The position numbers and the translations under genes are program-made. The notes below the pieces were generated by a model. It had not been told where the DNA came from and did no database searches. It saw only the letters and a list, made by a program, of their open reading frames with translations. 64,000 nucleotides of DNA from Ignavibacteriota bacterium (GTDB taxonomy: Bacteria > Bacteroidota > Ignavibacteria > UBA10030 > UBA6906), in contig CAWDEM010000004.1 of the NCBI GenBank assembly GCA_963801355.1, positions 352,001-416,000 on the forward strand, written 5' to 3'. Below, in pieces: positions 1 to 64,000 of this stretch (the stretch's first letter is position 1; every line of letters starts with the position of its first letter).

Positions 1-1
1 A

Positions 2-481
2 GTGATCGTGGTGGATGCGACACGCCTTGAACGCAATCTCAACCTTGTGCTCCAGGTGCTGGAAATCACCGACCGTGCGGTGCTGTGTGTGAATTTGATG
101 GATGAAGCCCGCCGGCACAACATTGCGGTGGACCAGCGGATACTCGCGAAGGAATTGGGCATCCCGGTCGTGCTGACGGCCGCGCGGCAGCGCGAGGGAA
201 TGGATCTGCTCTTGCAGAGTATCTCCGAGGTGGCTGCCGGGATGTTTGTGTGCCGGCCGCACCGCGTGCACACACTGCCGCGCGATGTTGCGGCAGCCCT
301 GGATGCCATGACGGACCGGGTCCGGAAGCTCTTTCCCGATCTTCCGAACGCGCGCTGGGTTGCCCTCCGGCTTCTCGAAGGCGACCAGCGAATGATTGAG
401 GCGGTACAGTCCGGAGAACTCAGAACGCTCGTCAGCACTCATGCAGGCGGCGCGCCCCGGGCAGAAGAGGTGACCGCATGA
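2..481 (+). CDS. feoB: FeoB N-terminal small-GTPase domain protein (split FeoB, 5'-truncated by window edge)
   Basis: [11 protein letters not shown] and CVNLMDEA (G4-like) motifs of the FeoB GTPase. Its stop overlaps the next ATG (ATGA at 478-481). Confidence 0.85.
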
Positions 482-1911
482 CGCCGGATCGGGCCACCCC
501 GGACGCCGTCCTTGCCGAGGCGGACGCACTGCGCTGGAAACTGGGTGAGGATTATCACGACTCCCTGATGGAGGGGATCTACGCGGATGCCGCACGGATC
601 GCCGACCGCGCCGTGACGCGGAGTGGCGATGTACAGCGCTTCGATCTGGACCGGACCATCGACCGGATCGTAACGAGCCGCTGGCTCGGATTCCCCGTGA
701 TGGTCTTGCTGCTGGCGGTGGTATTCTGGATTACGATTGTGGGCGCAAATATCCCCTCGGGATTTCTTGCGTCGATCTTGCTGGACACGGTTCACCCGTG
801 GCTGAAGGCGGGTGCGGCGGGCCTCGGCTTCCCGGGGTGGCTTTCCGGATTTCTGATCGACGGCGGTTATCTCGCCGGCGCCTGGGTCATCAGCGTCATG
901 CTTCCCCCCATGGCCGTCTTCTTCCCGATCTTCACGCTGTTGGAGGACTTCGGGTATCTCCCGCGCGTTGCGTTCAACATGGATGCGTTGTATCGCCGCG
1001 CCGGCGCCCATGGCAAGCAATCGCTCACCATGACCATGGGTTTCGGCTGCAATGCAGCCGGCGTTGTCGCGGCACGCGTCATTGACAGTCCGCGGGAACG
1101 ATTGATCGCCATCATTACCAACAACTTCTCCCTCTGCAACGGCCGGTGGCCGACACAAATCCTCGTGGCCGGAATCTTCGTCGGCGCCCTTGCGCCGCCG
1201 TATCTCGCCGGCGTCGTCTCGGCGGGAGCGGTTGTCTTTGTGGCCGTGCTCGGCGTGGTACTCAGTCTCGTGGTCTCCTGGGGGCTTTCCCGCACCGTCC
1301 TGAAAGGTGAAGCGTCGGCATTCAGTCTGGAGTTGCCTCCCTACAGGCCGCCGCGGATATTGCAGACACTCTACACCTCGCTGATTGACCGCACACTGTA
1401 TGTCCTGTGGCGCGCGATTGTGTTCGCAGTACCCGCGGGACTGGTCATCTGGCTGGTCGCGAATGTGCACATCGGCGGCGTCTCGGTGGCCGAGCATTTC
1501 ATCAACTGGTCAAACCCGTTCGGGCTCCTCCTCGGTCTCAATGGGGTGATATTGCTTGCGTATATCATTGCGATACCGGCAAACGAAATTGTCGTGCCGA
1601 CGGTACTGATGCTCACCGTGCTGACGACTTCCGCGCTCACCGGCGTTGGTGCGGGTGCGGGTGTCATGTTCGAAGCAGACTCGGCCACGACAACGGCGTC
1701 AATTCTTCATGCCGGCGGATGGACGGCGCTCACCGGCATCAATCTCATGCTCTTCAGTCTGCTGCACAATCCCTGTTCGACGACCATCTATACGATCTAC
1801 AAAGAAACCGGCAGCGTGAAATGGGCCGCGCTGGCCACGCTCATCCCGCTCAGCATGGGGTTCGTCGTGTGCCTCGCAGTGGCGACGCTGTGGCGTGCAT
1901 TTGCCGGTTAG
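478..1911 (+). CDS. feoB: FeoB membrane (Gate/nucleoside-recognition) domain protein
   Basis: [34 protein letters not shown] and PCSTT motifs, with many hydrophobic TM segments. Confidence 0.9.
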
Positions 1912-2066
1912 CAAAAAAGCTTAAGATTTTCTCATTTCTCGGAATTCTCTCTCCCCGGCTCCTATTTTTCGCAGGAATTGCGTATATTTTTGGCATGCAA
2001 TTCGCAGTATCACACCGGATACCCAAACTGCTTATCCGTTTGTCAATCTCGATCTAAGGAAGAACG

Positions 2067-5000
2067 ATGAAACGCAACACGGTGACTATCGACGGCAATG
2101 AAGCGGCGGCATATGTCGCTCATAAGCTGAACGAAGTTATTGCCATCTATCCCATTACCCCGTCATCCAACATGGGCGAATGGGCCGACGAGTGGTCAGC
2201 CCAGGGAAGGAAGAACCTCTGGGGAACAGTCCCCTCGGTGACTGAGATGCAGAGTGAAGGCGGCGCGGCCGGTGCGGTCCACGGTGCCCTTCAGGCGGGC
2301 GCGCTGTCGACGACCTTCACGGCGTCTCAGGGCCTCCTGTTGATGATTCCCAACATGTTCAAGATTGCCGGCGAACTCACCTCGACCGTATTCCATGTCT
2401 CCGCGCGATCCGTTGCCGCCCATGCACTCTCGATTTTCGGTGACCACAGCGACGTCATGGCGACCAGGAGCACCGGTTGGGGATTGATCTCCTCGAACAG
2501 TGTTCAAGAGGTGATGGACATGGCGTTGATCGCACAGGCGGCGACGCTTGAAGCGCGTGTCCCCTTCATACATTTCTTCGATGGATTCCGCACTTCGCAT
2601 GAGGTACAGAAGATTGAACAGCTGACTGATGAGGACATGCGTGCACTCATCAGCGATGACCTGATCCGCGCACATCGCGGGCGGGCACTCTCTCCCGAGC
2701 ACCCCGTGCTGCGTGGTTCCGCGCAGAACCCCGATGTGTTCTTCCAGGCGCGCGAAACCTGCAACCCCTTTTACGCGGCCTGTCCGGATATCGTCCAGAA
2801 GGTGATGGACAAGTTTGCGGCGGTCGTGGGGCGGCAGTACAAGCTGTTCCAGTATGTCGGCTCGCCCACCGCCGAACGGGTGATTGTCATGATGGGCTCC
2901 GGTGCCGAGGCCGCGCAGGAAGCCGTGGAGTTCATGAACGCCAGAGGCGCAAACGTCGGCCTGATGAAAGTCCGGTTGTACCGTCCGTTTTCCATCAAGC
3001 ATTTTGTGGATGCCCTCCCCGCAACCGTGAAGCAGATTGCGGTATTGGATCGCACGAAAGAACCGGGCGCTCCGGCGGAGCCGCTCTTTCTTGATGTGGT
3101 CATGGCGATCAACGAGGCGCTGATGAACGGCACCGCTCCGGTGAAGAGCATGCCCAGGGTCATCGGCGGCCGCTACGGACTTTCCTCGAAGGAATTCACG
3201 CCGGCGATGGTGAAAGCGGTATTTGACGAGCTCTCCAGGGCACACCCCAAGAACCACTTCATGGTCGGCATCGTCGACGATGTCACCAACAACAGCCTCG
3301 ACTACGATCACAGCTTTTCCACTGAAGCCGATGACGTGTTCCGGGGCATCTTCTATGGTCTGGGTGCAGACGGTACCGTCGGGGCCAACAAGAACTCCAT
3401 CAAGATCATCGGTGAAGACACGGAATTCTCCGCCCAGGGTTACTTCGTGTACGACTCAAAAAAGTCGGGTTCCACGACCACGTCGCACCTGCGGTTTGGA
3501 CCGCGCCCGATACATTCAACGTACCTCATCAGCCAGGCGAAGTTTGTCGCGTGCCATCAATGGTTCTTCCTTGAGAAATACGACGTGCTGAAGCCCTGTC
3601 TCCCGGGAGGGACGTTCCTGCTGAACAGTATTTACGGCGTTGATGAAGTCTGGGACCAACTGCCGAAGCTGATCCAGGAGCAATTGATCAACAAGAAAAT
3701 CAAGTTCTACATTATTGATGCCTACAAGGTTGCGAACAATACCGGCATGGGTGCGCGCGTCAACACCATCATGCAGACCTGCTTCTTTGCCATCTCGGGA
3801 GTGTTGCCGCGCGAGCAGGCGATCGAAGCAATCAAGAACTCGATCAAGAAGACCTACGGCAAAAAGGGCGACCAGATCGTCCAGCAGAATTTCCAGGCGG
3901 TCGATCAGACGCTGGCGAATCTGCACGAAGTGAAAGTCCCGGCAAAGGTGACGAGTGAGATTGCAATGCCCCCGGTCGTTTCGGCGCGGGCACCGAAGTT
4001 CGTGCAGGAAGTGACCGCACCGATCATTGCCGGGTTTGGCGACAATCTGCCTGTGAGCGCAATGCCGGTGGACGGCACGTTCCCGCTCGGCACGACACAG
4101 TGGGAGAAACGGAATATCGCTCTGGAAATACCGGTGTGGGACACGGTCACATGCATCCAGTGCAATAAATGTGCGATGGTCTGTCCGCATGCCGCCATCC
4201 GGACCAAAGTCTACGATCCAAAATCGCTTGCCGGCGCTCCTGCGACGTATAAGGCCACAGACTACCGCGGGCCGGAATACAAGGGGATGAAATACACCGT
4301 GCAGGTTGCACCCGAAGACTGCACCGGGTGCGAGCTCTGTGTCGAAGTGTGTCCGGCCAAGAACAAGACCGAAACCCGGTTCAAGGCAATCAACATGGCC
4401 CCACAGGGAGCCTTACGCGAACCGGAACGGGCGAATTTCGACTTCTTCCTTGCGATTCCGGATGTCGACCGTCGCCAGGTGAAAGTTGACACGGTGAAGG
4501 GCTCGCAGTTCCTGCTGCCGCTCTTTGAGTTCTCCGGCGCGTGCTCCGGATGCGGCGAAACACCGTACGTGAAGCTGGCCAGCCAGCTGTTTGGTGACCG
4601 CACGATTGTTGCCAATGCCACGGGCTGTTCGTCCATTTACGGGGGGAATCTCCCGACGACTCCGTGGACGGTGAATCATGAAGGTCGCGGAGCCGCCTGG
4701 TCGAACTCGCTCTTCGAAGACAATGCAGAATTCGGTCTCGGGATCCGGCTGACCGTCGACAAGCACACGGAAATGGCGCGTGAGCTTGTACAGAAACTGG
4801 CCTCCGCGATCGGCGATGACCTGGTCACGGGCCTGCTGAATGCGCATCAGTCTGACGAAGCCGGAATTCACGAACAGCGCAACCGCGTTGTGGTGTTGAA
4901 ACAGAAGCTCGCCGGCATGAACGATCCAGATGCGAAGAGCCTGCTCTCGCTGGCGGACAACCTGGTGAAGCGCAGCGTCTGGATCATGGGCGGTGACGGC

Positions 5001-5642
5001 TGGGCGTATGATATCGGGTTCGGCGGCCTTGACCACGTGCTTGCCTCAGGCAAGAACGTGAACGTCCTCGTGCTGGATACCGAAGTCTATTCGAACACCG
5101 GCGGCCAGATGTCAAAATCGACTCAGCGCTCCGCTGTTGCGAAGTTTGCCGCGGGCGGGAAGCCGCTCGCCAAGAAAGATCTGGGGCGTATTGCCATGAC
5201 CTACGGCAGCGTGTACGTGGCCCAGGTGGCGATGGGACACAGCGATCTGCAGACCATCCGTGCATTCCTCGAAGCGGATGCCTTCGACGGTCCTGCGATC
5301 ATCATTGCCTACAGCCACTGTATCGCCCATGGTATTGACATGGCTAAGGGTATGGTAAGCCAGAAAGGTGCAGTGGACAGCGGCGCCTGGCCGCTCTACC
5401 GGTATAATCCCGCACTTGCCCGCGAAGGCAAGAACCCGCTGAAGCTGGATTCGAAACCGCCGAAGATGAAGTTCGAGGAGTATGCCTACCTCGAGACGCG
5501 GTACAAGATGCTCACCAAGAGCAATCCTGAAGAAGCAAAACGCTTGATGGCATTGGCGGAAGGCGATGCAAAGCGCCGGTGGGAGTGGTTTGAGAATGCG
5601 GCGAAGGAATGGGATACCCCGACGCCGGCCGGAACGCACTGA
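2067..5642 (+). CDS. nifJ: Pyruvate:ferredoxin (flavodoxin) oxidoreductase, single-chain
   Basis: YPITPS, MQSEGGAAG, two CxxCxxCxxxCP ferredoxin motifs, GACSGCGET and the GGDGWAYDIG TPP motif. 1191 aa, with RBS aagga upstream. Confidence 0.97.
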   Translation: MKRNTVTIDGNEAAAYVAHKLNEVIAIYPITPSSNMGEWADEWSAQGRKNLWGTVPSVTEMQSEGGAAGAVHGALQAGALSTTFTASQGLLLMIPNMFKIAGELTSTVFHVSARSVAAHALSIFGDHSDVMATRSTGWGLISSNSVQEVMDMALIAQAATLEARVPFIHFFDGFRTSHEVQKIEQLTDEDMRALISDDLIRAHRGRALSPEHPVLRGSAQNPDVFFQARETCNPFYAACPDIVQKVMDKFAAVVGRQYKLFQYVGSPTAERVIVMMGSGAEAAQEAVEFMNARGANVGLMKVRLYRPFSIKHFVDALPATVKQIAVLDRTKEPGAPAEPLFLDVVMAINEALMNGTAPVKSMPRVIGGRYGLSSKEFTPAMVKAVFDELSRAHPKNHFMVGIVDDVTNNSLDYDHSFSTEADDVFRGIFYGLGADGTVGANKNSIKIIGEDTEFSAQGYFVYDSKKSGSTTTSHLRFGPRPIHSTYLISQAKFVACHQWFFLEKYDVLKPCLPGGTFLLNSIYGVDEVWDQLPKLIQEQLINKKIKFYIIDAYKVANNTGMGARVNTIMQTCFFAISGVLPREQAIEAIKNSIKKTYGKKGDQIVQQNFQAVDQTLANLHEVKVPAKVTSEIAMPPVVSARAPKFVQEVTAPIIAGFGDNLPVSAMPVDGTFPLGTTQWEKRNIALEIPVWDTVTCIQCNKCAMVCPHAAIRTKVYDPKSLAGAPATYKATDYRGPEYKGMKYTVQVAPEDCTGCELCVEVCPAKNKTETRFKAINMAPQGALREPERANFDFFLAIPDVDRRQVKVDTVKGSQFLLPLFEFSGACSGCGETPYVKLASQLFGDRTIVANATGCSSIYGGNLPTTPWTVNHEGRGAAWSNSLFEDNAEFGLGIRLTVDKHTEMARELVQKLASAIGDDLVTGLLNAHQSDEAGIHEQRNRVVVLKQKLAGMNDPDAKSLLSLADNLVKRSVWIMGGDGWAYDIGFGGLDHVLASGKNVNVLVLDTEVYSNTGGQMSKSTQRSAVAKFAAGGKPLAKKDLGRIAMTYGSVYVAQVAMGHSDLQTIRAFLEADAFDGPAIIIAYSHCIAHGIDMAKGMVSQKGAVDSGAWPLYRYNPALAREGKNPLKLDSKPPKMKFEEYAYLETRYKMLTKSNPEEAKRLMALAEGDAKRRWEWFENAAKEWDTPTPAGTH

Positions 5643-5675
5643 CAGCGAACGCGAACTAAACAGGAATCTCATACA

Positions 5676-6665
5676 ATGGATCTCTCAACATCATATCTCG
5701 GACTGCATCTGAAAAACCCTCTGGTGCCCTCTGCCAGCCCTCTCACACGCGCGGTGGACAGCATGAAGCGGCTGGAGGATGCGGGGGCGGCTGCTGTGGT
5801 GATGCACTCAATATTCGAAGAACAGATAGAACACGAAGCGGCTGAGCTCGACCACTATCTTTCCAGCGGGACGGAAAGCTTTGCGGAGGCGCTGTCGTAC
5901 CTGCCCGAAGCCAGCGAGTACTTTCTCGGTCCCGAGGAGTACGTGAAGGAACTGGCAAAGGCCAAGGAGTCCCTTTCGATTCCGGTCATTGCGAGTCTGA
6001 ACGGTGTCTCCACCGGCGGGTGGATTCAATACGCGAAGAAGTTCGAAGACGCGGGCGCCGATGCCGTTGAGCTGAATGTCTATTATATCCCCGCCGATCC
6101 CCTGATGACCGGCACGGATGTGGAGCAACGATACATCGATGTGCTCAAGGCGGTCAAGGCGACGGTGAAAATCCCTGTAGCGATAAAGCTGAGCCCGTAC
6201 TTCAGCTCCATGTCCCATATGGCGCGGCGTCTCGACGAAGCCGGTGCCGACGGGCTGGTGTTGTTCAACCGCTTCTATCAGCCCGATGTGGATATCGAGG
6301 CGTTGGAAGTGGTGCCGAACGTGCAACTCAGCACCTCGCGGTCTCTGCGGCTGCCACTGAGATGGATCGGCATTCTCTTCGGCAGGGTCAACGCCAGCCT
6401 GGCTGCAACGAGCGGGGTGCATACCGCGCAGGATGCCATCAAGCTCATCATGGCAGGCGCGGATGTCACCATGCTCTGCTCGAGCCTGCTGCACCATGGT
6501 CCAAAGCATCTTACAGAGGTTCTCACCGGCCTCGACCGGTGGATGCAGGACCATGAGTACGTGTCGGTGCAACAGATGCGCGGCAGCATGAGTCAGAAAT
6601 CCGTGGCGGATCCCAGCGCCTTTGAACGGGCGAACTATATGAAAGCACTCAACCGGTACCGGTAA
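5676..6665 (+). CDS. Dihydroorotate dehydrogenase-like flavoprotein (type commonly found next to nifJ)
   Basis: LKNPLVPSASP, ELNVY, VAIKLSPYF, LVLFNRFYQPD and FERANY motifs, consistent with an FMN TIM barrel. Confidence 0.85.
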   Translation: MDLSTSYLGLHLKNPLVPSASPLTRAVDSMKRLEDAGAAAVVMHSIFEEQIEHEAAELDHYLSSGTESFAEALSYLPEASEYFLGPEEYVKELAKAKESLSIPVIASLNGVSTGGWIQYAKKFEDAGADAVELNVYYIPADPLMTGTDVEQRYIDVLKAVKATVKIPVAIKLSPYFSSMSHMARRLDEAGADGLVLFNRFYQPDVDIEALEVVPNVQLSTSRSLRLPLRWIGILFGRVNASLAATSGVHTAQDAIKLIMAGADVTMLCSSLLHHGPKHLTEVLTGLDRWMQDHEYVSVQQMRGSMSQKSVADPSAFERANYMKALNRYR

Positions 6666-6688
6666 TCACCCACACGATACGCAACGCA

Positions 6689-6749
6689 GAGACGCAGACA
6701 CGGGAGTGAACAGAAACGAAGAGCATCCATTTACTCCACTCTGCGTCTC
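6689..6749. repeat. Intergenic long hairpin (REP-like inverted repeat)
   Basis: GAGACGCAGA (6689-6698) is the exact reverse complement of TCTGCGTCTC (6740-6749). Inner GGAGTGAA/TTTACTCC can also pair. Confidence 0.55.
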
Positions 6750-6801
6750 GGACGTTGAAGGCAGGTCCGGCATCATTCATGAATGGAGAAGGAGATGGAC
6801 C

Positions 6802-7533
6802 ATGGCAAAACAGATGATGGCACTGTTCCTCGGGCTCGCGCTGGTTGGTGCTCCCCGGGTCACCACGGCGCAGGACACGCAGGATGCGCACGCAGCGGAG
6901 GTCAAGGCCCAGGTGCCGGCACTGCAGAAATTCCACACGCCGATCTATACGCTCTGGCACACCGCCTGGCCGAAGAAGGATACCGCGATGATGGCATCGC
7001 TGTGCACTGACATTGACAGCGGGGTTGCGGGGGTGGCTGCCGCAGAACTCCCGGGCATTCTGCGGGACAAGAAGGATGCATGGGACGAGGGCGTGAAACG
7101 TTTACAGCTCATCGCCGGTCAGTACAGGACGGCAATGGCAGGAACAGAGCTTCAGCCCAAACTTGATGCGGCGGAACGATTGCATATGCAGTACGAGAAG
7201 ATGGTGCGGATTATCAGGCCGGTGTTGAAGGAAATCGACGCATTCCATCAGGTGCTGTACATGATCTATCACTACTATATGCCCGAGCACAGGATGAGCG
7301 AACTCACCGCCGCCGTGACATCGCTGAGCGAAGCGATGGATACACTCGACGCCGTACGCCTGCCGGAGCGCCTCAGGAAGAGAGATGAGGCATTCCAGGC
7401 TGCCCGGGAAAAGCTCTCCACCTCCGTCGCGTACGTGAAAGCCGTGATGTCGTCAGACGATGCCAAGAAGATCAACGATGCCATCCGGAGAATGCACAGC
7501 GACTACGAGGCGCTGGCAAGGGTGTTCGACTAG
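6802..7533 (+). CDS. Secreted hypothetical alpha-helical protein with two internal His-motif repeats
   Basis: ATG 6802 follows RBS aaggag. Signal peptide MAKQMMALFLGLALVGAPRVTTA. Repeats FHTPIYTLWH...LHMQY and FHQVLYMIYH...MHSDY. Confidence 0.75.
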   Translation: MAKQMMALFLGLALVGAPRVTTAQDTQDAHAAEVKAQVPALQKFHTPIYTLWHTAWPKKDTAMMASLCTDIDSGVAGVAAAELPGILRDKKDAWDEGVKRLQLIAGQYRTAMAGTELQPKLDAAERLHMQYEKMVRIIRPVLKEIDAFHQVLYMIYHYYMPEHRMSELTAAVTSLSEAMDTLDAVRLPERLRKRDEAFQAAREKLSTSVAYVKAVMSSDDAKKINDAIRRMHSDYEALARVFD

Positions 7534-7561
7534 GCACACAACGCCATCATCGGAGCTGCTC

Positions 7562-8020
7562 ATGCAACGTGTATCACGGAGTACCCTCGACGCCTTCTTC
7601 ACGTCACGAGCGTTCGCCGTCGTCGGTGTGTCGGCGGATCATAAGAAGTTCGGGAATATCGTGTACCGGACGATGAAAGCAAAAGGGGCCGTTGTCTACC
7701 CGGTACACCCCACACTGGAAAGCGTGGATGGCGATGCCTGCTACAAGAATGTGACGGCATTGCCGGCAGACGTCCTCTCGGTGGTCACCGTGGTGCCTCC
7801 GCCGGTCACCGCGTCGGTTGTTGCAGAGTGCGTCGCCAAAGGCATCACACGCATCTGGATGCAGCCCGGATCGGAGTCGGCTGAGGCTATTGCGGCGGCG
7901 GAACAGGCGGGCATCGGGGTCGTTGCACGCGAATGCATTCTGATGTTTCTGGAACCCGTGCAATCGTTTCACGCGTTCCACCGCTTTGTGAACAAGGTGA
8001 TCGGGAAGTATCCGAAGTAG
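7562..8020 (+). CDS. CoA-binding protein (YccU/CoA_binding_2 family)
   Basis: FAVVGVS.D..KFG, VYPVHP, IWMQPGSES and CILM motifs. RBS ggag precedes ATG 7562. Confidence 0.88.
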   Translation: MQRVSRSTLDAFFTSRAFAVVGVSADHKKFGNIVYRTMKAKGAVVYPVHPTLESVDGDACYKNVTALPADVLSVVTVVPPPVTASVVAECVAKGITRIWMQPGSESAEAIAAAEQAGIGVVARECILMFLEPVQSFHAFHRFVNKVIGKYPK

Positions 8021-8035
8021 ACAACGCGATGCGCA

Positions 8036-9867
8036 TCATGTCGCGAGCATGGAGGATTGAATCCTCTCGACTTCATCCATCACCCTGTTCACCTTCCGCA
8101 TCATGAGTGCAAAGGGTTCCGGACCGGTCATATCCACGCCTGCCGCGCGCAACAAAGCAATCGGATAGTCCGAGCCACCCGCCGACAGGAGAGCGAGATA
8201 TCGCCGGGTTGCGTCCCGGTCTCCGGACAGCACCATCTCCGTCAGCGCGGTGGATGCGGTCAGCGACGTTGCATACTGATACACGTAGAAGTCATAGTAG
8301 AAGTGGGGGACCGCCGCCCACTCCGCTTTGATCATGTCATCGACGACACACACGCCGCGGTCGTGCCCGTAGTACCTCCGGGTGATATCCTCGTACAGTG
8401 AACACAGAGTGTCACCGGTGAGTGTTTCCCCCGTTCCACCCGCTCGTGGATCGCCAGCTCGAACTCCGCAAACTGTGTCTGCCGGAAGAGCGTCGCGCGA
8501 ACACCATCCAGATAGTTGACCAGCAAGGAAAGCCGCACGCGACTGTCCGTCTCGGTCTTCAACAGGTGCTCCATCAGCAACGCTTCGTTGAATGTGGATG
8601 CCACTTCAGCGACGAAAATGGAATAGTGAGCGGTCGGATAGGGCTGTGTCCGGTTGGAGAGAAAACTGTGCATGGTGTGGCCGAGCTCATGTGCCACGGT
8701 GCTGACGTCATCATACTTGCCGTTGTAATTCAGAAGGATATACGGATGCGCATCATAGACCGCGCCGTTGGAGTACGCGCCGCCGATTTTTCCCTCGCTG
8801 GGGAGTACATCCATCCATCGTTCGGCAAATGCGCGACGGGCGGTCGTGAGGTAGTCGGTGCCCAGCGGCGCCAGTGACGCGAGAATCAACTCCCCCGCCT
8901 CAGCGAAGGAATAGGTGAGGTCGACGTCAGGGACGACAGGGACATACAGATCATAGCTGTGCAGTTGTTCCACCCCGAGAAGCCTCTTCCGCAATGAAAG
9001 ATACCGGTGAAGAGTGGGAAGGTTCTCCCACGCATTCTTCACCAGAGCATGGTAGACATCCACCGGGATATTCGGCCCATCCAATGCGCTATGCAGGCAA
9101 GAAGGATATTTGCGTGCGCGCCGGTAGAAAAGGTTCTTCTTCACTTCACTGTACAGTCCGATGCCGAACGTGCGACGGTATGCGTAGCATGCGCCGAAAT
9201 ACGCCTCGAAGATTGCGCGGCGGTCTTCACGGTGCGGGGTGGCGCGATGAAGGGCGAATGCCGCCTTGTCCAGTTTGACCGGAACGCCGTCGTGCAGGGT
9301 GACTGTCGGGAAGGGGAAATCGGCATTGGAAAATACGGTGTAGATGCCGCCGGAGGAATCGGCCATGAGACCGGCATCGGCGATCAGCTGTTCTTCGGAT
9401 GCGGTTCCCGTGTGTTTTTCCCGGCGCAGAACGTCGTCAATCGACTGCCGGTATGCAGCCAGTCGTGTCTCTGCGGCGAGAAATCCCTCAATGGTCTGGC
9501 GGCCGATCTGGAGAAGTTCCGGTTCGATAAACGCCGTGCACGCGCCGATGTCGGTTCCAATCTGCTGTATTTCCTGCTGGAATGCGAGATACTCTGCATT
9601 TCGGGTATCAATGTCGGCACGGGCGGAGGCGTACGTGGAGAGGCGTGCGTACAGCTTGCTGATGGAGGCCGTCAGCTCGAAACATGCGAGCAGTGCTTCC
9701 GGGGACGTGCCGAGGGTTCCGCGGCAGGAAGGGATCCTCTCGACTTCCCTGAGGAGAAGAGCCTTTCCGTCTTTCCAGGCGTCAACGTCTCCATAGACAG
9801 GTGTGAGATCCCACTTGAGTTCGTCCGGAATGGTCGCCCGGTCGCGGCTATACGTGGTGAAGGACAC
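8036..9867 (-). pseudogene. pepF: Oligoendopeptidase F (M3B) with a single frameshift near 8430 (pseudogene or homopolymer sequencing error)
   Basis: WDLTPVY, GAYS, HELGHTMH (HEXXH) and RQTQFAEFE lie in ORF 8332-9867. The conserved C-terminus (GETLTG...PHFYYDFYVYQYA...GGSDYP) continues in another frame to 8036. Adding one base to the C5 run at 8428-8432 restores a ~610 aa protein. Confidence 0.88.
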
Positions 9868-9890
9868 GGAGGTATCCAGTATTCGTAGTC

Positions 9891-9925
9891 AATAGATAAT
9901 GGACAATGGATAATGGATAATCAAA
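9891..9925. repeat. Heptamer tandem repeat (AATGGAY-like x5)
   Basis: aatagat-aatggac-aatggat-aatggat-aatcaaa, in the pepF/yitJ divergent intergenic region. Confidence 0.7.
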
Positions 9926-10014
9926 TCCCTGTGAAGTAGCAAGGTTGGGAATAAAGCCGGAAAAGTGTATTATGTCACCTGGCGGGCAAAGACCATTATC
10001 CGACGGATACAACG

Positions 10015-11844
10015 ATGAAATCATTCCGTGAGCGGCTCCAGAATGAAGTGATCGTTTTCGATGGAGGTGTGGGCACATACCTCTACGAAAAGGGAATCTA
10101 CATTAACACGTGCTTTGACGAGCTGAACCTCACGAACGCTGATCTCGTGGGAGAAGTGCATCGTGACTACATCAATGCGGGCGCGGATGTCGTTGAAACA
10201 AACACATTCGGTGCAAACCGTTTCAAGTTGGCGCTGCACGGACTTGAAGCAAAGGTCTACGACATCAACCGTGCAGGAGCGGATATCGCCCGTAAGGTGG
10301 CCGGCGACACTACGCTCGTAGCCGGTTCAATCGGGCCGTTGGGTGTGCAGATTGAACCGATCGGCAAGCTCTCCTATGATGAAGCGAAAGAAGTATTCAA
10401 AGAGCAGGCCAGGGGATTACTGGACGGCCGGGTCGACCTGATGGTCCTGGAGACCTTTGCCCTTGTGAGTGAGTTACTCCAGGCTGTTCGTGCAATCCGT
10501 GAGCTGGATCCGGATATTCCGGTGATGGCACAGGTGACGGTGAATGATGACGGCGTGCTCCTCAGCGGGGCTACTCTTGAAACGTTCGTGACGGAAGTGA
10601 CGAAGTGCGCGATTGACGTGCTGGGGCTGAATTGTTCCGTAGGCCCTAAGGCGATGCTTGAAGCCCTTGAGCACCTCAAGCCGCTCACCAAGCTGCCGAT
10701 CTCCGTCCAGCCGAACGCCGGCGTTCCGCAGAATGTCGGCGGACGGAACATCTATATGACCTCGCCCGAATACATTGCCGAATATGCAAAACGGTTCATC
10801 CTTTCAGGAGCGCAGGTGGTGGGGGGCTGCTGCGGCACCAATCCCGGGCACATCAAGGCGATCCGGCGTGCAGTGCATGCGCTCCAGCCGTCGAAACGCA
10901 TGGATCTGACGGCGGCGGAGTTGAAAGTGACGGCCCCCGAAGCGGTTGCCATTGTGCCAATAGCCGAAAAATCACGCATCAGCAACAAGCTCGCCAAGCA
11001 CCAGTTTGTCACGCTGGTGGAGCTTGTCTCCCCCAAAGGAGTCTCACCGGCTTCTCAAGTGCAGAAAGCCCGCCGGCTGCACCACTTCGGGATCGATGCG
11101 ATCAATATTCCCGACGGGCCACGGGCATCGGCGCGGATGTCGGCACTGGCTCTTGCCGCCATCATCCAGAAGGAAGTGGGGATCGAGACCGTGCTGCATT
11201 TCGCCTGTCGTGACAGAAACGTGATCGGCATGCAATCGGACCTTCTGGGAGCGTGGGCGCTCGGGATGCACAATATCCTGGCCATTACCGGCGATCCTCC
11301 CAAACTCGGCAACTATCCGAACGCCACGGCCGTGTTTGACGTCGATGCCATCGGATTGACCAACATCATCAATCGCCTGAATCATGGCCTCGACCTTGCA
11401 GGCAATCCGATCGGCGAGCCGACGGGGTTCAGCATCGGTGTGGGCGTGAACCCCGGAGCGATCAATCTGGATGAAGAGCTCAGGCGGCTTGATTGGAAGA
11501 TCGAGGCAGGTGCCGAATACATGATTACACAACCGGTGTTTGACCTGCGTCTGCTTGAACAGTTTATGAAGAGGATCGCACACACGCACCTCCCGCTTCT
11601 CTGCGGCATCTGGCCCCTCATCTCGTACGGAAACGCGGAATTCATGAATAACGAAGTACCCGGTGCCAGCGTGCCTCCGGATATCCTCGCGCGGATGCGC
11701 AAGACCACGACAAAGGAAGAGGGCTTCCGCGAAGGAGTGGCAATTGCGAAGGAGACGTACGACCGTGTGAAGAACGACGTCGCCGGGGTGCAGCTTTCCG
11801 CCCCGATGGGACGCATCGAAGGTATCTTCATGATGATGGAGTAG
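10015..11844 (+). CDS. yitJ: Bifunctional homocysteine S-methyltransferase / 5,10-methylenetetrahydrofolate reductase
   Basis: N-terminal HMT domain (DGGVGT, ETNTFGAN, GLNCSVGP, GGCCGT) and C-terminal MetF domain (CRDRN, TGDPP, KIEAGAEYMITQPVFD). Confidence 0.92.
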   Translation: MKSFRERLQNEVIVFDGGVGTYLYEKGIYINTCFDELNLTNADLVGEVHRDYINAGADVVETNTFGANRFKLALHGLEAKVYDINRAGADIARKVAGDTTLVAGSIGPLGVQIEPIGKLSYDEAKEVFKEQARGLLDGRVDLMVLETFALVSELLQAVRAIRELDPDIPVMAQVTVNDDGVLLSGATLETFVTEVTKCAIDVLGLNCSVGPKAMLEALEHLKPLTKLPISVQPNAGVPQNVGGRNIYMTSPEYIAEYAKRFILSGAQVVGGCCGTNPGHIKAIRRAVHALQPSKRMDLTAAELKVTAPEAVAIVPIAEKSRISNKLAKHQFVTLVELVSPKGVSPASQVQKARRLHHFGIDAINIPDGPRASARMSALALAAIIQKEVGIETVLHFACRDRNVIGMQSDLLGAWALGMHNILAITGDPPKLGNYPNATAVFDVDAIGLTNIINRLNHGLDLAGNPIGEPTGFSIGVGVNPGAINLDEELRRLDWKIEAGAEYMITQPVFDLRLLEQFMKRIAHTHLPLLCGIWPLISYGNAEFMNNEVPGASVPPDILARMRKTTTKEEGFREGVAIAKETYDRVKNDVAGVQLSAPMGRIEGIFMMME

Positions 11845-11860
11845 GCTCATCCGGTCATGG

Positions 11861-11894
11861 CGTCACCCATGTGTATCCTCGGGTGACGTTGTTT
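11861..11894 (+). terminator. Probable intrinsic terminator after yitJ
   Basis: CGTCACCC...GGGTGACG stem followed by TTGTTT. Confidence 0.5.
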
Positions 11895-12006
11895 GCGGAT
11901 CCTTCCCATCGCGCAGCGTATCATGCCCTAGTGTAGAATCCATCCTTTGGCATTCCCCCGAGAACCGGTAATACCTTCCCTATGCTGTCTATTCAGCATA
12001 TTTGCC

Positions 12007-12021
12007 TGGCATGGCGTTTGC
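12007..12021 (+). promoter_or_regulatory. Sigma54 (-24/-12) promoter of the pilin-like operon
   Basis: TGGCATG-GCGT-TTGC matches TGGCACG-N4-TTGC with exact GG/GC spacing, about 40 bp upstream of ATG 12064. A palindrome TATGCTG-N6-CAGCATA (11981-12000) lies just upstream. Confidence 0.6.
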
Positions 12022-12063
12022 GCCCCTTTGCAGCAGCAGTAAAGGCCACAAGCGAGGGATTCC

Positions 12064-12588
12064 ATGAGTACGGGTCACACGATTATTACCATATTCGCAT
12101 TCATACTACTTTCAACTCTGATCGTCAACTTCTATGACCTCAGCGGAAACGCAGGGGACTCCATTTCAAGCGGACAGGATGGCATCTTTCTGACGTCCAT
12201 TACTACTTCATTCATCGAAATGGCACAGGGTTTGGCGTACGACAGTATCACCGACACCATGAATGTCGGCCTCACCAATGCTCTGTCGCTCACCTCGCCG
12301 AATGATCTGGGACCTGAAGCAGGGGAAGACTCACTGCAACTGTTCAATGATTTCGATGACTTTGACGGCTTCAGCATAGAAAAAGAAGCCGGGACATCGG
12401 GTCGCCGCTACCGGACGTCATTCAGGGTGTTCTATGTAAATCCGGACGATCTTGAACAGATCGCTTTGTCCCGGACATTCGTGAAGAGACTGGACATGAG
12501 AACATGGCGGACATTTCCGCCGGCAGGGGATTCAATGGTGGACACGTTGAGATCCGGTTTTGTCATGGGTTACTTTCACTTTGACTGA
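12064..12588 (+). CDS. Minor-pilin-like protein (MshD/PilV-like), N-terminal TM helix
   Basis: Hydrophobic N-terminal helix followed by an amphipathic helix. Acidic FNDFDDFDG motif reminiscent of MshD. C-terminal beta strands. Confidence 0.55.
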   Translation: MSTGHTIITIFAFILLSTLIVNFYDLSGNAGDSISSGQDGIFLTSITTSFIEMAQGLAYDSITDTMNVGLTNALSLTSPNDLGPEAGEDSLQLFNDFDDFDGFSIEKEAGTSGRRYRTSFRVFYVNPDDLEQIALSRTFVKRLDMRTWRTFPPAGDSMVDTLRSGFVMGYFHFD

Positions 12589-12599
12589 GGGAGACGAGA

Positions 12600-13214
12600 A
12601 TGTCGGATATACTGGATTATATCAGCTCGATCTTGATGGGTGGCATGCTCACGCTGAACGTGCTCACCGTCAATGAGATCGCCAATGAGACCTACTCCGT
12701 CTATCAGGGCGATATGTCGGTGCAGGAAATGCTGGTGACCAGCGTGCAGGTCATGGAAGGCGAATTCCGGAATATGGGATTCGGGGTTCCCGAGAATGAG
12801 CGGACGGTTCTCGATGCGGATACGTCCAGCGTCACATTTTTGACAGACCTTAACCGGGACGGCGCGCCGTTGGATACGGTCCGGTATTTCCTTGGATCGA
12901 TTGACGAGCTCAGCTATACGCAGAACGTCCTGGACCGTTACGTCTATCGCACCGTCAACGGTGTCAACGGGCTCAAGGTCGGCGTAGTGACAACATTCCG
13001 GTTCCGATATCTTGCCAGGGGCGGTGAAGAGCTTGCACTGCCGGTTCCCGCGGACCGTCTGTCCGAGATCCATGAGGTGGAAATCACAATGGAAGTGCAA
13101 AACCCGTATGCCATCTACAATGTCGATCAGACGACGACAGGCAACGAGAGCGCACTCTTCTCCAGCTCGTACTGGCAACAGACGCGTCTGGCATCACAGA
13201 ATTCAAGGAGGTAA
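12600..13214 (+). CDS. Minor-pilin-like protein (PilW-like)
   Basis: N-terminus SDILDYISSILMGGMLTL, 'EFRNMG' after the long helix, D.N.DG..D.V.Y and F.F.Y motifs. RBS gaggag. Confidence 0.55.
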   Translation: MSDILDYISSILMGGMLTLNVLTVNEIANETYSVYQGDMSVQEMLVTSVQVMEGEFRNMGFGVPENERTVLDADTSSVTFLTDLNRDGAPLDTVRYFLGSIDELSYTQNVLDRYVYRTVNGVNGLKVGVVTTFRFRYLARGGEELALPVPADRLSEIHEVEITMEVQNPYAIYNVDQTTTGNESALFSSSYWQQTRLASQNSRR

Positions 13215-13220
13215 CCCACC

Positions 13221-14507
13221 GTGGGTGGCAGAGCAGCGTTGATACTTGTTCTCGGTGTTTCGTTCATTCTTGGGTACATCTCAAGGAACATCAACACCGT
13301 GGCCACGAAGGCGGTCAGCAACATGTCGATGTACAACTCGATGACCGCATCACATGATCTTGCGCTGGCAGGGGCCAACGCGCGTCTGGCGGAATTCTAT
13401 CAGGACACCAGCTCTCTTGCGAGCATGTCCCAGACCTTTGACGGTACAGTCTATAACGGCAGTTTTGTTGCGTCGATGCAGGCGATCAGCGGCAACCGCA
13501 TCAGACTCCGGAGCGTTTCCACGTATCCCATGGGCGGCGGCGCATCGTTGCACGACACCGTGGAGGTTTTCTTTGACAGGAACAAGAAGAACAGCTTTAC
13601 GCTCTTTGCCTGGATGACCGACTTTGAAGGAAATGTGTTCTGGGTGAACTCCGACACCGTGTGGGGCCGCGTCCACTCCAACGGCAACCTGCACATCAAC
13701 GGAAGTCCGGTGTTCATGCAAAAGGCAACCACGGCAAAGGGTTTCGATCCGCCCAAGGTGGGAAAGGGAACCAACAAGGCGATTTTCAAAGACGGTTATG
13801 AAACCGGTATCGCGCCCATCAACTTCCCTACAGACATCTCCGAAATCCTCACTGCAAGCGTCAGCGGCGGCAGAAAGTACATCGGCGACATCTATGTGAC
13901 ACTGTCTCCCGGCACGTCGGCAAACAATGACGGCAAGGCGTACATCAGAAGCGGGAACACTGCGGCAGGGGCGATCATCGATTCCGTGAACCTCAACGAC
14001 GGAAGTTTCAACGGAGCGGTGCTGGCGACAGGCAAAGTCAATGTGGAAGGCACACTCGACGGAAAGCTGACGCTCGCTTCCCAGACGAACGTGGTGGTCC
14101 AGAATGACGTGTTGTACGAAAGAAATCCGCAGGTCACCACAAGCGATGACGTCCTGGGGCTTGTGGCCGAGCAAAATGTGATTGTTGCCGATAATGCGGC
14201 CAACCGCAACAATTGCGAAATCCACGCAAGCATCTTCACGCGTACAGGATCGTTTACCGCGCAGAACTATAACTCACTTCCCCTCACCGGTCAGCTTCGC
14301 GTGCTTGGTTCCATCGTCCAGAAGGAACGCGGGGCGGTAGGCACATTCTCCGGCAGCACGTTGAATCATGGGTTTTCCAAACGGTACCGGTATGACACCC
14401 GGCTGGCGGACCAGACCTTCCGTCCGCCCTTCTATCCGGGCTACTACGTGAGCACGTATGCAATCACCAACTGGTGGGAAAGCTACCGTGTGATGGAGTT
14501 TGAGTAG
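13221..14507 (+). CDS. PilX-like protein with large beta-rich C-terminal domain (DUF4900-like)
   Basis: GTG start after RBS aggagg. G-RAALILVL N-terminus, 'LALAGAN' PilX-like helix, GRVHSNG, and RYRYDTRL...PPFYP C-terminus. Confidence 0.6.
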   Translation: MGGRAALILVLGVSFILGYISRNINTVATKAVSNMSMYNSMTASHDLALAGANARLAEFYQDTSSLASMSQTFDGTVYNGSFVASMQAISGNRIRLRSVSTYPMGGGASLHDTVEVFFDRNKKNSFTLFAWMTDFEGNVFWVNSDTVWGRVHSNGNLHINGSPVFMQKATTAKGFDPPKVGKGTNKAIFKDGYETGIAPINFPTDISEILTASVSGGRKYIGDIYVTLSPGTSANNDGKAYIRSGNTAAGAIIDSVNLNDGSFNGAVLATGKVNVEGTLDGKLTLASQTNVVVQNDVLYERNPQVTTSDDVLGLVAEQNVIVADNAANRNNCEIHASIFTRTGSFTAQNYNSLPLTGQLRVLGSIVQKERGAVGTFSGSTLNHGFSKRYRYDTRLADQTFRPPFYPGYYVSTYAITNWWESYRVMEFE

Positions 14508-14538
14508 CACTGCGATGCGTTGCAAGTAGCGCTGAATT

Positions 14539-14575
14539 TCCCGTAATTGCCGTATTAGGCAATTACGGGATTTCT
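14539..14575 (+). terminator. Perfect 13-bp hairpin between the pilin-like operon and mutS (likely terminator)
   Basis: TCCCGTAATTGCC-GTATTA-GGCAATTACGGGA followed by TTTCT. Confidence 0.6.
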
Positions 14576-14577
14576 GT

Positions 14578-17193
14578 ATGTCCACCCCCCTCATGCGGCA
14601 ATACGCGCAGGTAAAGGCGAAGTACCCGGATACCATTCTACTCTTCCGGATGGGGGACTTTTTTGAAACATTCGATGACGACGCGAAGGTCGCCGCGCGC
14701 GTCCTTGGTATTACCCTTACCCGCCGGGGAAACGGAACCGCCGGCGAGACTCCCCTGGCAGGATTCCCGCATCACGCCCTGGATACCTACCTCCCCCGTC
14801 TCCTGAAGGCCGGCTACCGTGTGGCTGTCTGCGAGCAAATGGAAGATCCGAAACTCGCAAAGGGTATTGTCAAACGCGACGTCATTGAGGTGGTGACGCC
14901 GGGTGTTGCGTTTTCCGACAAAGTCCTGGAGCAAAAACGCAACAACTACCTGGCAGCTGTCGCATTGCCGGGCGCGCTCGCGACAGGAATGGATCGCGTC
15001 GGCCTTGCCTTCGTGGATGTAACAACGGCGGACTTCCGCGTTGCGGAGATGCCGCTACGCGCGCTCGCCGAACAGGTGGGCGCCCTGGAGCCGTCGGAAC
15101 TCCTCGTGCAACGGCGCGACGCCGAAACCATCGGACAGGTCCTCCGGGCCACTTTTCACGGCCTGGCGACAAAAACCGAGGACTGGATCTTCAACGACGA
15201 TTATGCGCGCGAGCTTCTGACCGCCCACTTCAACACCCAGTCCCTGAAAGGTTTCGGCCTACAGGAGTTCACGATCGGGATCCTGGCCGCCGGCGCGATC
15301 ATGCACTACCTTCAGGAGACGCAGAAGTCGAACCTTCTGCACATCCGCAAACTCCTGCCGTTTGATATTGCCGACCATATTGTGCTGGATCCCTCAACGA
15401 AGCGGAATCTGGAGATCACCGCATCCATTGCAGGGGACAGCGACGGGACTCTGGTACATGTGCTCGACCGCACCGCGACCCCGATGGGAGGGCGGCTCCT
15501 GAAGCGGTGGATTACACAGCCCCTGAATGCGGTCGCACCGATCCGTGCGCGCCTTGATGCCGTCAGCGAGCTGGTCAATAATGCGACTATACGGGATGCC
15601 GTTGCGGCGCACCTCTCGAGGATCGGAGATCTTGAGCGGCTCAACAGCCGCATTTGCACGGCCCGCGCCGGCCCACGCGACCTTCAGGGATTGCGCGGCA
15701 TCCTCGAGGAAATCGTCCTGCTGCGCGGCAGCTCGAATGCCTTCACGGCAGAGTCCCTGCGTGGTGTACACACCGATCTCCAACCATTACCCGAAGTCGT
15801 CGGACTTATTCAGGCGGCCATTCATCCCGCTCCGCCCGGAACGCTCGCCGACGGTGGCGTGATCTTGCAGGGATACAACAAGGAGCTGGATGAACTGCGT
15901 CTCCTTTCCACCAGCGGCAAGCAATGGATCGCCGACCTCCAGACCGGGGAGAGGGAACGCACGGGCATCCCATCGTTGAAGGTGGGGTTCAACAACGTCT
16001 TCGGGTACTATATTGAAATCACCAACACGCATCGGGACAAAGTTCCATCCCAATACACGCGCAAGCAGACACTGACAGGTGCCGAACGGTACATTACGCC
16101 GGCCCTGAAAGAGTATGAGGAGAAGATCCTCCATGCGGAAGAGCGCATCCTCGCTCTTGAGACGCAGCTCTTTACCGACATCCGCCTTCGTGTTGCCGCA
16201 CATGCGGACGCGATCACCTCGAACGCCCGTGCGCTGGCGGCATTGGATTGCTACGTGTCGCTCGCCGCGGTCGCGGCGGAGAATGATTACGTCAGGCCGG
16301 ATGTCAACGACGGACCGGTCATCGAGATCGTCGACGGCAGGCATCCTGTGATCGAGCGGCTCCTCCCGCCCGGCGAGCACTACACTCCCAACTCAGTTCG
16401 TCTGGACAGCGGCAGAGAACAGATTCTGATCATCACCGGCCCGAACATGAGCGGGAAGTCGAGCTTTTTGCGGCAGGTCGGTTTGATCACCTTGCTTGCC
16501 CAGATTGGCAGCCATGTGCCGGCGAAGAAAGCAGTCATCGGTCTGGTGGACAAAATCTTCACGCGGGTGGGAGCGAGCGACAACATCGCTTCCGGGGAGA
16601 GCACATTCCTGGTGGAAATGCACGAGGCCGCCAACATTGTCAACACAGCCACGGCGCGGAGCTTGATTCTGCTGGATGAGGTGGGACGCGGGACCAGCAC
16701 GTTCGACGGGATCAGCATCGCCTGGGCGCTGACGGAGTATGTGCATGATCGCATCGGAGCGCGGACGCTTTTTGCGACACACTACCATGAGCTGAACGAG
16801 CTTGCGGATCTCCTCCCCCGCATCAGGAACCTCAAGGTCGACGTACGGGAGTACGGCGACAAGGTGATCTTCCTGCACAAAGTCACTCCCGGGTTCGCCG
16901 ATCATTCGTACGGCATCCAGGTGGCGCAGATGGCCGGACTTCCCGAAGAGCTCACCGACCGTGCAAAGCAGCTCCTCAAAAACCTCGAATCATCCGACCT
17001 GACATTTGATGAAGAGACGGCGGGAACGCGGCGTCGCGGACGGAGCCCTTCCGCAAACGTACAACTGACCCTCTTCGAAATGAAGGATGATGTCCTCCGT
17101 GAGCGGCTCCGGAAGGTGGACCCCGATGCAATGACCCCCCTCGATGCACTGCGGCTGCTGACTGAACTCAAGAAGTCCGTTGAAAGAAAATAG
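14578..17193 (+). CDS. mutS: DNA mismatch repair protein MutS
   Basis: TPLMRQY, GDFFETF, GPNMSGKS Walker A, STFLVEM, LDEVGRGT, ATHYHEL, and a C-terminal QLTLF clamp motif. Confidence 0.97.
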   Translation: MSTPLMRQYAQVKAKYPDTILLFRMGDFFETFDDDAKVAARVLGITLTRRGNGTAGETPLAGFPHHALDTYLPRLLKAGYRVAVCEQMEDPKLAKGIVKRDVIEVVTPGVAFSDKVLEQKRNNYLAAVALPGALATGMDRVGLAFVDVTTADFRVAEMPLRALAEQVGALEPSELLVQRRDAETIGQVLRATFHGLATKTEDWIFNDDYARELLTAHFNTQSLKGFGLQEFTIGILAAGAIMHYLQETQKSNLLHIRKLLPFDIADHIVLDPSTKRNLEITASIAGDSDGTLVHVLDRTATPMGGRLLKRWITQPLNAVAPIRARLDAVSELVNNATIRDAVAAHLSRIGDLERLNSRICTARAGPRDLQGLRGILEEIVLLRGSSNAFTAESLRGVHTDLQPLPEVVGLIQAAIHPAPPGTLADGGVILQGYNKELDELRLLSTSGKQWIADLQTGERERTGIPSLKVGFNNVFGYYIEITNTHRDKVPSQYTRKQTLTGAERYITPALKEYEEKILHAEERILALETQLFTDIRLRVAAHADAITSNARALAALDCYVSLAAVAAENDYVRPDVNDGPVIEIVDGRHPVIERLLPPGEHYTPNSVRLDSGREQILIITGPNMSGKSSFLRQVGLITLLAQIGSHVPAKKAVIGLVDKIFTRVGASDNIASGESTFLVEMHEAANIVNTATARSLILLDEVGRGTSTFDGISIAWALTEYVHDRIGARTLFATHYHELNELADLLPRIRNLKVDVREYGDKVIFLHKVTPGFADHSYGIQVAQMAGLPEELTDRAKQLLKNLESSDLTFDEETAGTRRRGRSPSANVQLTLFEMKDDVLRERLRKVDPDAMTPLDALRLLTELKKSVERK

Positions 17194-17226
17194 CGAATTC
17201 CGGCCGAATTCGAGCATTTTCACACC

Positions 17227-17255
17227 TTGGAAATCCCCACCCTTCTGCGTACCTT
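17227..17255 (+). promoter_or_regulatory. Possible sigma70-type promoter
   Basis: TTGGAA-N17-TACCTT upstream of the C39-peptidase gene. Confidence 0.3.
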
Positions 17256-17308
17256 TAACGGCATTCCACGCCGATGGCGCTGCCGGACATTTGCCAGAAA
17301 TGTGACTC

Positions 17309-18169
17309 ATGGGCCTCTATCCTCAACCGAACAAGTATCAATGCGGTCCCTTCGCCCTCAAGTACTCGCTGATCATGCTCGGGAGGTTCGTTGATGAGAA
17401 CCAGATTTCCCGCATCGCCGGCACGCACTGGTGGGCAGGAACCGACGAGATCAAACTTGGCCGGGCGGCACATGCCTTCGGCTGTGATATGCGGATCATC
17501 CGCCGCACCAAATCCCTCAGAGCGAAGCGCGAACTACTGCTCTCACTGAAGAAAGGCTATCCGGCCATACTCTGTGTTGACGGGTGGGAGCACTGGATTA
17601 CCGTGGTGGGAGCGGAAAAGGGGAAGTTCATATCGATTGACAGCAGGGAAGCGCCGGTGGTGTGCGTTGACACCTGGCTGGCACTCAAGAAACGCTGGGT
17701 CTACAATGAAGTGGATCAGGATGACCCGACGGAGACCAAGACACTGTACGATCTGCATCTCCTTATTCCCCGCTTCCGTGTGCGCACGAAGGCGCGCCTC
17801 TCGCTGAAGCGGGCGCGCTACCTCCGCAGGCCGGAGAACCGGGAGTTTGCCACGCACTGGGATGAATACTTCACGGATCTTATCCAGATCTGCACTCCGC
17901 GGGATCCACGCAGTGAGAAAGTGTTTCCCCTGGGGGAACTGCTGCGACGCCATGGTGCGATGATCCGCGAGCAGGTGTCGTTCTGGCATGGCAGGGTGAA
18001 GAAAGACCAGATCCGCCGTCTCCTGCGGAATATGAAATTCGTTGCCGATACGTACGATCTGGTCGTACGCAAAGAAGACGAGAAGCGCGCCATCGCAGCC
18101 ATCACGACCCTCCTGACACTATGGGCCTCATCCCGGCTCGGTGTGGGAGACGTCTATGGCAATGCCTAG
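17309..18169 (+). CDS. Stand-alone C39-family cysteine peptidase domain protein with helical C-terminal domain
   Basis: Q-x5-CGP..L (QPNKYQCGPFAL), GT, HW.VV and ID catalytic Cys/His/Asp pattern. No signal peptide and no ABC transporter domain. Confidence 0.75.
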   Translation: MGLYPQPNKYQCGPFALKYSLIMLGRFVDENQISRIAGTHWWAGTDEIKLGRAAHAFGCDMRIIRRTKSLRAKRELLLSLKKGYPAILCVDGWEHWITVVGAEKGKFISIDSREAPVVCVDTWLALKKRWVYNEVDQDDPTETKTLYDLHLLIPRFRVRTKARLSLKRARYLRRPENREFATHWDEYFTDLIQICTPRDPRSEKVFPLGELLRRHGAMIREQVSFWHGRVKKDQIRRLLRNMKFVADTYDLVVRKEDEKRAIAAITTLLTLWASSRLGVGDVYGNA

Positions 18170-18178
18170 ACTACCCCG

Positions 18179-19288
18179 ATGAACATTCTGCTGACCAACT
18201 CCACCGACATCTTTGCGGGAGGAGAGGACTATGTTCTCATTCTGGCAAAGTATCTGCGCAAGCGCGGCCACGCGGTGAGCGTCTCAGCGCTCCCCGGCCA
18301 TCTCCTGCTCCAGAAATGTGCCGCCGCCGGAATTCCCGGCGTGCCCATTGCGTATCATGGTATGGACCGTGTCTTCCACGTAGCATCAGTGCTCCGGCGT
18401 GAGCTGCGCGCCCGGCACATTGATGTTGTACACAGCAACGCGAATTATGACCGGACAACCGCCGCTCTTGCAGCAGCCGGGACCCCGACCCGTCACGTCG
18501 CAGGAATCCACAGCACTCACTCGATCCAGCACAACATCACCCACTGGCTGCGGAACCGGTGGGGCATCGACCATTTCATCACCGACGCCGAGGCCGGAAA
18601 GGAGGTGCTGGTCCGGGAAGACCACATTGCCGGCCACAGGATCACCACGGTTCCGATAGGCATTGAAGATGAGCCGCCCGGAGAGCGTGCCACCGCCCGG
18701 CACACCACGCGTGACCGGCTGGGGGTGCGGGACACGACCTGTGTCATTGGCAACGTCGCGCGGCTTGTGCCGTTCAAGGGCCACCGGATTCTGCTCGAGG
18801 CGATTGGCATCGTTGTCCGTCAGGTGCCGGATGTGCTTTTTCTGGTCATCGGGGATGGCGAGTTGCTGGAGACGCTTGAGGCGCAGGCACGTTCACTGGA
18901 CATTGCCGGGAAGACCCGTTTCCTCGGCTTTCAGGACAATCTTCACCTCTGGTATCCCGCGTTCGACATCTATTGCCACTCTTCGCTTGAAATGGCCGCG
19001 GAAATGTTTCCCATTGCCATACTCCGGGCGCTCTCCACGGGTCTGCCCGTGGTGTGTTCGAAAGTCGGGGGAATCGCGCTGATGGTTCGCGACGGCGTTT
19101 CGGGTTTCCTGGTTCCGCCCGAAGATCCTGAGGTCCTTGCCGCCTCACTCCTGCGGGTCATGACCGATCCGGCACTGCGCGCACAGATGGGGGCGGCATC
19201 CGCCGCGCTGTTCCGGGAACAGTTCCACGCAGCTGCGATGGCCGAAAAAGTCGAACGTGTCTATATGCGCATCATGGAAACACACTGA
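18179..19288 (+). CDS. Glycosyltransferase family 4
   Basis: GGE...L..L..RGH, VARLVPFKG, and E.FP..ILRALSTGLPVV..VGG. Confidence 0.9.
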   Translation: MNILLTNSTDIFAGGEDYVLILAKYLRKRGHAVSVSALPGHLLLQKCAAAGIPGVPIAYHGMDRVFHVASVLRRELRARHIDVVHSNANYDRTTAALAAAGTPTRHVAGIHSTHSIQHNITHWLRNRWGIDHFITDAEAGKEVLVREDHIAGHRITTVPIGIEDEPPGERATARHTTRDRLGVRDTTCVIGNVARLVPFKGHRILLEAIGIVVRQVPDVLFLVIGDGELLETLEAQARSLDIAGKTRFLGFQDNLHLWYPAFDIYCHSSLEMAAEMFPIAILRALSTGLPVVCSKVGGIALMVRDGVSGFLVPPEDPEVLAASLLRVMTDPALRAQMGAASAALFREQFHAAAMAEKVERVYMRIMETH

Positions 19289-19289
19289 C

Positions 19290-20420
19290 ATGCACATCCC
19301 GTTTCATTCTCCGTTCTATGACGAGCGTGACGCTGCGGCACTCACAGCCGCCCTTCGCACAGGAACACTTGTAGGTGACGGCCCGCATACGGAACGTGCG
19401 TCCGCGGCACTGCGCTCGCTCCTCGGAGTACGTCATGTGATGCTGACGACATCCTGTACGCACGCTCTTGAGCTGGCGATGATGACGCTGGAACTCAAGC
19501 CCCGGGATGAAGTGCTGGCCCCCAGCTTTACGTTCGTCTCGACGACCAACGCGATCCTTCGCGAGCGTGCACAATGCGTGTTTGTGGATATACGGGAGGA
19601 CACGCTGACGATCGATCCCGGCGATCTCGAACGCCGCATCACCGGGCGCACGAGAGCGATCATTCCGGTCGTCTACGCCGGTGTCTCTCCCGATATGGAT
19701 GCACTCATGGCTCTCGCCCGTCCACGGCGTATCCGGGTGGTGGAGGATGCGGCACAGGGGATGTGTGCGCTGTACAGGGGGCGGCCGGCCGGGACGACGG
19801 GCGACGCGGGGTGTTTGAGTTTCCACGAAACAAAGAACTACTCGACGGGTGAAGGCGGCGCGCTGATCACCAATGACGATGTGTTCGCGCAGCGAGCAGA
19901 GATCATCCGTGAAAAAGGGACCAACCGCAAGCAGTTCATGTTGGGACTGGTCGACAAGTACACATGGGTGGATGTCGGGAGCAGTTTCTTGCCCCCCGAT
20001 ACCATGGCTGCGCTGCTGGCGAGTCAGCTTGAGAAACGGGAGGTCATCCAGAACCGCCGGAGAGAAATTCATCAACGCTACAATGAAGCATTTGCCCCGC
20101 TGGCCGGAGAAGGCAAGCTCATCCTGCCCTTCATACCGGACGGGGTGGTATCCAATCATCACATCTACTACGTGCTGATGCAGAGCGAGGCGGTCCGCAA
20201 TGATGCCCTGAAATTTCTTCATACACGGGGGATCGGTGCCACATTTCACTATCTGCCTCTGCATCTGTCTCCCGTCGGGCGTGCGCTGGGATACCGGGAA
20301 GGTGATTTCCCGGTGACAGAATCCGTCAGCGGGCGATTGCTGCGGTTGCCCATCTATCCATCGCTCACCGGCGAGCAGCAGGCCCTGATCATTCGCGCGA
20401 TGCTGGAATTCTTTGCCTGA
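19290..20420 (+). CDS. rffA: dTDP-4-amino-4,6-dideoxygalactose transaminase (DegT/DnrJ family)
   Basis: TTSCTHALELA, PSFTFVST, EDAAQG, SFHETKN (PLP Lys), GEGG, REKGTNR and DKYTWVD are characteristic of WecE/RffA. Confidence 0.9.
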   Translation: MHIPFHSPFYDERDAAALTAALRTGTLVGDGPHTERASAALRSLLGVRHVMLTTSCTHALELAMMTLELKPRDEVLAPSFTFVSTTNAILRERAQCVFVDIREDTLTIDPGDLERRITGRTRAIIPVVYAGVSPDMDALMALARPRRIRVVEDAAQGMCALYRGRPAGTTGDAGCLSFHETKNYSTGEGGALITNDDVFAQRAEIIREKGTNRKQFMLGLVDKYTWVDVGSSFLPPDTMAALLASQLEKREVIQNRRREIHQRYNEAFAPLAGEGKLILPFIPDGVVSNHHIYYVLMQSEAVRNDALKFLHTRGIGATFHYLPLHLSPVGRALGYREGDFPVTESVSGRLLRLPIYPSLTGEQQALIIRAMLEFFA

Positions 20421-20447
20421 GAAGCGTGTTCTTGAGAAGCGTGTTCT
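20418..20447. repeat. Perfect 15-bp tandem duplication
   Basis: TGAGAAGCGTGTTCT x2, beginning at the rffA stop codon. Confidence 0.8.
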
Positions 20448-20467
20448 ATTGAAAAACCGCGAGCCCT

Positions 20468-21700
20468 ATGGACCAACACAAGCTCTATCGCACCATACAG
20501 ATGCTCGGTGAGGCGGAGTTCCGCACGGAAGAGCAGCTGATCGCCCACGTTCTGGAACACATCCTGCAGAATGAACAAATCCACATTCGTGGAGCACGAC
20601 TCTGGCGGCTCGAAACCTCGACCGGCACCTACCGGTTCGTGCGCCAGTACGGCGAAATGGAGTCCATTGATAAGAACTTCCGCATCCGCGTGCTGGAGTA
20701 CCCGCTCTTTCTGCACCTCCCGCGCAAAGGCACCATCGTGGGGAAGGAGACCAATGCCTACCTCCTGAAAAAGGGAATCAAGATCTTTTCAGCGACGGGC
20801 GTGGGGGAGATCATCCAGTGGAAGCGCCATGCGCTTTACCCCTATGTCATTGCCATTACATCGGCGTTCGTGCGGCGCGAAATGATGTATACGCTGAATA
20901 TCATCAGCACGGCACTGACCTCGGTGTTGCGCAATCGCCGTGTCGAGTCGAAGGCACGTCTGCTCGAACAGGATCTGGACAAGGCGCGGCAGATTCAGGC
21001 AAGTATTCTCCCCGAACACGAAATGAAGTTCCATTTCTACGATGTGTACGGAGTCTCGTTACCCGATCGCATTGTCGGTGGCGACTTCTTCGATTATCTT
21101 CAGGCGTCGGGAGACAAACAGCGTCTCGGTGTGGTCATCGGCGATGCCGCAAGCAAAGGGATTCCGGCGGCGGCACAGGCCCTGTACGCATCCGGCGCCC
21201 TCCGCATGGGTGTCGAGTATCAGACAAAGATCGGATCGCTCATCACCAGATTGAATCAGCTCGTCAACAAGACGTTCACGCCCGAACACTTCATCTCCAT
21301 GGTATACGCGGAGCTCAGCACGTCGGATAAAGGGCTGGTCATCTATGTGAACGCCGGTCACAGCAATCCCATCATCCTGCGTGCCGAGACGAACGAGGTC
21401 GAGACCCTGCCCGCGACGGGGCAGATCATTGGTCCATTTCCCCGCGAAAGCTACCATTCAGAGTTCACCGTCCTGCACCGGGGCGACATCATGCTTCTGT
21501 ACACGGACGGCATTGTCGAGGCATCCAACGAGCGAGGGGAGATGTACGGGGAGGAACGGCTGATCCGGATGCTCAAGCAGCACAAGAAACGGACCCCCCG
21601 CGAACTGTGTCAGTTGATCTTGGAAGAGGTCCAGCTGTTCGGCAAAATGGCGGAATATGGGGACGACAAAACGCTGGTTGCAATCAGGCGGTCCCGATAA
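20468..21700 (+). CDS. PP2C-type (SpoIIE/RsbU) Ser/Thr phosphatase with N-terminal GAF-like region
   Basis: VGGDFFDY, IGDAASKG, VNAGH, LYTDGIVEA and DDKTLV motifs. Confidence 0.9.
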   Translation: MDQHKLYRTIQMLGEAEFRTEEQLIAHVLEHILQNEQIHIRGARLWRLETSTGTYRFVRQYGEMESIDKNFRIRVLEYPLFLHLPRKGTIVGKETNAYLLKKGIKIFSATGVGEIIQWKRHALYPYVIAITSAFVRREMMYTLNIISTALTSVLRNRRVESKARLLEQDLDKARQIQASILPEHEMKFHFYDVYGVSLPDRIVGGDFFDYLQASGDKQRLGVVIGDAASKGIPAAAQALYASGALRMGVEYQTKIGSLITRLNQLVNKTFTPEHFISMVYAELSTSDKGLVIYVNAGHSNPIILRAETNEVETLPATGQIIGPFPRESYHSEFTVLHRGDIMLLYTDGIVEASNERGEMYGEERLIRMLKQHKKRTPRELCQLILEEVQLFGKMAEYGDDKTLVAIRRSR

Positions 21701-21704
21701 TGTC

Positions 21705-23660
21705 CTATCGTAAAACAATCACCTTCTTTGTCTCGAAGATGTCCGGAGCCTGCAGCCGGTAAAAGTACATGCCGTTCGGCAACTGGAGCTTGGCAAGATC
21801 CACCTGATACGCGCCCGCGGGTTGAGTTCCGTCGAAGACCCTCAGAATCTCCTGCCCCAGAATATTGAACACCGTGATGCGCACCTGCCCCGCCCTGGCC
21901 AGCGTGTAACTCAGACTCGTTGAAGGATTGAAGGCCGTGACGGAGACCGTCTCGGGCGGGGGTACCTCCCGCGGGGACTTCACGGGGGGTGAGACCGGAG
22001 TCATCACGGCAATCGTAAATACGGCCGCACGGGGGGTGCCGACGGTGGTGTACCGCCCGTCGGTGGCGCTGACGCGCCAGAAGTAGTCATGCGCGACCCG
22101 GGGAAGAAGAATTCTGAGCGAGTCCGCAGTGCCCGGGTCCAACGTACGGAGTGCAGGACTGTCAAACGTGTTTGTCGTGTCGATGGCGACAATGTAGCGG
22201 ATAGTATCGCCGTCGGGATCGACAGACCTCTCCCACCGCAGCAGTACCTCCGGATCCTCGTGCCCGGGAACACTGATGATCCGTCCCGAAGCCGGCATGC
22301 CAAGGTCGAAATCCGTCGGGGGATCATTGACATTGACGATCTTGATCGCACTCTGCTGGGTCACCGTTCCTGCGCCATTACGGGCGCGGAGAGCAAACGT
22401 CACAGTGTGCTGCAGTGCCAGAGCATTGGTCGGTACCCACTGCACGGTGCCGGATGCGTGATCCAGCGTCATGCCATCGGGCCCGGATATGAGAGTCACG
22501 TCAGGCGGTGTGCCGGTGAAGGTTGGTGTGTAGGTGAAACGGACACCCTGGACCGCATCCGGCGGTGGTGTGCTCGTGAACTCCGGTGCAACAGGAACGA
22601 TGCGCAGGATCTTGCTGGACAAATAGGGCCCATTTGTCAGGTAGATGCAGCCGTCGTTGCCGATCTGCAGATCGGCAATGCCGGTGACATAGGGGAAGAA
22701 CTTCTCCATGCGCAGTGAATCCCCGGTCCCCGTCCATGTTCCCGCCCATATTGCAGGGATGGCGCTTGAGGTAACCAGAATTTTTCCACGCAATTGCGGG
22801 AAAGCGTCGCCGCGGTAGACGACAATGCCCGTAAGGTCCGGCGCATGGTCGGCGGGGAATTCATACAGCGGCCCGGAAAGAACGGCTGATGAATCTCCGC
22901 GAGTGAGCGGCCATCCGAAGTTGCTTCCTCGCCGCACGCGGTATATCCTGTTGGGGGTGTCCGTTCCTCCTTCGGTGCAATACATCGCTCCGGTCTCCGC
23001 GTCCACTGTCAGTCCCTGGCTATTCCGCAGCCCCATGGCCCAGAATGGCTTCAACGACGAGGGATTGTCGGGGGGATATGAACCATCGGGGTTCAGGCGG
23101 AGGATCTTGCCCCAGGGGATGTGGCGGGAGGAGGTGTCCTGCGCCAACCCGGGGTGGGTCAGATGATCTCCGACGGTGATATAGAGTTTGCCGTCAATGC
23201 CGAACCGGAGGACACCGCCGTTGTTTTCCGTAGCTCCGTCGAGCCGCGGGATGACAGCCAGGAGTGTGGGTTCAACGCCGGTGCCGGCCGAGTCGCGGTA
23301 CCGCTCGACAATACCCAGGCGGTCCTGGGCACGTACGTAGAACAGGTAGACAAACGGGGTATCGGGGTAGGCCGGATGGAGAGCAATGCCCAGCAATCCC
23401 TGAGGACCCTCCGATTCAACCGGCACCGTCACGAAGGGTGTAGTCTGGAGGGATGTGCCGGCAATGAGACGTACGCGTCCGCTGTTCTTCTCAGTAAAGA
23501 AGAACACACCGGTCTCCCGCTGTGGGAACGCAAGGCAGACGGGATACTGCGCATACGGTGCCCGCGCGAGAGTGTCCACGCGGTACGACTGCGCGTCAGC
23601 GTTCCTGACAACGACCACTATGCAGCAGAAGGTGAACAGCCGGAGTAGCAGTGGGTTCAA
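21705..23660 (-). CDS. PQQ-dependent glucose/sorbosone dehydrogenase-like propeller + Ig/cadherin-like domains + T9SS C-terminal domain
   Basis: GLLGIALHP, GKLYITVGD, GKILRLNPDG.P.DNP, GLRN, NFGWP, NVNDPP and DPDGD motifs. C-terminus FNPST...VFNILGQE...G.YFYRL. TTG start inferred. Confidence 0.8.
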   Translation of the reverse strand: MNPLLLRLFTFCCIVVVVRNADAQSYRVDTLARAPYAQYPVCLAFPQRETGVFFFTEKNSGRVRLIAGTSLQTTPFVTVPVESEGPQGLLGIALHPAYPDTPFVYLFYVRAQDRLGIVERYRDSAGTGVEPTLLAVIPRLDGATENNGGVLRFGIDGKLYITVGDHLTHPGLAQDTSSRHIPWGKILRLNPDGSYPPDNPSSLKPFWAMGLRNSQGLTVDAETGAMYCTEGGTDTPNRIYRVRRGSNFGWPLTRGDSSAVLSGPLYEFPADHAPDLTGIVVYRGDAFPQLRGKILVTSSAIPAIWAGTWTGTGDSLRMEKFFPYVTGIADLQIGNDGCIYLTNGPYLSSKILRIVPVAPEFTSTPPPDAVQGVRFTYTPTFTGTPPDVTLISGPDGMTLDHASGTVQWVPTNALALQHTVTFALRARNGAGTVTQQSAIKIVNVNDPPTDFDLGMPASGRIISVPGHEDPEVLLRWERSVDPDGDTIRYIVAIDTTNTFDSPALRTLDPGTADSLRILLPRVAHDYFWRVSATDGRYTTVGTPRAAVFTIAVMTPVSPPVKSPREVPPPETVSVTAFNPSTSLSYTLARAGQVRITVFNILGQEILRVFDGTQPAGAYQVDLAKLQLPNGMYFYRLQAPDIFETKKVIVLR

Positions 23661-23670
23661 TAATACCCTT

Positions 23671-24765
23671 TCATCGGTTCTGCTCTTTCTCGTACAGATA
23701 CGCCAGCGGCTCATGGCGGGCCGTCGTGCCGTCGTGTACGGAGAACTTCCCGCCGCTGTAGATGCGCGCACCGCCATAGTCTCCGCGGGCGCTGATTGCA
23801 TACAGCTCCACTTCGAAGCGCGGGCGCCCCGCGGGGGTCTGCAACCGTTTGAGACGGTTCTGGTCCACTATCTGCTTCACAGTCTCGAGGCATGCCTCCT
23901 CAGGCGATGCGCCCCCGCGCATATTCTCCACGACCATCCGGCAACTGCAGTTGATGAGGTTGGCTTCACCCCGCCCGGTCGAGCCTGCCGAGCCGACTGC
24001 GTTGTCGCAATACAGCCCTGCCCCGATAATCGGCGAATCACCGACACGTCCCGGAATTTTGAAGGCCAGACCGCTGGTTGTGGTAACACAGGAGAGATTC
24101 TCCCGCTGATCGATTGCGCTGCAGTGAATCGTTCCGGAACGGCGGAAGAATTCACCGAATTCATTGCGCAGCGGTGCGGGGAGGAGATCGCCGATATCCC
24201 GGTCCTCGGGTCCGTGGAGCGGCAACCAATCGTCCGTCGCGGAAAGGTGCTCCTTCCAATATAACCAGGCTTCACGGGCTTTTTCCGTGAGCAGGTCCTC
24301 TTCCTTGAATCCGTGTGCCCGGGCGAAGCGCAGGGCACCTTCCCCGACCATCAGCACGTGGTCGCTGCGATCCATCACGGTCCGTGCGACCTTTGACGGA
24401 TTCCTGATGTTTCGCAGGGAGGCGACGGCGCCGGCCTGATGGGTGGGCCCGTGCATAACCGCAGCGTCCAGTTCGACGATGCCATCCTCATTTGGCAATC
24501 CCCCGTATCCGACAGAAACGTCGTTGGGGTCATCTTCGATGATGTTCACGCCTGCAATGACGGCGTCGAGAGCGTCGCTGCCGGCCGCGATCATCTCCAT
24601 GGCCTTTGTAACCGCCCGGAGGCCGTTGGCACTGGAAATCGCGATGGGCCTCACGGGGCCTGTCATGGCACGGGCTGTGCCCTTCAGCGGAACGGCACCG
24701 GTGACAAGTGCCCCGCTGCCGGCAATGACAGCATGGCGGAGGAATTCTCGTCGCGTCGCGGGCAT
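23671..24765 (-). CDS. N(4)-(beta-N-acetylglucosaminyl)-L-asparaginase (Ntn hydrolase), Tat-exported
   Basis: TRREFL Tat signal, SVGYGGLPN..G.VELDA, GT autoproteolysis site, TTTSGLAFKIPGRVGDSPIIGAG and TG.GE. Confidence 0.9.
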   Translation of the reverse strand: MPATRREFLRHAVIAGSGALVTGAVPLKGTARAMTGPVRPIAISSANGLRAVTKAMEMIAAGSDALDAVIAGVNIIEDDPNDVSVGYGGLPNEDGIVELDAAVMHGPTHQAGAVASLRNIRNPSKVARTVMDRSDHVLMVGEGALRFARAHGFKEEDLLTEKAREAWLYWKEHLSATDDWLPLHGPEDRDIGDLLPAPLRNEFGEFFRRSGTIHCSAIDQRENLSCVTTTSGLAFKIPGRVGDSPIIGAGLYCDNAVGSAGSTGRGEANLINCSCRMVVENMRGGASPEEACLETVKQIVDQNRLKRLQTPAGRPRFEVELYAISARGDYGGARIYSGGKFSVHDGTTARHEPLAYLYEKEQNR

Positions 24766-24837
24766 GGGAACAACCCCCAATCGGATTTGGCAGGGTGGGC
24801 TATCCAGTATCGAAAGTAGAGAATACTTTCAAGAATA

Positions 24838-26697
24838 TCAATTCGGCGGAGTGGTGATATGTCCGGGCTGAGGGGGTATTGGTGCGTCGGGAGCCGCCGG
24901 CGCGGGATCGCGGTACAGAGTGATGCCGTAGTAGTCGCGGTCATCGGGAGGGTCGGTATTCCAATCGTTGTATGCGTGTGAATCGTCGGTCTTGTACCTC
25001 AAGACATAATTGCCCTTCTCCAGGACGATGGTGGAATTCACCATCCGGTTCTTTCTTCCCCCTCCGGCATGGAAGGTCAGGCCGTACGACATTTCCCAGA
25101 TTACGGTGCCGGTGCGAGCGTCCTCGATCCACCCATAATCGTACATTGTGCGATTCTGCGCTTCGCCAATCGCATAAATGCGCACACGTGATGTACGGGC
25201 AAGCGTAAACCGCGTCGACTTGTCGGCGTCATCGCCGACTCCGATGATTTGCGCAATAATGTTCTTGTCGTTGACAGCCGTATATTTGACCGCGTACGCC
25301 GGCACGAACGACGAGTCGGCAGCGGAGACAACAATGCCGTAGTGTTCCGGGTCGAAGGGAGGGGAATCGTTCCAATCTCCGTATGCATGGGAGTCGTCGG
25401 TCACATATGTCACGATGTAGTTGCCTTCCGGCAGGGAGATGACTTCGTCAATGTACCTGTTCTTCGAGGCGCCGCCCGCGTGGCGCGTGCGATCGGGTTC
25501 CATGGTCCATACGCGTGCACGTGTCCGTGCGTCCAGGATGCTCCCGTAGTCAGCCATGGTTCGGCGGTTGTTGGCGCGTTCACCGAAGGCGAAGACATGC
25601 AGCCGGCATGCCTTTTTCAGTGTGAAACCGTCCGAACGCGACGTGTTGTTTTCCGCCTTCACAATACTGACAATGATATTGCGTTCTTCGGCAATCGCCG
25701 AGGGCGCAAAGCCGGCGCGCTCGCTTTTCCCTTCGATCACGAGTGACACACCGTAATTGAGCGGGTCATAGGGAGGGGCTGCATTCCAATCGGTGGCTGA
25801 GTGGGAGTCGTCCGTGATGCAGTACAAGAGGTATGAGCCCCTGGGGAGCTCGACCGTAGATGTGACGAGGATATTCTTCTTGGCACCGCCCGCCTCGCGT
25901 GCATCATGACAGTCCAATTCCCAAACGCGGTTGCGTGTGCGCGTGTCAATGATCCAGCTATAGTCAGCGCATTCGGAGCCTGCACTTGCTTCGCCGAGTG
26001 CACGGATGGAGACCGTTGCGGGCGCGGACAATGTGAATCCACGGCGCACGAAAGCGTTCTCTCCGAGGCCGGTCGCCCTCAGCACTGTCTCGGCGGAGAC
26101 TTTTGGAGGAGTGAACGGCGTGACGGCGTCTGCATGAGCTTCGTCCACGGACAGATCGATGCCCCAGGTGCCCGATCGCTTCTCCCACGCGCTGCTGATG
26201 TCATCGCTCCACCAATCAGTCAGCCAGGAGAAGAAGTGGCGTTTGTTCTTGTATTTGTCACCGAACAGTGGTTGCTGCCTGTGATCAACGTTCACGTCGA
26301 AATGGGCGAATGTCGTATGGTAACCAAAGGTGCAGGCAGCAAAGTACGCTTCGTATGATCCTGCGGGGAGGGTGACCGTTCCGTCGAATGTCCGGTCGTC
26401 GCGGAGCTTCTGGGTGTTGCTGGTAGTCATTTCCCACACCGGCTCGCGCGTGTCTGCGTTCAGGATCCAGCCATAGGCAAGCATCCTGTCGCTTTTGTAG
26501 GTCCATCCCTGATTTCCCCCGGCACCCGTGGCATGGATGTGCACAGCCGCCGGTTCGCGCAGGTCAAAGCCGGCGTACCGGAGTTCGGTCTGGCTCATGT
26601 CTCTGAGTGTTGCGATTGACTTTTCTCCGGCAAATGACGCGACGCAACCGGCAGAGAGGAGGGAGGTTGTCAGTAATACGCGGAATGTGATTGGCAT
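24838..26697 (-). CDS. Secreted hypothetical protein made of four ~140-aa beta-rich repeats
   Basis: ATG 26697 after RBS ggagga, with a signal peptide. Repeated DYGWI.D..T...VW.M...HAGG..KN...L..G.Y...Y.TDDSH...DWN..PP.DP..YG. Confidence 0.8.
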   Translation of the reverse strand: MPITFRVLLTTSLLSAGCVASFAGEKSIATLRDMSQTELRYAGFDLREPAAVHIHATGAGGNQGWTYKSDRMLAYGWILNADTREPVWEMTTSNTQKLRDDRTFDGTVTLPAGSYEAYFAACTFGYHTTFAHFDVNVDHRQQPLFGDKYKNKRHFFSWLTDWWSDDISSAWEKRSGTWGIDLSVDEAHADAVTPFTPPKVSAETVLRATGLGENAFVRRGFTLSAPATVSIRALGEASAGSECADYSWIIDTRTRNRVWELDCHDAREAGGAKKNILVTSTVELPRGSYLLYCITDDSHSATDWNAAPPYDPLNYGVSLVIEGKSERAGFAPSAIAEERNIIVSIVKAENNTSRSDGFTLKKACRLHVFAFGERANNRRTMADYGSILDARTRARVWTMEPDRTRHAGGASKNRYIDEVISLPEGNYIVTYVTDDSHAYGDWNDSPPFDPEHYGIVVSAADSSFVPAYAVKYTAVNDKNIIAQIIGVGDDADKSTRFTLARTSRVRIYAIGEAQNRTMYDYGWIEDARTGTVIWEMSYGLTFHAGGGRKNRMVNSTIVLEKGNYVLRYKTDDSHAYNDWNTDPPDDRDYYGITLYRDPAPAAPDAPIPPQPGHITTPPN

Positions 26698-26863
26698 TGC
26701 TCCTCCGGTCCTGAAGTCATGTCCCCGGCGACTTTCGCGCAGCTGGCCGACCCCACGTATAATACGGATGAACCGGCATGGTTGTTGCACAGTCTCACAC
26801 GCACACATTGCATTTCGGTCTCAATTTCGGTAGCTTGCCAGCACTTTTCCATCGACACCTCCC

Positions 26864-27676
26864 ATGCGCGAATATCTGGATCTTGTGGAACGGGTATTGA
26901 CACACGGTAGACGGAAGGGCAACCGGACCGGCGTGGACACCATATCTTCGTTTGCGGAGCACTACTGCGTCGACCTGAGCCGCGGTTTTCCGCTGCTGAC
27001 CACCAAAAAGGTGAATTTTTCGGCAATGCTCCGGGAGGTGCTCTGGTACCTCTCCGGTGAGGACCACATCCGATCGCTCCGGGAGCACACCAGGATCTGG
27101 GATGCATGGGCTGATGCCGACGGGAACCTGGACACGGCGTACGGCCGGTACTGGCGGCGGTTTCCCAGTGCCCGGATGAACCCGGTCACCAAGCAGTATG
27201 AGGTCGTGGAGGTGGACCAGATCGGCAGGGTGCTCGAAATGCTGAAAACGGACCCTGATTCGCGGCGTATGGTGGTCACCGCATGGGAGCCCGGCAACGC
27301 CCTGAGCAGCAAGCTTCCCCCCTGCCACTACACGTTCGTTTTCAACGTTGCCGACGGCAGGCTCAGCTGCCATTTGACGCAGCGTTCCGGCGATATCGCT
27401 ATCGGAATACCATTTAATCTTGCAGCCTACTCTCTGTTGACCCAGATATTGGCGCATGATGCCGGCCTCGCGCTCGGGGAGTTCAGCCATACGATTGTGG
27501 ACGCGCATGTCTATGTGAACCATGTGGACGGTCTCCGGGAACAGTTGAAGCGAGCACCGCGCCCCCTTCCCCGCCTTCAGATTGAGGCCAAACCGATTGA
27601 CCAGCTGCAATTTGAGGATTTCGCCGTCATCGGATACGATCCTCATCCTGCCATCAAATTCCAGGTGGCAGTGTGA
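26864..27676 (+). CDS. thyA: Thymidylate synthase
   Basis: RTG, GFPLLTTKKV, IWD.WAD, SRR, LPPCH, QRSGD...G.PFN and H.Y.NH motifs. Confidence 0.97.
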   Translation: MREYLDLVERVLTHGRRKGNRTGVDTISSFAEHYCVDLSRGFPLLTTKKVNFSAMLREVLWYLSGEDHIRSLREHTRIWDAWADADGNLDTAYGRYWRRFPSARMNPVTKQYEVVEVDQIGRVLEMLKTDPDSRRMVVTAWEPGNALSSKLPPCHYTFVFNVADGRLSCHLTQRSGDIAIGIPFNLAAYSLLTQILAHDAGLALGEFSHTIVDAHVYVNHVDGLREQLKRAPRPLPRLQIEAKPIDQLQFEDFAVIGYDPHPAIKFQVAV

Positions 27677-28182
27677 TTATCGCCATCATTGCCGCCATCG
27701 CCCGGAACCGGGGAATAGGCAAGGACGGCGGGCTTCCATGGCACCTTCCGGAGGATCTGCGTCGCTTCAAGAAGCTCACGATGGGTCATACGGTGTTGAT
27801 GGGGAAGAGGACGTGGCATGCGCTCGGGAAACCGCTACCCGGCCGCAGGAACGTGGTGTTGAGCAAAACGCCGGTGGATGGGGTTGAAACATATGGATCC
27901 ATCGATGAAGCACTCGCTGCGCTCCGGGGAGAGGAGCGCATCTTCGTGATCGGGGGCGGCAACGTGTATGCACAGTTCCTCGGTCTTGCTGAGGAACTGT
28001 ACCTGACCATCCTTGACCGCGAGGTTGATGCAGACACATACTTCCCGGCCTTTGAGCATCTGCTCGGGGGCACATTCTTCCGTGTCAGCAGTGATGTCCA
28101 CGACGGATTCAGGTTTGACGTATACCGGCGGGTACAAAATCCATCGGGATATGCCGCAAGCGGGGAACCGCCGGCGCCATAA
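27673..28182 (+). CDS. folA: Dihydrofolate reductase
   Basis: IG.DG.LPWHLPEDL..FK, MGKRTW, PLPGR.N, IGGG.VY and DTYFP. GTGA overlap with thyA. Confidence 0.95.
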   Translation: MIIAIIAAIARNRGIGKDGGLPWHLPEDLRRFKKLTMGHTVLMGKRTWHALGKPLPGRRNVVLSKTPVDGVETYGSIDEALAALRGEERIFVIGGGNVYAQFLGLAEELYLTILDREVDADTYFPAFEHLLGGTFFRVSSDVHDGFRFDVYRRVQNPSGYAASGEPPAP

Positions 28183-28272
28183 ATTGTTATATATCGCGGG
28201 GGGAAGACCCCGATGGATCCTTTTTTGTGTATCTGATTGCTATATTGGAAACACGAGCAACATGAGGCCGCG

Positions 28273-28560
28273 ATGAAACGCAAAACACGGCGGGGGAAGA
28301 AGATGTTCTGTACCGAATGCGAGTCGGCTCTGGACAACTTCTGCTTCGCGCCCAATGATTATGCTGACATTTTGAAGCATCATTTTGAATGTCAGCGTTC
28401 AGGGAAGTTCAAAGGAGCGATTTGCTCGAAGCTCTTTATAGCAGATACAAGCATCTCCGCGCTCAAGGCTCACAAACCCAAGCTTTCAGCCAAGAAGCTC
28501 GCCAGCCTGAAAACCGCAATCCTGCAGAAGATCGCCACCGAAGACGTGCAAAAGAAGTAG
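28273..28560 (+). CDS. Small basic Cys-rich (putative Zn-binding) protein
   Basis: MKRKTRRGKKMFCTECE...NFC...HHFEC...IC with a Lys-rich tail. Fills the gap between folA and glgP; weak RBS gagg. Confidence 0.65.
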   Translation: MKRKTRRGKKMFCTECESALDNFCFAPNDYADILKHHFECQRSGKFKGAICSKLFIADTSISALKAHKPKLSAKKLASLKTAILQKIATEDVQKK

Positions 28561-28591
28561 AGTTCCCCCCATCGACCACCTGTTTCCCCGG

Positions 28592-30733
28592 CTATTTTTT
28601 TGCGGGTCGCTGGTAATATTTCTTTGCGTATTCGACCACCATGCGATCGGTGTTATACACCGGGAGCAGGGTGGCAATCGAATGCCGGACCCGCCGCAGG
28701 AGGTTGTGCGGAATACCATCCTTTCCCCGGTCGTAAAAGAGCGGAATCACCTGATTCTCGAGCACGGCCCGGAGAGAAGCGGCATCCAGATCATCCTGCA
28801 GCTGTTCTGAGCTGGCGGTTGTATCTTCCCCGACTTTCCATCCGTTCATTCCGTCGTACGCCTCACGCCACCAGCCGTCCATTGTACTGAGATTGAGGGA
28901 GCCATGCATGATGCCCTTCATGCCGCTAGTGCCGCACGCCTCATTCGGACGCCGCGGAGTATTCAGCCAGATGTCAGCGCCGGCAACGAGATATCGTGCA
29001 ACATTGATGTCGTAGTCTTCGACAAAGACGACGCGTCCGAAGAGATCCACCCGTTTTGTGATGTTGACGATCTCCTGGATGAAATGCTTCCCCGCGTCAT
29101 CGCGGGGATGCGCTTTCCCCGCGAACACCAGCTGTACCGGCCGTTCTTTGTCGGTCAGAACACGGATGGCCCAGCCAAGATCACGGAAGAACAATGGGGC
29201 ACGTTTGTAGGTCGCAAACCGGCGAGCGAAGCAAATGGTCATTGCGTCCGGCGACAGCACATTGTCATACAATCCGATATCGTCGGGATTGTGACGGAGC
29301 TGTTGCTCACGCAGGCGTTTTCGAACAAACTCCACAAGTTCCCGCCGGAGGGAGGTGCGCAGGGCCCACAGATCCTGGTCCGAGACTTTCTTCGATTCCA
29401 GCATTGCGTGCCAGTATTTCGCGTCCCGCAGCCTGTCAATCCATGCACGTCCGAGGTGATTGGTCCAGAACAGCGAAGCCGTGGGAGTCGTCCAGCCCGC
29501 CGTGTGAACACCGTTCGTTACAGAACCGATCGGGACTTTGCTGACGGCTGTGTCGGGGTAGAGTTCCTTCCACATCTCCTGGCTGACGCGGCCATGGAGC
29601 TGGCTCACGCCGTTCGCGGCGCGGGACATTTTCAATGCCAGGACGGTCATGCAGAACGGTTCACTTTGATCGCCGTTGTGGATGCGCCCGTAATTGATAA
29701 AGTCGTCGATGGGCATACCCATGAGAGTGGCAAGGTACCCGAGGTTTCCTTCGATGAGTCCGCGGTCAAAACGGTCATGACCGGCGGGGACGGGCGTATG
29801 CGTCGTGAACACGCAGCGCTTCCTCACAAAGGCTTCGGCATCATGGAGCGATTTCTTCGTCTGCAGTCGTTCGCGCAGCAGCTCCAGCGTGAGAAACGAT
29901 GAGTGACCCTCGTTCATGTGGAAGACCGAGGGGGAGATGCCGAGTTTACGAATGAGTCGTACACCACCGATACCGAGGAGGATCTCCTGGCCGATGCGAT
30001 TTGACTGGTCTCCGCCATACACATGGCCGGAGAGGTCTCTGAAAAACTGTCCGTTCTGCGGGAGATTTGTATCGAGCAGGTAGAGTCTCACGCGGCCGAC
30101 CTCCACCACCCACGCCTGATAGGCGACTTCTGCAGAGCCAATCTGGACGGTACAGATCACCGGATTTCCCCGTTTGTCGGCAACCCGGCGCAACGGCAGC
30201 CGTTCCGGATCATAAGCAGGGTACATCTCCTGCTGCCAGCCGTCCCTGCTGATGTGCTGCCGGAAGTACCCATGGCGGTAGAAGATGCCGATGCCGAGGA
30301 ATGGTACGCCGAGGTCACTGGCGGATTTGGCATGATCGCCCGCCAGCATTCCCAGGCCTCCGGAATAGATGCGGAGACTTTCGTGCAGGCCGAATTCAGC
30401 GCTGAAGTATGCCACAGGAGCATTCTTCAGCCACGGTGTGTTCTTGCTGGCCCAGGTACTCTTGGCTTTCATGTAGTCCTGGAAGGTCCGGCACACTGTA
30501 TCCACCTTCTCATAGAGCTCGGGGTCCTGCAATCGGCCCCGGAGTTCCCGTCCGGACACAAAATTCATTACCTCCACCGCGTTATGGTTGCTGTCCTCCC
30601 AGAAGAAAGGCGAGAGCTCTTTGAAAATTCTCTGTGCAGCCGGATTCCACGAACGCCACAGGTTGTACGCCAGTTCGTGAAGTTGTTGGATGCGGCTTTC
30701 GATCTGTTTTTCCGAAATTCGCTTGGAGGCCAC
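28592..30733 (-). CDS. glgP: Alpha-glucan (glycogen/maltodextrin) phosphorylase
   Basis: AYFSAEFG, YSGGLG.LAGDH, HMNEGH, TTHTPVPAGHD, ARRFATYKR, GKAHP and EACGTSGMK (PLP Lys). GTG start at 30733 after RBS aggag. Confidence 0.95.
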   Translation of the reverse strand: MASKRISEKQIESRIQQLHELAYNLWRSWNPAAQRIFKELSPFFWEDSNHNAVEVMNFVSGRELRGRLQDPELYEKVDTVCRTFQDYMKAKSTWASKNTPWLKNAPVAYFSAEFGLHESLRIYSGGLGMLAGDHAKSASDLGVPFLGIGIFYRHGYFRQHISRDGWQQEMYPAYDPERLPLRRVADKRGNPVICTVQIGSAEVAYQAWVVEVGRVRLYLLDTNLPQNGQFFRDLSGHVYGGDQSNRIGQEILLGIGGVRLIRKLGISPSVFHMNEGHSSFLTLELLRERLQTKKSLHDAEAFVRKRCVFTTHTPVPAGHDRFDRGLIEGNLGYLATLMGMPIDDFINYGRIHNGDQSEPFCMTVLALKMSRAANGVSQLHGRVSQEMWKELYPDTAVSKVPIGSVTNGVHTAGWTTPTASLFWTNHLGRAWIDRLRDAKYWHAMLESKKVSDQDLWALRTSLRRELVEFVRKRLREQQLRHNPDDIGLYDNVLSPDAMTICFARRFATYKRAPLFFRDLGWAIRVLTDKERPVQLVFAGKAHPRDDAGKHFIQEIVNITKRVDLFGRVVFVEDYDINVARYLVAGADIWLNTPRRPNEACGTSGMKGIMHGSLNLSTMDGWWREAYDGMNGWKVGEDTTASSEQLQDDLDAASLRAVLENQVIPLFYDRGKDGIPHNLLRRVRHSIATLLPVYNTDRMVVEYAKKYYQRPAKK

Positions 30734-30864
30734 GTTTGCTCGCTCCTGATGGATAATCAAACGTAAAATATAGTGATTCACAGCGGTAAAACCAATAAAG
30801 TAATGGGATTATCGCAACAGAAGGGCCAGAACGGGAGTGAAGAAGGCAAAAACAGCTAAAATTG

Positions 30865-33264
30865 TCAAAGAATTTGAGCAACTCCAAACGTAAACCGGAG
30901 ACCAGCCGGCTCACTCAGGCGCCACGTAAAATCCAGGCGCAGAACATCAAATACCCTATTGATGCCGATTCCGGTTTCCGTGTACCAGCCGCCGGATTCC
31001 GTGAGCGGCAGCCGGCTCCGGTTCCAAGTCCGGGCGAATCCTGTGTGAAGTACGAGTTCAATGCTTCGTTCGTACAGGAAAGGCAGGCCGAGGGCCAGGA
31101 AGGGGAGGGACCGGAAGTTGTGTTCAGCGGTGCAGGCGACATATTCGGTGCCCCCGAATTCTTTCACGTCAAGGCCCCGGAGGACTCCCAGCGGCCCGAT
31201 GCCACTTGAAGCACTTTCGAGCGAAAATGCACGTTGCAGCGGCAATGTTCCACCTGAGAAGCCGCCGGCAATCCGGAACGTAAAACCGGGTGCGAACAGC
31301 AGACTCCGCGCAAAGGTCGGCACCATCAGCGTTGCGATTGCCTCGAACCGGGTGAAGTCGAACGAGCTCCCGGCGAGATGAGGAGTGGAATGTTCGAGGA
31401 GGATGTCCAGGGCATTGTGCGTGATCAGGTTCAAAGGAACGGGAGGTTCACCGTAGCGGAGGGTGAGCAGCAGGCTGCGCATTTTGCCTTCGGCCACGGG
31501 GAGATTCGGGCGGTACGCTCGCGAACGGTACAGAATGCTGTACTCCGTTGCCACGGGAAGAGAAGAATGCATTTCGCTCATGAATGCGAGTTCCGCATGC
31601 ACCATGCGCGAGGGAGACACCGTTACAAACGATCGCCACCCCTCTACATGATAGTAATCGCGGTAGTCATTCTTCTGCAACAGCGCGGTCAGCGAGTTCA
31701 CCAGCGATCCGAACACACCCCCGTCCGGCCGGATCGCGGACCTTCTGTATCCGTCGACGCCGAGTCCGAGCACGTGTACGGGAGAGGTGAAGAAGGTCAC
31801 GCCGGCGGAATACGATGTGTTTCTGGCCGAGAAATTGTATGCCGCTCCCGCCCTGGCATCCGCCAGCGGGAATACGGCGGCGGACCACTGCGCCCCGAGG
31901 TGAAAACCTTCGACCCTGGAAAACGCGACGTCTGCATACTGCAAGAGAGAGGCGGTGGATCCGTCCTCTCCGCCGATTGTCATTGTGATGCCGCCGGGTC
32001 TGAATTGTACTTCAAGCGATTGTGTGCTGTCCAGGGATCCGTAGGCGTGGATTTCCTCGGGAGTGAGTGGCAGCACTTCATTGGCGCTCCAGAAACTGGT
32101 GTCGGTCCGTGTCGCCGAAGAATCGATCACGAGGCGCGCCTGCCGGAAGATGCTATCGGGCAGCTGCGGATTCACCGTGTAGTTCGTGATCACGGAAGTC
32201 TGATCGAAGCCGAAACGGGGGAATGACATACCGATCAGGCCGAGTTGCACATCTGCGGTGATGCGTATGTCAACCGGAAGCCAGATGTCGTCATGGTAGA
32301 CGGCAAATTGCTGCTTATACCTGAGGTGTTTCTCCTTAACGAACGGAATCTGGAATGCTTCGTTGGGTTCGACATCAACTCCCATCAGGGCATACGATTC
32401 GTCGGCGATATGGATCGTTCCGCGGAAGAGCGGGCGGGTACGGTTGCGGGGCGTCAGGGAGATCTCGAAAACATTCTGATCGCGGTCGCGATGTGTTCGC
32501 TCCAGGTGAACGGCGTACGCGTCAAGTGCATCCGGGGCGGTCGGGCCGACGAACGTGTAACCGAGGAAACGGATTTCGTCGTCGTTGAAGTTGATGATCC
32601 TGCCGACCGATGCAAAGTTAAACGATTGCGGGATGTTTGCAGTCTGTCTGCGCTGGAGGACGACTTCCCGGAGAGTGTCGCCCTGTTGCCAGTAGCCGCG
32701 CGTAAATGATTCAGCGACGCTGGCAATGGCCGTATCGCGACGAATCACCTGCCGTGTGAATGCTTCCATCTGATACGAGGCAAGCCTGCTGACCCAGTGA
32801 CGTTTGCGGGCGATTGCGCGCCGGATGATTTCGACCGCCGGATCTTCGGTGGTGATGACGATTTCAGGAAGGATGATCTCGCAGGGATGGAGGAGGGCGT
32901 TGTGGATAACAGCGCATGATACGATGACGCGGCTCGTATCCGCGCGAAAGCCGATCATGCTCGCGATGATCGTATACGTGCCGGGTTCCACCTGCAGTGA
33001 GTACTGTCCGGCCGGGGTTGTGATTGTACCGCGGGCAGTCCCGGCGATGCGGACGTGTGCCGCCGGAAGAGGTTCACCGGTGGCGGAATCCCTCACACAA
33101 CCGCTGATGGAAAAAGGCTGGTCCGCCGTCGCGCACGAAACGAGCGTTGCGACAAGGCCTGTACAGGCAATGAAGAATCTTACAGAGTTCGCTTGCCTGG
33201 TTTTGATGGAGGTGACCCCGCATTCTGGGGAGGAAGGCCCGGCGAACGGGATGCCTGTTCCCAC
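30865..33264 (-). CDS. Outer-membrane protein: carboxypeptidase-regulatory-like N-domain + DUF5686-like beta-barrel
   Basis: G.VRDSATGEPLP.A.V...GT.T...G.Y.L and AVEIIRRAIA, with C-terminal beta strands E.GIGI....LRLDFTWR. Start codon uncertain. Confidence 0.75.
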   Translation of the reverse strand: MGTGIPFAGPSSPECGVTSIKTRQANSVRFFIACTGLVATLVSCATADQPFSISGCVRDSATGEPLPAAHVRIAGTARGTITTPAGQYSLQVEPGTYTIIASMIGFRADTSRVIVSCAVIHNALLHPCEIILPEIVITTEDPAVEIIRRAIARKRHWVSRLASYQMEAFTRQVIRRDTAIASVAESFTRGYWQQGDTLREVVLQRRQTANIPQSFNFASVGRIINFNDDEIRFLGYTFVGPTAPDALDAYAVHLERTHRDRDQNVFEISLTPRNRTRPLFRGTIHIADESYALMGVDVEPNEAFQIPFVKEKHLRYKQQFAVYHDDIWLPVDIRITADVQLGLIGMSFPRFGFDQTSVITNYTVNPQLPDSIFRQARLVIDSSATRTDTSFWSANEVLPLTPEEIHAYGSLDSTQSLEVQFRPGGITMTIGGEDGSTASLLQYADVAFSRVEGFHLGAQWSAAVFPLADARAGAAYNFSARNTSYSAGVTFFTSPVHVLGLGVDGYRRSAIRPDGGVFGSLVNSLTALLQKNDYRDYYHVEGWRSFVTVSPSRMVHAELAFMSEMHSSLPVATEYSILYRSRAYRPNLPVAEGKMRSLLLTLRYGEPPVPLNLITHNALDILLEHSTPHLAGSSFDFTRFEAIATLMVPTFARSLLFAPGFTFRIAGGFSGGTLPLQRAFSLESASSGIGPLGVLRGLDVKEFGGTEYVACTAEHNFRSLPFLALGLPFLYERSIELVLHTGFARTWNRSRLPLTESGGWYTETGIGINRVFDVLRLDFTWRLSEPAGLRFTFGVAQIL

Positions 33265-33638
33265 ACCTTGCGCTCCTTTTCCTGGCGGACTGCCTCACGT
33301 TCTGCTTTGAGGCGGGCAAGGCGCTGCTCATCAGTCATAAGCGAGGAGGGCGGCGCCGAAGTTTGTTTGTTGCGGAAGGCCTCCCAGGCGGGAAGCACGC
33401 TCTTCTCGCAGGAGACTACCAGAGGATTCAAAGGATCGAGCAAGTAGGCTTCCATCAGGGAGTCGAACGCAAGCGCACTCTGTCCGCGCTTGAGATACTG
33501 TTCTGCAGCTCCGGTCAGACGCGATATTTGCGATTGTACATCCCGTCCCGGTCCCGCATTGCCGCCAACCTTGCCGAAGTCGGAACCGATGGTGACAGAG
33601 AGTGGCTTCCTCTCGCGCGGTGCATCCCCGATGGCCAT
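33180..33638 (-). CDS. Hypothetical protein with a single TPR-like repeat and coiled coil
   Basis: RBS gaggagg. AEQYLKRGQ..LAFDSLMEAYLLDPLNP is TPR-like; RLARLKAEREAVRQEKERKVW looks like a coiled coil. Confidence 0.6.
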   Translation of the reverse strand: MAIGDAPRERKPLSVTIGSDFGKVGGNAGPGRDVQSQISRLTGAAEQYLKRGQSALAFDSLMEAYLLDPLNPLVVSCEKSVLPAWEAFRNKQTSAPPSSLMTDEQRLARLKAEREAVRQEKERKVWEQASRSPGLPPQNAGSPPSKPGKRTL

Positions 33639-33757
33639 AGTTGCCTCCTCGTCGTGCTTGTTCCACTACACTAAAGATACGGCAACAGGCAGGAGAAAGC
33701 AAGTGATCGCATCACGAAATACTCGCAATCGAAAATTTCGTTACGTACTTTGTACGT

Positions 33758-35038
33758 ATGTGCGGAGATCAGAAACACATTGTAGTTATCGGCGGCGGCG
33801 GTGCAGGTATCATGGCTGCGTGGCGCGCGGCCACAAGAGGTTGTCCTGTGCTCCTCCTCGAACGGAACGGCCGTTTGGGCCAGAAAATCCTGATCTCCGG
33901 CGGCGGGAAATGTAATGTCACTCATGAAGGTACCGTAGAGGATATCCTTGCCGCATTCGTTGTGCCGGAACGCCGGTTCTTGAAACCCGCCCTCCACCGC
34001 TTTGGCAATCGGGATCTGGAGGCACTGCTTGCTGCCGGCGGAATCATCGTCGCCCCGCGGGCCAACGGACGAGTCTTCCCCGTGAATGGAACGGCAAAAG
34101 ACGTCATGAGGGTATTCTCTCATCTTCTTGCCGCACACAACGTCACCGTGAAGTTTCATCAGAGAGTGGAAGAGATTCTCACAGATGATCGCGGCGTGTG
34201 CGGCGTCCGGATGCATCGTACCGTGATCAGCGCACCCCGGGTGATTCTCTCCACCGGCGGCGCGTCCTACCCGCAGACCGGAACCACAGGAGACGGATTT
34301 GCATTTGCGCGGGCTCTCGGACACACGGTTGTGCCCGTGCGTGCCGCCCTTGCGCCGATCCAGCCGGATCCTCCACTTCCGGGTGGCTGGCGCGGCGTGG
34401 CGATTCGGGGAGGATCGCTCTCTGCCGTCCACCGCGGCAGGGAGATCGCCCGTCTGGAGGATGACATCCTGTTCACGCACGAAGGCCTGTCAGGTCCTGC
34501 GACCCTGGGGATCAGCCGTGCCGCGGCGCTTGCTGCGGAATCAGGCACGGTCTCGATGTTTCTGGATTTCTTTCCCCGGAAGGAAGCTGCAGTTCTGGAT
34601 GAGGAACTCCAGGCCGTGATCCGGACACACCGGGGCCGGATGGTGGCGACGCTTCTGGAGCCATGGCTGCCGAACCGGATCATTGAGGGAGTTCTCCGTT
34701 CGGCAGGGGTTGACCCGGAGACCCGCGGTCACGTGTTGACGCGCAAAGATCGTGGCGCGATCATCAGGGTCCTCAAACGATGGCCACTAGGAGACGTTGC
34801 GTGTGTGCCCGTCGAGAGAGGCGAAGTGACGGCCGGCGGTATTGCTCTCGGGGAGGTGAACTCGCGCACCATGTGTTCCCGGCGAATCAGGGGGCTGTAT
34901 GTCTGCGGTGAAGTGCTGGACATCGCCGGCCCCATCGGGGGCTACAACCTTCAAGCGGCGTTTTCCACGGGGTTCGTTGCCGGTGACAGTGCGGCCGACG
35001 AATTTCTGCGGGCTGCCCGATATCCGGATACTATCTGA
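33758..35038 (+). CDS. HI0933/BaiN-family NAD(P)/FAD-dependent oxidoreductase
   Basis: GGGGAG, GQKILISGGGKCNVT, GRVFP, TGG.SYP.TGTTGDG, LFTHEGLSGP and GE..DI.G..GGYNLQ.AFSTG. Confidence 0.93.
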   Translation: MCGDQKHIVVIGGGGAGIMAAWRAATRGCPVLLLERNGRLGQKILISGGGKCNVTHEGTVEDILAAFVVPERRFLKPALHRFGNRDLEALLAAGGIIVAPRANGRVFPVNGTAKDVMRVFSHLLAAHNVTVKFHQRVEEILTDDRGVCGVRMHRTVISAPRVILSTGGASYPQTGTTGDGFAFARALGHTVVPVRAALAPIQPDPPLPGGWRGVAIRGGSLSAVHRGREIARLEDDILFTHEGLSGPATLGISRAAALAAESGTVSMFLDFFPRKEAAVLDEELQAVIRTHRGRMVATLLEPWLPNRIIEGVLRSAGVDPETRGHVLTRKDRGAIIRVLKRWPLGDVACVPVERGEVTAGGIALGEVNSRTMCSRRIRGLYVCGEVLDIAGPIGGYNLQAAFSTGFVAGDSAADEFLRAARYPDTI

Positions 35039-36992
35039 CCAGCATCATCTTTCGCGTGGTGACGAATCCGTCGGCAACGAGCTGGTACAGATACAAGCCG
35101 CTCGCCAGCACTGTCCCGTCAAATGTCACCGTGTACTCACCTGCCGGCTGTCTCTCGTTCACGAGCACTGCGACCTCCCTACCCAGCATGTCGTACACCG
35201 CGAGCCTCACCCAACTCGTGCCCAGTGCCTCGTGCCCAGTGCCTGCTGCCAGCAGGCTGTACCGTATTGTCGTACTTGGATTGAATGGATTCGGATAGTT
35301 CTGCAAGAGAGCGGTCTGCACCGGCGAGCCGGCCGGCGCATCGACAGCAGTCGGGTATGATGCAGTCATGATAAAATCCACATCCTCGACAGCGAATGTG
35401 TTGGAAGGGATTGTGACAGGGGCCTGAACGTGATTGAACCGGAAGCGATCTGCGAGCAACGTTACCGGTCCGCTCCCGAGTGCTTCCACGGCATACCGGC
35501 CCGCCGGATCGCTCATTCCGTACCCGATGATGGTACCGTCCACGGCACGCGCCAGGACGCGAACCCCGGGCAGCGGGGCGCTGTTCCCGGTGAGGATGTG
35601 TCCCCGTATCCGGGTGAGACCGGCATTGTTCAGGGGCGGTACGGATATCCGTATGTGAGGTGTAACGCCATTGACCGCGACGCTGTCGGCATCGAGCCAT
35701 GTGAGCGCGCTGGCACCTGAGGACGTTGAGTAAGACGGGGCATAGTCACCAAAGGGAATGGCAAGGACATTGTAGCTCCCGGCCTCGATGTCTTCAACCA
35801 GAAAGACGCCGCTAGAGTCAGTGAAGGTGAAGACCGCCGGTCGCTCGACTCCTTCTTTCGGCCGCGGAAACAGGATTATGCGCGCGGGAACATCGTTGCC
35901 ACCGGGTTCCTGCACGGTGCCCTGCATGGTGCCGGTATCGGTTGGAGCTTTCTTCCTGAGGGAGAAGGTGATGCCGGTTGTGTCTCCCCGTACCGCAAGG
36001 ATTGTCGCCTCTGTCGGATCGGGGGCATTATCAAAGAACTCAGGATAGTAGCCGCTCTTTGACGACATCGCGACATACAGCCGGTTGCCGGCGACCTGGG
36101 CAAAGAACTTGCCTGCGGTGTTTGTATAGCCGAACCACGCCACGCCGCGGGAATAACCGACGCCCGGTATGTGCACGGCCTCGGGTCCCTCGGTCGATGA
36201 CAATGTTGCAGCTGATGTGACGAGCTCCTGGATCGGACGGAAAAACGCGACAACTGCACCTTCGATGGGTGTCCCCTGATCGTCCGTCACAATGCCGCTC
36301 ACGTAGGCATAGAGCCGCGGGGAGTTCGGCACAAGGGAAAAGTCCACCCGGGTGGTATCGTTGACCCTGACGGTGACCGGTGTGGCGTTCGCCGGCTCGG
36401 TTGCACCAAGATACCACTGTGTCTGGTGGCCGGTATTTGATACCGACGTCGGCGGTTCTTCCGCACGCACGAGATAGGCACCGGTATCGACGACGGCGGA
36501 GAACGTGCCGGCAGAATTCACTGTTATGTCGAGTCCGCGATTAGCGGGCGAGGGCAATTTGAAGAAGCGGACGACGACCTTCGGGATGGGGAGGCCGGAA
36601 ACCTTATCCGTGATTCTTCCTGTAATGATACCTTTGGGTCCCGGAGGAAGCGCAAAGGCGCGCACGCTGGCGATATTGCTCCATAGCGACTCGAGGAGTA
36701 CGGTGTCATTCTTCGCGACCGCGGTGACGACATAGTTGTAGAGCACTCCGGGAGTGACCGACTGATCCACGAACTGGCGTGTCACGCTGATAGCGATCCA
36801 CTGGAAGTTCGTCGTGTCCGGCGAAGACCGGTAGACCTTGTAGAATGAAGTTCCGGCAGGGCCGCTCCAGCTCAGGATCACAGAAGGCTGGAGGGATGCA
36901 GGAGAATTTGCCTGCAAGTTCGTGGGCGCCTGTGCGACCATCGTGGCTGCAAAGGAAATCAGCGCAAGGACTGTACCGATCACAAGTTTCAT
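35031..36992 (-). CDS. T9SS-secreted protein: FN3 + repeated carboxypeptidase-regulatory-like domains
   Basis: Signal peptide, APTNL..W...YKVYRS FN3, repeated G.I.G.VTD..G.PI, and C-terminal LLQNYPNPFNPSTTI...VYDMLGREV...LASG.Y.Y.L..RKMMLVR. Confidence 0.85.
   Translation of the reverse strand: MKLVIGTVLALISFAATMVAQAPTNLQANSPASLQPSVILSWSGPAGTSFYKVYRSSPDTTNFQWIAISVTRQFVDQSVTPGVLYNYVVTAVAKNDTVLLESLWSNIASVRAFALPPGPKGIITGRITDKVSGLPIPKVVVRFFKLPSPANRGLDITVNSAGTFSAVVDTGAYLVRAEEPPTSVSNTGHQTQWYLGATEPANATPVTVRVNDTTRVDFSLVPNSPRLYAYVSGIVTDDQGTPIEGAVVAFFRPIQELVTSAATLSSTEGPEAVHIPGVGYSRGVAWFGYTNTAGKFFAQVAGNRLYVAMSSKSGYYPEFFDNAPDPTEATILAVRGDTTGITFSLRKKAPTDTGTMQGTVQEPGGNDVPARIILFPRPKEGVERPAVFTFTDSSGVFLVEDIEAGSYNVLAIPFGDYAPSYSTSSGASALTWLDADSVAVNGVTPHIRISVPPLNNAGLTRIRGHILTGNSAPLPGVRVLARAVDGTIIGYGMSDPAGRYAVEALGSGPVTLLADRFRFNHVQAPVTIPSNTFAVEDVDFIMTASYPTAVDAPAGSPVQTALLQNYPNPFNPSTTIRYSLLAAGTGHEALGTSWVRLAVYDMLGREVAVLVNERQPAGEYTVTFDGTVLASGLYLYQLVADGFVTTRKMMLVR
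35215..35242. repeat. 14-bp tandem repeat (two heptamer types) inside the T9SS domain
   Basis: CTCGTGCCCAGTGC x2, encoding the loop AGTGHEALGTSW that is absent from the neighbouring paralog. Confidence 0.7.
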
Positions 36993-37032
36993 GGCCAACC
37001 CCCATCCCGCTTGTCAATCATCTGAAGCCGGA

Positions 37033-37072
37033 GAACGCAACGGCGCCGGGTGTTCCGGCGGCCGTTGCGTTC
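37033..37072 (-). terminator. Strong hairpin between the two T9SS paralogs (terminator or RNA-stabilising stem)
   Basis: GAACGCAACGGC / GCCGTTGCGTTC 12-bp stem plus inner GCCGG/CCGGC. No clear U-tract. Confidence 0.55.
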
Positions 37073-37093
37073 ACGTCCCCGCTATCTCCCGCA

Positions 37094-39421
37094 CTACCGG
37101 ACGAGCAGCATCTTCTTCACGTTCGAAAAGAGTTCACCCGCTGCGCTGCGTACCGTCAATTTGTAGAAGTAGACACCACTGGCAACCGTCCGGCCGCTCT
37201 GATCGGTGGCATCCCATACGATACTGCTGCGGCCGCCTGCACGCGGACCGGTCAGAAGAGTCCGCACCTCCTGCCCGAGTGTATTGAAAATCGTCAGGGA
37301 GACATCGCCGCCTGCCGGAATATCAAAGGCTATTGTCGTGCTGGGATTAAATGGGTTCGGGTAATTTTGTCCCAGCGCGAATGTTGACGGCTGTGACTCA
37401 CCGGATGTCACATCCGTTGTCCCCTGAGGCTCCATTGTGAAATCCACGCCGGAGATCTCGTACGTGTCGCCGGAGACAGTCACACTCCTGTCTGAAGCGG
37501 CGTAATTCTCGCGATCGGCGGTGAGAACGAATGACCCGACCGGCAGTGCCTCAATGGAATACTCTCCAGCCTGTTCGGTGATGCCGCAGCCTATCACCTG
37601 ACCGCCGGGAGTCGTTGCCGTCACGCGAACTCCGCACAGCGGCACGCCGGCCGCCAGTATCCGGCCACGCAGGCGGACGAAACCGTTGGATTGGATCGGC
37701 ACGACGCCGATGTCGATCCCGGAGACGTCCCCGGAAACCAGCACTCTCTCGGCAAGCTGCCAGTATACGAGACCGTACGCGCCGGCCTTGTAGAAGGCGG
37801 GAGCATAGCCCTGGAAAGGAACAGCCATAACTACGTAGGTGCCGAGCATGACTTCACCGATGGTATATGCCCCCATTGAGTCGGTATGTCCGAACCGCAT
37901 CTTCCGCAGCACCGGGGTCGGATTGACGGGAATCAAGGCAACGACCGCGGGGACACCGTTGCCGGCTGAATCGCGCACGACTCCGGATATACTGTTGTGC
38001 AGGACCGGATTTGGCGTCAGTGAGAAGTCAACTTTTGTGATGTCCGATGAGGTGACCTTGATAAGGTCCGCAAGCAGCGGATTGGTTTTGTTGTCATAGT
38101 ATTCCGGCAGATAACCGAATTTCGCCGCCAGAGCTATGTACGCATGGTCGGCAAGCACACGCGCTTTGAAGTTCCCCGAGGAGTCGGTCGTGCCGGTCCA
38201 CACGACGCCGCGGCAGAACCCGATGCCATCAACATCTATGTTTTCGGCATCCAGCGTCGATTTCGCGGTAGCGGTTACCAGGGCGCTCATCTCCTGGAAC
38301 GATCGCATGATGATGACCGTCGCATGGCGCAGCGCGTTGCCCAGCGTATCCGTCACGGTTCCTTCGATGGAGGCATACGCGGGTGGGGCAGGCTTGCTCA
38401 ACCCGAAGTCTGCTTTGAAGGTGGATCCCGGCGTGACTTTCACCGGGGTCGCCAGCGTTATATCCTTTACGTTGTCAAACCACTCCGGCTGGTACATGGT
38501 CAGCACGGATGAGCGTATTGACCCGTCGGCGCGTACCAGATATGTCCCGGTGTCAAGCAGCGCGCTGTACGAGCCGAGCGAATCGGTGACGGCCGTCGGC
38601 TGCCAGTTGGCGATGGACGGACCTTTGGTGTAGAACCTGATCAGGATTCCCCTGAGTGGCAGTCCATTCTCGTCGTCGACCACCTTGCCCGCAATGGTCC
38701 CTTTGACGACGTAAGGGGGAACCGGCCGGCTCAACCCAAAGTCCGCGACAACAGATGCGTTGGCGATCACGACCACCGGATCGGCCGTGGCCATATCTTT
38801 CTTGTCGTTGTACCACTCTGCCGTATATGCGGGGGGACCTGGTGGCATCCAGGGAGCAGGTTGTGCCTTGACCTTGTACGTCCCGGTATCCAGTTTCGCT
38901 GCGTAGTGCCCGAGAGAATCCGTGACAGCACCGGGGATGTCGATGGTCTGAATGGAGGCGCGCAGCCGGTAGAACAGCACACGCATACCTGGAATGGGCT
39001 TGCCCGTGGAGTCGTCCGTCACGGTGCCCGCGATCACGCCGACGGGCCGCTCGGGTGAGGCGAAGGAGATGCTGGCGATATTGCTCGGAGCGCTTTCGAC
39101 CGGACGCGTGGAGCTGTTGACCATTGCCACGGTGGTGACATAATAGAAGAAGGTGTGGCCCATCCGGACAGAGTGGTCGTAGTAGACCGGCGCGGTGACG
39201 AGGGCAAGCTTCTGGAAGTGTGCCGTGTCATCCACCGAGCGATAGACGATGAAGCCGTATGGTCCAGCCGGAGCGGTCCATGCGAGTTTTGCCACCGGAA
39301 CGGCATCCGGCGTTTGAGTGGCGACCAGGTCCGTTGGAGCAGGTGGCAATGTGATTTGCGCAAGCCCGATAGCAGCAACAAGCATGCAGAGCCCGGCAGC
39401 GATTAGCAGTTTCCCTTTCAT
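37094..39421 (-). CDS. T9SS-secreted protein: FN3 + repeated carboxypeptidase-regulatory-like domains (paralog of 35031-36992)
   Basis: RBS ggagga and signal peptide MKGKLLIAAGLCMLVAAIGLA. Repeats ending Y.PEW[YF].N...A..V. C-terminal LGQNYPNPFNPSTTI...VASGVYFYKL..KKMLLVR. Confidence 0.87.
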   Translation of the reverse strand: MKGKLLIAAGLCMLVAAIGLAQITLPPAPTDLVATQTPDAVPVAKLAWTAPAGPYGFIVYRSVDDTAHFQKLALVTAPVYYDHSVRMGHTFFYYVTTVAMVNSSTRPVESAPSNIASISFASPERPVGVIAGTVTDDSTGKPIPGMRVLFYRLRASIQTIDIPGAVTDSLGHYAAKLDTGTYKVKAQPAPWMPPGPPAYTAEWYNDKKDMATADPVVVIANASVVADFGLSRPVPPYVVKGTIAGKVVDDENGLPLRGILIRFYTKGPSIANWQPTAVTDSLGSYSALLDTGTYLVRADGSIRSSVLTMYQPEWFDNVKDITLATPVKVTPGSTFKADFGLSKPAPPAYASIEGTVTDTLGNALRHATVIIMRSFQEMSALVTATAKSTLDAENIDVDGIGFCRGVVWTGTTDSSGNFKARVLADHAYIALAAKFGYLPEYYDNKTNPLLADLIKVTSSDITKVDFSLTPNPVLHNSISGVVRDSAGNGVPAVVALIPVNPTPVLRKMRFGHTDSMGAYTIGEVMLGTYVVMAVPFQGYAPAFYKAGAYGLVYWQLAERVLVSGDVSGIDIGVVPIQSNGFVRLRGRILAAGVPLCGVRVTATTPGGQVIGCGITEQAGEYSIEALPVGSFVLTADRENYAASDRSVTVSGDTYEISGVDFTMEPQGTTDVTSGESQPSTFALGQNYPNPFNPSTTIAFDIPAGGDVSLTIFNTLGQEVRTLLTGPRAGGRSSIVWDATDQSGRTVASGVYFYKLTVRSAAGELFSNVKKMLLVR

Positions 39422-39513
39422 AGCATCCTCCACAATGTGTCCCTATCCTCACTGACTGCACATGAACTTCTATCATCTGTAGTGAAGATAGCGGGAGGGA
39501 GAAGGAAAGACAA

Positions 39514-39529
39514 TACCATATTCATGGTA
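39514..39529. promoter_or_regulatory. 7-2-7 inverted repeat, candidate NarL/LuxR-type operator
   Basis: TACCATA-TT-CATGGTA lies about 90 bp upstream of the T9SS gene pair and just downstream of the NarL-family regulator gene. Confidence 0.4.
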
Positions 39530-39671
39530 ATTCGCGGATATGCGCGTTTGCGCCCCTTGTATGCGGCCGGCATTGATCCAACAACCGTATGAAACGCAGG
39601 TTCTTGTGCTGAATGGCTAATATCAGCCAGGCGGAAGGGGTGACGGAGGTCACGAAGCGGATCGAGAATTC

Positions 39672-40337
39672 TTATCCAAACAGCCGGTACTTCAATGCCT
39701 TGGACACGGCTGCGGACTTGGAATGCACCTGGAGTTTTTCGTACACGCGCTTGATGTGTGACTGCACCGTCAGGGGGCTGATAAAGAGTTTCTCCGCGAT
39801 TTTCTTGTAGCTCAGCCCTTCGACGAGCCACTGGAGGATATCCAACTCACGTGGTGTCAGGTTGAGATCGGCTGCGGGGGGTGCGCCCTTGCCGCGCATC
39901 ATCGCGAGCAGGCGGCGGGCAATCGAAGCGCTCATCGGCGCACCGATGCGAATCTCGCGAATGGCACGGATGAGTTCTTCCGACTCCGCGTTCTTCAGGA
40001 CGTACCCGGATGCTCCCGCGAGAATGGATTGGAATATCTTTTCATCGTCATCATACACGGTGTGCATCAGCACATCGATGGCAGGATAGCGGCTCTTTAC
40101 AGCTTTGACGCCGTCAATCCCCGACATGCCGGGCAGCCCGATATCCATCAGGATCACGTCGGGCTGGTGGTTGGGCAGCGCATCAAGAAGGGCTTCGCAG
40201 GAGGAGAATGCGGCAATGCATTGCAAGCCGCCGGCCGCATTTATCAGATCCATGACGGCGTCGCGAATGCGCTTGCGGTCCTCCACCACGATGACCTTGA
40301 TATCAGGCTCCTGTTCGCGGGGGTCGTTCGTACTCAT
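39672..40337 (-). CDS. NarL/FixJ-family response regulator (REC + LuxR HTH)
   Basis: VED, PDVILMDIGLPGMSG, GASGYVLK, and LTPRELDILQWL..GLSYK.IA..L.IS..TV..H...YEKL.V.S. Confidence 0.95.
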   Translation of the reverse strand: MSTNDPREQEPDIKVIVVEDRKRIRDAVMDLINAAGGLQCIAAFSSCEALLDALPNHQPDVILMDIGLPGMSGIDGVKAVKSRYPAIDVLMHTVYDDDEKIFQSILAGASGYVLKNAESEELIRAIREIRIGAPMSASIARRLLAMMRGKGAPPAADLNLTPRELDILQWLVEGLSYKKIAEKLFISPLTVQSHIKRVYEKLQVHSKSAAVSKALKYRLFG

Positions 40338-40388
40338 CGATGAGGTTCCTTCCATCACCTACTGTGGAAGCACTCTTGCCGTTGCCCG

Positions 40389-43300
40389 TCAGGGGATCGG
40401 TGCATGGAGTGTTATGGTGGTGCCCAGGCCGCTTGATGAGGTGATGGCTAATTCGCCTCCCATGCTCCGGGCGCGCTCTTCCATGTTGTGCAGGCCATTT
40501 CCCCGAACCGCCTCATGTACATCAAAACCAACGCCATTATCCGCCATCGTCATGGTCACCATGCGGCCTTCGCGCCGCATGGTCAGGACCACCCGTGTCG
40601 GCTGGGCATGCCGGAGGATGTTGTTGATGGCCTCTTTGTAGATCAGGAACAGCCGCCTCCTCATGCCGAGCGGCAGACGCAGCGATGCAAGTTCTGATGG
40701 AATGTCGATCTCGTAATTGATCCCCTTTGCTTCCAGCATCTTTGTTGCGTGCATTTTCATGCGGAGCAGGAGGAATTCGAACGAATCATGTTTCGGATCG
40801 ATGGCCCAGACAATATCGTTCATTGCATCGATCAGTGCGCGTGCTGTTGATCCGGTGTCGGAAAACAGGGCGGCAAACCTCGCGCGCTCGTCATCGGTGA
40901 GAATGGTTGCGGGTGGTTTTGCCTTCACCTCGCGGAGGCCGACATCGCTGAAGAGAGCGATTTCCGTGAGCGTGGAACCGATGTCATCGTGGAGATCGGT
41001 GGCGATGGAAGTGCGGATACGTTCGATTTCCAGAAGCTTTTTCACCCGGTACCGGTACATCAGAAACAGCATTGCGGCGGCGGCCAGGACGGCCAGTACG
41101 CGAAACCACCAGGTCTTCCAGTAGGGAGGAACAATCGTGATTGCCAGGGAGGCCCCGCGGGTGTTCCACACGCCATCGTTGTTTGAAGCCCCGATGTGCA
41201 GCATGTAGTGTCCGGGATCGAGATTTGTGTACGTCGTGAAGCGGCGGTTCCCTGCATCGATCCAGGTTTCATCCAGGCCCTCGAGTTTGTAGCGGTACCG
41301 GTTCTTGGCGGGTGCGGTGTAGCTCAGGGCGACGAATTCAAACGACAGGAAATTCTGATCATGCTGCAATTCGATCGCACGTGTTTCACTCAGCGCCTGG
41401 GGAAGGGACACCGCGCGGTCAAATACGCGAAGACTGGTCAAATAGACGGGGGGCACGAATGGATTGTCACGGATGCTGTCGGGGGAAAACGCGTTGAATC
41501 CGTTGATGCCGCCGAGGTACAATGCGCCGTCGCGGCCGCGAAATGCGGCGCCCTGATTGAATTCGTTCCCCTGCAGGCCATCGGATGCATCGTAGGTGCG
41601 GACCTCACCGGTGGAAGGGGTGAAGCGGGCAAGCCCCTTGTTGGTCGGCATCCAGAGACGGCCGGCACGGTCGGGGAGAATGCCGTAGATGACATCATTG
41701 GGGAGGCCATCGACTTCCGTGAAGTGCCGCCAGGTTCCTGCCGCGCGATCAAAGCGGTTGAGTCCGCCGCCGTATGTGCCGACCCAGAGAATTCCGGTCG
41801 GGTCTTCATGCACGGAAAGGACGGTATTGTTGTTGAGCCCGTTTGCCGGATCGCTTGTGCTCTGATAGCGCTGGAAAAGATCTGTGGCCGGGTCCAGGCG
41901 CGCGAGTCCGCCTCCGTAGGTACCAACCCAGAGATAGCCCGCGGCGTCTTCATACAGCGTCAGGACCGTCCCGGCAGGCAAGGCTGTGGGAGATCCCTCG
42001 TCGGGCGGGTAATGGACAAAACCTTCCCTCGAAGCGTCAAGACGGTCCAGTCCGCCTCCATTCGTGCCAATCCAGAGCGTTCCGGACGAATCCTCATGCA
42101 AGGCGGTCACTTCATTCTGAACGAGCGAGGCTGGATTCCGGGGATCGTGGCGATAGTGCGTAAACCGTCCGCTGTGTGGTTCAAGACGGTCGAGCCCTCC
42201 CCCCTCGGTGCCAATCCAGAGCGTGCCGTCACGGCTGGCTTCGAGAGCGATGACGTTATTGTGACTCAACGATGAGGGGACACGGGGGTCATGCAGGTAG
42301 TGTGAGAAATCCCCGGTCTGGCGGTTGAAACGATTCAGTCCACCCCCGTATGTCCCGATCCAGAGCGTCCCGGAATGATCTTCCTGCAGCGCCCAGACAT
42401 CGTTGCCGCTCAAGCCGCGGGGTGTTCCCTGCACAGCCCGGAAGTGCGGGAAGCGGTTCTTCAGGCGGTCATACACATTGACTCCTCCGGCCCCCGTGCC
42501 GATCCAGAGAATGCCGGTACTGTCTTCGAACAACGAACAGATGATATCATTATTCAGGGAGCGGGTGGCATTGGCGATATGACGGAATCGCTCGATGGTC
42601 CGGGTCCGCGGATGCAGGCGGTTGAGACCCGCATCTCCGGTGCCGATCCAGATGGCATTGTCGGCATCCTCGTACAATGAAAGAATGAGGTTGCTGGTGA
42701 GTGTGTACGGTGCAGGCGATCGGGTAGTGTAGTGAACGAGAGTTCCCGTTCGCGGGTCGAGGCAATCCAGCCCGTATCCCCAGGTCCCGATCCATATCCG
42801 GCCATCACGACCGGCAAGGAGCGACCGGATGGTATTGCCCGCGATGCTCTCCCTCGCGCGCTGGTCATGCCGGTAGCGTTTGAACGTCCCGGCGGCGCCC
42901 GGCCCGGAAGAGCCGGGCACAGGTGGGATGTAACGGCAAAGACCTCCCCATGTGCCGACCCAGAGATTGCCGTCGCGGTCCTCCGTGATTGCCCAGACGG
43001 CATTGTCGGCAAGTGATGTGGAATCGGCGGGATTGTGGCGAAGGTGGGAGAACGTGCCTTGACCCGGTCTGCGATAGTTCAAACCGGAGGTCATGGTGCC
43101 GGCCCAGATTGTCCCCCGCGAATCCTGAAACACCGATGTAATATTGTTTTCGCTTATGCCCGTTGTGTCACCGGGGTCGTGCACATAGTGTGTGAAGGTT
43201 CCCCGGACCGTATGGTAGCAGTTGAGTCCGCCCCGCATTGTCCCGATCCAGATATCCCCATCACGATCCCGGCAGAGAGCCCAGATCCCGTTGTCCGAAA

Positions 43301-43550
43301 GAGCGAAGGAGTCCGAAGCCGCATGTTTATGCACGGCGATTGTGTAGCCGTCGTACCGGTTGAGTCCGTCCTGCGTGCCGAACCAGAGGAAGCCGCGGCC
43401 GTCCTGCACAATCGCATTCACTGTGGATTGTGAAAGACCCTGCTCGAGAGAGATATGGTCGAATTTCAACGTGCCGGTTTGAGCACAGGCTATGCACGCG
43501 ACCACGGCGAGGGACCAGGGGGCGATGCTGTATAGGAGGATCCGGTGCAT
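40389..43550 (-). CDS. Sensor histidine kinase: periplasmic beta-propeller repeats + Y_Y_Y + TM + HisKA_3 + HATPase
   Basis: Many ED..G.LWIGT.GGGL repeats, Y.YKLEG.D..W, PPYWKTWWF, IATDLHDDIGSTL, EAINN..RHA, DNGVGF, GNGL.NM and G.GT. Confidence 0.93.
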   Translation of the reverse strand: MHRILLYSIAPWSLAVVACIACAQTGTLKFDHISLEQGLSQSTVNAIVQDGRGFLWFGTQDGLNRYDGYTIAVHKHAASDSFALSDNGIWALCRDRDGDIWIGTMRGGLNCYHTVRGTFTHYVHDPGDTTGISENNITSVFQDSRGTIWAGTMTSGLNYRRPGQGTFSHLRHNPADSTSLADNAVWAITEDRDGNLWVGTWGGLCRYIPPVPGSSGPGAAGTFKRYRHDQRARESIAGNTIRSLLAGRDGRIWIGTWGYGLDCLDPRTGTLVHYTTRSPAPYTLTSNLILSLYEDADNAIWIGTGDAGLNRLHPRTRTIERFRHIANATRSLNNDIICSLFEDSTGILWIGTGAGGVNVYDRLKNRFPHFRAVQGTPRGLSGNDVWALQEDHSGTLWIGTYGGGLNRFNRQTGDFSHYLHDPRVPSSLSHNNVIALEASRDGTLWIGTEGGGLDRLEPHSGRFTHYRHDPRNPASLVQNEVTALHEDSSGTLWIGTNGGGLDRLDASREGFVHYPPDEGSPTALPAGTVLTLYEDAAGYLWVGTYGGGLARLDPATDLFQRYQSTSDPANGLNNNTVLSVHEDPTGILWVGTYGGGLNRFDRAAGTWRHFTEVDGLPNDVIYGILPDRAGRLWMPTNKGLARFTPSTGEVRTYDASDGLQGNEFNQGAAFRGRDGALYLGGINGFNAFSPDSIRDNPFVPPVYLTSLRVFDRAVSLPQALSETRAIELQHDQNFLSFEFVALSYTAPAKNRYRYKLEGLDETWIDAGNRRFTTYTNLDPGHYMLHIGASNNDGVWNTRGASLAITIVPPYWKTWWFRVLAVLAAAAMLFLMYRYRVKKLLEIERIRTSIATDLHDDIGSTLTEIALFSDVGLREVKAKPPATILTDDERARFAALFSDTGSTARALIDAMNDIVWAIDPKHDSFEFLLLRMKMHATKMLEAKGINYEIDIPSELASLRLPLGMRRRLFLIYKEAINNILRHAQPTRVVLTMRREGRMVTMTMADNGVGFDVHEAVRGNGLHNMEERARSMGGELAITSSSGLGTTITLHAPIP

Positions 43551-43599
43551 GGGGAATGTTAGTGAGGAATCGGGAGACTCGCAACCCATGCCGTGCGCA

Positions 43600-44850
43600 T
43601 CACGAGAGTGCCTGTGTAATCCACGTGAGGTTTTGCAGTGGTATGAACCCGTAATTATAGAAGTTGAAACTGGTGATCCCCTGTGCACGTGCCACCCTCA
43701 TCCGGTCAAGGAATTCCGCCTGTCCGCCGCTCTCCGGGAGGCCGACCTGGAATCCGAGCGTCAGCGCGTTTTTCCCGAGGAGAGACCGGAGTGCGGTCAG
43801 CGGGGCATCCAGAGCAACACCGTCTTTGACATAGCCCAGGGCAAGAATCCCCCCCGTTGTGCGGGCACTGGTGGCGGGGTCGACACCGTTCAGCTTCCAC
43901 GCCGCAGAATCAATCGACATCATTTGCCGCAGCGGGACAGTTCCGGCACTCGACTTCAATTCCTCGAGGAGTGATTGGACGACGCCGGTGCGCCAGCGCT
44001 GGAACGGCTCCAGGATGTCCGCCGGGAGTTTATCAATGGTGGGGTACCTGGCGTTCGTTGAGTCCGGATCACGGAAGAATTCCTCGAGCGTGGCAGTGGT
44101 GAAATTGAGTGCCGGATGGATGTCGAATCCCGATTCCTTCGCCGAGCGGCGGCATGCGGCACAGAAACAGAGCCCCAGGAGAAACCGTGTCGCCGCTGTC
44201 AATGCCATTCCTTCCCGTTCATGATGAAAGCCATGCGTGTATCCCTGAAACTGGAGAGCCTCGAGCTCGATGAGGTCGACACCGTGCGCGGCGATATCCG
44301 CAACGAGGGAACCGAGATACCGGCGCACATCGCCGTTCGACGGGCAGAGATTATGATAGAGCGGATCGTCGAATGCGGTGCGCGTGACCAGGTCCGGATG
44401 TGCCATGCCGAGGGCGGTATTGTGACAGCATACCACCCAGCTCCGCAGCTGCATGCCGTGTTGGTCTGCTTGCCGGCGCGCTTCCCGGAGATCGTGCCCC
44501 GAAGACACAAGGGAGTGTGCCACCGGGGCTATGCGTCCGTACAGAGATGCTGTGGGCCGGAACATGACCGTGCCATCCTCGAGAAAGACCACCTTGCGCC
44601 GGGGATTGTGCGGGGCGAGAAATTTGCCGGCATGATACGCTGTGGCAAGACTGATGGAAGTGAGACCGTGTTCGCGGAGCCGCGGCATGACAACATCATA
44701 GCCTTCGTCGACGAGATCCCAAAGATATATCCACATGGATGCCGCCTGCCGGGTCGGCGGCGGGAATGCCGCGGTCGCGGCATAGCGCAGAGCAGGTCCG
44801 GCCACCACTGCGGCGGCGACCCGTTCCAGGAATTCTCTCCGTGTGAGCAT
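43600..44850 (-). CDS. Tat-exported glycoside-hydrolase-like TIM-barrel protein
   Basis: TRREFL Tat signal. W.Y.WDL, AYHAG, W...HN, LCPSN.DVR.Y, IELE and CFC..C (similar to the GH42-type Zn motif). Family not certain. Confidence 0.6.
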   Translation of the reverse strand: MLTRREFLERVAAAVVAGPALRYAATAAFPPPTRQAASMWIYLWDLVDEGYDVVMPRLREHGLTSISLATAYHAGKFLAPHNPRRKVVFLEDGTVMFRPTASLYGRIAPVAHSLVSSGHDLREARRQADQHGMQLRSWVVCCHNTALGMAHPDLVTRTAFDDPLYHNLCPSNGDVRRYLGSLVADIAAHGVDLIELEALQFQGYTHGFHHEREGMALTAATRFLLGLCFCAACRRSAKESGFDIHPALNFTTATLEEFFRDPDSTNARYPTIDKLPADILEPFQRWRTGVVQSLLEELKSSAGTVPLRQMMSIDSAAWKLNGVDPATSARTTGGILALGYVKDGVALDAPLTALRSLLGKNALTLGFQVGLPESGGQAEFLDRMRVARAQGITSFNFYNYGFIPLQNLTWITQALS

Positions 44851-44857
44851 GGTGCGG

Positions 44858-45895
44858 TTACTCCTCGTCGATGACCCAGAGGTCGAGCAGGTTGTCGGGC
44901 ATTCCCGCGATGAATCGCGATGGTTTGGAAAGCACCAATCCCGACTCGCGGTCATAGACATTGATGGGATAGGCGATGAAGAGATGCTCTTTGGCCCGGG
45001 TGCAGGCAACGTACATCAAACGGCGCTCCTCCTCCATCGTGTCTTCATTTAATGCCGCACGCGTCGTGGGGAAGCGCCCGTCGAGCGCGTAGATCACGAA
45101 GACCGTGTTCCACTCGAGCCCCTTCGCGCTGTGGATCGTGGAGAGAATGAGCTTTTCGTCTTCTGCGTCGGTGGGCGTGATGTCGGCAACGCTCTCGGCC
45201 GCCGGTTCGAGTGTCAGATCGGCAAGGAAGGAATTGAGCGTCCGGTACCGCTCGGCGATTTGCTGGAACATCTCCAGATCCTTCCGCCGTTTGTTGTGAT
45301 CGTCATACCGTTTGACAAAGACCGGCTCGTAGTACTGCAGGAGCTGCTGGATTTTGTCGGCGGGCGTGATGTGCGACGGAGCGACACCCTTCAGTGCTTC
45401 GAAAAGCGTGCGGAGTTTCTCCGGTGCGGCATGGTATTGGCCCCAGAATGCCGGGAGCGAAGTGGGGATCCCGGCTCCGCCTGCTGAACGGTGCCGGGCA
45501 AGGAGGTCCTCGATCACCTTTTCGGCCGTACGCGGGCCGACGCCGTCAACGAGCAACAGAATCCGATTCCAGGCGACGGCATCGCGGGGATTTTCGATCA
45601 CGCGGAGATAGGAAATCAGGTCTTTGATATGAGCGGTTTCGATGAACTTGAACCCCCCGAACTTGACGAACGGAATGTTCGCCTTGTTCAGCTCGATTTC
45701 CAGGTCGAACGAGAGATAACTCGAACGGAACAGCACAGCCATGTCATCGAGGGGGATCCCCTGCTCCCGCAGTTCAAGGACCTTCTGGATCACAAAACGC
45801 GACTGAAGATTTTCATTCTGTGCGACGACAATGCTGGGCAACTCGCCGCCGGGTTTGCTGGTGAAGAGCTCTTTGGTGTATTTGTGACGTTTCAT
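44858..45895 (-). CDS. uvrD: UvrD/PcrA-family helicase, C-terminal half (domains 2A/2B)
   Basis: Starts MKRHKYTKELFT (ATG overlaps the HMT stop). Contains AVLFRS, GG.KF....HIKD..SYL, GVGP, STIHSAKGLEW (motif V), EERRLMYVACTRAK (motif VI) and SRFI. Confidence 0.9.
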   Translation of the reverse strand: MKRHKYTKELFTSKPGGELPSIVVAQNENLQSRFVIQKVLELREQGIPLDDMAVLFRSSYLSFDLEIELNKANIPFVKFGGFKFIETAHIKDLISYLRVIENPRDAVAWNRILLLVDGVGPRTAEKVIEDLLARHRSAGGAGIPTSLPAFWGQYHAAPEKLRTLFEALKGVAPSHITPADKIQQLLQYYEPVFVKRYDDHNKRRKDLEMFQQIAERYRTLNSFLADLTLEPAAESVADITPTDAEDEKLILSTIHSAKGLEWNTVFVIYALDGRFPTTRAALNEDTMEEERRLMYVACTRAKEHLFIAYPINVYDRESGLVLSKPSRFIAGMPDNLLDLWVIDEE

Positions 45896-46794
45896 GATGC
45901 CCCGGAATGTCCGAACCGCTTGCGTAGCAGTGCAATGTACGCGGGTGTCGTGCCGCAACATCCGCCGATAATGCGCACTCCTTGCTGCCTCCATTGTTCG
46001 GCGAATTCGGCGTACTCTCCGGATGACACATCATGCACAAAGGTCTCCGCGCGTTCTTCCCCGGCTCTGCCGACGTTTGCATAGACGGCGAGAGGCAGGG
46101 GAGTGGCCGCTTGTAAGGCAAGAAGTGCCGGGGCTATGCGACGCGGAGAAATACAGTTGAGGGAGAATGCCGCGGGCGTGAGCCGGGTGATTGTCCTTAC
46201 GGCTTCCGCGATGGATTCACCGCCGTACAATACCCCATCCGCAGTGCATAAGAAACTGACCACCACCTCTTTGCCGGTGTCCATGGCGGCGCGGCAGGCG
46301 GCCCCGGCTTCCCTGATGGTGCCCATTGTCTCGAGCAGCAGGAAATCCACACCGGCCTCGGCCAACCGGCGGGCATGGAGGGAGTGCTCGCCGCGGAGCG
46401 CATCATCGTCCGGCACCAGGTCCGGGCGGTAGCAGTCTTCCAGGGGGGCCATGGAACCGGCGATCAGAATTGTGCGTCCCGTGCACTCTGCCCGCGCCTG
46501 CCGGGCCAGCGTTACCGCTTCACGCGTGACTGCTTCCGAACGGTCGGGCCAGCCGGCGTGAACGCATGCCCGGGACGTGGTCCTGAAGGTGTTTGTGGTA
46601 ATGATATCTGCACCCGCCGCGAGATATTCCCGGTGTATCTGCAGCACAAGCGGTGGATCGGTAGTCAGGGCGCGTGCGGACCAGAGGGGCTGACTGACAT
46701 CGAGGCCGCGCCGCTGCAACTCGGTCCCCATCGCGCCATCGAGAATAAGCTCTCCGGAGCGCTGCAAGGCTGTGTGCAGAGGGCCCGCCGTCAT
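45892..46794 (-). CDS. Homocysteine S-methyltransferase family protein (stand-alone), inserted within uvrD
   Basis: LDGAMGTEL, LWS, H..YL.AGADIITTNTF, GVDFLLLET, LNC, YAN and IIGGCCGTTP (Zn ligands intact). SD aggagg lies inside the last codons of uvrD-N. Confidence 0.92.
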   Translation of the reverse strand: MTAGPLHTALQRSGELILDGAMGTELQRRGLDVSQPLWSARALTTDPPLVLQIHREYLAAGADIITTNTFRTTSRACVHAGWPDRSEAVTREAVTLARQARAECTGRTILIAGSMAPLEDCYRPDLVPDDDALRGEHSLHARRLAEAGVDFLLLETMGTIREAGAACRAAMDTGKEVVVSFLCTADGVLYGGESIAEAVRTITRLTPAAFSLNCISPRRIAPALLALQAATPLPLAVYANVGRAGEERAETFVHDVSSGEYAEFAEQWRQQGVRIIGGCCGTTPAYIALLRKRFGHSGAS

Positions 46795-47786
46795 GCGCGC
46801 GCCCTCCTGAGAATCTCGTTGGTCAGATTCAAAATCGGTTGGGTGCTGCGATAGTTCTCTTCGAGCGTGATGATAGTGCAGCCGGGGTAGTCTTCGGGAA
46901 ACGTGAGGATATTCCGCACAGTCGCACCGCGGAAGGAGTAGATAGCCTGGGAGTCATCCCCTACCACCATCACATTGCCATGCTGCTGCGAGAGCAGCCG
47001 CACAATGTCCGCCTGGATGCGATTGGTGTCCTGAAATTCGTCCACCATGATGTATTTGTAGCGCTGTGCGAGCGTCCGCCGGACATGGTCATTGTCCCGC
47101 AGGAGTTGCCGGAGATACAGCAGCAGGTCGTCATAGTCCATCAGGTTGTGTTGTGCCTTGTATTCTTCGAAGGCACGCTGCAGGGCTGTGATGTCGTTCA
47201 GGAGTTCCTCGAAGTGCGGGTACTCTTCGTGCAGGATCTCTTTGATGGGCGTTGCCGTATTGACCGCCTTCGAAAAGATATCATAGAGAGTCTGTTTTCT
47301 TGGAAAACGCCTTTCACGCGTGTCCAGTTTCAACTTTGTACGCAGGAGGTTGACGACATCTTCCGCGTCGGACTGATCGACGATGCTGAAGGAGGAATCG
47401 AACCCGATCAATGGAGCGTATTGTCGCAGGACAAGGTTTGCAAACGAATGGAACGTCCCGCCGGCGACTTTCTCGCACCGGGCATCCAGGAGCATAGAAG
47501 CACGACGGAGCATTTCCTGTGCGGCGCGCCGGGTGAACGTGAGCAGGAGAATCGATTCGGGGTTCACGCCGAGTTCAACGAGATAGGCGACGCGGAAAGT
47601 AATGGTCCGTGTTTTTCCGGTGCCAGCGCCCGCGATGATCAGGTGGGGTCCGTTCGCCGAGGTGACCGCGGCGTATTGTGCCGGATTCAGTTCGTTCCGG
47701 TAGTTGATGCGAAATTGCCGGGGCGGTTCCGTCGGCACAAGGTCGACCGGCTGCTTCTTGAGGACGTATTTCTTGGCGTCGGTCAC
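46791..47786 (-). CDS. uvrD: UvrD/PcrA-family helicase, N-terminal half (domains 1A/1B)
   Basis: LNPAQ Q-motif, AGAGTGKT Walker A, TFTRRAAQEM, TFHS, DEFQDTN Walker B, VGDDSQAIYSFRGA and LEENYRSTQPIL. Ends NEILRRARA*. Confidence 0.92.
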   Translation of the reverse strand: MTDAKKYVLKKQPVDLVPTEPPRQFRINYRNELNPAQYAAVTSANGPHLIIAGAGTGKTRTITFRVAYLVELGVNPESILLLTFTRRAAQEMLRRASMLLDARCEKVAGGTFHSFANLVLRQYAPLIGFDSSFSIVDQSDAEDVVNLLRTKLKLDTRERRFPRKQTLYDIFSKAVNTATPIKEILHEEYPHFEELLNDITALQRAFEEYKAQHNLMDYDDLLLYLRQLLRDNDHVRRTLAQRYKYIMVDEFQDTNRIQADIVRLLSQQHGNVMVVGDDSQAIYSFRGATVRNILTFPEDYPGCTIITLEENYRSTQPILNLTNEILRRARA

Positions 47787-48787
47787 AGCTTCTCTACCGG
47801 ATAGCTGTCCAGAATATCCAGAATGGCTTCGATGGTTTTCGGCGAATTGCCTTCGGCGCGATTGTTGATGTAGGCGTAGAGTTTCTTCCCCTCCCGGGCG
47901 CAGCGGATGGCGGCTTCCGCAACGCCGGAGCGTATGGCGGGATTGACTTCCTTGATCGTATCGTACGGCTGGAAATATTCGACCGCCTCCTGATAGGTAC
48001 GGCCGGGTTTGAGCAGCGCGCGGATGACAGCAAAGGATGCCGGCAGAATATCCGCGCTGCCGATCTGTTCCTGAATCCCCGGCATCCTGGTCCAGCTGTT
48101 GAGCACATGCGCAATACCGTGGCTCTTGAGCATGGCAAGATAGTCCGGTGTCAGGAATTCGCTGTTGCGGATTTCGACACTGTAGGTGTACTCTCCCGGG
48201 ATCTTTGCGAAGAAGGCATCCAGCGCCCGGATGAAGACGGGCAAGGTCACTCCGGAATCCCGGGAAAAAGTGGAGAACTCAAAGATGATTGCTCCGCATT
48301 TCTGCCGTAATGTACTGACCGGGCCAAGAAACTGATCGGCAAAAAGTGAAGGATTCAGAAAATCGGTGTTCTCTTTTCCCGCATGAGCGCCATAGCGCGG
48401 CAGATTTGGATATCGCTTCACGGTGATGCGGTCGGTGACCTTGAGTGCGATGCTGAAGTGCTCCGGAGTCTGATCGTGCATCAGCCCCAGGGCCTTCGCA
48501 GAGGGGAAATCGTAGAGCGCGAAGTCAGCGCATACAGTAGGAAACAGGGTTGCGTATTCTGCGAGACAGGTCTGTTCGAACACGCGTTGTGAGGGGTAGG
48601 GGCGGTTGTAGACGATTCCCTGCCATCCGGGGTATTTCCAGGATGACGTGCCCAGCAGGATGCCGCGCTCGGCCCAGCGGCGAAGCCGGCCGGCATTGGA
48701 ACGGGCATAGGACGACAGAGGGGGCTCAGCGCCCCCTGTCTCGAACAGCGGCAGTTGTGTGCCGCGCGGGAGTTTGTGTACACGCAC
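47783..48787 (-). CDS. DUF72 (YecE/UPF0759) family protein
   Basis: GTSSWKYPGW.G..Y, L.EYA..F.TV, K....IT, VEIRN and YINNRAEG. GTG start inferred; GTGA overlap with uvrD-N. Confidence 0.88.
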   Translation of the reverse strand: MRVHKLPRGTQLPLFETGGAEPPLSSYARSNAGRLRRWAERGILLGTSSWKYPGWQGIVYNRPYPSQRVFEQTCLAEYATLFPTVCADFALYDFPSAKALGLMHDQTPEHFSIALKVTDRITVKRYPNLPRYGAHAGKENTDFLNPSLFADQFLGPVSTLRQKCGAIIFEFSTFSRDSGVTLPVFIRALDAFFAKIPGEYTYSVEIRNSEFLTPDYLAMLKSHGIAHVLNSWTRMPGIQEQIGSADILPASFAVIRALLKPGRTYQEAVEYFQPYDTIKEVNPAIRSGVAEAAIRCAREGKKLYAYINNRAEGNSPKTIEAILDILDSYPVEKL

Positions 48788-48809
48788 CTCGACCCGCCCT
48801 TCCCGTTGG

Positions 48810-49568
48810 TTATCCTCCCAGGTGCACGCCGGTGAGCACGGTGAACACGGACCAGACAATCCAGAGTGCAAACACCAGCACCAGCACCTTTGGCAGATGG
48901 CGCTGGAAGAGTTTTGACAGCCCGATGCTCACGACGGTGAGATCCCAGATAGTGAAAACATTCGCTTTTGACAGCGCCATATGCAGTTTGTTCTGGAGGT
49001 CGTAGTTGGACACAAACAGGGCGAGATTGGGTCCTGCGAACAACGAATCCATACCGTACTGTAGCAGCGTTGTCGCGACGGTTTCCAGGATGCTGATGTA
49101 GAAAGTCAGGCCGACGACTTCGACGACTTTCATATACGGGGCGCTCGCGTTCATTCCCCATTTGCCGAGCAGCCAGTACACCAGGGAAAGCAGGAACAGG
49201 GCGACCGGGGTAACGAGGGTAACGCCGACAGCCGATTGGATGCGGAAGATCATGGAATCCGGCCGCATGAACTCTGTCGCTTTTTCAGCCTGCTCGGCGG
49301 TCATTTTCCCTTGTGCCACGGCTTCATCGATGCTTTTCGTCATCAACGAGGCCATCTGATCGACGAGAGACGGGTTCGTGAGGATAAGCTGGTTCAAGAG
49401 CACGGCGATGAGGATGAACAGCAGCATCGGCACCAACCAGTTGCGTGTGGTTTTTCCGGTCAGCCGGACATTGTCGAACAGTTCTCCCGGTGCCGCAAAA
49501 ATATTCACGATTTGTTCGGTGATAGACATTGGCGCTACTGTTGCGCCGGGGGCGGTGGACTCTTCCAT
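48810..49568 (-). CDS. YIP1-family membrane protein
   Basis: IF.APGELFD...W..P motif, five hydrophobic segments, N.FTIW...V..IGL. Confidence 0.75.
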   Translation of the reverse strand: MEESTAPGATVAPMSITEQIVNIFAAPGELFDNVRLTGKTTRNWLVPMLLFILIAVLLNQLILTNPSLVDQMASLMTKSIDEAVAQGKMTAEQAEKATEFMRPDSMIFRIQSAVGVTLVTPVALFLLSLVYWLLGKWGMNASAPYMKVVEVVGLTFYISILETVATTLLQYGMDSLFAGPNLALFVSNYDLQNKLHMALSKANVFTIWDLTVVSIGLSKLFQRHLPKVLVLVFALWIVWSVFTVLTGVHLGG

Positions 49569-49604
49569 GGGGTGGCCTTCTCTCTGTGTAAGGGACGACA
49601 CGCA

Positions 49605-49633
49605 AAGATAGGAAACGGCGGATCGATATTCAA
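49605..49633 (-). promoter_or_regulatory. Leftward promoter for the YIP1-DUF72-uvrD operon
   Basis: On the minus strand TTGAAT-N17-TATCTT. The -10 also reads TATCTTTG, matching the Bacteroidota TAnnTTTG element. Confidence 0.5.
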
Positions 49634-49642
49634 CATAGCAAC

Positions 49643-49690
49643 ACGACAAATTTGTTGTATCGGGTATTGACACAACGACAAAAATGTCGT
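49643..49690. promoter_or_regulatory. Two palindromic operators ACGACA-N4-TGTYGT
   Basis: ACGACAAATTTGTTGT (49643-49658) and ACGACAAAAATGTCGT (49675-49690), 32 bp apart, each followed by ATCG. Confidence 0.7.
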
Positions 49691-49695
49691 ATCGT
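49667..49695 (+). promoter_or_regulatory. Rightward sigma70-type promoter of the PolB2 cassette
   Basis: TTGACA (49667-49672)-N17-TATCGT (49690-49695). Operator 2 fills the spacer. Confidence 0.65.
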
Positions 49696-49722
49696 TGTAT
49701 TGATGAACATTGCGGGGTACAT

Positions 49723-50463
49723 GTGAACAGCACAGCACTTGTCGAGCAGTTTTGTGCAGCACCGCCGGGCAAGCTCTATTGCGTGCATGGCAGCAGCGGT
49801 GTATTCCGGCTCTCACTCATGGCCGCGGGCCATGCGCTGGTGCACGGTGTGCCGGTCACGCTGGTGGATGGGAGCAATCGATTTGATCTGTACGGCCTGG
49901 CGGAATTTGCACGGCGTGCGGTGGGGAGGGAGGGAACACCGGAACAGGTGCTGCGCAATATCTTTATCTCCCGTGCCTTCACCTGTTATCAGATGGAAGC
50001 GGTGCTCACCGAACGCCTGCCGGCATTCGTCCGTGCAAAGCAATCGCCGGTGGTGTTGATTTTCGGACTGCTGGATACTTTTTACGATGAGCAAGCACCG
50101 TTGTTTGAGGTGCGCAACTCCCTGGAGCGGATACTCCGCGCGCTGTACGCCTTGCGCGATGAAGGCGTTGCGTTGCTGTTGGCCTCCACCGACATCCGTC
50201 CGGCCTCATCCGCACGCGCTACGCTGTTTCCGCGTCTGGCGGGAGGGATGGACCGGGTATACCTGCTGACCGAAGAAGCGGATGGACGGTGGTCCTTGGG
50301 AAGAGACGATGGAGAATGGAGAATCCACAATCCGCAATGGAGAACGGAGGGAATACATGGGACGAACCGTACCGACATTCACGATGGTGCTCCAGCAGGA
50401 ATTGGAAAGCTGGTCCAAGTTCCGGCGGGGGTTACGCAAAGAAGATCAGGACGCGCTGGATGA
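49723..50463 (+). CDS. Inactivated RadA/RecA-like protein (iRadA / ImuA-like)
   Basis: LVDGSNRFDLY and L.NIFISRAFTCYQM are Rad51/RadA-like, but there is no intact Walker A GKT. LLDTFYDE present. GTG start after gcgggg. Confidence 0.75.
   Translation: MNSTALVEQFCAAPPGKLYCVHGSSGVFRLSLMAAGHALVHGVPVTLVDGSNRFDLYGLAEFARRAVGREGTPEQVLRNIFISRAFTCYQMEAVLTERLPAFVRAKQSPVVLIFGLLDTFYDEQAPLFEVRNSLERILRALYALRDEGVALLLASTDIRPASSARATLFPRLAGGMDRVYLLTEEADGRWSLGRDDGEWRIHNPQWRTEGIHGTNRTDIHDGAPAGIGKLVQVPAGVTQRRSGRAG
50308..50349. repeat. Heptamer tandem repeat (AATGGAG-like x6)
   Basis: gatggag-aatggag-aatccac-aatccgc-aatggag-aacggag. It ends at the RBS of the next gene. Confidence 0.6.
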
Positions 50464-50644
50464 CCTCTTCCGTGCTGCCCGGTTGCAGCTGGCCGGCAGC
50501 GCCTATGCCGCTCGTCCGATTCCGTTCGAAAGCATGGTCATGGCCATGCTGGTCGCCCAGCAACGGCGTATTGCGGCCCTGGAGGCACAGCGTGCACGTA
50601 CCGCATTGCCCGTGGACGGTGCTGCTGTCGTTCAGAAGGAATGA
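50357..50644 (+). CDS. Small PolB2-associated helical protein (arCOG07300/PPB2-like)
   Basis: MGRTVPTF......E...W..FRR.LR.ED...LD.LF..AR.......P..FE....ML..Q signature, RBS ggaggg, and position between iRadA and PolB. Confidence 0.8.
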   Translation: MGRTVPTFTMVLQQELESWSKFRRGLRKEDQDALDDLFRAARLQLAGSAYAARPIPFESMVMAMLVAQQRRIAALEAQRARTALPVDGAAVVQKE

Positions 50645-52936
50645 ATGATGCTGACCGGCTGGCTCTTCGATATGTACCCTTCGTCGCACGGGATCACGCT
50701 CTGGTTCATTGATACCGAGGGGCGCAAGCACCGCGCGTATGACCGGTTCACACCGTCATGTTATTTGCACCTGACGGAACGGGATACCGACCGCGTTGCC
50801 GCACTCCTGCGTGCATTTCCCTTCCCGATTCACCTCAGCCGGGAAACACGGCGGGAGGTGTATGCCAACCAGGATTGGGATGTCCTCCGGCTTTCCATCG
50901 GCAGCACGCTGCACTTCAAGAAGGTTATTCAGCGGTTGGAGCATCACCTGCCGCATTTTGTGTTCTTCAACTCCGATATTGCCCCGCAGCAGCTTTATCT
51001 CTACGAGAGCGGGCTGTTTCCCCTTGCCTACGGCGACTACGACATCACCACGGAAGGGTGGTTGGCCGGCTGGACACTGCATGACGCGGCTGACGCGCCG
51101 GAGTATGTGCTGCCGCCGCTGACGACACTGACGCTCAAGAACCGGCCTGATGTGGTTTCTCCGAAATACCGCAAACTTCTGCAGCTGGAGGTCTCCTACG
51201 ACGGTACCACGTATGCACTGGAGAGCCATGCACCGGAGGATGTTCTTGCTGCACTCGCGCGGCATCTCCAGCGATGCGATCCGGACATCATTCTCACGGA
51301 ATATGGCGATGCTGTCCTCCTGCCGTTGCTGGCACGTCTTGCCGGCGAACACCACATGCCGTTACCGCTCAACCGCGACACCACCATGGGGTACAGCACA
51401 ACTGCACAGTCCAGCTACTTTGCCTACGGCAAGATCGTCCATAGGGATGGGGCCTTTGAACTGGCCGGCCGCTGGCATCTGGATACCGAGAATTCGTTCA
51501 TGATGGGCGAAGCCAGCCTCGATGGTGTTGCCGAAATCGCGCGTCTGACACAACTGCCGGTGCAGCACCAGTCGCGATCCACCATCGGTACCGCATTGTC
51601 TTCCATGCAACTTTCCTGGGCGCACCGTAACGGGTACCTCATTCCGGCGCGCAAACGGGAGCCCGAAGATTTCAAACCGGCGGATCTCCTGCTGCTGGCG
51701 GACCGGGGCGGGCTGATTTTTCAGCCGGAAATGGGATATCACGAGCAGGTAGCAGAGATGGACTTCGTTTCAATGTATCCGACGATTATGGTGGCGCACA
51801 ATGTTTCACCGGAGACAGTGAACTGCCGTTGTTGCCGGAACGAAGCGGTGCCGGAACTACATTACACCATCTGCGAACGTCGCGAAGGCATTGTGCCGGC
51901 GACATTGCGCACGGTGGTGCACAAACGGGGCATCTATAAGAAAGAGAAGAAACGTTTGAAAGCATTGGGCGATGCCCGGTGGACGCTGTATGACCGCCGG
52001 CAAAATGCGCTCAAATGGATGCTGGTCACCTGCTTCGGCTATCTGGGATACAAAAATGCCCGGTTTGGACGTATTGAAGCTCATGAAGCGGTCAATGCCT
52101 TCTCCCGCGATGCCATCCTGCGGGCCAAGGAAATCGCCGAGGGACATGGATTTCATTTCATTCATGCTATTGTGGATTGCATGTGGCTGCACCGGCCGGG
52201 GGCGACCGAAGCTGACTATGAAGCGCTCGCACAAGAGGTAAGCGGCGCCGTCGGCATCGACATTTCCCTTGAGGGCATCTACAACTGGATTCTCTATCCG
52301 TCCTCCAAAATGGATCCCCGTATTCCCACAGCCAACCGCTATGTCGGGTGGTATACGAACAACGAGATCAAAATCCGCGGTATCGAGATCCGGCGCCGGG
52401 ATACACCGGTATTCATTAAGCACCTTCAGGGGGAGATGCTCAAGATCATGGGTGAGGCAAAAGACCTACGGGCGCTTGAAGCGGCGGTGCCGGCAACGCT
52501 CGCCAAGGCGAAGGAGTGGATTGATCTGTTGCGGTCCGGGAGGGCGGATCCGCTGCAGCTTGTTGTGCGCCGCCATCTTTCACAGGAGGCCGGTGAGTAC
52601 GCCAACAGGAGCGCGAATGCCATTGTGGCGCAGGCGCTGGAAGAAGCCGGAGTGCATCTCGCTCCCGGGGAAAGCGTCGAATACATCATCATCGACGCCA
52701 CGGGGAAACGGAACCCGGAGAAAGCCAAAGCGGTCGCGCTCTATTCGCTGGATGACGGCTACGACATTGAAAAATACACGGACATGGCGCTCAAAGCGGT
52801 CGAAACACTGCTGTTTCCGTTCGGCTATGATGCCGGAAAGCTACGTGAACTCTGGTGTCCTGTTCCCCGGCGCACACAGCGCAAGCGGCCGGCAGAGCCG
52901 ATATCGCAGCAGCAGGAACTGTTTTGCTCCGGCTGA
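50645..52936 (+). CDS. Family B DNA polymerase, PolB2-like (degenerate exonuclease, variant motif C)
   Basis: Motif A DFVSMYPTIM, motif B RQNALKWMLVTCFGYLG, motif C AIVDC in place of YGDTDS, NRY.G, and K.RGIE.RRRD. C-terminal QQELF. Confidence 0.9.
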   Translation: MMLTGWLFDMYPSSHGITLWFIDTEGRKHRAYDRFTPSCYLHLTERDTDRVAALLRAFPFPIHLSRETRREVYANQDWDVLRLSIGSTLHFKKVIQRLEHHLPHFVFFNSDIAPQQLYLYESGLFPLAYGDYDITTEGWLAGWTLHDAADAPEYVLPPLTTLTLKNRPDVVSPKYRKLLQLEVSYDGTTYALESHAPEDVLAALARHLQRCDPDIILTEYGDAVLLPLLARLAGEHHMPLPLNRDTTMGYSTTAQSSYFAYGKIVHRDGAFELAGRWHLDTENSFMMGEASLDGVAEIARLTQLPVQHQSRSTIGTALSSMQLSWAHRNGYLIPARKREPEDFKPADLLLLADRGGLIFQPEMGYHEQVAEMDFVSMYPTIMVAHNVSPETVNCRCCRNEAVPELHYTICERREGIVPATLRTVVHKRGIYKKEKKRLKALGDARWTLYDRRQNALKWMLVTCFGYLGYKNARFGRIEAHEAVNAFSRDAILRAKEIAEGHGFHFIHAIVDCMWLHRPGATEADYEALAQEVSGAVGIDISLEGIYNWILYPSSKMDPRIPTANRYVGWYTNNEIKIRGIEIRRRDTPVFIKHLQGEMLKIMGEAKDLRALEAAVPATLAKAKEWIDLLRSGRADPLQLVVRRHLSQEAGEYANRSANAIVAQALEEAGVHLAPGESVEYIIIDATGKRNPEKAKAVALYSLDDGYDIEKYTDMALKAVETLLFPFGYDAGKLRELWCPVPRRTQRKRPAEPISQQQELFCSG

Positions 52937-53081
52937 CATCGTGCGTGGCGCACGCAGCATGACGGATGTGCGACGAAACGCCATCCTGCTGCGATGAGAT
53001 GTGTTTCTCCTGCTGCAGACGACATGGTCATTCGCGTCCCGGCGTCGTCCATGAGATATAAGACACCTCATGGAGGGTACA

Positions 53082-53537
53082 ATGAAAACCCTGTACGTTG
53101 TGTGCGTTGCCGCTGGAATGCTGGCGGCAGAAGCGAGGGGAGGTGGCACGGATCTGGTCCTGAAGGATACGGTGCTGCGCACCTGTGCCCCGGTGGCTGC
53201 ATACCGTGCCATGAATGTCATCCGGTATCAGCCCGCATGCGTCATATCGTTGCGGCACCCGATTGAGGGTGTTGTGGAATGCGCATTGCGGGACGCAATG
53301 TTGCTGAAGATCGCACGGCCCGCCGTCGATGTGCCGGACATCAAAAGGGAAATTGATCAGCTTGTATCCGAGGGCGCCAGTCCGGTGATCCGGTACAAAG
53401 CGTGGCTTGTGAAGCAGGTCTATGAGGAACCCGAGATATTTGCTGATGAAGCCGGCGCGAATTTCTACACTGCGGAAGAGGCGTTCACCGCGGTTGCCCG
53501 GAGGCTTGAGCAGCGCCTGCTGATCGCGCGGCAATAG
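53082..53537 (+). CDS. Secreted hypothetical protein (HEAT-like helices)
   Basis: RBS ggaggg, signal peptide MKTLYVVCVAAGMLAAEA, and GVVECAL / IRYKAWL segments. Confidence 0.6.
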   Translation: MKTLYVVCVAAGMLAAEARGGGTDLVLKDTVLRTCAPVAAYRAMNVIRYQPACVISLRHPIEGVVECALRDAMLLKIARPAVDVPDIKREIDQLVSEGASPVIRYKAWLVKQVYEEPEIFADEAGANFYTAEEAFTAVARRLEQRLLIARQ

Positions 53538-53576
53538 CCGGTGGCTGCAGCCATTGCGATAATCAACCCGACGGCA

Positions 53577-54824
53577 TCACGCCGAACGGTTCTGCAGCGC
53601 GGACGGTGTCCGGGGCGAGGAGAGGAGCTCGCGGAAGAGCTGCCAACGTCGCCCCGGATTGTCCGGCGTGCCCCCGCGGCTCTCGATCGCCTGCTGCACA
53701 AGATCCTGGCCGAGGTTGTAGTTGATCACGTAGCTCCGGTACTTGTCGAAGAAATGTGTGCGTTGCCCGGCCCTGTCAGGCGACATCAGTGCGTAGTGCA
53801 CCAGCCATCGCGCCGCCTGCTCCCGTGTGATCCGGCCGTCAAGATATCGCCGCGCGGCTTCATTACCCGCGTAGGCAAGACGTTGGAACAGCGCATGCAC
53901 CGCGTAGTAGTGCTCCGCCTCCGCCGGATTGAGACCGGCAAGTGGAAACAGGACATCTCTCTCAAACGCAATCCGCTCGCGATCCGGGAACGCCATCATG
54001 ATGCCAAAGTTCGCCGTCCCTTCTGCTACAAGTGACTGCGGGCTGAAAAGCGCGTAGACCGTAAACTCCCGCCATCCACGCCCGCGGGCGAGAACCAGCT
54101 CAAGCATACTGTTGTACACGTGGTGTCCCGGGTATCCCTCGTGACAGGCAAGATCCACCGCCCGGTCGATCGTGATCGGGAAATCCACGTTTACCTGGAT
54201 GACACTCGTGGCATTGCCTTTGTACCAGTTGTATCCGCTCCATGATTTGCCGGTAACGTATTCCACGGTGAACCGTTCGCCGGGAGGCAGGGGCAGGTGC
54301 ACGGCGCTCCGTGCCCGTCCCTCCGCAATTGCGGCGTTGAAGACTGCAGACACGTTCTCCGGCGGAATGACGAAACGTTGTTTGAAACGCTCATAGCGTT
54401 CGTGGACCTCGCCGGATCCGGGGAGGAGATTTCCCACGTTGTTCACGAGTGACACAAAATGCTCCTCGGAATACTCCGGCGGCTGCACAGTATACAGCGC
54501 AACAGCCTCTTCATCGAATGAATAAGGCACGCCCTGCAACATCCGCGTCCGTGCAACAACGGCCGCGATCTGGTGACGGAGATACTGCAGGCGAAGCAGA
54601 TCCATGGCGTCTCCCGCCGCCGTCGGCGTTGCATCCACTGCGGCGAGAAGCGCGCTTCCCCGTTCATTGATCAGCGCCAGCCCCTGATGTTCCCGCCCCG
54701 CCTCAACCAGCCAGTCATCGGGGCCAAAATACGCATCGACGTAGTCGGCATCGTGCTGCCCGAGAGCAAGAACAAGGCGCACATAGCGCTCGGCAATCTG
54801 ATCGAGGTCATGAAGGGTGGGCAT
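53577..54824 (-). CDS. DUF885-like putative zinc metallopeptidase
   Basis: HEGYPGHH motif, downstream AEGTAN glutamate, WSGYNWY.G and SYVINY. RBS aggag. Confidence 0.7.
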   Translation of the reverse strand: MPTLHDLDQIAERYVRLVLALGQHDADYVDAYFGPDDWLVEAGREHQGLALINERGSALLAAVDATPTAAGDAMDLLRLQYLRHQIAAVVARTRMLQGVPYSFDEEAVALYTVQPPEYSEEHFVSLVNNVGNLLPGSGEVHERYERFKQRFVIPPENVSAVFNAAIAEGRARSAVHLPLPPGERFTVEYVTGKSWSGYNWYKGNATSVIQVNVDFPITIDRAVDLACHEGYPGHHVYNSMLELVLARGRGWREFTVYALFSPQSLVAEGTANFGIMMAFPDRERIAFERDVLFPLAGLNPAEAEHYYAVHALFQRLAYAGNEAARRYLDGRITREQAARWLVHYALMSPDRAGQRTHFFDKYRSYVINYNLGQDLVQQAIESRGGTPDNPGRRWQLFRELLSSPRTPSALQNRSA

Positions 54825-54841
54825 AGCATTCTCCTGTGCCG

Positions 54842-57370
54842 TTACATCATTCCGACGGGATCGACATCGACAATCACCTGCACATGCGCGGTGCGCGCGG
54901 GCGGGCGTTCGATGGTTGCCTGCAATCGTGTCCGCGTCAGTGACCCCGAGGGATCGCTCTGCTTAGGCACACGCAGGATCACATGCCAGCGAAACTGCTT
55001 CTTGATTCTGGCGATGACCGCAGGTGCAGGACCAAGCACTTCAAAGGGCCCTGGGGGATCCCGCAAAGCCGCGGCAATCCTTTCGGCCGCCGTGCGCACG
55101 GCATCCTCGTTTTCGCCTTTGGTTTCAACCAGGATAAGCCGCGAGAACGGCGGATAGCGCAGTTCTTCGCGCGAGGCGAACTCTTCCCCGAAGAAAGCCC
55201 GGTAGTCGTGATCGATGATGTGCGTGAGCGTCCGGTGGCCGGGTTGAGCTGTTTGTATGATCACTTCGCCGTGCAGACGGCTGCGCCCCGCCCGGCCGGC
55301 TACCTGCGTGAGGAGCTGAAACGTTCGCTCGGATGAACGGAAATCGGGCAAAAGCATCTGTGTATCGGCGGATATCACGCCGACCAGCGTGACATGAGGG
55401 AAGTCCAATCCTTTTGCAACCATCTGCGTTCCGAGAAGAATATCCGCTTCGCCGTTGCCGAACTTCCGGAGAATCCGGTCGTGCGATCCTTTCCGGGTCG
55501 TCGTGTCGAGATCCATGCGGAGCACCCGTATGCCCGGAAACGTCGCCACAAGTTCCTCTTCAACCCGCTGGGTGCCCATGCCATGCAACGCGATGTCCGG
55601 GCTCGCACATGAAGGACATACGGTATACGGGGGGCGCACGTGACCGCAGTAATGACACCGGAGATGACGCTTGGCAAGGTGGTAGGTCAGCGAGACCTGA
55701 CAATCATCGCACATTGCGACGTAACCGCAATCGGGGCAGGAGACGTAGGGCGCAAACCCCCGGCGGTTCTGCAACAGGATGATGCCTTCTTTCTTCTGAA
55801 GCCGCAGGGCGATCTGCTCGCGCAGCCGGGCGGAAAGTGCGGAGTGCTGAAAGTGACGGAGCCCGCTCCGCTCATCGGGGGGAAGGGAAGTCTTGAGTTG
55901 AAGATACGCCTGGCGGTGTTCCGCTGTCATGTCAACCAGATCGACCGTCGGCAGGACGGCGTCGTCTGCGCGTTCCGGCATCTCCAGCAAGGTGAATTTC
56001 CCCTGGAGTGCATTTGCGTACGACTCCAGCGAGGGTGTTGCCGAGCCGAGCAGCACGACGGCATTTTCCTGCTGTCCGCGCATGATCGCGACGTCCCGCG
56101 CGTGATAGCGCGGCGTTGCATCATATTGTTTGTAAGACGCCTCATGCTCCTCGTCTACAACGATCAGGCCTACATCCAGCAACGGTGCAAAAAGGGCGGA
56201 GCGCGGTCCGATGATGATGCGACATGCCCCCTCACGCGCAAGACGCCAGACGTCACTCCGCTCTCCGGCAGTCATGCGGCTGTGGACCACCTGAGCATGA
56301 TTGCCAAAATGGCTCTTGAAGCGCCGGACGATCTGCGGTGTCAGAGAAATCTCCGGAACCAGAACGACAGCACTCCCTCCCCGCTCAAGGCAACGACGGA
56401 TGCATTCAATGTACACCTGGGTCTTTCCGCTTCCCGTCACACCATGGAGGAGGAATGTGTGGGGACGGTGCGCCTCCAGCGCTGCGGCAATACAGTCAAA
56501 CACCTGTTGCTGCGCGGCATTGAGGGTAATCGAGAGCGTCCGTTGTTCCGTCTCATATTCCTGGGTCCGGGCAACCGCGCGCCGTGCAATGTGCAGCAAA
56601 CCCGAACGAGTGAAGGGCGTGCATACTGCGGTCGATGTGCCGGACTGTTTGACCAGGTCGAGCAGGTCGGCTTCGCGGTCACCGCGTGCTTGCAGCCGGC
56701 TGACCATTTCGAGGAATTGCCTTGCCCTGACCCTCCGGGGTGGCAACCCGGCAATGGTCCGCTGGAGTGCCTGTACGTCGAGTCGTTCCAGGTCGATAAA
56801 ATCCCGTTCTTTGGCCCGCCCTTTGGGTCGTGGGAGGATCTCTTCCGAAACCACGAAGCCCTCCCGCTCGAGCGCATTCAGAACTGCGTGGATTGTGCGG
56901 ATGCCGCTGATCCGCTTCAGGTCGGCGGCAAACGCCGGTCCGTGTTCAACAAGATGCCGCACGAGGGCATAGCGCCGGGGTGAGCGCAACTTGAATTCGC
57001 CCAACCGCGGATCATCGGGAGCAATGGTAGCGCGCACGTGTCGTTTGCTGGTACTTCCGAAGCCGTGGGGGAGTGCTGTGCGCAGGACCTCATTGAGCGG
57101 CGCAAGATAGTACTCGGCAATCCAGCGGCACAGAGAGAGCAGGGCAGGCGAAAAGGACGGGCTGACATCAAGGACGTCAACGAGCGGCTTCAGTCCGGAG
57201 AATGATGATGCGCCCGGCAGGCCGACGACGAGGCCAACGGCATACTTGCGTCCAAACGGGACCAGCACCCTGCAGCCCACCGACATGGTAGCCTGAAGCT
57301 CGTCGGGGACGAGATAGGTAAAGGCCCTGTCCGGGCCGGAGGGAATGACAACATCGGCGAACCGGAGCAT
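54842..57370 (-). CDS. priA: Primosomal protein N' (replication restart helicase)
   Basis: RVLVPFG, GVTGSGKTQVY, VPEISLTPQ, DEEHE.SYKQ, GSATPSLES, four CxxC, GTQMVAKGLDFP and QVAGRAGR. Confidence 0.97.
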   Translation of the reverse strand: MLRFADVVIPSGPDRAFTYLVPDELQATMSVGCRVLVPFGRKYAVGLVVGLPGASSFSGLKPLVDVLDVSPSFSPALLSLCRWIAEYYLAPLNEVLRTALPHGFGSTSKRHVRATIAPDDPRLGEFKLRSPRRYALVRHLVEHGPAFAADLKRISGIRTIHAVLNALEREGFVVSEEILPRPKGRAKERDFIDLERLDVQALQRTIAGLPPRRVRARQFLEMVSRLQARGDREADLLDLVKQSGTSTAVCTPFTRSGLLHIARRAVARTQEYETEQRTLSITLNAAQQQVFDCIAAALEAHRPHTFLLHGVTGSGKTQVYIECIRRCLERGGSAVVLVPEISLTPQIVRRFKSHFGNHAQVVHSRMTAGERSDVWRLAREGACRIIIGPRSALFAPLLDVGLIVVDEEHEASYKQYDATPRYHARDVAIMRGQQENAVVLLGSATPSLESYANALQGKFTLLEMPERADDAVLPTVDLVDMTAEHRQAYLQLKTSLPPDERSGLRHFQHSALSARLREQIALRLQKKEGIILLQNRRGFAPYVSCPDCGYVAMCDDCQVSLTYHLAKRHLRCHYCGHVRPPYTVCPSCASPDIALHGMGTQRVEEELVATFPGIRVLRMDLDTTTRKGSHDRILRKFGNGEADILLGTQMVAKGLDFPHVTLVGVISADTQMLLPDFRSSERTFQLLTQVAGRAGRSRLHGEVIIQTAQPGHRTLTHIIDHDYRAFFGEEFASREELRYPPFSRLILVETKGENEDAVRTAAERIAAALRDPPGPFEVLGPAPAVIARIKKQFRWHVILRVPKQSDPSGSLTRTRLQATIERPPARTAHVQVIVDVDPVGMM

Positions 57371-57393
57371 GAAGATACTCCCTCTACAGCTTC

Positions 57394-58014
57394 TTACCTT
57401 GTAAGGACGCCAAGTTGATGCAGCGCCGTGCGAAGTTGTTCCGGATCCACGAACCTCACCGCCCGCAGCCCGAGCTTCGCGGCCGCGTCGACATTCCCCT
57501 GAATATCGTCAATATACGCACACTCTTCCGGCGGGAGCCGCAGCTTCCGCAGCATATCGTTGTAGGTCGCCGGGGAGGGCTTCATGGCCCCGACCTCAAA
57601 GGAGAGTGTCACCGCATCGAACAGGGGGAAAATATCCAGCGGGCGGATGCAGCGGAGATAATGCCACTCGTTCGTGTTGGAAAGGAGGCCGAGTTTATGC
57701 GTCTGTTTCAGCGCACGGACCAGCGCAAAGGACTCCGCGATAGGGCTGAAGATGCCCGTATACGCATGTATGAAATCATCGCGACTGATCGTAATGCCGG
57801 CGAGCGCACACAGACGTTCGAAGAACTGATCGGAAGTGACTGTTCCCGTTTCGTATTGCACCGCAAGTGTGTTGATGCCGGGCATCACCGCCCGCAGCTC
57901 GTCAGGCGTTCTCCCGCTCTTCCGTGACAGGCCCGCGATGAACAGGGAGACGTCGAAGTTGCAGATGACGTTGCCGAAATCGAAGATCACCGCTTCCAGC
58001 TTCCGGTCAGCCAT
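57394..58014 (-). CDS. HAD-superfamily phosphatase (YihX-like)
   Basis: IFDFGNV, LLSNTN..H, SFEVGAMKP and IDD..GNV. Confidence 0.9.
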   Translation of the reverse strand: MADRKLEAVIFDFGNVICNFDVSLFIAGLSRKSGRTPDELRAVMPGINTLAVQYETGTVTSDQFFERLCALAGITISRDDFIHAYTGIFSPIAESFALVRALKQTHKLGLLSNTNEWHYLRCIRPLDIFPLFDAVTLSFEVGAMKPSPATYNDMLRKLRLPPEECAYIDDIQGNVDAAAKLGLRAVRFVDPEQLRTALHQLGVLTR

Positions 58015-59110
58015 GCGTTTGTCCCGGAAGTGCACGCGGGACGATCACCGGTTCCATCTCCAGCGTCACCCCGAAGGCAGCGGAGACGCCCGCTCGTATT
58101 TCCTCTGCCAGCGCCAGCAGCTCGCGCGAAGAGCCGGTATAGTTCACCAGGGCCAGGGCGTGTTTCGACGAGATGCCGACGCCGCCGCGCCGCAGGCCCT
58201 TCGGGAAACCCGCATGCTCCACGAGCCAGGCAGCGGGGAGTTTTACGCCTTCGGGGGTGTCATAGGACGGGATTGCCGAGATGTTGCCGGAAGTCCTCCA
58301 GCGAGTCTGGAGAGCGGTGAAGGCGGCATGGGGCACGACGGGGTTCGTGAAAAAAGAACCGGCGGAACGGGAATCGGGATCTTCGGGATTGAGCACCATG
58401 CCCTTTGCGGCTCTCAGGCGAAGCACGGTGTTCCGTGTCTGCAGCAGCGTCGGTGCCAGGGTCGCCTGCGGCTCCGGCCCCATGTCCCGTGCAATTGCGC
58501 GGGCAAGCTCGGGATAGCGGATAGCGGAGAACGGAATCACCGGGAGGTCAAACTCCACTCCGGTCAGGATGTACCTGCCCGCATCGGTTCCCTTGAACCG
58601 GCTCCGGCGGTATCCGAATTCACATTCCCCGGCAGTGAACGACACGGTGTGCAGCGTCGTCCGGTCAAGTGCGTGGACCGCCGTGACGGTGTCGGCCACT
58701 TCCTGTCCGTATGCACCGACATTCTGCACCGGTGTTGCACCTGCGGTTCCGGGGATGCCCGAAAGGCACTCCAGGCCACCGAGGCCGCGTTGGACGCACG
58801 CTGCGACGACAGCGTCCCATTGTTCGCCTCCCGCGGCGTACACGCTGCAGCGGGCACCGTGCTCTGTAAAGTCGATGCCGCGCGATATCAGATGAAGCAC
58901 GACGCCCGGAAATCCCTCGTCCGTCACCACCATGTTACTGCCGCCGCCGAGGAGAAGGAGCGGCAGGTGCTGTTCACCGGCGAAGGAGATCCCCGTGCGG
59001 AGATCTTCAAGTTCGGAGCAGTCCATGAAATAGCGCGCGGGTCCGCCCAGACCGAGCGTTGTGTACCGCGCCAGAGGCACCTGTTCCAGGATGTGGGGAT
59101 GTGCAATCAT
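58007..59110 (-). CDS. murB: UDP-N-acetylenolpyruvoylglucosamine reductase
   Basis: TTLGLGGPA, LGGGSN, GIPGTAGATPVQNVGAYG, FGYRRSRFK, SAGSFFTNP, HALALVN and LEMEP. Confidence 0.96.
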   Translation of the reverse strand: MIAHPHILEQVPLARYTTLGLGGPARYFMDCSELEDLRTGISFAGEQHLPLLLLGGGSNMVVTDEGFPGVVLHLISRGIDFTEHGARCSVYAAGGEQWDAVVAACVQRGLGGLECLSGIPGTAGATPVQNVGAYGQEVADTVTAVHALDRTTLHTVSFTAGECEFGYRRSRFKGTDAGRYILTGVEFDLPVIPFSAIRYPELARAIARDMGPEPQATLAPTLLQTRNTVLRLRAAKGMVLNPEDPDSRSAGSFFTNPVVPHAAFTALQTRWRTSGNISAIPSYDTPEGVKLPAAWLVEHAGFPKGLRRGGVGISSKHALALVNYTGSSRELLALAEEIRAGVSAAFGVTLEMEPVIVPRALPGQTHG

Positions 59111-59128
59111 TGTTTCACGTGTACGGCG

Positions 59129-59908
59129 TCAGCTCTTTCTGTGCACATGATGCACGGATGCCTGGGCTGTGGGCATGACGATGACTTCCGCGATGTCGAC
59201 ATGGGGCGGCCGCGTGACGCAAAAGAGCACGACGTCAGCAATGTCGTCAGGTCCCAGCGGTTTCATGTTCACGTACGTGTGCGCTGCCCGTTGCGCATCC
59301 CCGTGAAATCGTACGAGGCTGAACTCGGTTTCGACTAATCCGGGATCGACGGAACAGACACGGACACCGGTGCCGAGCAGATCCATCTTCAGGCCTTCCG
59401 TCAACGCCTTCACGGCATGTTTGGTTGCGCAATACACATTACCGTTGGGATAGACCTGATGTCCGGCGATGGACCCGATATTGACGACGTGGCCCGTGCC
59501 GCGTTGCACCATCCAGGGAACCACCGTCCGTGAGACATACAGAAGTCCCTTGATATTGGTGTCGATCATCTCTTCCCAGTCCTGCACGTCGCCTTCATGC
59601 AGCTTGTGGAAACCGCGCGCAAGGCCGGCATTGTTGATGAGAACGTCGATCCGGCGCCACTCTTCAGGAAGAGCGCCGAATGCGGCGTCGACCTGTGCGC
59701 GGTCGCGCACATCAAGCGGAGCGGTGCGAACGCGGACAGCGTACCGGCGCGTGAGTTCCTCCGCCAGCACATCCAGCCGTTCCTTCCTGCGGGCAAACAG
59801 GAGAAGTGAGGCCCCTTCGGCGGCGAACGCTCTGGCGCACGATGCGCCGATGCCGCTGCTGGCGCCCGTGATGCATGCAAGAGTATTGTCCATGCGTTTC
59901 ATAGTCAT
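59129..59908 (-). CDS. SDR oxidoreductase (YdfG-like)
   Basis: TGASSGIG, NNAG, NIGSIAG, YCATK and PG.VETEFS.VRF.GD. Confidence 0.92.
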   Translation of the reverse strand: MTMKRMDNTLACITGASSGIGASCARAFAAEGASLLLFARRKERLDVLAEELTRRYAVRVRTAPLDVRDRAQVDAAFGALPEEWRRIDVLINNAGLARGFHKLHEGDVQDWEEMIDTNIKGLLYVSRTVVPWMVQRGTGHVVNIGSIAGHQVYPNGNVYCATKHAVKALTEGLKMDLLGTGVRVCSVDPGLVETEFSLVRFHGDAQRAAHTYVNMKPLGPDDIADVVLFCVTRPPHVDIAEVIVMPTAQASVHHVHRKS

Positions 59909-59912
59909 CAGC

Positions 59913-61589
59913 CTACTGGTGGAGTGCGAGCTGCAACCGCGGCGCGATGTCGACCGGGATCCCCTTGAGGCGATCCAGAGTCCGCTGCATGGGCGGACGT
60001 ATGACGGCGTATGTGTCGAGAAGGTCGCGGGCCTTGCCGTACTCTCCCTCCGCCTGGATGGTCATGATCAGGGCGGTCAGATTGCGGGCTGCCTTTTTGA
60101 TCTTCGTAAAATCGACACTGAAGGTTGCTGTCGTGCTGTCATAGACAAACGCGCCGTTGTCATTCAGATAGTTGAATTGCAGGGCCACGCCTCTGCCGTG
60201 TGCCTCGTGGATGCCGAAACGCACTGAACGGAACATGCCTGCGAGGTACGTGACATACATCTGCTGCTCTGCGGCCCGGTCAAGAACGCCCTTGTCGATC
60301 AGGAACTGCAGGGCGGAGAGTGCCGCAATATCGGCTTTGGCTTCTTCCAGCGCGGAGCCGAGTTCGCGCATCTCCTGGCGCACGGTAGTTTTCTTCCCGG
60401 CCACCGTGATGCGATGGGGCCCGAGACCGTGCATGAGCTCGTGGGCAAGGATCTGGGTAAAGAAAGGGTCGAAGGCGACCAGGGATCGCTGTGCCGGATC
60501 AAGCACAATGGCGGCAATGGGTGTCAGGATCGCCGTGAATTTTGCCTCCTGCACATTCTTCAGCATAACCCGCTTGCTCCCTTTCTCAGCGGTAATGCGC
60601 TCGTCGTTTGGTAAATTGTATGCCGCTGTCTGGATGCCGGAACGGGCCTCTCCACCGATTGCCACTTCGTCGACCACCGTGATTGGGGCCATCGCGCCGA
60701 GCTTCGGATTGCGGTATTTGGGAGCGATGGGCAGATTGTTCTCGATGTCCTGCAAATAACCTGAGAACTTCGCAAGCTTCGCGGTTTCCGCCTCATTCCT
60801 GAGTGAGATGTACGCTTCAAACGCCGCTTTGTAGTTGAAGAGCTTGTCCATGTACACCTCGTACGGGCCGAGGGTCACGTCGATCGGGCTATCGAGATCC
60901 ATCCATGCCACATCGCTGTCGTAGTAGTCGTTGCTGAGCAGTGCGTCTGCGCGTCCAGCGAGAAACCTGCGCAGACTCGCATTTTCGGTCTGTGCAGCTG
61001 CGGTCCGCAGCAGTCCTGCCAGGGGTGTAAGAAGCGCGGCATACTCCGTTGCATACGAGACAATGGTGAGTTCGCCGGCGCTGTTCCGCCGGATTGTGCT
61101 GAAGAAGCCCGTTGCCTCCTTTTGTCGTTCCGCCGGTAAGGAGGCGAGCCAGGTTGTGAATTCTTCCTTCGTCATATCGGCCGGGTAATAGTTAGCCCCG
61201 GGCGGCCGGAGAGCGGGGACGCCATCGACAAACGGCTCATCGCCGTCGAGAGATGACCAGGGAGACTGGTTGATACAAAAGTATTGAAGACGGAGTTTGC
61301 CCAGGGGGGAAGTATCCGCCTCCAGCCGGGCCAACAGGGCCTCATTCCCCTCCCACACCTGGCGCCGGTAGAGGGTGTCAATGTAGCGGGCAGCCGCCAC
61401 GAGTGTGATGAGGGCCCGGCGGTCGCCGGGTGCGAGTCGTGATGTGTCACCGGCAATTGTTGCGGGAGCGAACCGCTGTATCTTGGATTCGAGCGCAGTC
61501 AGGGCCGGGTCTCCGTCTTTGTGGGTGGAACAGGAGAGCAGGACTGTGCTGCAGAGAAGCACGTACAACGGAACGGCGGGCATATTCAT
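59913..61589 (-). CDS. Peptidase M49 (dipeptidyl peptidase III-like) lipoprotein, HEXXH type
   Basis: Lipobox VLLSC, G.N.YP.D, GPYEVY.D, A.NLPNDE, HELMHGLG, EEAKAD and R.G..EAHG. Confidence 0.85.
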   Translation of the reverse strand: MNMPAVPLYVLLCSTVLLSCSTHKDGDPALTALESKIQRFAPATIAGDTSRLAPGDRRALITLVAAARYIDTLYRRQVWEGNEALLARLEADTSPLGKLRLQYFCINQSPWSSLDGDEPFVDGVPALRPPGANYYPADMTKEEFTTWLASLPAERQKEATGFFSTIRRNSAGELTIVSYATEYAALLTPLAGLLRTAAAQTENASLRRFLAGRADALLSNDYYDSDVAWMDLDSPIDVTLGPYEVYMDKLFNYKAAFEAYISLRNEAETAKLAKFSGYLQDIENNLPIAPKYRNPKLGAMAPITVVDEVAIGGEARSGIQTAAYNLPNDERITAEKGSKRVMLKNVQEAKFTAILTPIAAIVLDPAQRSLVAFDPFFTQILAHELMHGLGPHRITVAGKKTTVRQEMRELGSALEEAKADIAALSALQFLIDKGVLDRAAEQQMYVTYLAGMFRSVRFGIHEAHGRGVALQFNYLNDNGAFVYDSTTATFSVDFTKIKKAARNLTALIMTIQAEGEYGKARDLLDTYAVIRPPMQRTLDRLKGIPVDIAPRLQLALHQ

Positions 61590-62782
61590 AGTTCTGTTTC
61601 CTGATGCGGTGATGTCCGGGAGCGGAGCTCTTCGTTGATCTGGCGCATGACGGCGATAAGCGGGAGCTGAAGATTCTCGGCGATGCGCTTGCATTCTTCA
61701 TATTCCGCCGCGAGCAGAACCACGCCCTCCCGTTCTACCGCTTTGGCCAGAACGGGACCGAAGGATGTTTGCATCGTGACCTCCTGGCGGGGCAGCTTAC
61801 GGCGTCCGACAGTGTGAATGCGCAGTCCGATCGATGTGGTTTCGCGGAAGATGACCGTGATGGCCTCCTGCATGCGCGTCCTGCTGGTGAGCACCGAGAG
61901 CAGAATGCCCGGACGACCCTTCTTCATGATGATCGGGATGAGGTAGGCATCATGCGCACCTGTGGCGAGCAACCGCTCGATGAGATAGGGATGGACCTGC
62001 GGGTTCATATCGTCGATATTCGTTTCGATGACCACCGACTCATCCCGCTCGTACGGTTCGTCCATCGCACCGATCACGACACGCAGGAAATTGGGAAGTC
62101 CTTCGATTTCCCTTGTGCCCGCACCGTAACCGACGGCATGAATGCGGATTACCTCTTCGTCAAGTGTCCCCGCGGACAACGCTTTGATGATTGCCGCGCC
62201 GGTGGGAGTCGTGAGCTCCGCATTGATTGCGGTGAGCTGGACCGGATAGCCTTTCAACAGCTCGGCGGTGGCCGGGGCGGGGATAGGCATCGTGCCGTGC
62301 TGTGTCGCGATAGTGCCGGCGCTCCCCAGGCGGACGGGCGAGGAGTACACGCGTTCGACGCCAAAGTGTTCAAGGCAGATGGCCGTGCCGACAATATCCA
62401 CGATGGAGTCCAGTGCACCCACCTCGTGAAAATGCACACTCTGGACGGAGGTGTTGTGCACAGCTGCTTCTGCTTCGGCGAGAACGGTAAAGATGCGCGC
62501 GGCGCGGTCGCGGATGGAGCTGCTCAGGGAACTCCTGTCAAGGATCCCGAGAATGTCCGCGAGATGCCGGTGGTAGTGGGGCTGATGAGTCACCACCACA
62601 TCGACATGCACCGCGTCAATCGAGCTGCGGCGCACATGTTCGGCGCTCAGGGTGAAGCCGTCGAGGGGGAGCTTGCGGAGTTCCCCGGCGAGGTCATCGA
62701 GGGGATACCCGGCTGCGATGAAGCCGGCGAGCGTCATATCGCCGGCGATGCCGGCAATGGTGTCGAAATAGACAATATTCAT
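61586..62782 (-). CDS. larC: Nickel-pincer cofactor biosynthesis protein LarC
   Basis: GIAGDM, HFHEVGA.DSIVDIVG, HG..P.PAPAT, E.TTPTGAA, ETNIDD, MKKGRPG, ETTSIG.R and EYEEC. Confidence 0.93.
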   Translation of the reverse strand: MNIVYFDTIAGIAGDMTLAGFIAAGYPLDDLAGELRKLPLDGFTLSAEHVRRSSIDAVHVDVVVTHQPHYHRHLADILGILDRSSLSSSIRDRAARIFTVLAEAEAAVHNTSVQSVHFHEVGALDSIVDIVGTAICLEHFGVERVYSSPVRLGSAGTIATQHGTMPIPAPATAELLKGYPVQLTAINAELTTPTGAAIIKALSAGTLDEEVIRIHAVGYGAGTREIEGLPNFLRVVIGAMDEPYERDESVVIETNIDDMNPQVHPYLIERLLATGAHDAYLIPIIMKKGRPGILLSVLTSRTRMQEAITVIFRETTSIGLRIHTVGRRKLPRQEVTMQTSFGPVLAKAVEREGVVLLAAEYEECKRIAENLQLPLIAVMRQINEELRSRTSPHQETEL

Positions 62783-63999
62783 GCGCGTTTCTCCGGAAAT
62801 GTGGGGCGGAGATACGGTTTAAGACGTGCACAGATGCGTTCCGTGGCCCCCAGATTTGACTGCACAAAGGCCGAAGCCCGGTTGCCGGCTGTTATGCGTG
62901 CCGTGTCGTCTTCCAGCAGGTTCGTGAGCGTACGTTCGAGATCCATGGCATCATTGACAACGAAGGCGCCGCCGCGCTCCACCAGTTGCAGCGGCTCATG
63001 TGAATTGCGATGCCGTGGCCCGAACACAACGGGGATGCCATACACCGCAGCCTCAAGCACGTTATGGATTCCCTGCCGGAAACTTCCGCCCACGTACGCA
63101 AGATGGGCCGAGGCGTAGAGGACCAGGAGTATGCCGACACTGTCCACAATAATAACTTCTTCCCCGCCGTATTCGTTCAGTGCGGAGAATCGGATGGACC
63201 GGACGTGTCCCTCCATCTGCCGCTCGAGATCCTCAAGATGATCAACCGTGGGCTCGTGGGGAACGAGTATAAGCAGGAGGTCGGAAATGTGCTGGCGCAT
63301 CTTCAGGAGGGCGGGAAGCAGAACTTCTTCGTCCTCCGGCCATGTGCTGCCTGCCACGATCACTCGTTTCCCCCGGAGAATCGCAGGCGGAATGATGCTT
63401 CGCTTACGGGCTTCGGCGCTGCGCGTAGCCACCTGATCATACCGCGTATCCCCGATGGCTTCGAGGACAGGCCGGGTCATCCCGAGCGAACGGAACACTT
63501 CCAGATCCGAGGATGACACGGTGAGAATGCGGTCAATAGCATCGTAGACGTTGCGGTGGAAAGGTTTCAACAAGGGAAGCCTGCGCGGCGTGCTCCGGCG
63601 CATGGTTGCATTGGCGATGATGACCGGAATCTTTCGACGCTGCAATTCCCAGATGTGGTTTGGCCAGATATCGTAACGCACCATCACTGCAACCGTGGGC
63701 CGGACGAGCTCGAGGAATCGCCGGGCATTCCTCCGGGAATCGAATGGGATATAGCCGATGACATCCGCATGGGGGTAGGTGCGGGAGTGCTCATAGCCCG
63801 AAGGGGAGAAGAATGTGACGATAATCTTGAGTTCCGGGATATGTCGCCGGAGGGCCGTGATGATCGGCTTGGCCTGTTCGAACTCTCCCATGGACGAGGA
63901 ATGCACCCAGAGGCGGGGTCCGGTCCCGAGACCCGCAGTGGCCGCCGCCAGCGTGTCAAAGAGTCCGCGGCGCCCCCGGATGGCCTTACGAACCTTGCG
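62779..63999 (-). CDS. waaA: 3-deoxy-D-manno-octulosonic acid (Kdo) transferase, 5'-truncated by window edge
   Basis: LWVHSSSMGEFEQ, TFFSPSG, Y.PFD, GDTRYD, AGSTW..DE, VGGSF..G.HN.LE.A..G.PV.FGP. The frame is open to the window end. Confidence 0.93.
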   Translation of the reverse strand, partial: RKVRKAIRGRRGLFDTLAAATAGLGTGPRLWVHSSSMGEFEQAKPIITALRRHIPELKIIVTFFSPSGYEHSRTYPHADVIGYIPFDSRRNARRFLELVRPTVAVMVRYDIWPNHIWELQRRKIPVIIANATMRRSTPRRLPLLKPFHRNVYDAIDRILTVSSSDLEVFRSLGMTRPVLEAIGDTRYDQVATRSAEARKRSIIPPAILRGKRVIVAGSTWPEDEEVLLPALLKMRQHISDLLLILVPHEPTVDHLEDLERQMEGHVRSIRFSALNEYGGEEVIIVDSVGILLVLYASAHLAYVGGSFRQGIHNVLEAAVYGIPVVFGPRHRNSHEPLQLVERGGAFVVNDAMDLERTLTNLLEDDTARITAGNRASAFVQSNLGATERICARLKPYLRPTFPEKRA

Positions 64000-64000
64000 T

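Follow-up and report, generated by a model that had tools for sequence, protein, structure and literature searches.

A UvrD/PcrA-like helicase encoded in two halves across an order of Ignavibacteria, with lineage-specific genes in the gap between them

Organization of the locus

The DNA analyzed here (the window) is a stretch of 64,000 nucleotides from the genome of an Ignavibacteriota bacterium. The list of open reading frames and the sequence itself place three genes head-to-tail on its minus strand: the N half of an SF1A helicase (uvrD-N), a gene of the homocysteine S-methyltransferase family (HMT), and the C half of the helicase (uvrD-C; Table 1). A preliminary description of the locus had reported an intact HMT gene between two helicase halves, ATGA overlaps at both junctions and an AGGAGG sequence formed by helicase Arg-Arg codons, and all of these features are present, the genes being confirmed by Pfam and NCBIfam matches. 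To these can be added an overlap that the description did not include, namely that the stop codon of the upstream DUF72-family gene overlaps the N-half start (GTGA, 47786-47783). Overlaps of 4 nt (GTGA, ATGA, ATGA) link all four co-oriented genes, from DUF72 through N and HMT to C, and the C half is therefore probably made by termination-reinitiation from HMT. It is plausible from this layout that, in this genome, translation of the C half depends on ribosomes that complete HMT.

Table 1. Features of the split helicase locus (positions in the window)
Feature	Position	Strand	Remarks
DUF72-family gene, 362 aa	47783..48871	-	Head of the overlapped gene chain; PF01904, E 1.5e-28
Helicase N half, 331 aa, GTG start	46791..47786	-	Ends ...NEILRRARA, then stop
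HMT gene (homocysteine S-methyltransferase), 300 aa	45892..46794	-	PF02574; family-specific passenger in the gap between the halves
Helicase C half, 345 aa	44858..45895	-	ATG at 45895 to stop at 44858; begins MKRHKYTKELFT
ATGA overlap, N-half stop and HMT start	46791..46794	-	Read from the sequence
ATGA overlap, HMT stop and C-half start	45892..45895	-	Read from the sequence
AGGAGG, putative Shine-Dalgarno-like hexamer	46803..46808	-	Within Arg-Arg codons of the N half; its 3' end lies 8 nt upstream of the HMT ATG

The spacing of these genes varies among relatives. Across the 25 loci that have HMT in the gap, the N stop and the HMT start overlap by 4 nt in 11 and by 1 nt in 3, while the HMT stop and the C start, whose spacing was scored in 22 of these loci, overlap by 4 nt in 10, are separated by 9-119 nt in 11 and lie 1420 nt apart in 1. 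The preliminary description had proposed looking for sequence across both junctions and for the same gene order in relatives. Short contigs from independent public runs bridge the N/HMT junction (runs X1, X2 and X5) and the HMT/C junction (X1 and X5); the contigs of four public runs showed no sequence joined across the entire insert. The N-HMT-C order was found in 15 of 26 fetched relatives' loci and is not unique to one genome. Because the same order recurs in relatives and both junctions are bridged in independent runs, misassembly is excluded. One 238-nt contig of run X3 is missing 729 nt of HMT (243 codons, in frame) between intact junctions.

The HMT gene

The insert matches PF02574 over its full length (1-282 of 283, E 5.8e-70, 236.8 bits against a cut-off of 22) and, judged by this match, is a member of that family; its score of 197.2 bits against NF007020 falls below the 215-bit equivalog cut-off. 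Cys121, Cys214, Cys279 and Cys280 are invariant in all 25 gap-resident orthologues. Cys214 lies in LNC and Cys279-Cys280 in GGCCG, which gives the pattern of one Cys plus a Cys-Cys pair that binds zinc in this family. Its identity to the genome's three further PF02574 genes is only 28-31%. An HMT orthologue occurs in 55 of 67 genomes of the window's family (f1) and in one of three genomes of family f3, there at 40% identity, and none was found in families f2, f4, f5, f6, f7, f8 and f9. Fifteen of the f1 genomes with an orthologue have no detected N-half orthologue (12 of 12 in genus g20 and 3 of 4 in g16), and in six fetched loci of the g20/g16 type neither N, C nor DUF72 lies within about 4 kb of HMT.

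Domains of the helicase halves and the position of the break

The two halves have, between them, the domain content of an SF1A helicase, with PF00580 (the N-terminal UvrD-helicase domain) followed by the UvrD_C domain PF13361. The N half matches PF00580 over its full length (1-271 of 271, E 2.7e-76), and the C half matches PF13361/PF13538. The PF13361 match itself straddles the break, its first 23 positions falling on the N tail and positions 212-347, the best stretch, on the C half (E 3.9e-50). The PcrA profile runs from 3 to 295 on the N half and from 299 to 637 on the C half, which agrees with the preliminary description's statement that no helicase motif is missing. In alignments with the known single-chain enzymes, the N half corresponds to PcrA residues 11-301, UvrD 8-298 and Rep 3-290, and the C half to PcrA 307-647, UvrD 305-641 and Rep 296-638; no motif region falls in the interval between PcrA 301, where N stops, and 307, where C begins.

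The break site is a variable loop just past motif IV, inside the RecA-like domain 2A. The N half consequently carries domains 1A and 1B and the first strand and helix of 2A (Walker A through motif IV), and the C half carries the remainder of 2A together with 2B (motifs IVa-VI). Intact orthologues read ...RARE-KYTK... across the junction, so that the homologous join follows the last residue of the N half, and the C half has about four additional N-terminal residues, M-K-R-H, relative to those orthologues. The seamless RRA-RHKY join proposed at first does not hold.

The protein is not a single polypeptide as encoded, since there is a stop after residue 331 and the C half opens with a start codon of its own, as it does in almost all loci; independent gene callers give the 331-aa N protein in seven cluster members. 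The split helicase is a paralogue, of about 665 aa in all, of a canonical UvrD/PcrA of about 750 aa that this genome encodes separately (G000:C8:220026; about 40% identity). The PcrA equivalog TIGR01073 gives 281.9 bits for N and 164.1 bits for C, below its cut-off of 911.2, and the halves likewise score under the cut-offs of the UvrD (TIGR01075) and Rep (TIGR01074) equivalogs.

Conservation, selection and subunit assembly

Both halves are well conserved. In alignments of 36 sequences the mean column identity is 71% for the N half and 72% for the C half. The columns GAGTGKT, VDE.QDT, GDD.Q.IY.FRG and EN.RS (ENYRS) of N and HSAKGLEW and EERRLMYVA.TRA of C are invariant or nearly so; these correspond to Walker A, DExx, III, IV, V and VI, the conserved motifs for ATP hydrolysis and translocation. 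Identity ranges from 60 to 98% over those 25 loci of relatives in which both halves are present. Measured against the relative L021 (dS 0.33-0.50), N has a dN/dS of 0.025, C one of 0.031 and HMT one of 0.204; in most pairs the value is 0.025-0.07 for N and 0.03-0.11 for C, with a maximum of 0.123 (N against L031). Both halves are thus under strong purifying selection. A few copies look decayed: the C half of L033 lies in two frames, the N half of G210 has three TGA codons, and L064 has a truncated N half and HMT fragments. The copy in the window is intact, and the preliminary description, which had seen no decay in either half and had suggested the dN/dS comparison and a complex model as checks, was right on this point.

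In that model the N and C halves together score 0.81 against 0.00 for the best of three controls, passing a mark that 58 of 80 solved complexes but only 2 of 110 mismatched pairs attain, though the pass may reflect learned likeness rather than binding by this particular copy, since single-chain structures of PcrA, UvrD and Rep have been solved. At least 96% of the contacts are shared between runs, with a partner pLDDT of at least 80. The predicted interface sets N residues 305-331 against C residues 2-20 and 284-305 and rebuilds the single-chain SF1A fold from two chains. The model supports re-association of the halves, and taken with their intactness, conservation and selection it makes a two-subunit helicase the best reading of the locus.

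Distribution of the split and contents of the gap

The split extends far beyond the window. An N-half orthologue was found in 186 of the 277 genomes of the window's order, and the listed orthologues of this order and of one further family are split at the same loop after motif IV. Among the 150 matches listed, the only verified intact long frames are the two of family f4 (669 aa). Family f19 has the split form in 7 of 7 genomes (291-364 aa). In the other orders of the class the open frames are mostly 657-790 aa, and the helicase is intact in the five Kryptonia loci and in L089; it is intact in Kryptonia and in most other orders. C halves that stand alone are common: matches to the C half at half-gene size fall in 2967 clusters (E<=1e-40, within 189-604 aa), the best 120 of which are all 327-374 aa.

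A survey of 80 unique loci revealed several states of the gap: HMT in 25, an exported EEP lipoprotein (PF03372) in 14, a pair of genes for proteins of 115 and 189 aa in 3, no gene in 30 ("bare", with spacers from -1 to 497 nt), and an intact helicase in 8. HMT in the gap is limited to the window's family, the gap elsewhere being occupied by the EEP lipoprotein, the small-gene pair or nothing, and in one genome a DUF456 gene is found there. The gap ORFs other than HMT encode the EEP lipoprotein or DUF456, or have no Pfam match. All inserts in the survey lie on the helicase strand. None is a homing endonuclease or other mobility gene, and no transposase, endonuclease, integrase or flanking repeat was found at any examined gap. 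Bare forms are nested in insert clades (L070, L108 and L045), L070 having a 15-nt spacer within the HMT clade. Upstream of the N half, 21 of the 25 HMT-class loci have a DUF72 homologue, as do the two bare loci nested in the HMT clade; none was found in the remaining bare loci or in those of the EEP, small-gene-pair and intact classes. The halves can also be unlinked, and were so in all five genomes checked for this, lying 12.9 kb apart in G024 and on different contigs in G016, G286, G297 and G342; the unlinked C halves are 65-76% identical to that of the window.

The HMT, EEP, small-gene-pair and f19 forms have a derived junction in common, in which N ends RAR[EDA] followed by the stop and C begins M(x)RHKY, as against RARE-KYTK in the intact forms. 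In the bare f8/f7 forms a variable N tail follows ILKRG and C starts MY[YT]KELYT. The f8/f7 junction may stem from a second fission of this loop, independent of the first. In the free quick tree the two intact sequences of f4 fall within the split clade (99 SH-aLRT), and this placement, if right, would require two fissions or a clean re-fusion. A tree that groups all 84 split rows has a log-likelihood 15.75 above that of the free quick tree (p-AU 0.666), and a single fission is not rejected by the AU test.

Origin of the split

The best account of these observations, and probably the correct one, is a single ancient gene fission in the ancestor of the window's order, brought about by something other than the arrival of HMT, which left a naturally split two-subunit SF1A helicase and a gap that later captured passenger genes. 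The two subunits would reassemble non-covalently by complementing domain 2A, giving an ordinary helicase fold. Once two cistrons existed, the gap could have acted as a permissive intercistronic site and taken up co-oriented passengers by lineage (HMT, the EEP-family lipoprotein, the 115-aa plus 189-aa pair, DUF456). Passengers would later have been lost in some lineages, or the halves moved apart in the genome, and in the present genome the C half would be translated by termination-reinitiation from HMT. A further step, which we consider decidedly unlikely, is that the gap is a selected cargo slot in which translation of the resident ORF sets the amount of C per N subunit and so regulates helicase assembly; HMT, EEP, the small-gene pair and even a 57-codon remnant are co-oriented and often overlap the C start. 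If true, helicase assembly would be tied to the expression of unrelated genes, and the split would be kept for control of the motor through its 2A/2B module.

An origin by gene insertion, possibly through a mobile element, agrees with a single ancient fission on the age of the split and differs on its cause: the insertion would have made the original break, its cargo would later have been swapped or lost, and the N stop and the M-x-R-H start would be scars. This is possible, though on the whole unlikely. The RH-type junction, with the N stop exactly at the ancestral join and 3-4 new residues on C, is common to every insert-bearing class and f19, the nested bare forms show that inserts can be lost, and the phage Aeh1 nrdA gene, as described in PMC3045599, was split by mobE with the halves gaining new tails. 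However, the examined gaps carry no mobility gene or flanking repeat, the deep branches have no insert class in common, and the bare clade of 26 rows shows no insert trace. It is highly improbable that HMT itself split the helicase and now serves as its functional partner, either by gating the second half according to Met/SAM status or within a three-protein complex. The tight ATGA overlaps, the N-HMT-C order in relatives, the purifying selection on HMT and the presence of HMT no more than about 600 nt downstream of N in some 32 of the 44 N-bearing f1 genomes (a hand comparison of two tables) would fit such a partnership. But the split reaches far beyond the range of HMT, the gap elsewhere is empty or encodes exported or membrane proteins, HMT occurs in 15 genomes without a detected N half, and L070 has the helicase without HMT inside the HMT clade. 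In addition, HMT lies 9.2 kb from N in G016, with C on another contig, the HMT stop and C start are separated by 9-119 nt in 11 of 25 loci, and the X3 contig lacks most of HMT with its junctions intact. Since the split is order-wide, HMT is confined to one family and the same break elsewhere holds another gene or none, the Met/SAM tie and three-protein complex of the preliminary description have no comparative support. Its broader proposal of a two-subunit helicase arising from a gene-in-gene event survives in part: the conserved halves and the complex model favor the two subunits and the distribution speaks against HMT as the splitter.

The abutting halves, with no motif lost, might suggest that the ORFs are rejoined by a long ribosomal bypass, by RNA or protein splicing or by programmed DNA excision, but this is so improbable as to be almost negligible, in line with the low rank that bypass and excision were originally given. 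Programmed bypass of the phage T4 gene 60 type uses a short untranslated gap with matched take-off and landing codons on one mRNA, whereas here a gap of ~0.9 kb is filled by a translated gene and the halves are unlinked in all five genomes checked. Nor is there room for an intein, with N ending at the ancestral join and C adding about four residues; no Rfam family was detected at E<0.9 in 44000-49500 and there are no flanking direct repeats. The separate C start and the independently called N protein also count against rejoining. We give next to no credence to the idea that the split gene is a decaying pseudogene left by a disruptive event. A few copies do have frameshifts or stops (L033, G210, L064), and some genera of the window's family yielded no copy of the paralogue (0 of 12 in g20), but the low dN/dS (0.123 at most), the identity among relatives, the invariant catalytic columns and the retention of both halves even when unlinked all argue for continued function.

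Comparison with known systems

SF1A helicases are textbook single-chain motors in which the ATP site lies between domains 1A and 2A. Split genes, such as that for reverse gyrase, are found in Nanoarchaeum equitans. The window's helicase shares its domain content and motif order with PcrA, UvrD and Rep (PDB 1PJR/3PJR, 2IS1 and 1UAA), and differs from them in consisting of two polypeptides, in being a ~665-aa paralogue and in having halves that score far under the equivalog cut-offs. If the two subunits are active, the natural break would show that covalent continuity within 2A is dispensable and would supply an existing blueprint for helicases that are split or that assemble conditionally.

A close parallel is the nrdA gene of Aeromonas phage Aeh1, which is split into nrdA-a and nrdA-b by the homing-endonuclease gene mobE; the account by Crona et al. 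(2010, PMC3045599) describes NrdA function as restored by non-covalent assembly, without splicing. As presented there, the case shares with ours an enzyme gene in two parts, a whole gene between them and new short sequences at the break site. In contrast to Aeh1, the gene between the helicase halves encodes a metabolic enzyme, has no role in mobility and varies by lineage, the split sits in a bacterial chromosome and persists across an order, and the new sequence amounts to only about four residues. The "fractured genes" of Dassa et al. (2009, PMC2677866), in which split inteins accompany a free-standing endonuclease gene between the halves, resemble the helicase in that, on that description, one gene is broken in two and the ORF in the middle is unrelated to it. 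The junction alignment shows no intein fragments and there is no extra Pfam domain, so that no protein splicing is expected and the products should stay separate chains.

Prokaryotic gene fissions into adjacent, translationally coupled cistrons for subunits of one complex have been treated by Huber et al. (2023, PMC10666635). As in the fissions outlined there, one enzyme has become two co-oriented genes, and the overlaps of -4 and -1 nt at the helicase locus are of the type typical of termination-reinitiation coupling. Unlike those fissions, as far as that description goes, the helicase break lies inside a RecA-like domain rather than between domains, and the pair is repeatedly interrupted by passengers and unlinked in some genomes. 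The locus is a clean example of what follows a fission, with an intercistronic site that gains, loses and swaps passengers and with halves that may unlink. It also bears on annotation: split halves of this kind may be taken for truncated genes or, as happened at this locus, for one gene that its neighbor has interrupted, and the public names for them are generic ("DNA helicase II/PcrA" or "ATP-binding domain-containing protein").

Anatomy of the locus

Four minus-strand open reading frames of the window follow one another head-to-tail, as seen in both the ORF list and the sequence: a DUF72 gene, the N-terminal half (N) of a UvrD/PcrA-type helicase, a homocysteine S-methyltransferase (HMT) gene, and the C-terminal half (C) of the helicase. 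Each of the three junctions is a 4-nt overlap (GTGA 47786-47783, ATGA 46794-46791 and ATGA 45895-45892), and an AGGAGG sequence at 46808-46803 ends 8 nt upstream of the HMT ATG. The preliminary description had proposed a helicase gene in two pieces around a complete HMT gene, with ATGA overlaps at both helicase junctions and an AGGAGG ahead of the HMT start, and the open frames, the sequence, the Pfam and NCBIfam matches and the structure alignments all bear this out.

Features of the split-helicase locus
Feature	Coordinates	Strand	Domain content
DUF72 gene	47783-48871	-	PF01904
Helicase N half, 331-aa ORF	46791-47786	-	PF00580 1-271/271, complete UvrD-helicase domain
HMT, 300-aa ORF	45892-46794	-	PF02574 1-282/283, full-length homocysteine S-methyltransferase domain
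Helicase C half, 345 aa	ATG 45895 to stop 44858	-	UvrD_C (PF13361 + PF13538)

The N half covers positions 3-295 of the NCBIfam PcrA profile and the C half positions 299-637. When aligned with solved structures, N corresponds to PcrA residues 11-301, UvrD 8-298 and Rep 3-290, and C to PcrA 307-647, UvrD 305-641 and Rep 296-638. Judged from these alignment limits, the break site is a short loop of variable length directly past motif IV, which on the PcrA domain map we take to lie within RecA-like domain 2A and not between domains.

The gap-resident HMT is one of four PF02574 genes in the genome. A second PF02574 domain occurs in the window at about 10051-10875 on the plus strand (G000:C4:362051-362875, G000 being the window's genome), within a 629-aa open frame, and two more are found elsewhere on the contig in frames of 676 and 322 aa. 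A recent duplication of a resident gene was considered as the source of the HMT and rejected, since its identity to the other three is no more than 28-31%. On the far side of the C half, a 416-aa ORF (43600-44850, minus strand) starts 7 nt past the C-half stop; it has no Pfam match, appears by eye to have a twin-arginine-like N-terminus (MLTRREFLERV...), and 6 of the relatives' loci conserve it behind their C half.

Authenticity and conservation

Short contigs from four independent public sequencing runs (X1, X2, X3 and X5) were compared with 44700-47900. The N/HMT junction is bridged by contigs of X1, X2 and X5 and the HMT/C junction by contigs of X1 and X5, and gene calls from JGI, NCBI, ENA and Logan agree on the 331-aa N protein for 7 members of its 90% cluster. 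The N half was also searched against 41 related genomes, and the 26 orthologous loci fetched were probed with N, HMT and C by tblastn. The same N-HMT-C order was found in 15 of the 26. In four others the gap measures 0.8-0.9 kb and has no HMT, two have a geneless gap of about 45 nt, and two an intact 669-aa helicase gene; one has N-HMT with C absent within 5 kb, and two have N alone, one of these on a short contig. The arrangement is thus neither an assembly artefact nor unique to the window's genome.

In one X3 contig of 238 nt (about 98% alike, depth 9), 46052 is followed immediately by 46782; 729 nt of HMT are missing (46053-46781; 243 codons, in frame) and both junctions are kept. What remains of HMT would be an ORF of 57 codons that still overlaps N on one side and C on the other. 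As a weak hint from a single contig, this may be a natural HMT-deletion variant.

Distribution of the split helicase

An N-half orthologue (E<=1e-90) was detected in 186 of the 277 genomes of the window's order, with family counts of 43/67 in f1 (the window's family), 7/11 in f2, 3/3 in f3, 2/3 in f4, 38/44 in f5, 0/4 in f6, 16/55 in f7, 76/86 in f8 and 0/3 in f9. Among the order's matches listed, open frames are almost all of 327-400 aa; several of the split counts are based on such frame lengths, which were verified for the fetched loci only. Longer frames in four genomes (G018, G198, G144 and G097) proved on checking to be split genes that only run on upstream, the G203 locus (L141) has unread bases within the C half, and only two f4 genomes are truly intact among the longer frames checked in the order. 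Across the class, 247 of 401 genomes have a match, and frames in the other orders are mostly of 657-790 aa among the matches listed, the exception being family f19 (291-364 aa in 7/7 genomes). Five Kryptonia loci, including that of Candidatus Kryptonium thompsonii, carry an intact 661-aa gene. The best 150 representatives from further lineages are mostly of 590-980 aa, with 19 below 450 aa that are indistinguishable from contig-end fragments. Standalone C halves form 2967 clusters in public data (E<=1e-40, within 189-604 aa), of which the best 120 are all 327-374 aa long and bear generic names only. A canonical UvrD/PcrA of about 750 aa, about 40% identical to the split helicase, is also present in each genome, and by this comparison the split gene is therefore a paralogue.

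Contents of the gap

A survey of 80 unique loci, each with both halves, revealed that the occupant of the gap varies. HMT is present in 25, all within the clade of the window's family; 14 have a 255-294-aa protein with a weak endonuclease/exonuclease/phosphatase (EEP) match (PF03372, E 8e-7) and, by eye from the translation, a lipoprotein-type signal sequence; and three have a pair of small ORFs, one of 115 aa and a hydrophobic one of 189 aa with HExxH, neither with a Pfam match. Thirty are bare, with spacers of -1 to 497 nt, and eight have an intact helicase. One HMT locus (L052) contains a DUF456 gene in addition, and another (L058) has 1.4 kb more DNA past HMT. All of the inserts lie on the helicase strand. 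The N stop and HMT start overlap by 4 nt in 11/25 HMT loci and by 1 nt in 3/25; at the HMT-stop/C-start junction, for which the classes rest on 22 of the 25 loci, there is a -4 overlap in 10, a spacer of 9-119 nt in 11 and one of 1420 nt in one. The insert stop also overlaps the C start in the other classes (-4 in 6/14 EEP loci, -1 in 3/3 small-gene-pair loci).

Long imperfect hairpins built from short tandem motifs occur in four bare spacers (L078:3870-3997, L087:1158-1251, L097:3913-4000 and L100:3927-3997), with fold z-scores of -2.8 to -4.9. The other five spacers folded were unremarkable, and a hairpin as a general feature of bare spacers was rejected (z<=-2.8 in only 4/9).

In all five genomes where C does not adjoin N, a C half was found elsewhere: 12.9 kb downstream of N in G024, and on another contig in G016 and three f19 genomes. 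These unlinked C halves are 65-76% identical to that of the window. In f19 (L128:2698-3303, L147:1-1500), unrelated genes follow N, and C lies on another contig behind unrelated small ORFs.

Integrity of the two halves

The preliminary description held that neither half shows decay. Comparison with the closest relative, locus L021 (dS 0.33-0.50), gives Nei-Gojobori dN/dS values of 0.025 (N), 0.031 (C) and 0.204 (HMT), in keeping with that view; in more distant pairs dS is saturating and the values for the helicase halves are still 0.04-0.12. Alignments of 36 N and 36 C halves have a mean column identity of 71-72%, and the columns of the ATPase and translocation motifs are invariant or nearly so. 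Occasional oddities that may be decay or assembly error were seen in a few relatives: C in two frames at L033 (G007), three TGA codons inside the N match at G210:C272:3041-3880, a truncated N with HMT fragments at L064, and no canonical start codon beside RHKY at L029 (G020).

The predicted complex of N and C scored 0.81, a value reached by 58/80 solved complexes and 2/110 mismatched pairs, and the best of three controls scored 0.00. At least 96% of contacts are shared between runs, the partner pLDDT is at least 80, and the modelled interface sets the N tail (305-331) against C residues 2-20 and 284-305. The model supports binding of the two halves to each other; since solved single-chain structures exist for PcrA, UvrD and Rep, it may instead reflect a memorised likeness and not binding of this copy. 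The HMT looks functional too, since Cys214 and the Cys279-Cys280 pair, presumably the zinc ligands, are invariant in 25/25 orthologues.

One fission or two

The junction of intact genes reads ...RARE-KYTKVLYT.... The HMT, EEP, small-gene-pair and f19 forms have an N half that stops after RAR[EDA] and a C half that starts M(x)RHKY (in f19, MQRHKFQKELYT); from this alignment, the extra Arg-His at the C start is a shared derived character. The bare forms of f8 and f7 have a variable N tail past ILKRG and a C half that starts MY[YT]KELYT. With Kryptonia as the root, a quick maximum-likelihood tree built from 80 rows of N joined to C places the intact Kryptonia rows first, then L089 (intact), then the HMT clade (27 rows) and then a 47-row clade that includes both intact f4 rows along with the small-gene-pair rows and a group of EEP and bare forms. 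Read literally, this free tree requires two changes of state. In a 92-row test, the best tree uniting all 84 split rows had a log-likelihood 15.75 above that of the free quick search (p-AU 0.666), all of these being quick searches. The test therefore does not reject one fission, and the shared RH junction fits it; the intact f4 rows within the split clade were set aside as proof of two fissions, given the higher likelihood of the constrained tree. An independent second fission in the f8/f7 lineage is a possible reading of the differing junctions.

Proposed origin and expression of the split gene

The model proposed here begins with an ancestral single-chain paralogue that would have been cut into two cistrons at the loop past motif IV, with the N and C products reassembling through complementation within domain 2A. 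The new intercistronic site would have tolerated insertions that preserved co-transcription, so that HMT was gained in the f1 ancestor and other genes elsewhere; later, gap genes would at times have been lost and N and C at times moved apart. Given its -4 overlaps, the window's C half is likely translated by termination-reinitiation, such overlaps being reported as typical of translationally coupled gene pairs (PMC10666635).

Ribosomal bypass and excision, by which one polypeptide might still be made, had been called less likely at the outset, and they are rejected together with splicing because none of the three can work for the unlinked halves. The absence of a transposase, intein, ribozyme or repeat at the insert, also claimed earlier, is upheld: with Rfam at E<=1 the sole match in 44000-49500 was a chance snoRNA (E 0.93), no direct repeats flank the insert in the stretch searched for them (45800-46900), the junction has no intein-sized extra sequence, and Pfam detected no mobility gene among the insert products examined.

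A functional tie between the helicase and Met/SAM metabolism had also been raised as a possibility, with C made only if HMT is translated. Such dependence may hold locally, through the gene packing at the -4 overlaps and not as a conserved regulatory link, and functional coupling is not what the locus shows: HMT is confined to f1, is also present without N, and is one of several gap contents. The orthologue of the window's HMT occurs in 55/67 f1 genomes and, at 40% identity, in one f3 genome; none was found in genomes of f2, f4, f5, f6, f7, f8 or f9. It lies within about 600 nt downstream of N in about 32 of the 44 N-bearing f1 genomes (tables compared by hand), and it is present in 12/12 genomes of genus g20 and 3/4 of g16, where no N-half orthologue was found at E<=1e-90; N, C and DUF72 are absent within about 4 kb of HMT in six loci of the g20/g16 type. 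Locus L070, nested in the HMT clade, is a bare split with a 15-nt spacer. DUF72 was rejected as a general helicase partner, being upstream in the HMT clade only, and in the HMT family about 1 kb extra sometimes lies between DUF72 and N. No conserved helicase neighbours were found in the flanks of L113, L086, L121, L091 and L089, which hold unrelated housekeeping genes, and the neighbours therefore give no pathway lead.

Comparison with known systems

That genes can split into coupled cistrons is familiar. In literature that leaves out most subscription journals, we found no account of this locus or of any split helicase of the UvrD family, and none of such a helicase divided naturally within domain 2A with serial gene capture in its gap. 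The split helicase is real and widespread, and is mechanistically informative for helicase work. Mycoplasma MPN340/MPN341 was rejected as a precedent, being reportedly a short paralogue and not a split gene. The closest described arrangement is that of phage Aeh1, where the mobE endonuclease gene reportedly divides nrdA and the product is put together again with no splicing (PMC3045599); fractured genes with split inteins are similar too (PMC2677866). Compared with both systems, the helicase differs in that its lodger is a non-mobile gene that changes from lineage to lineage, its host is a cellular chromosome, and its split state is ancient.
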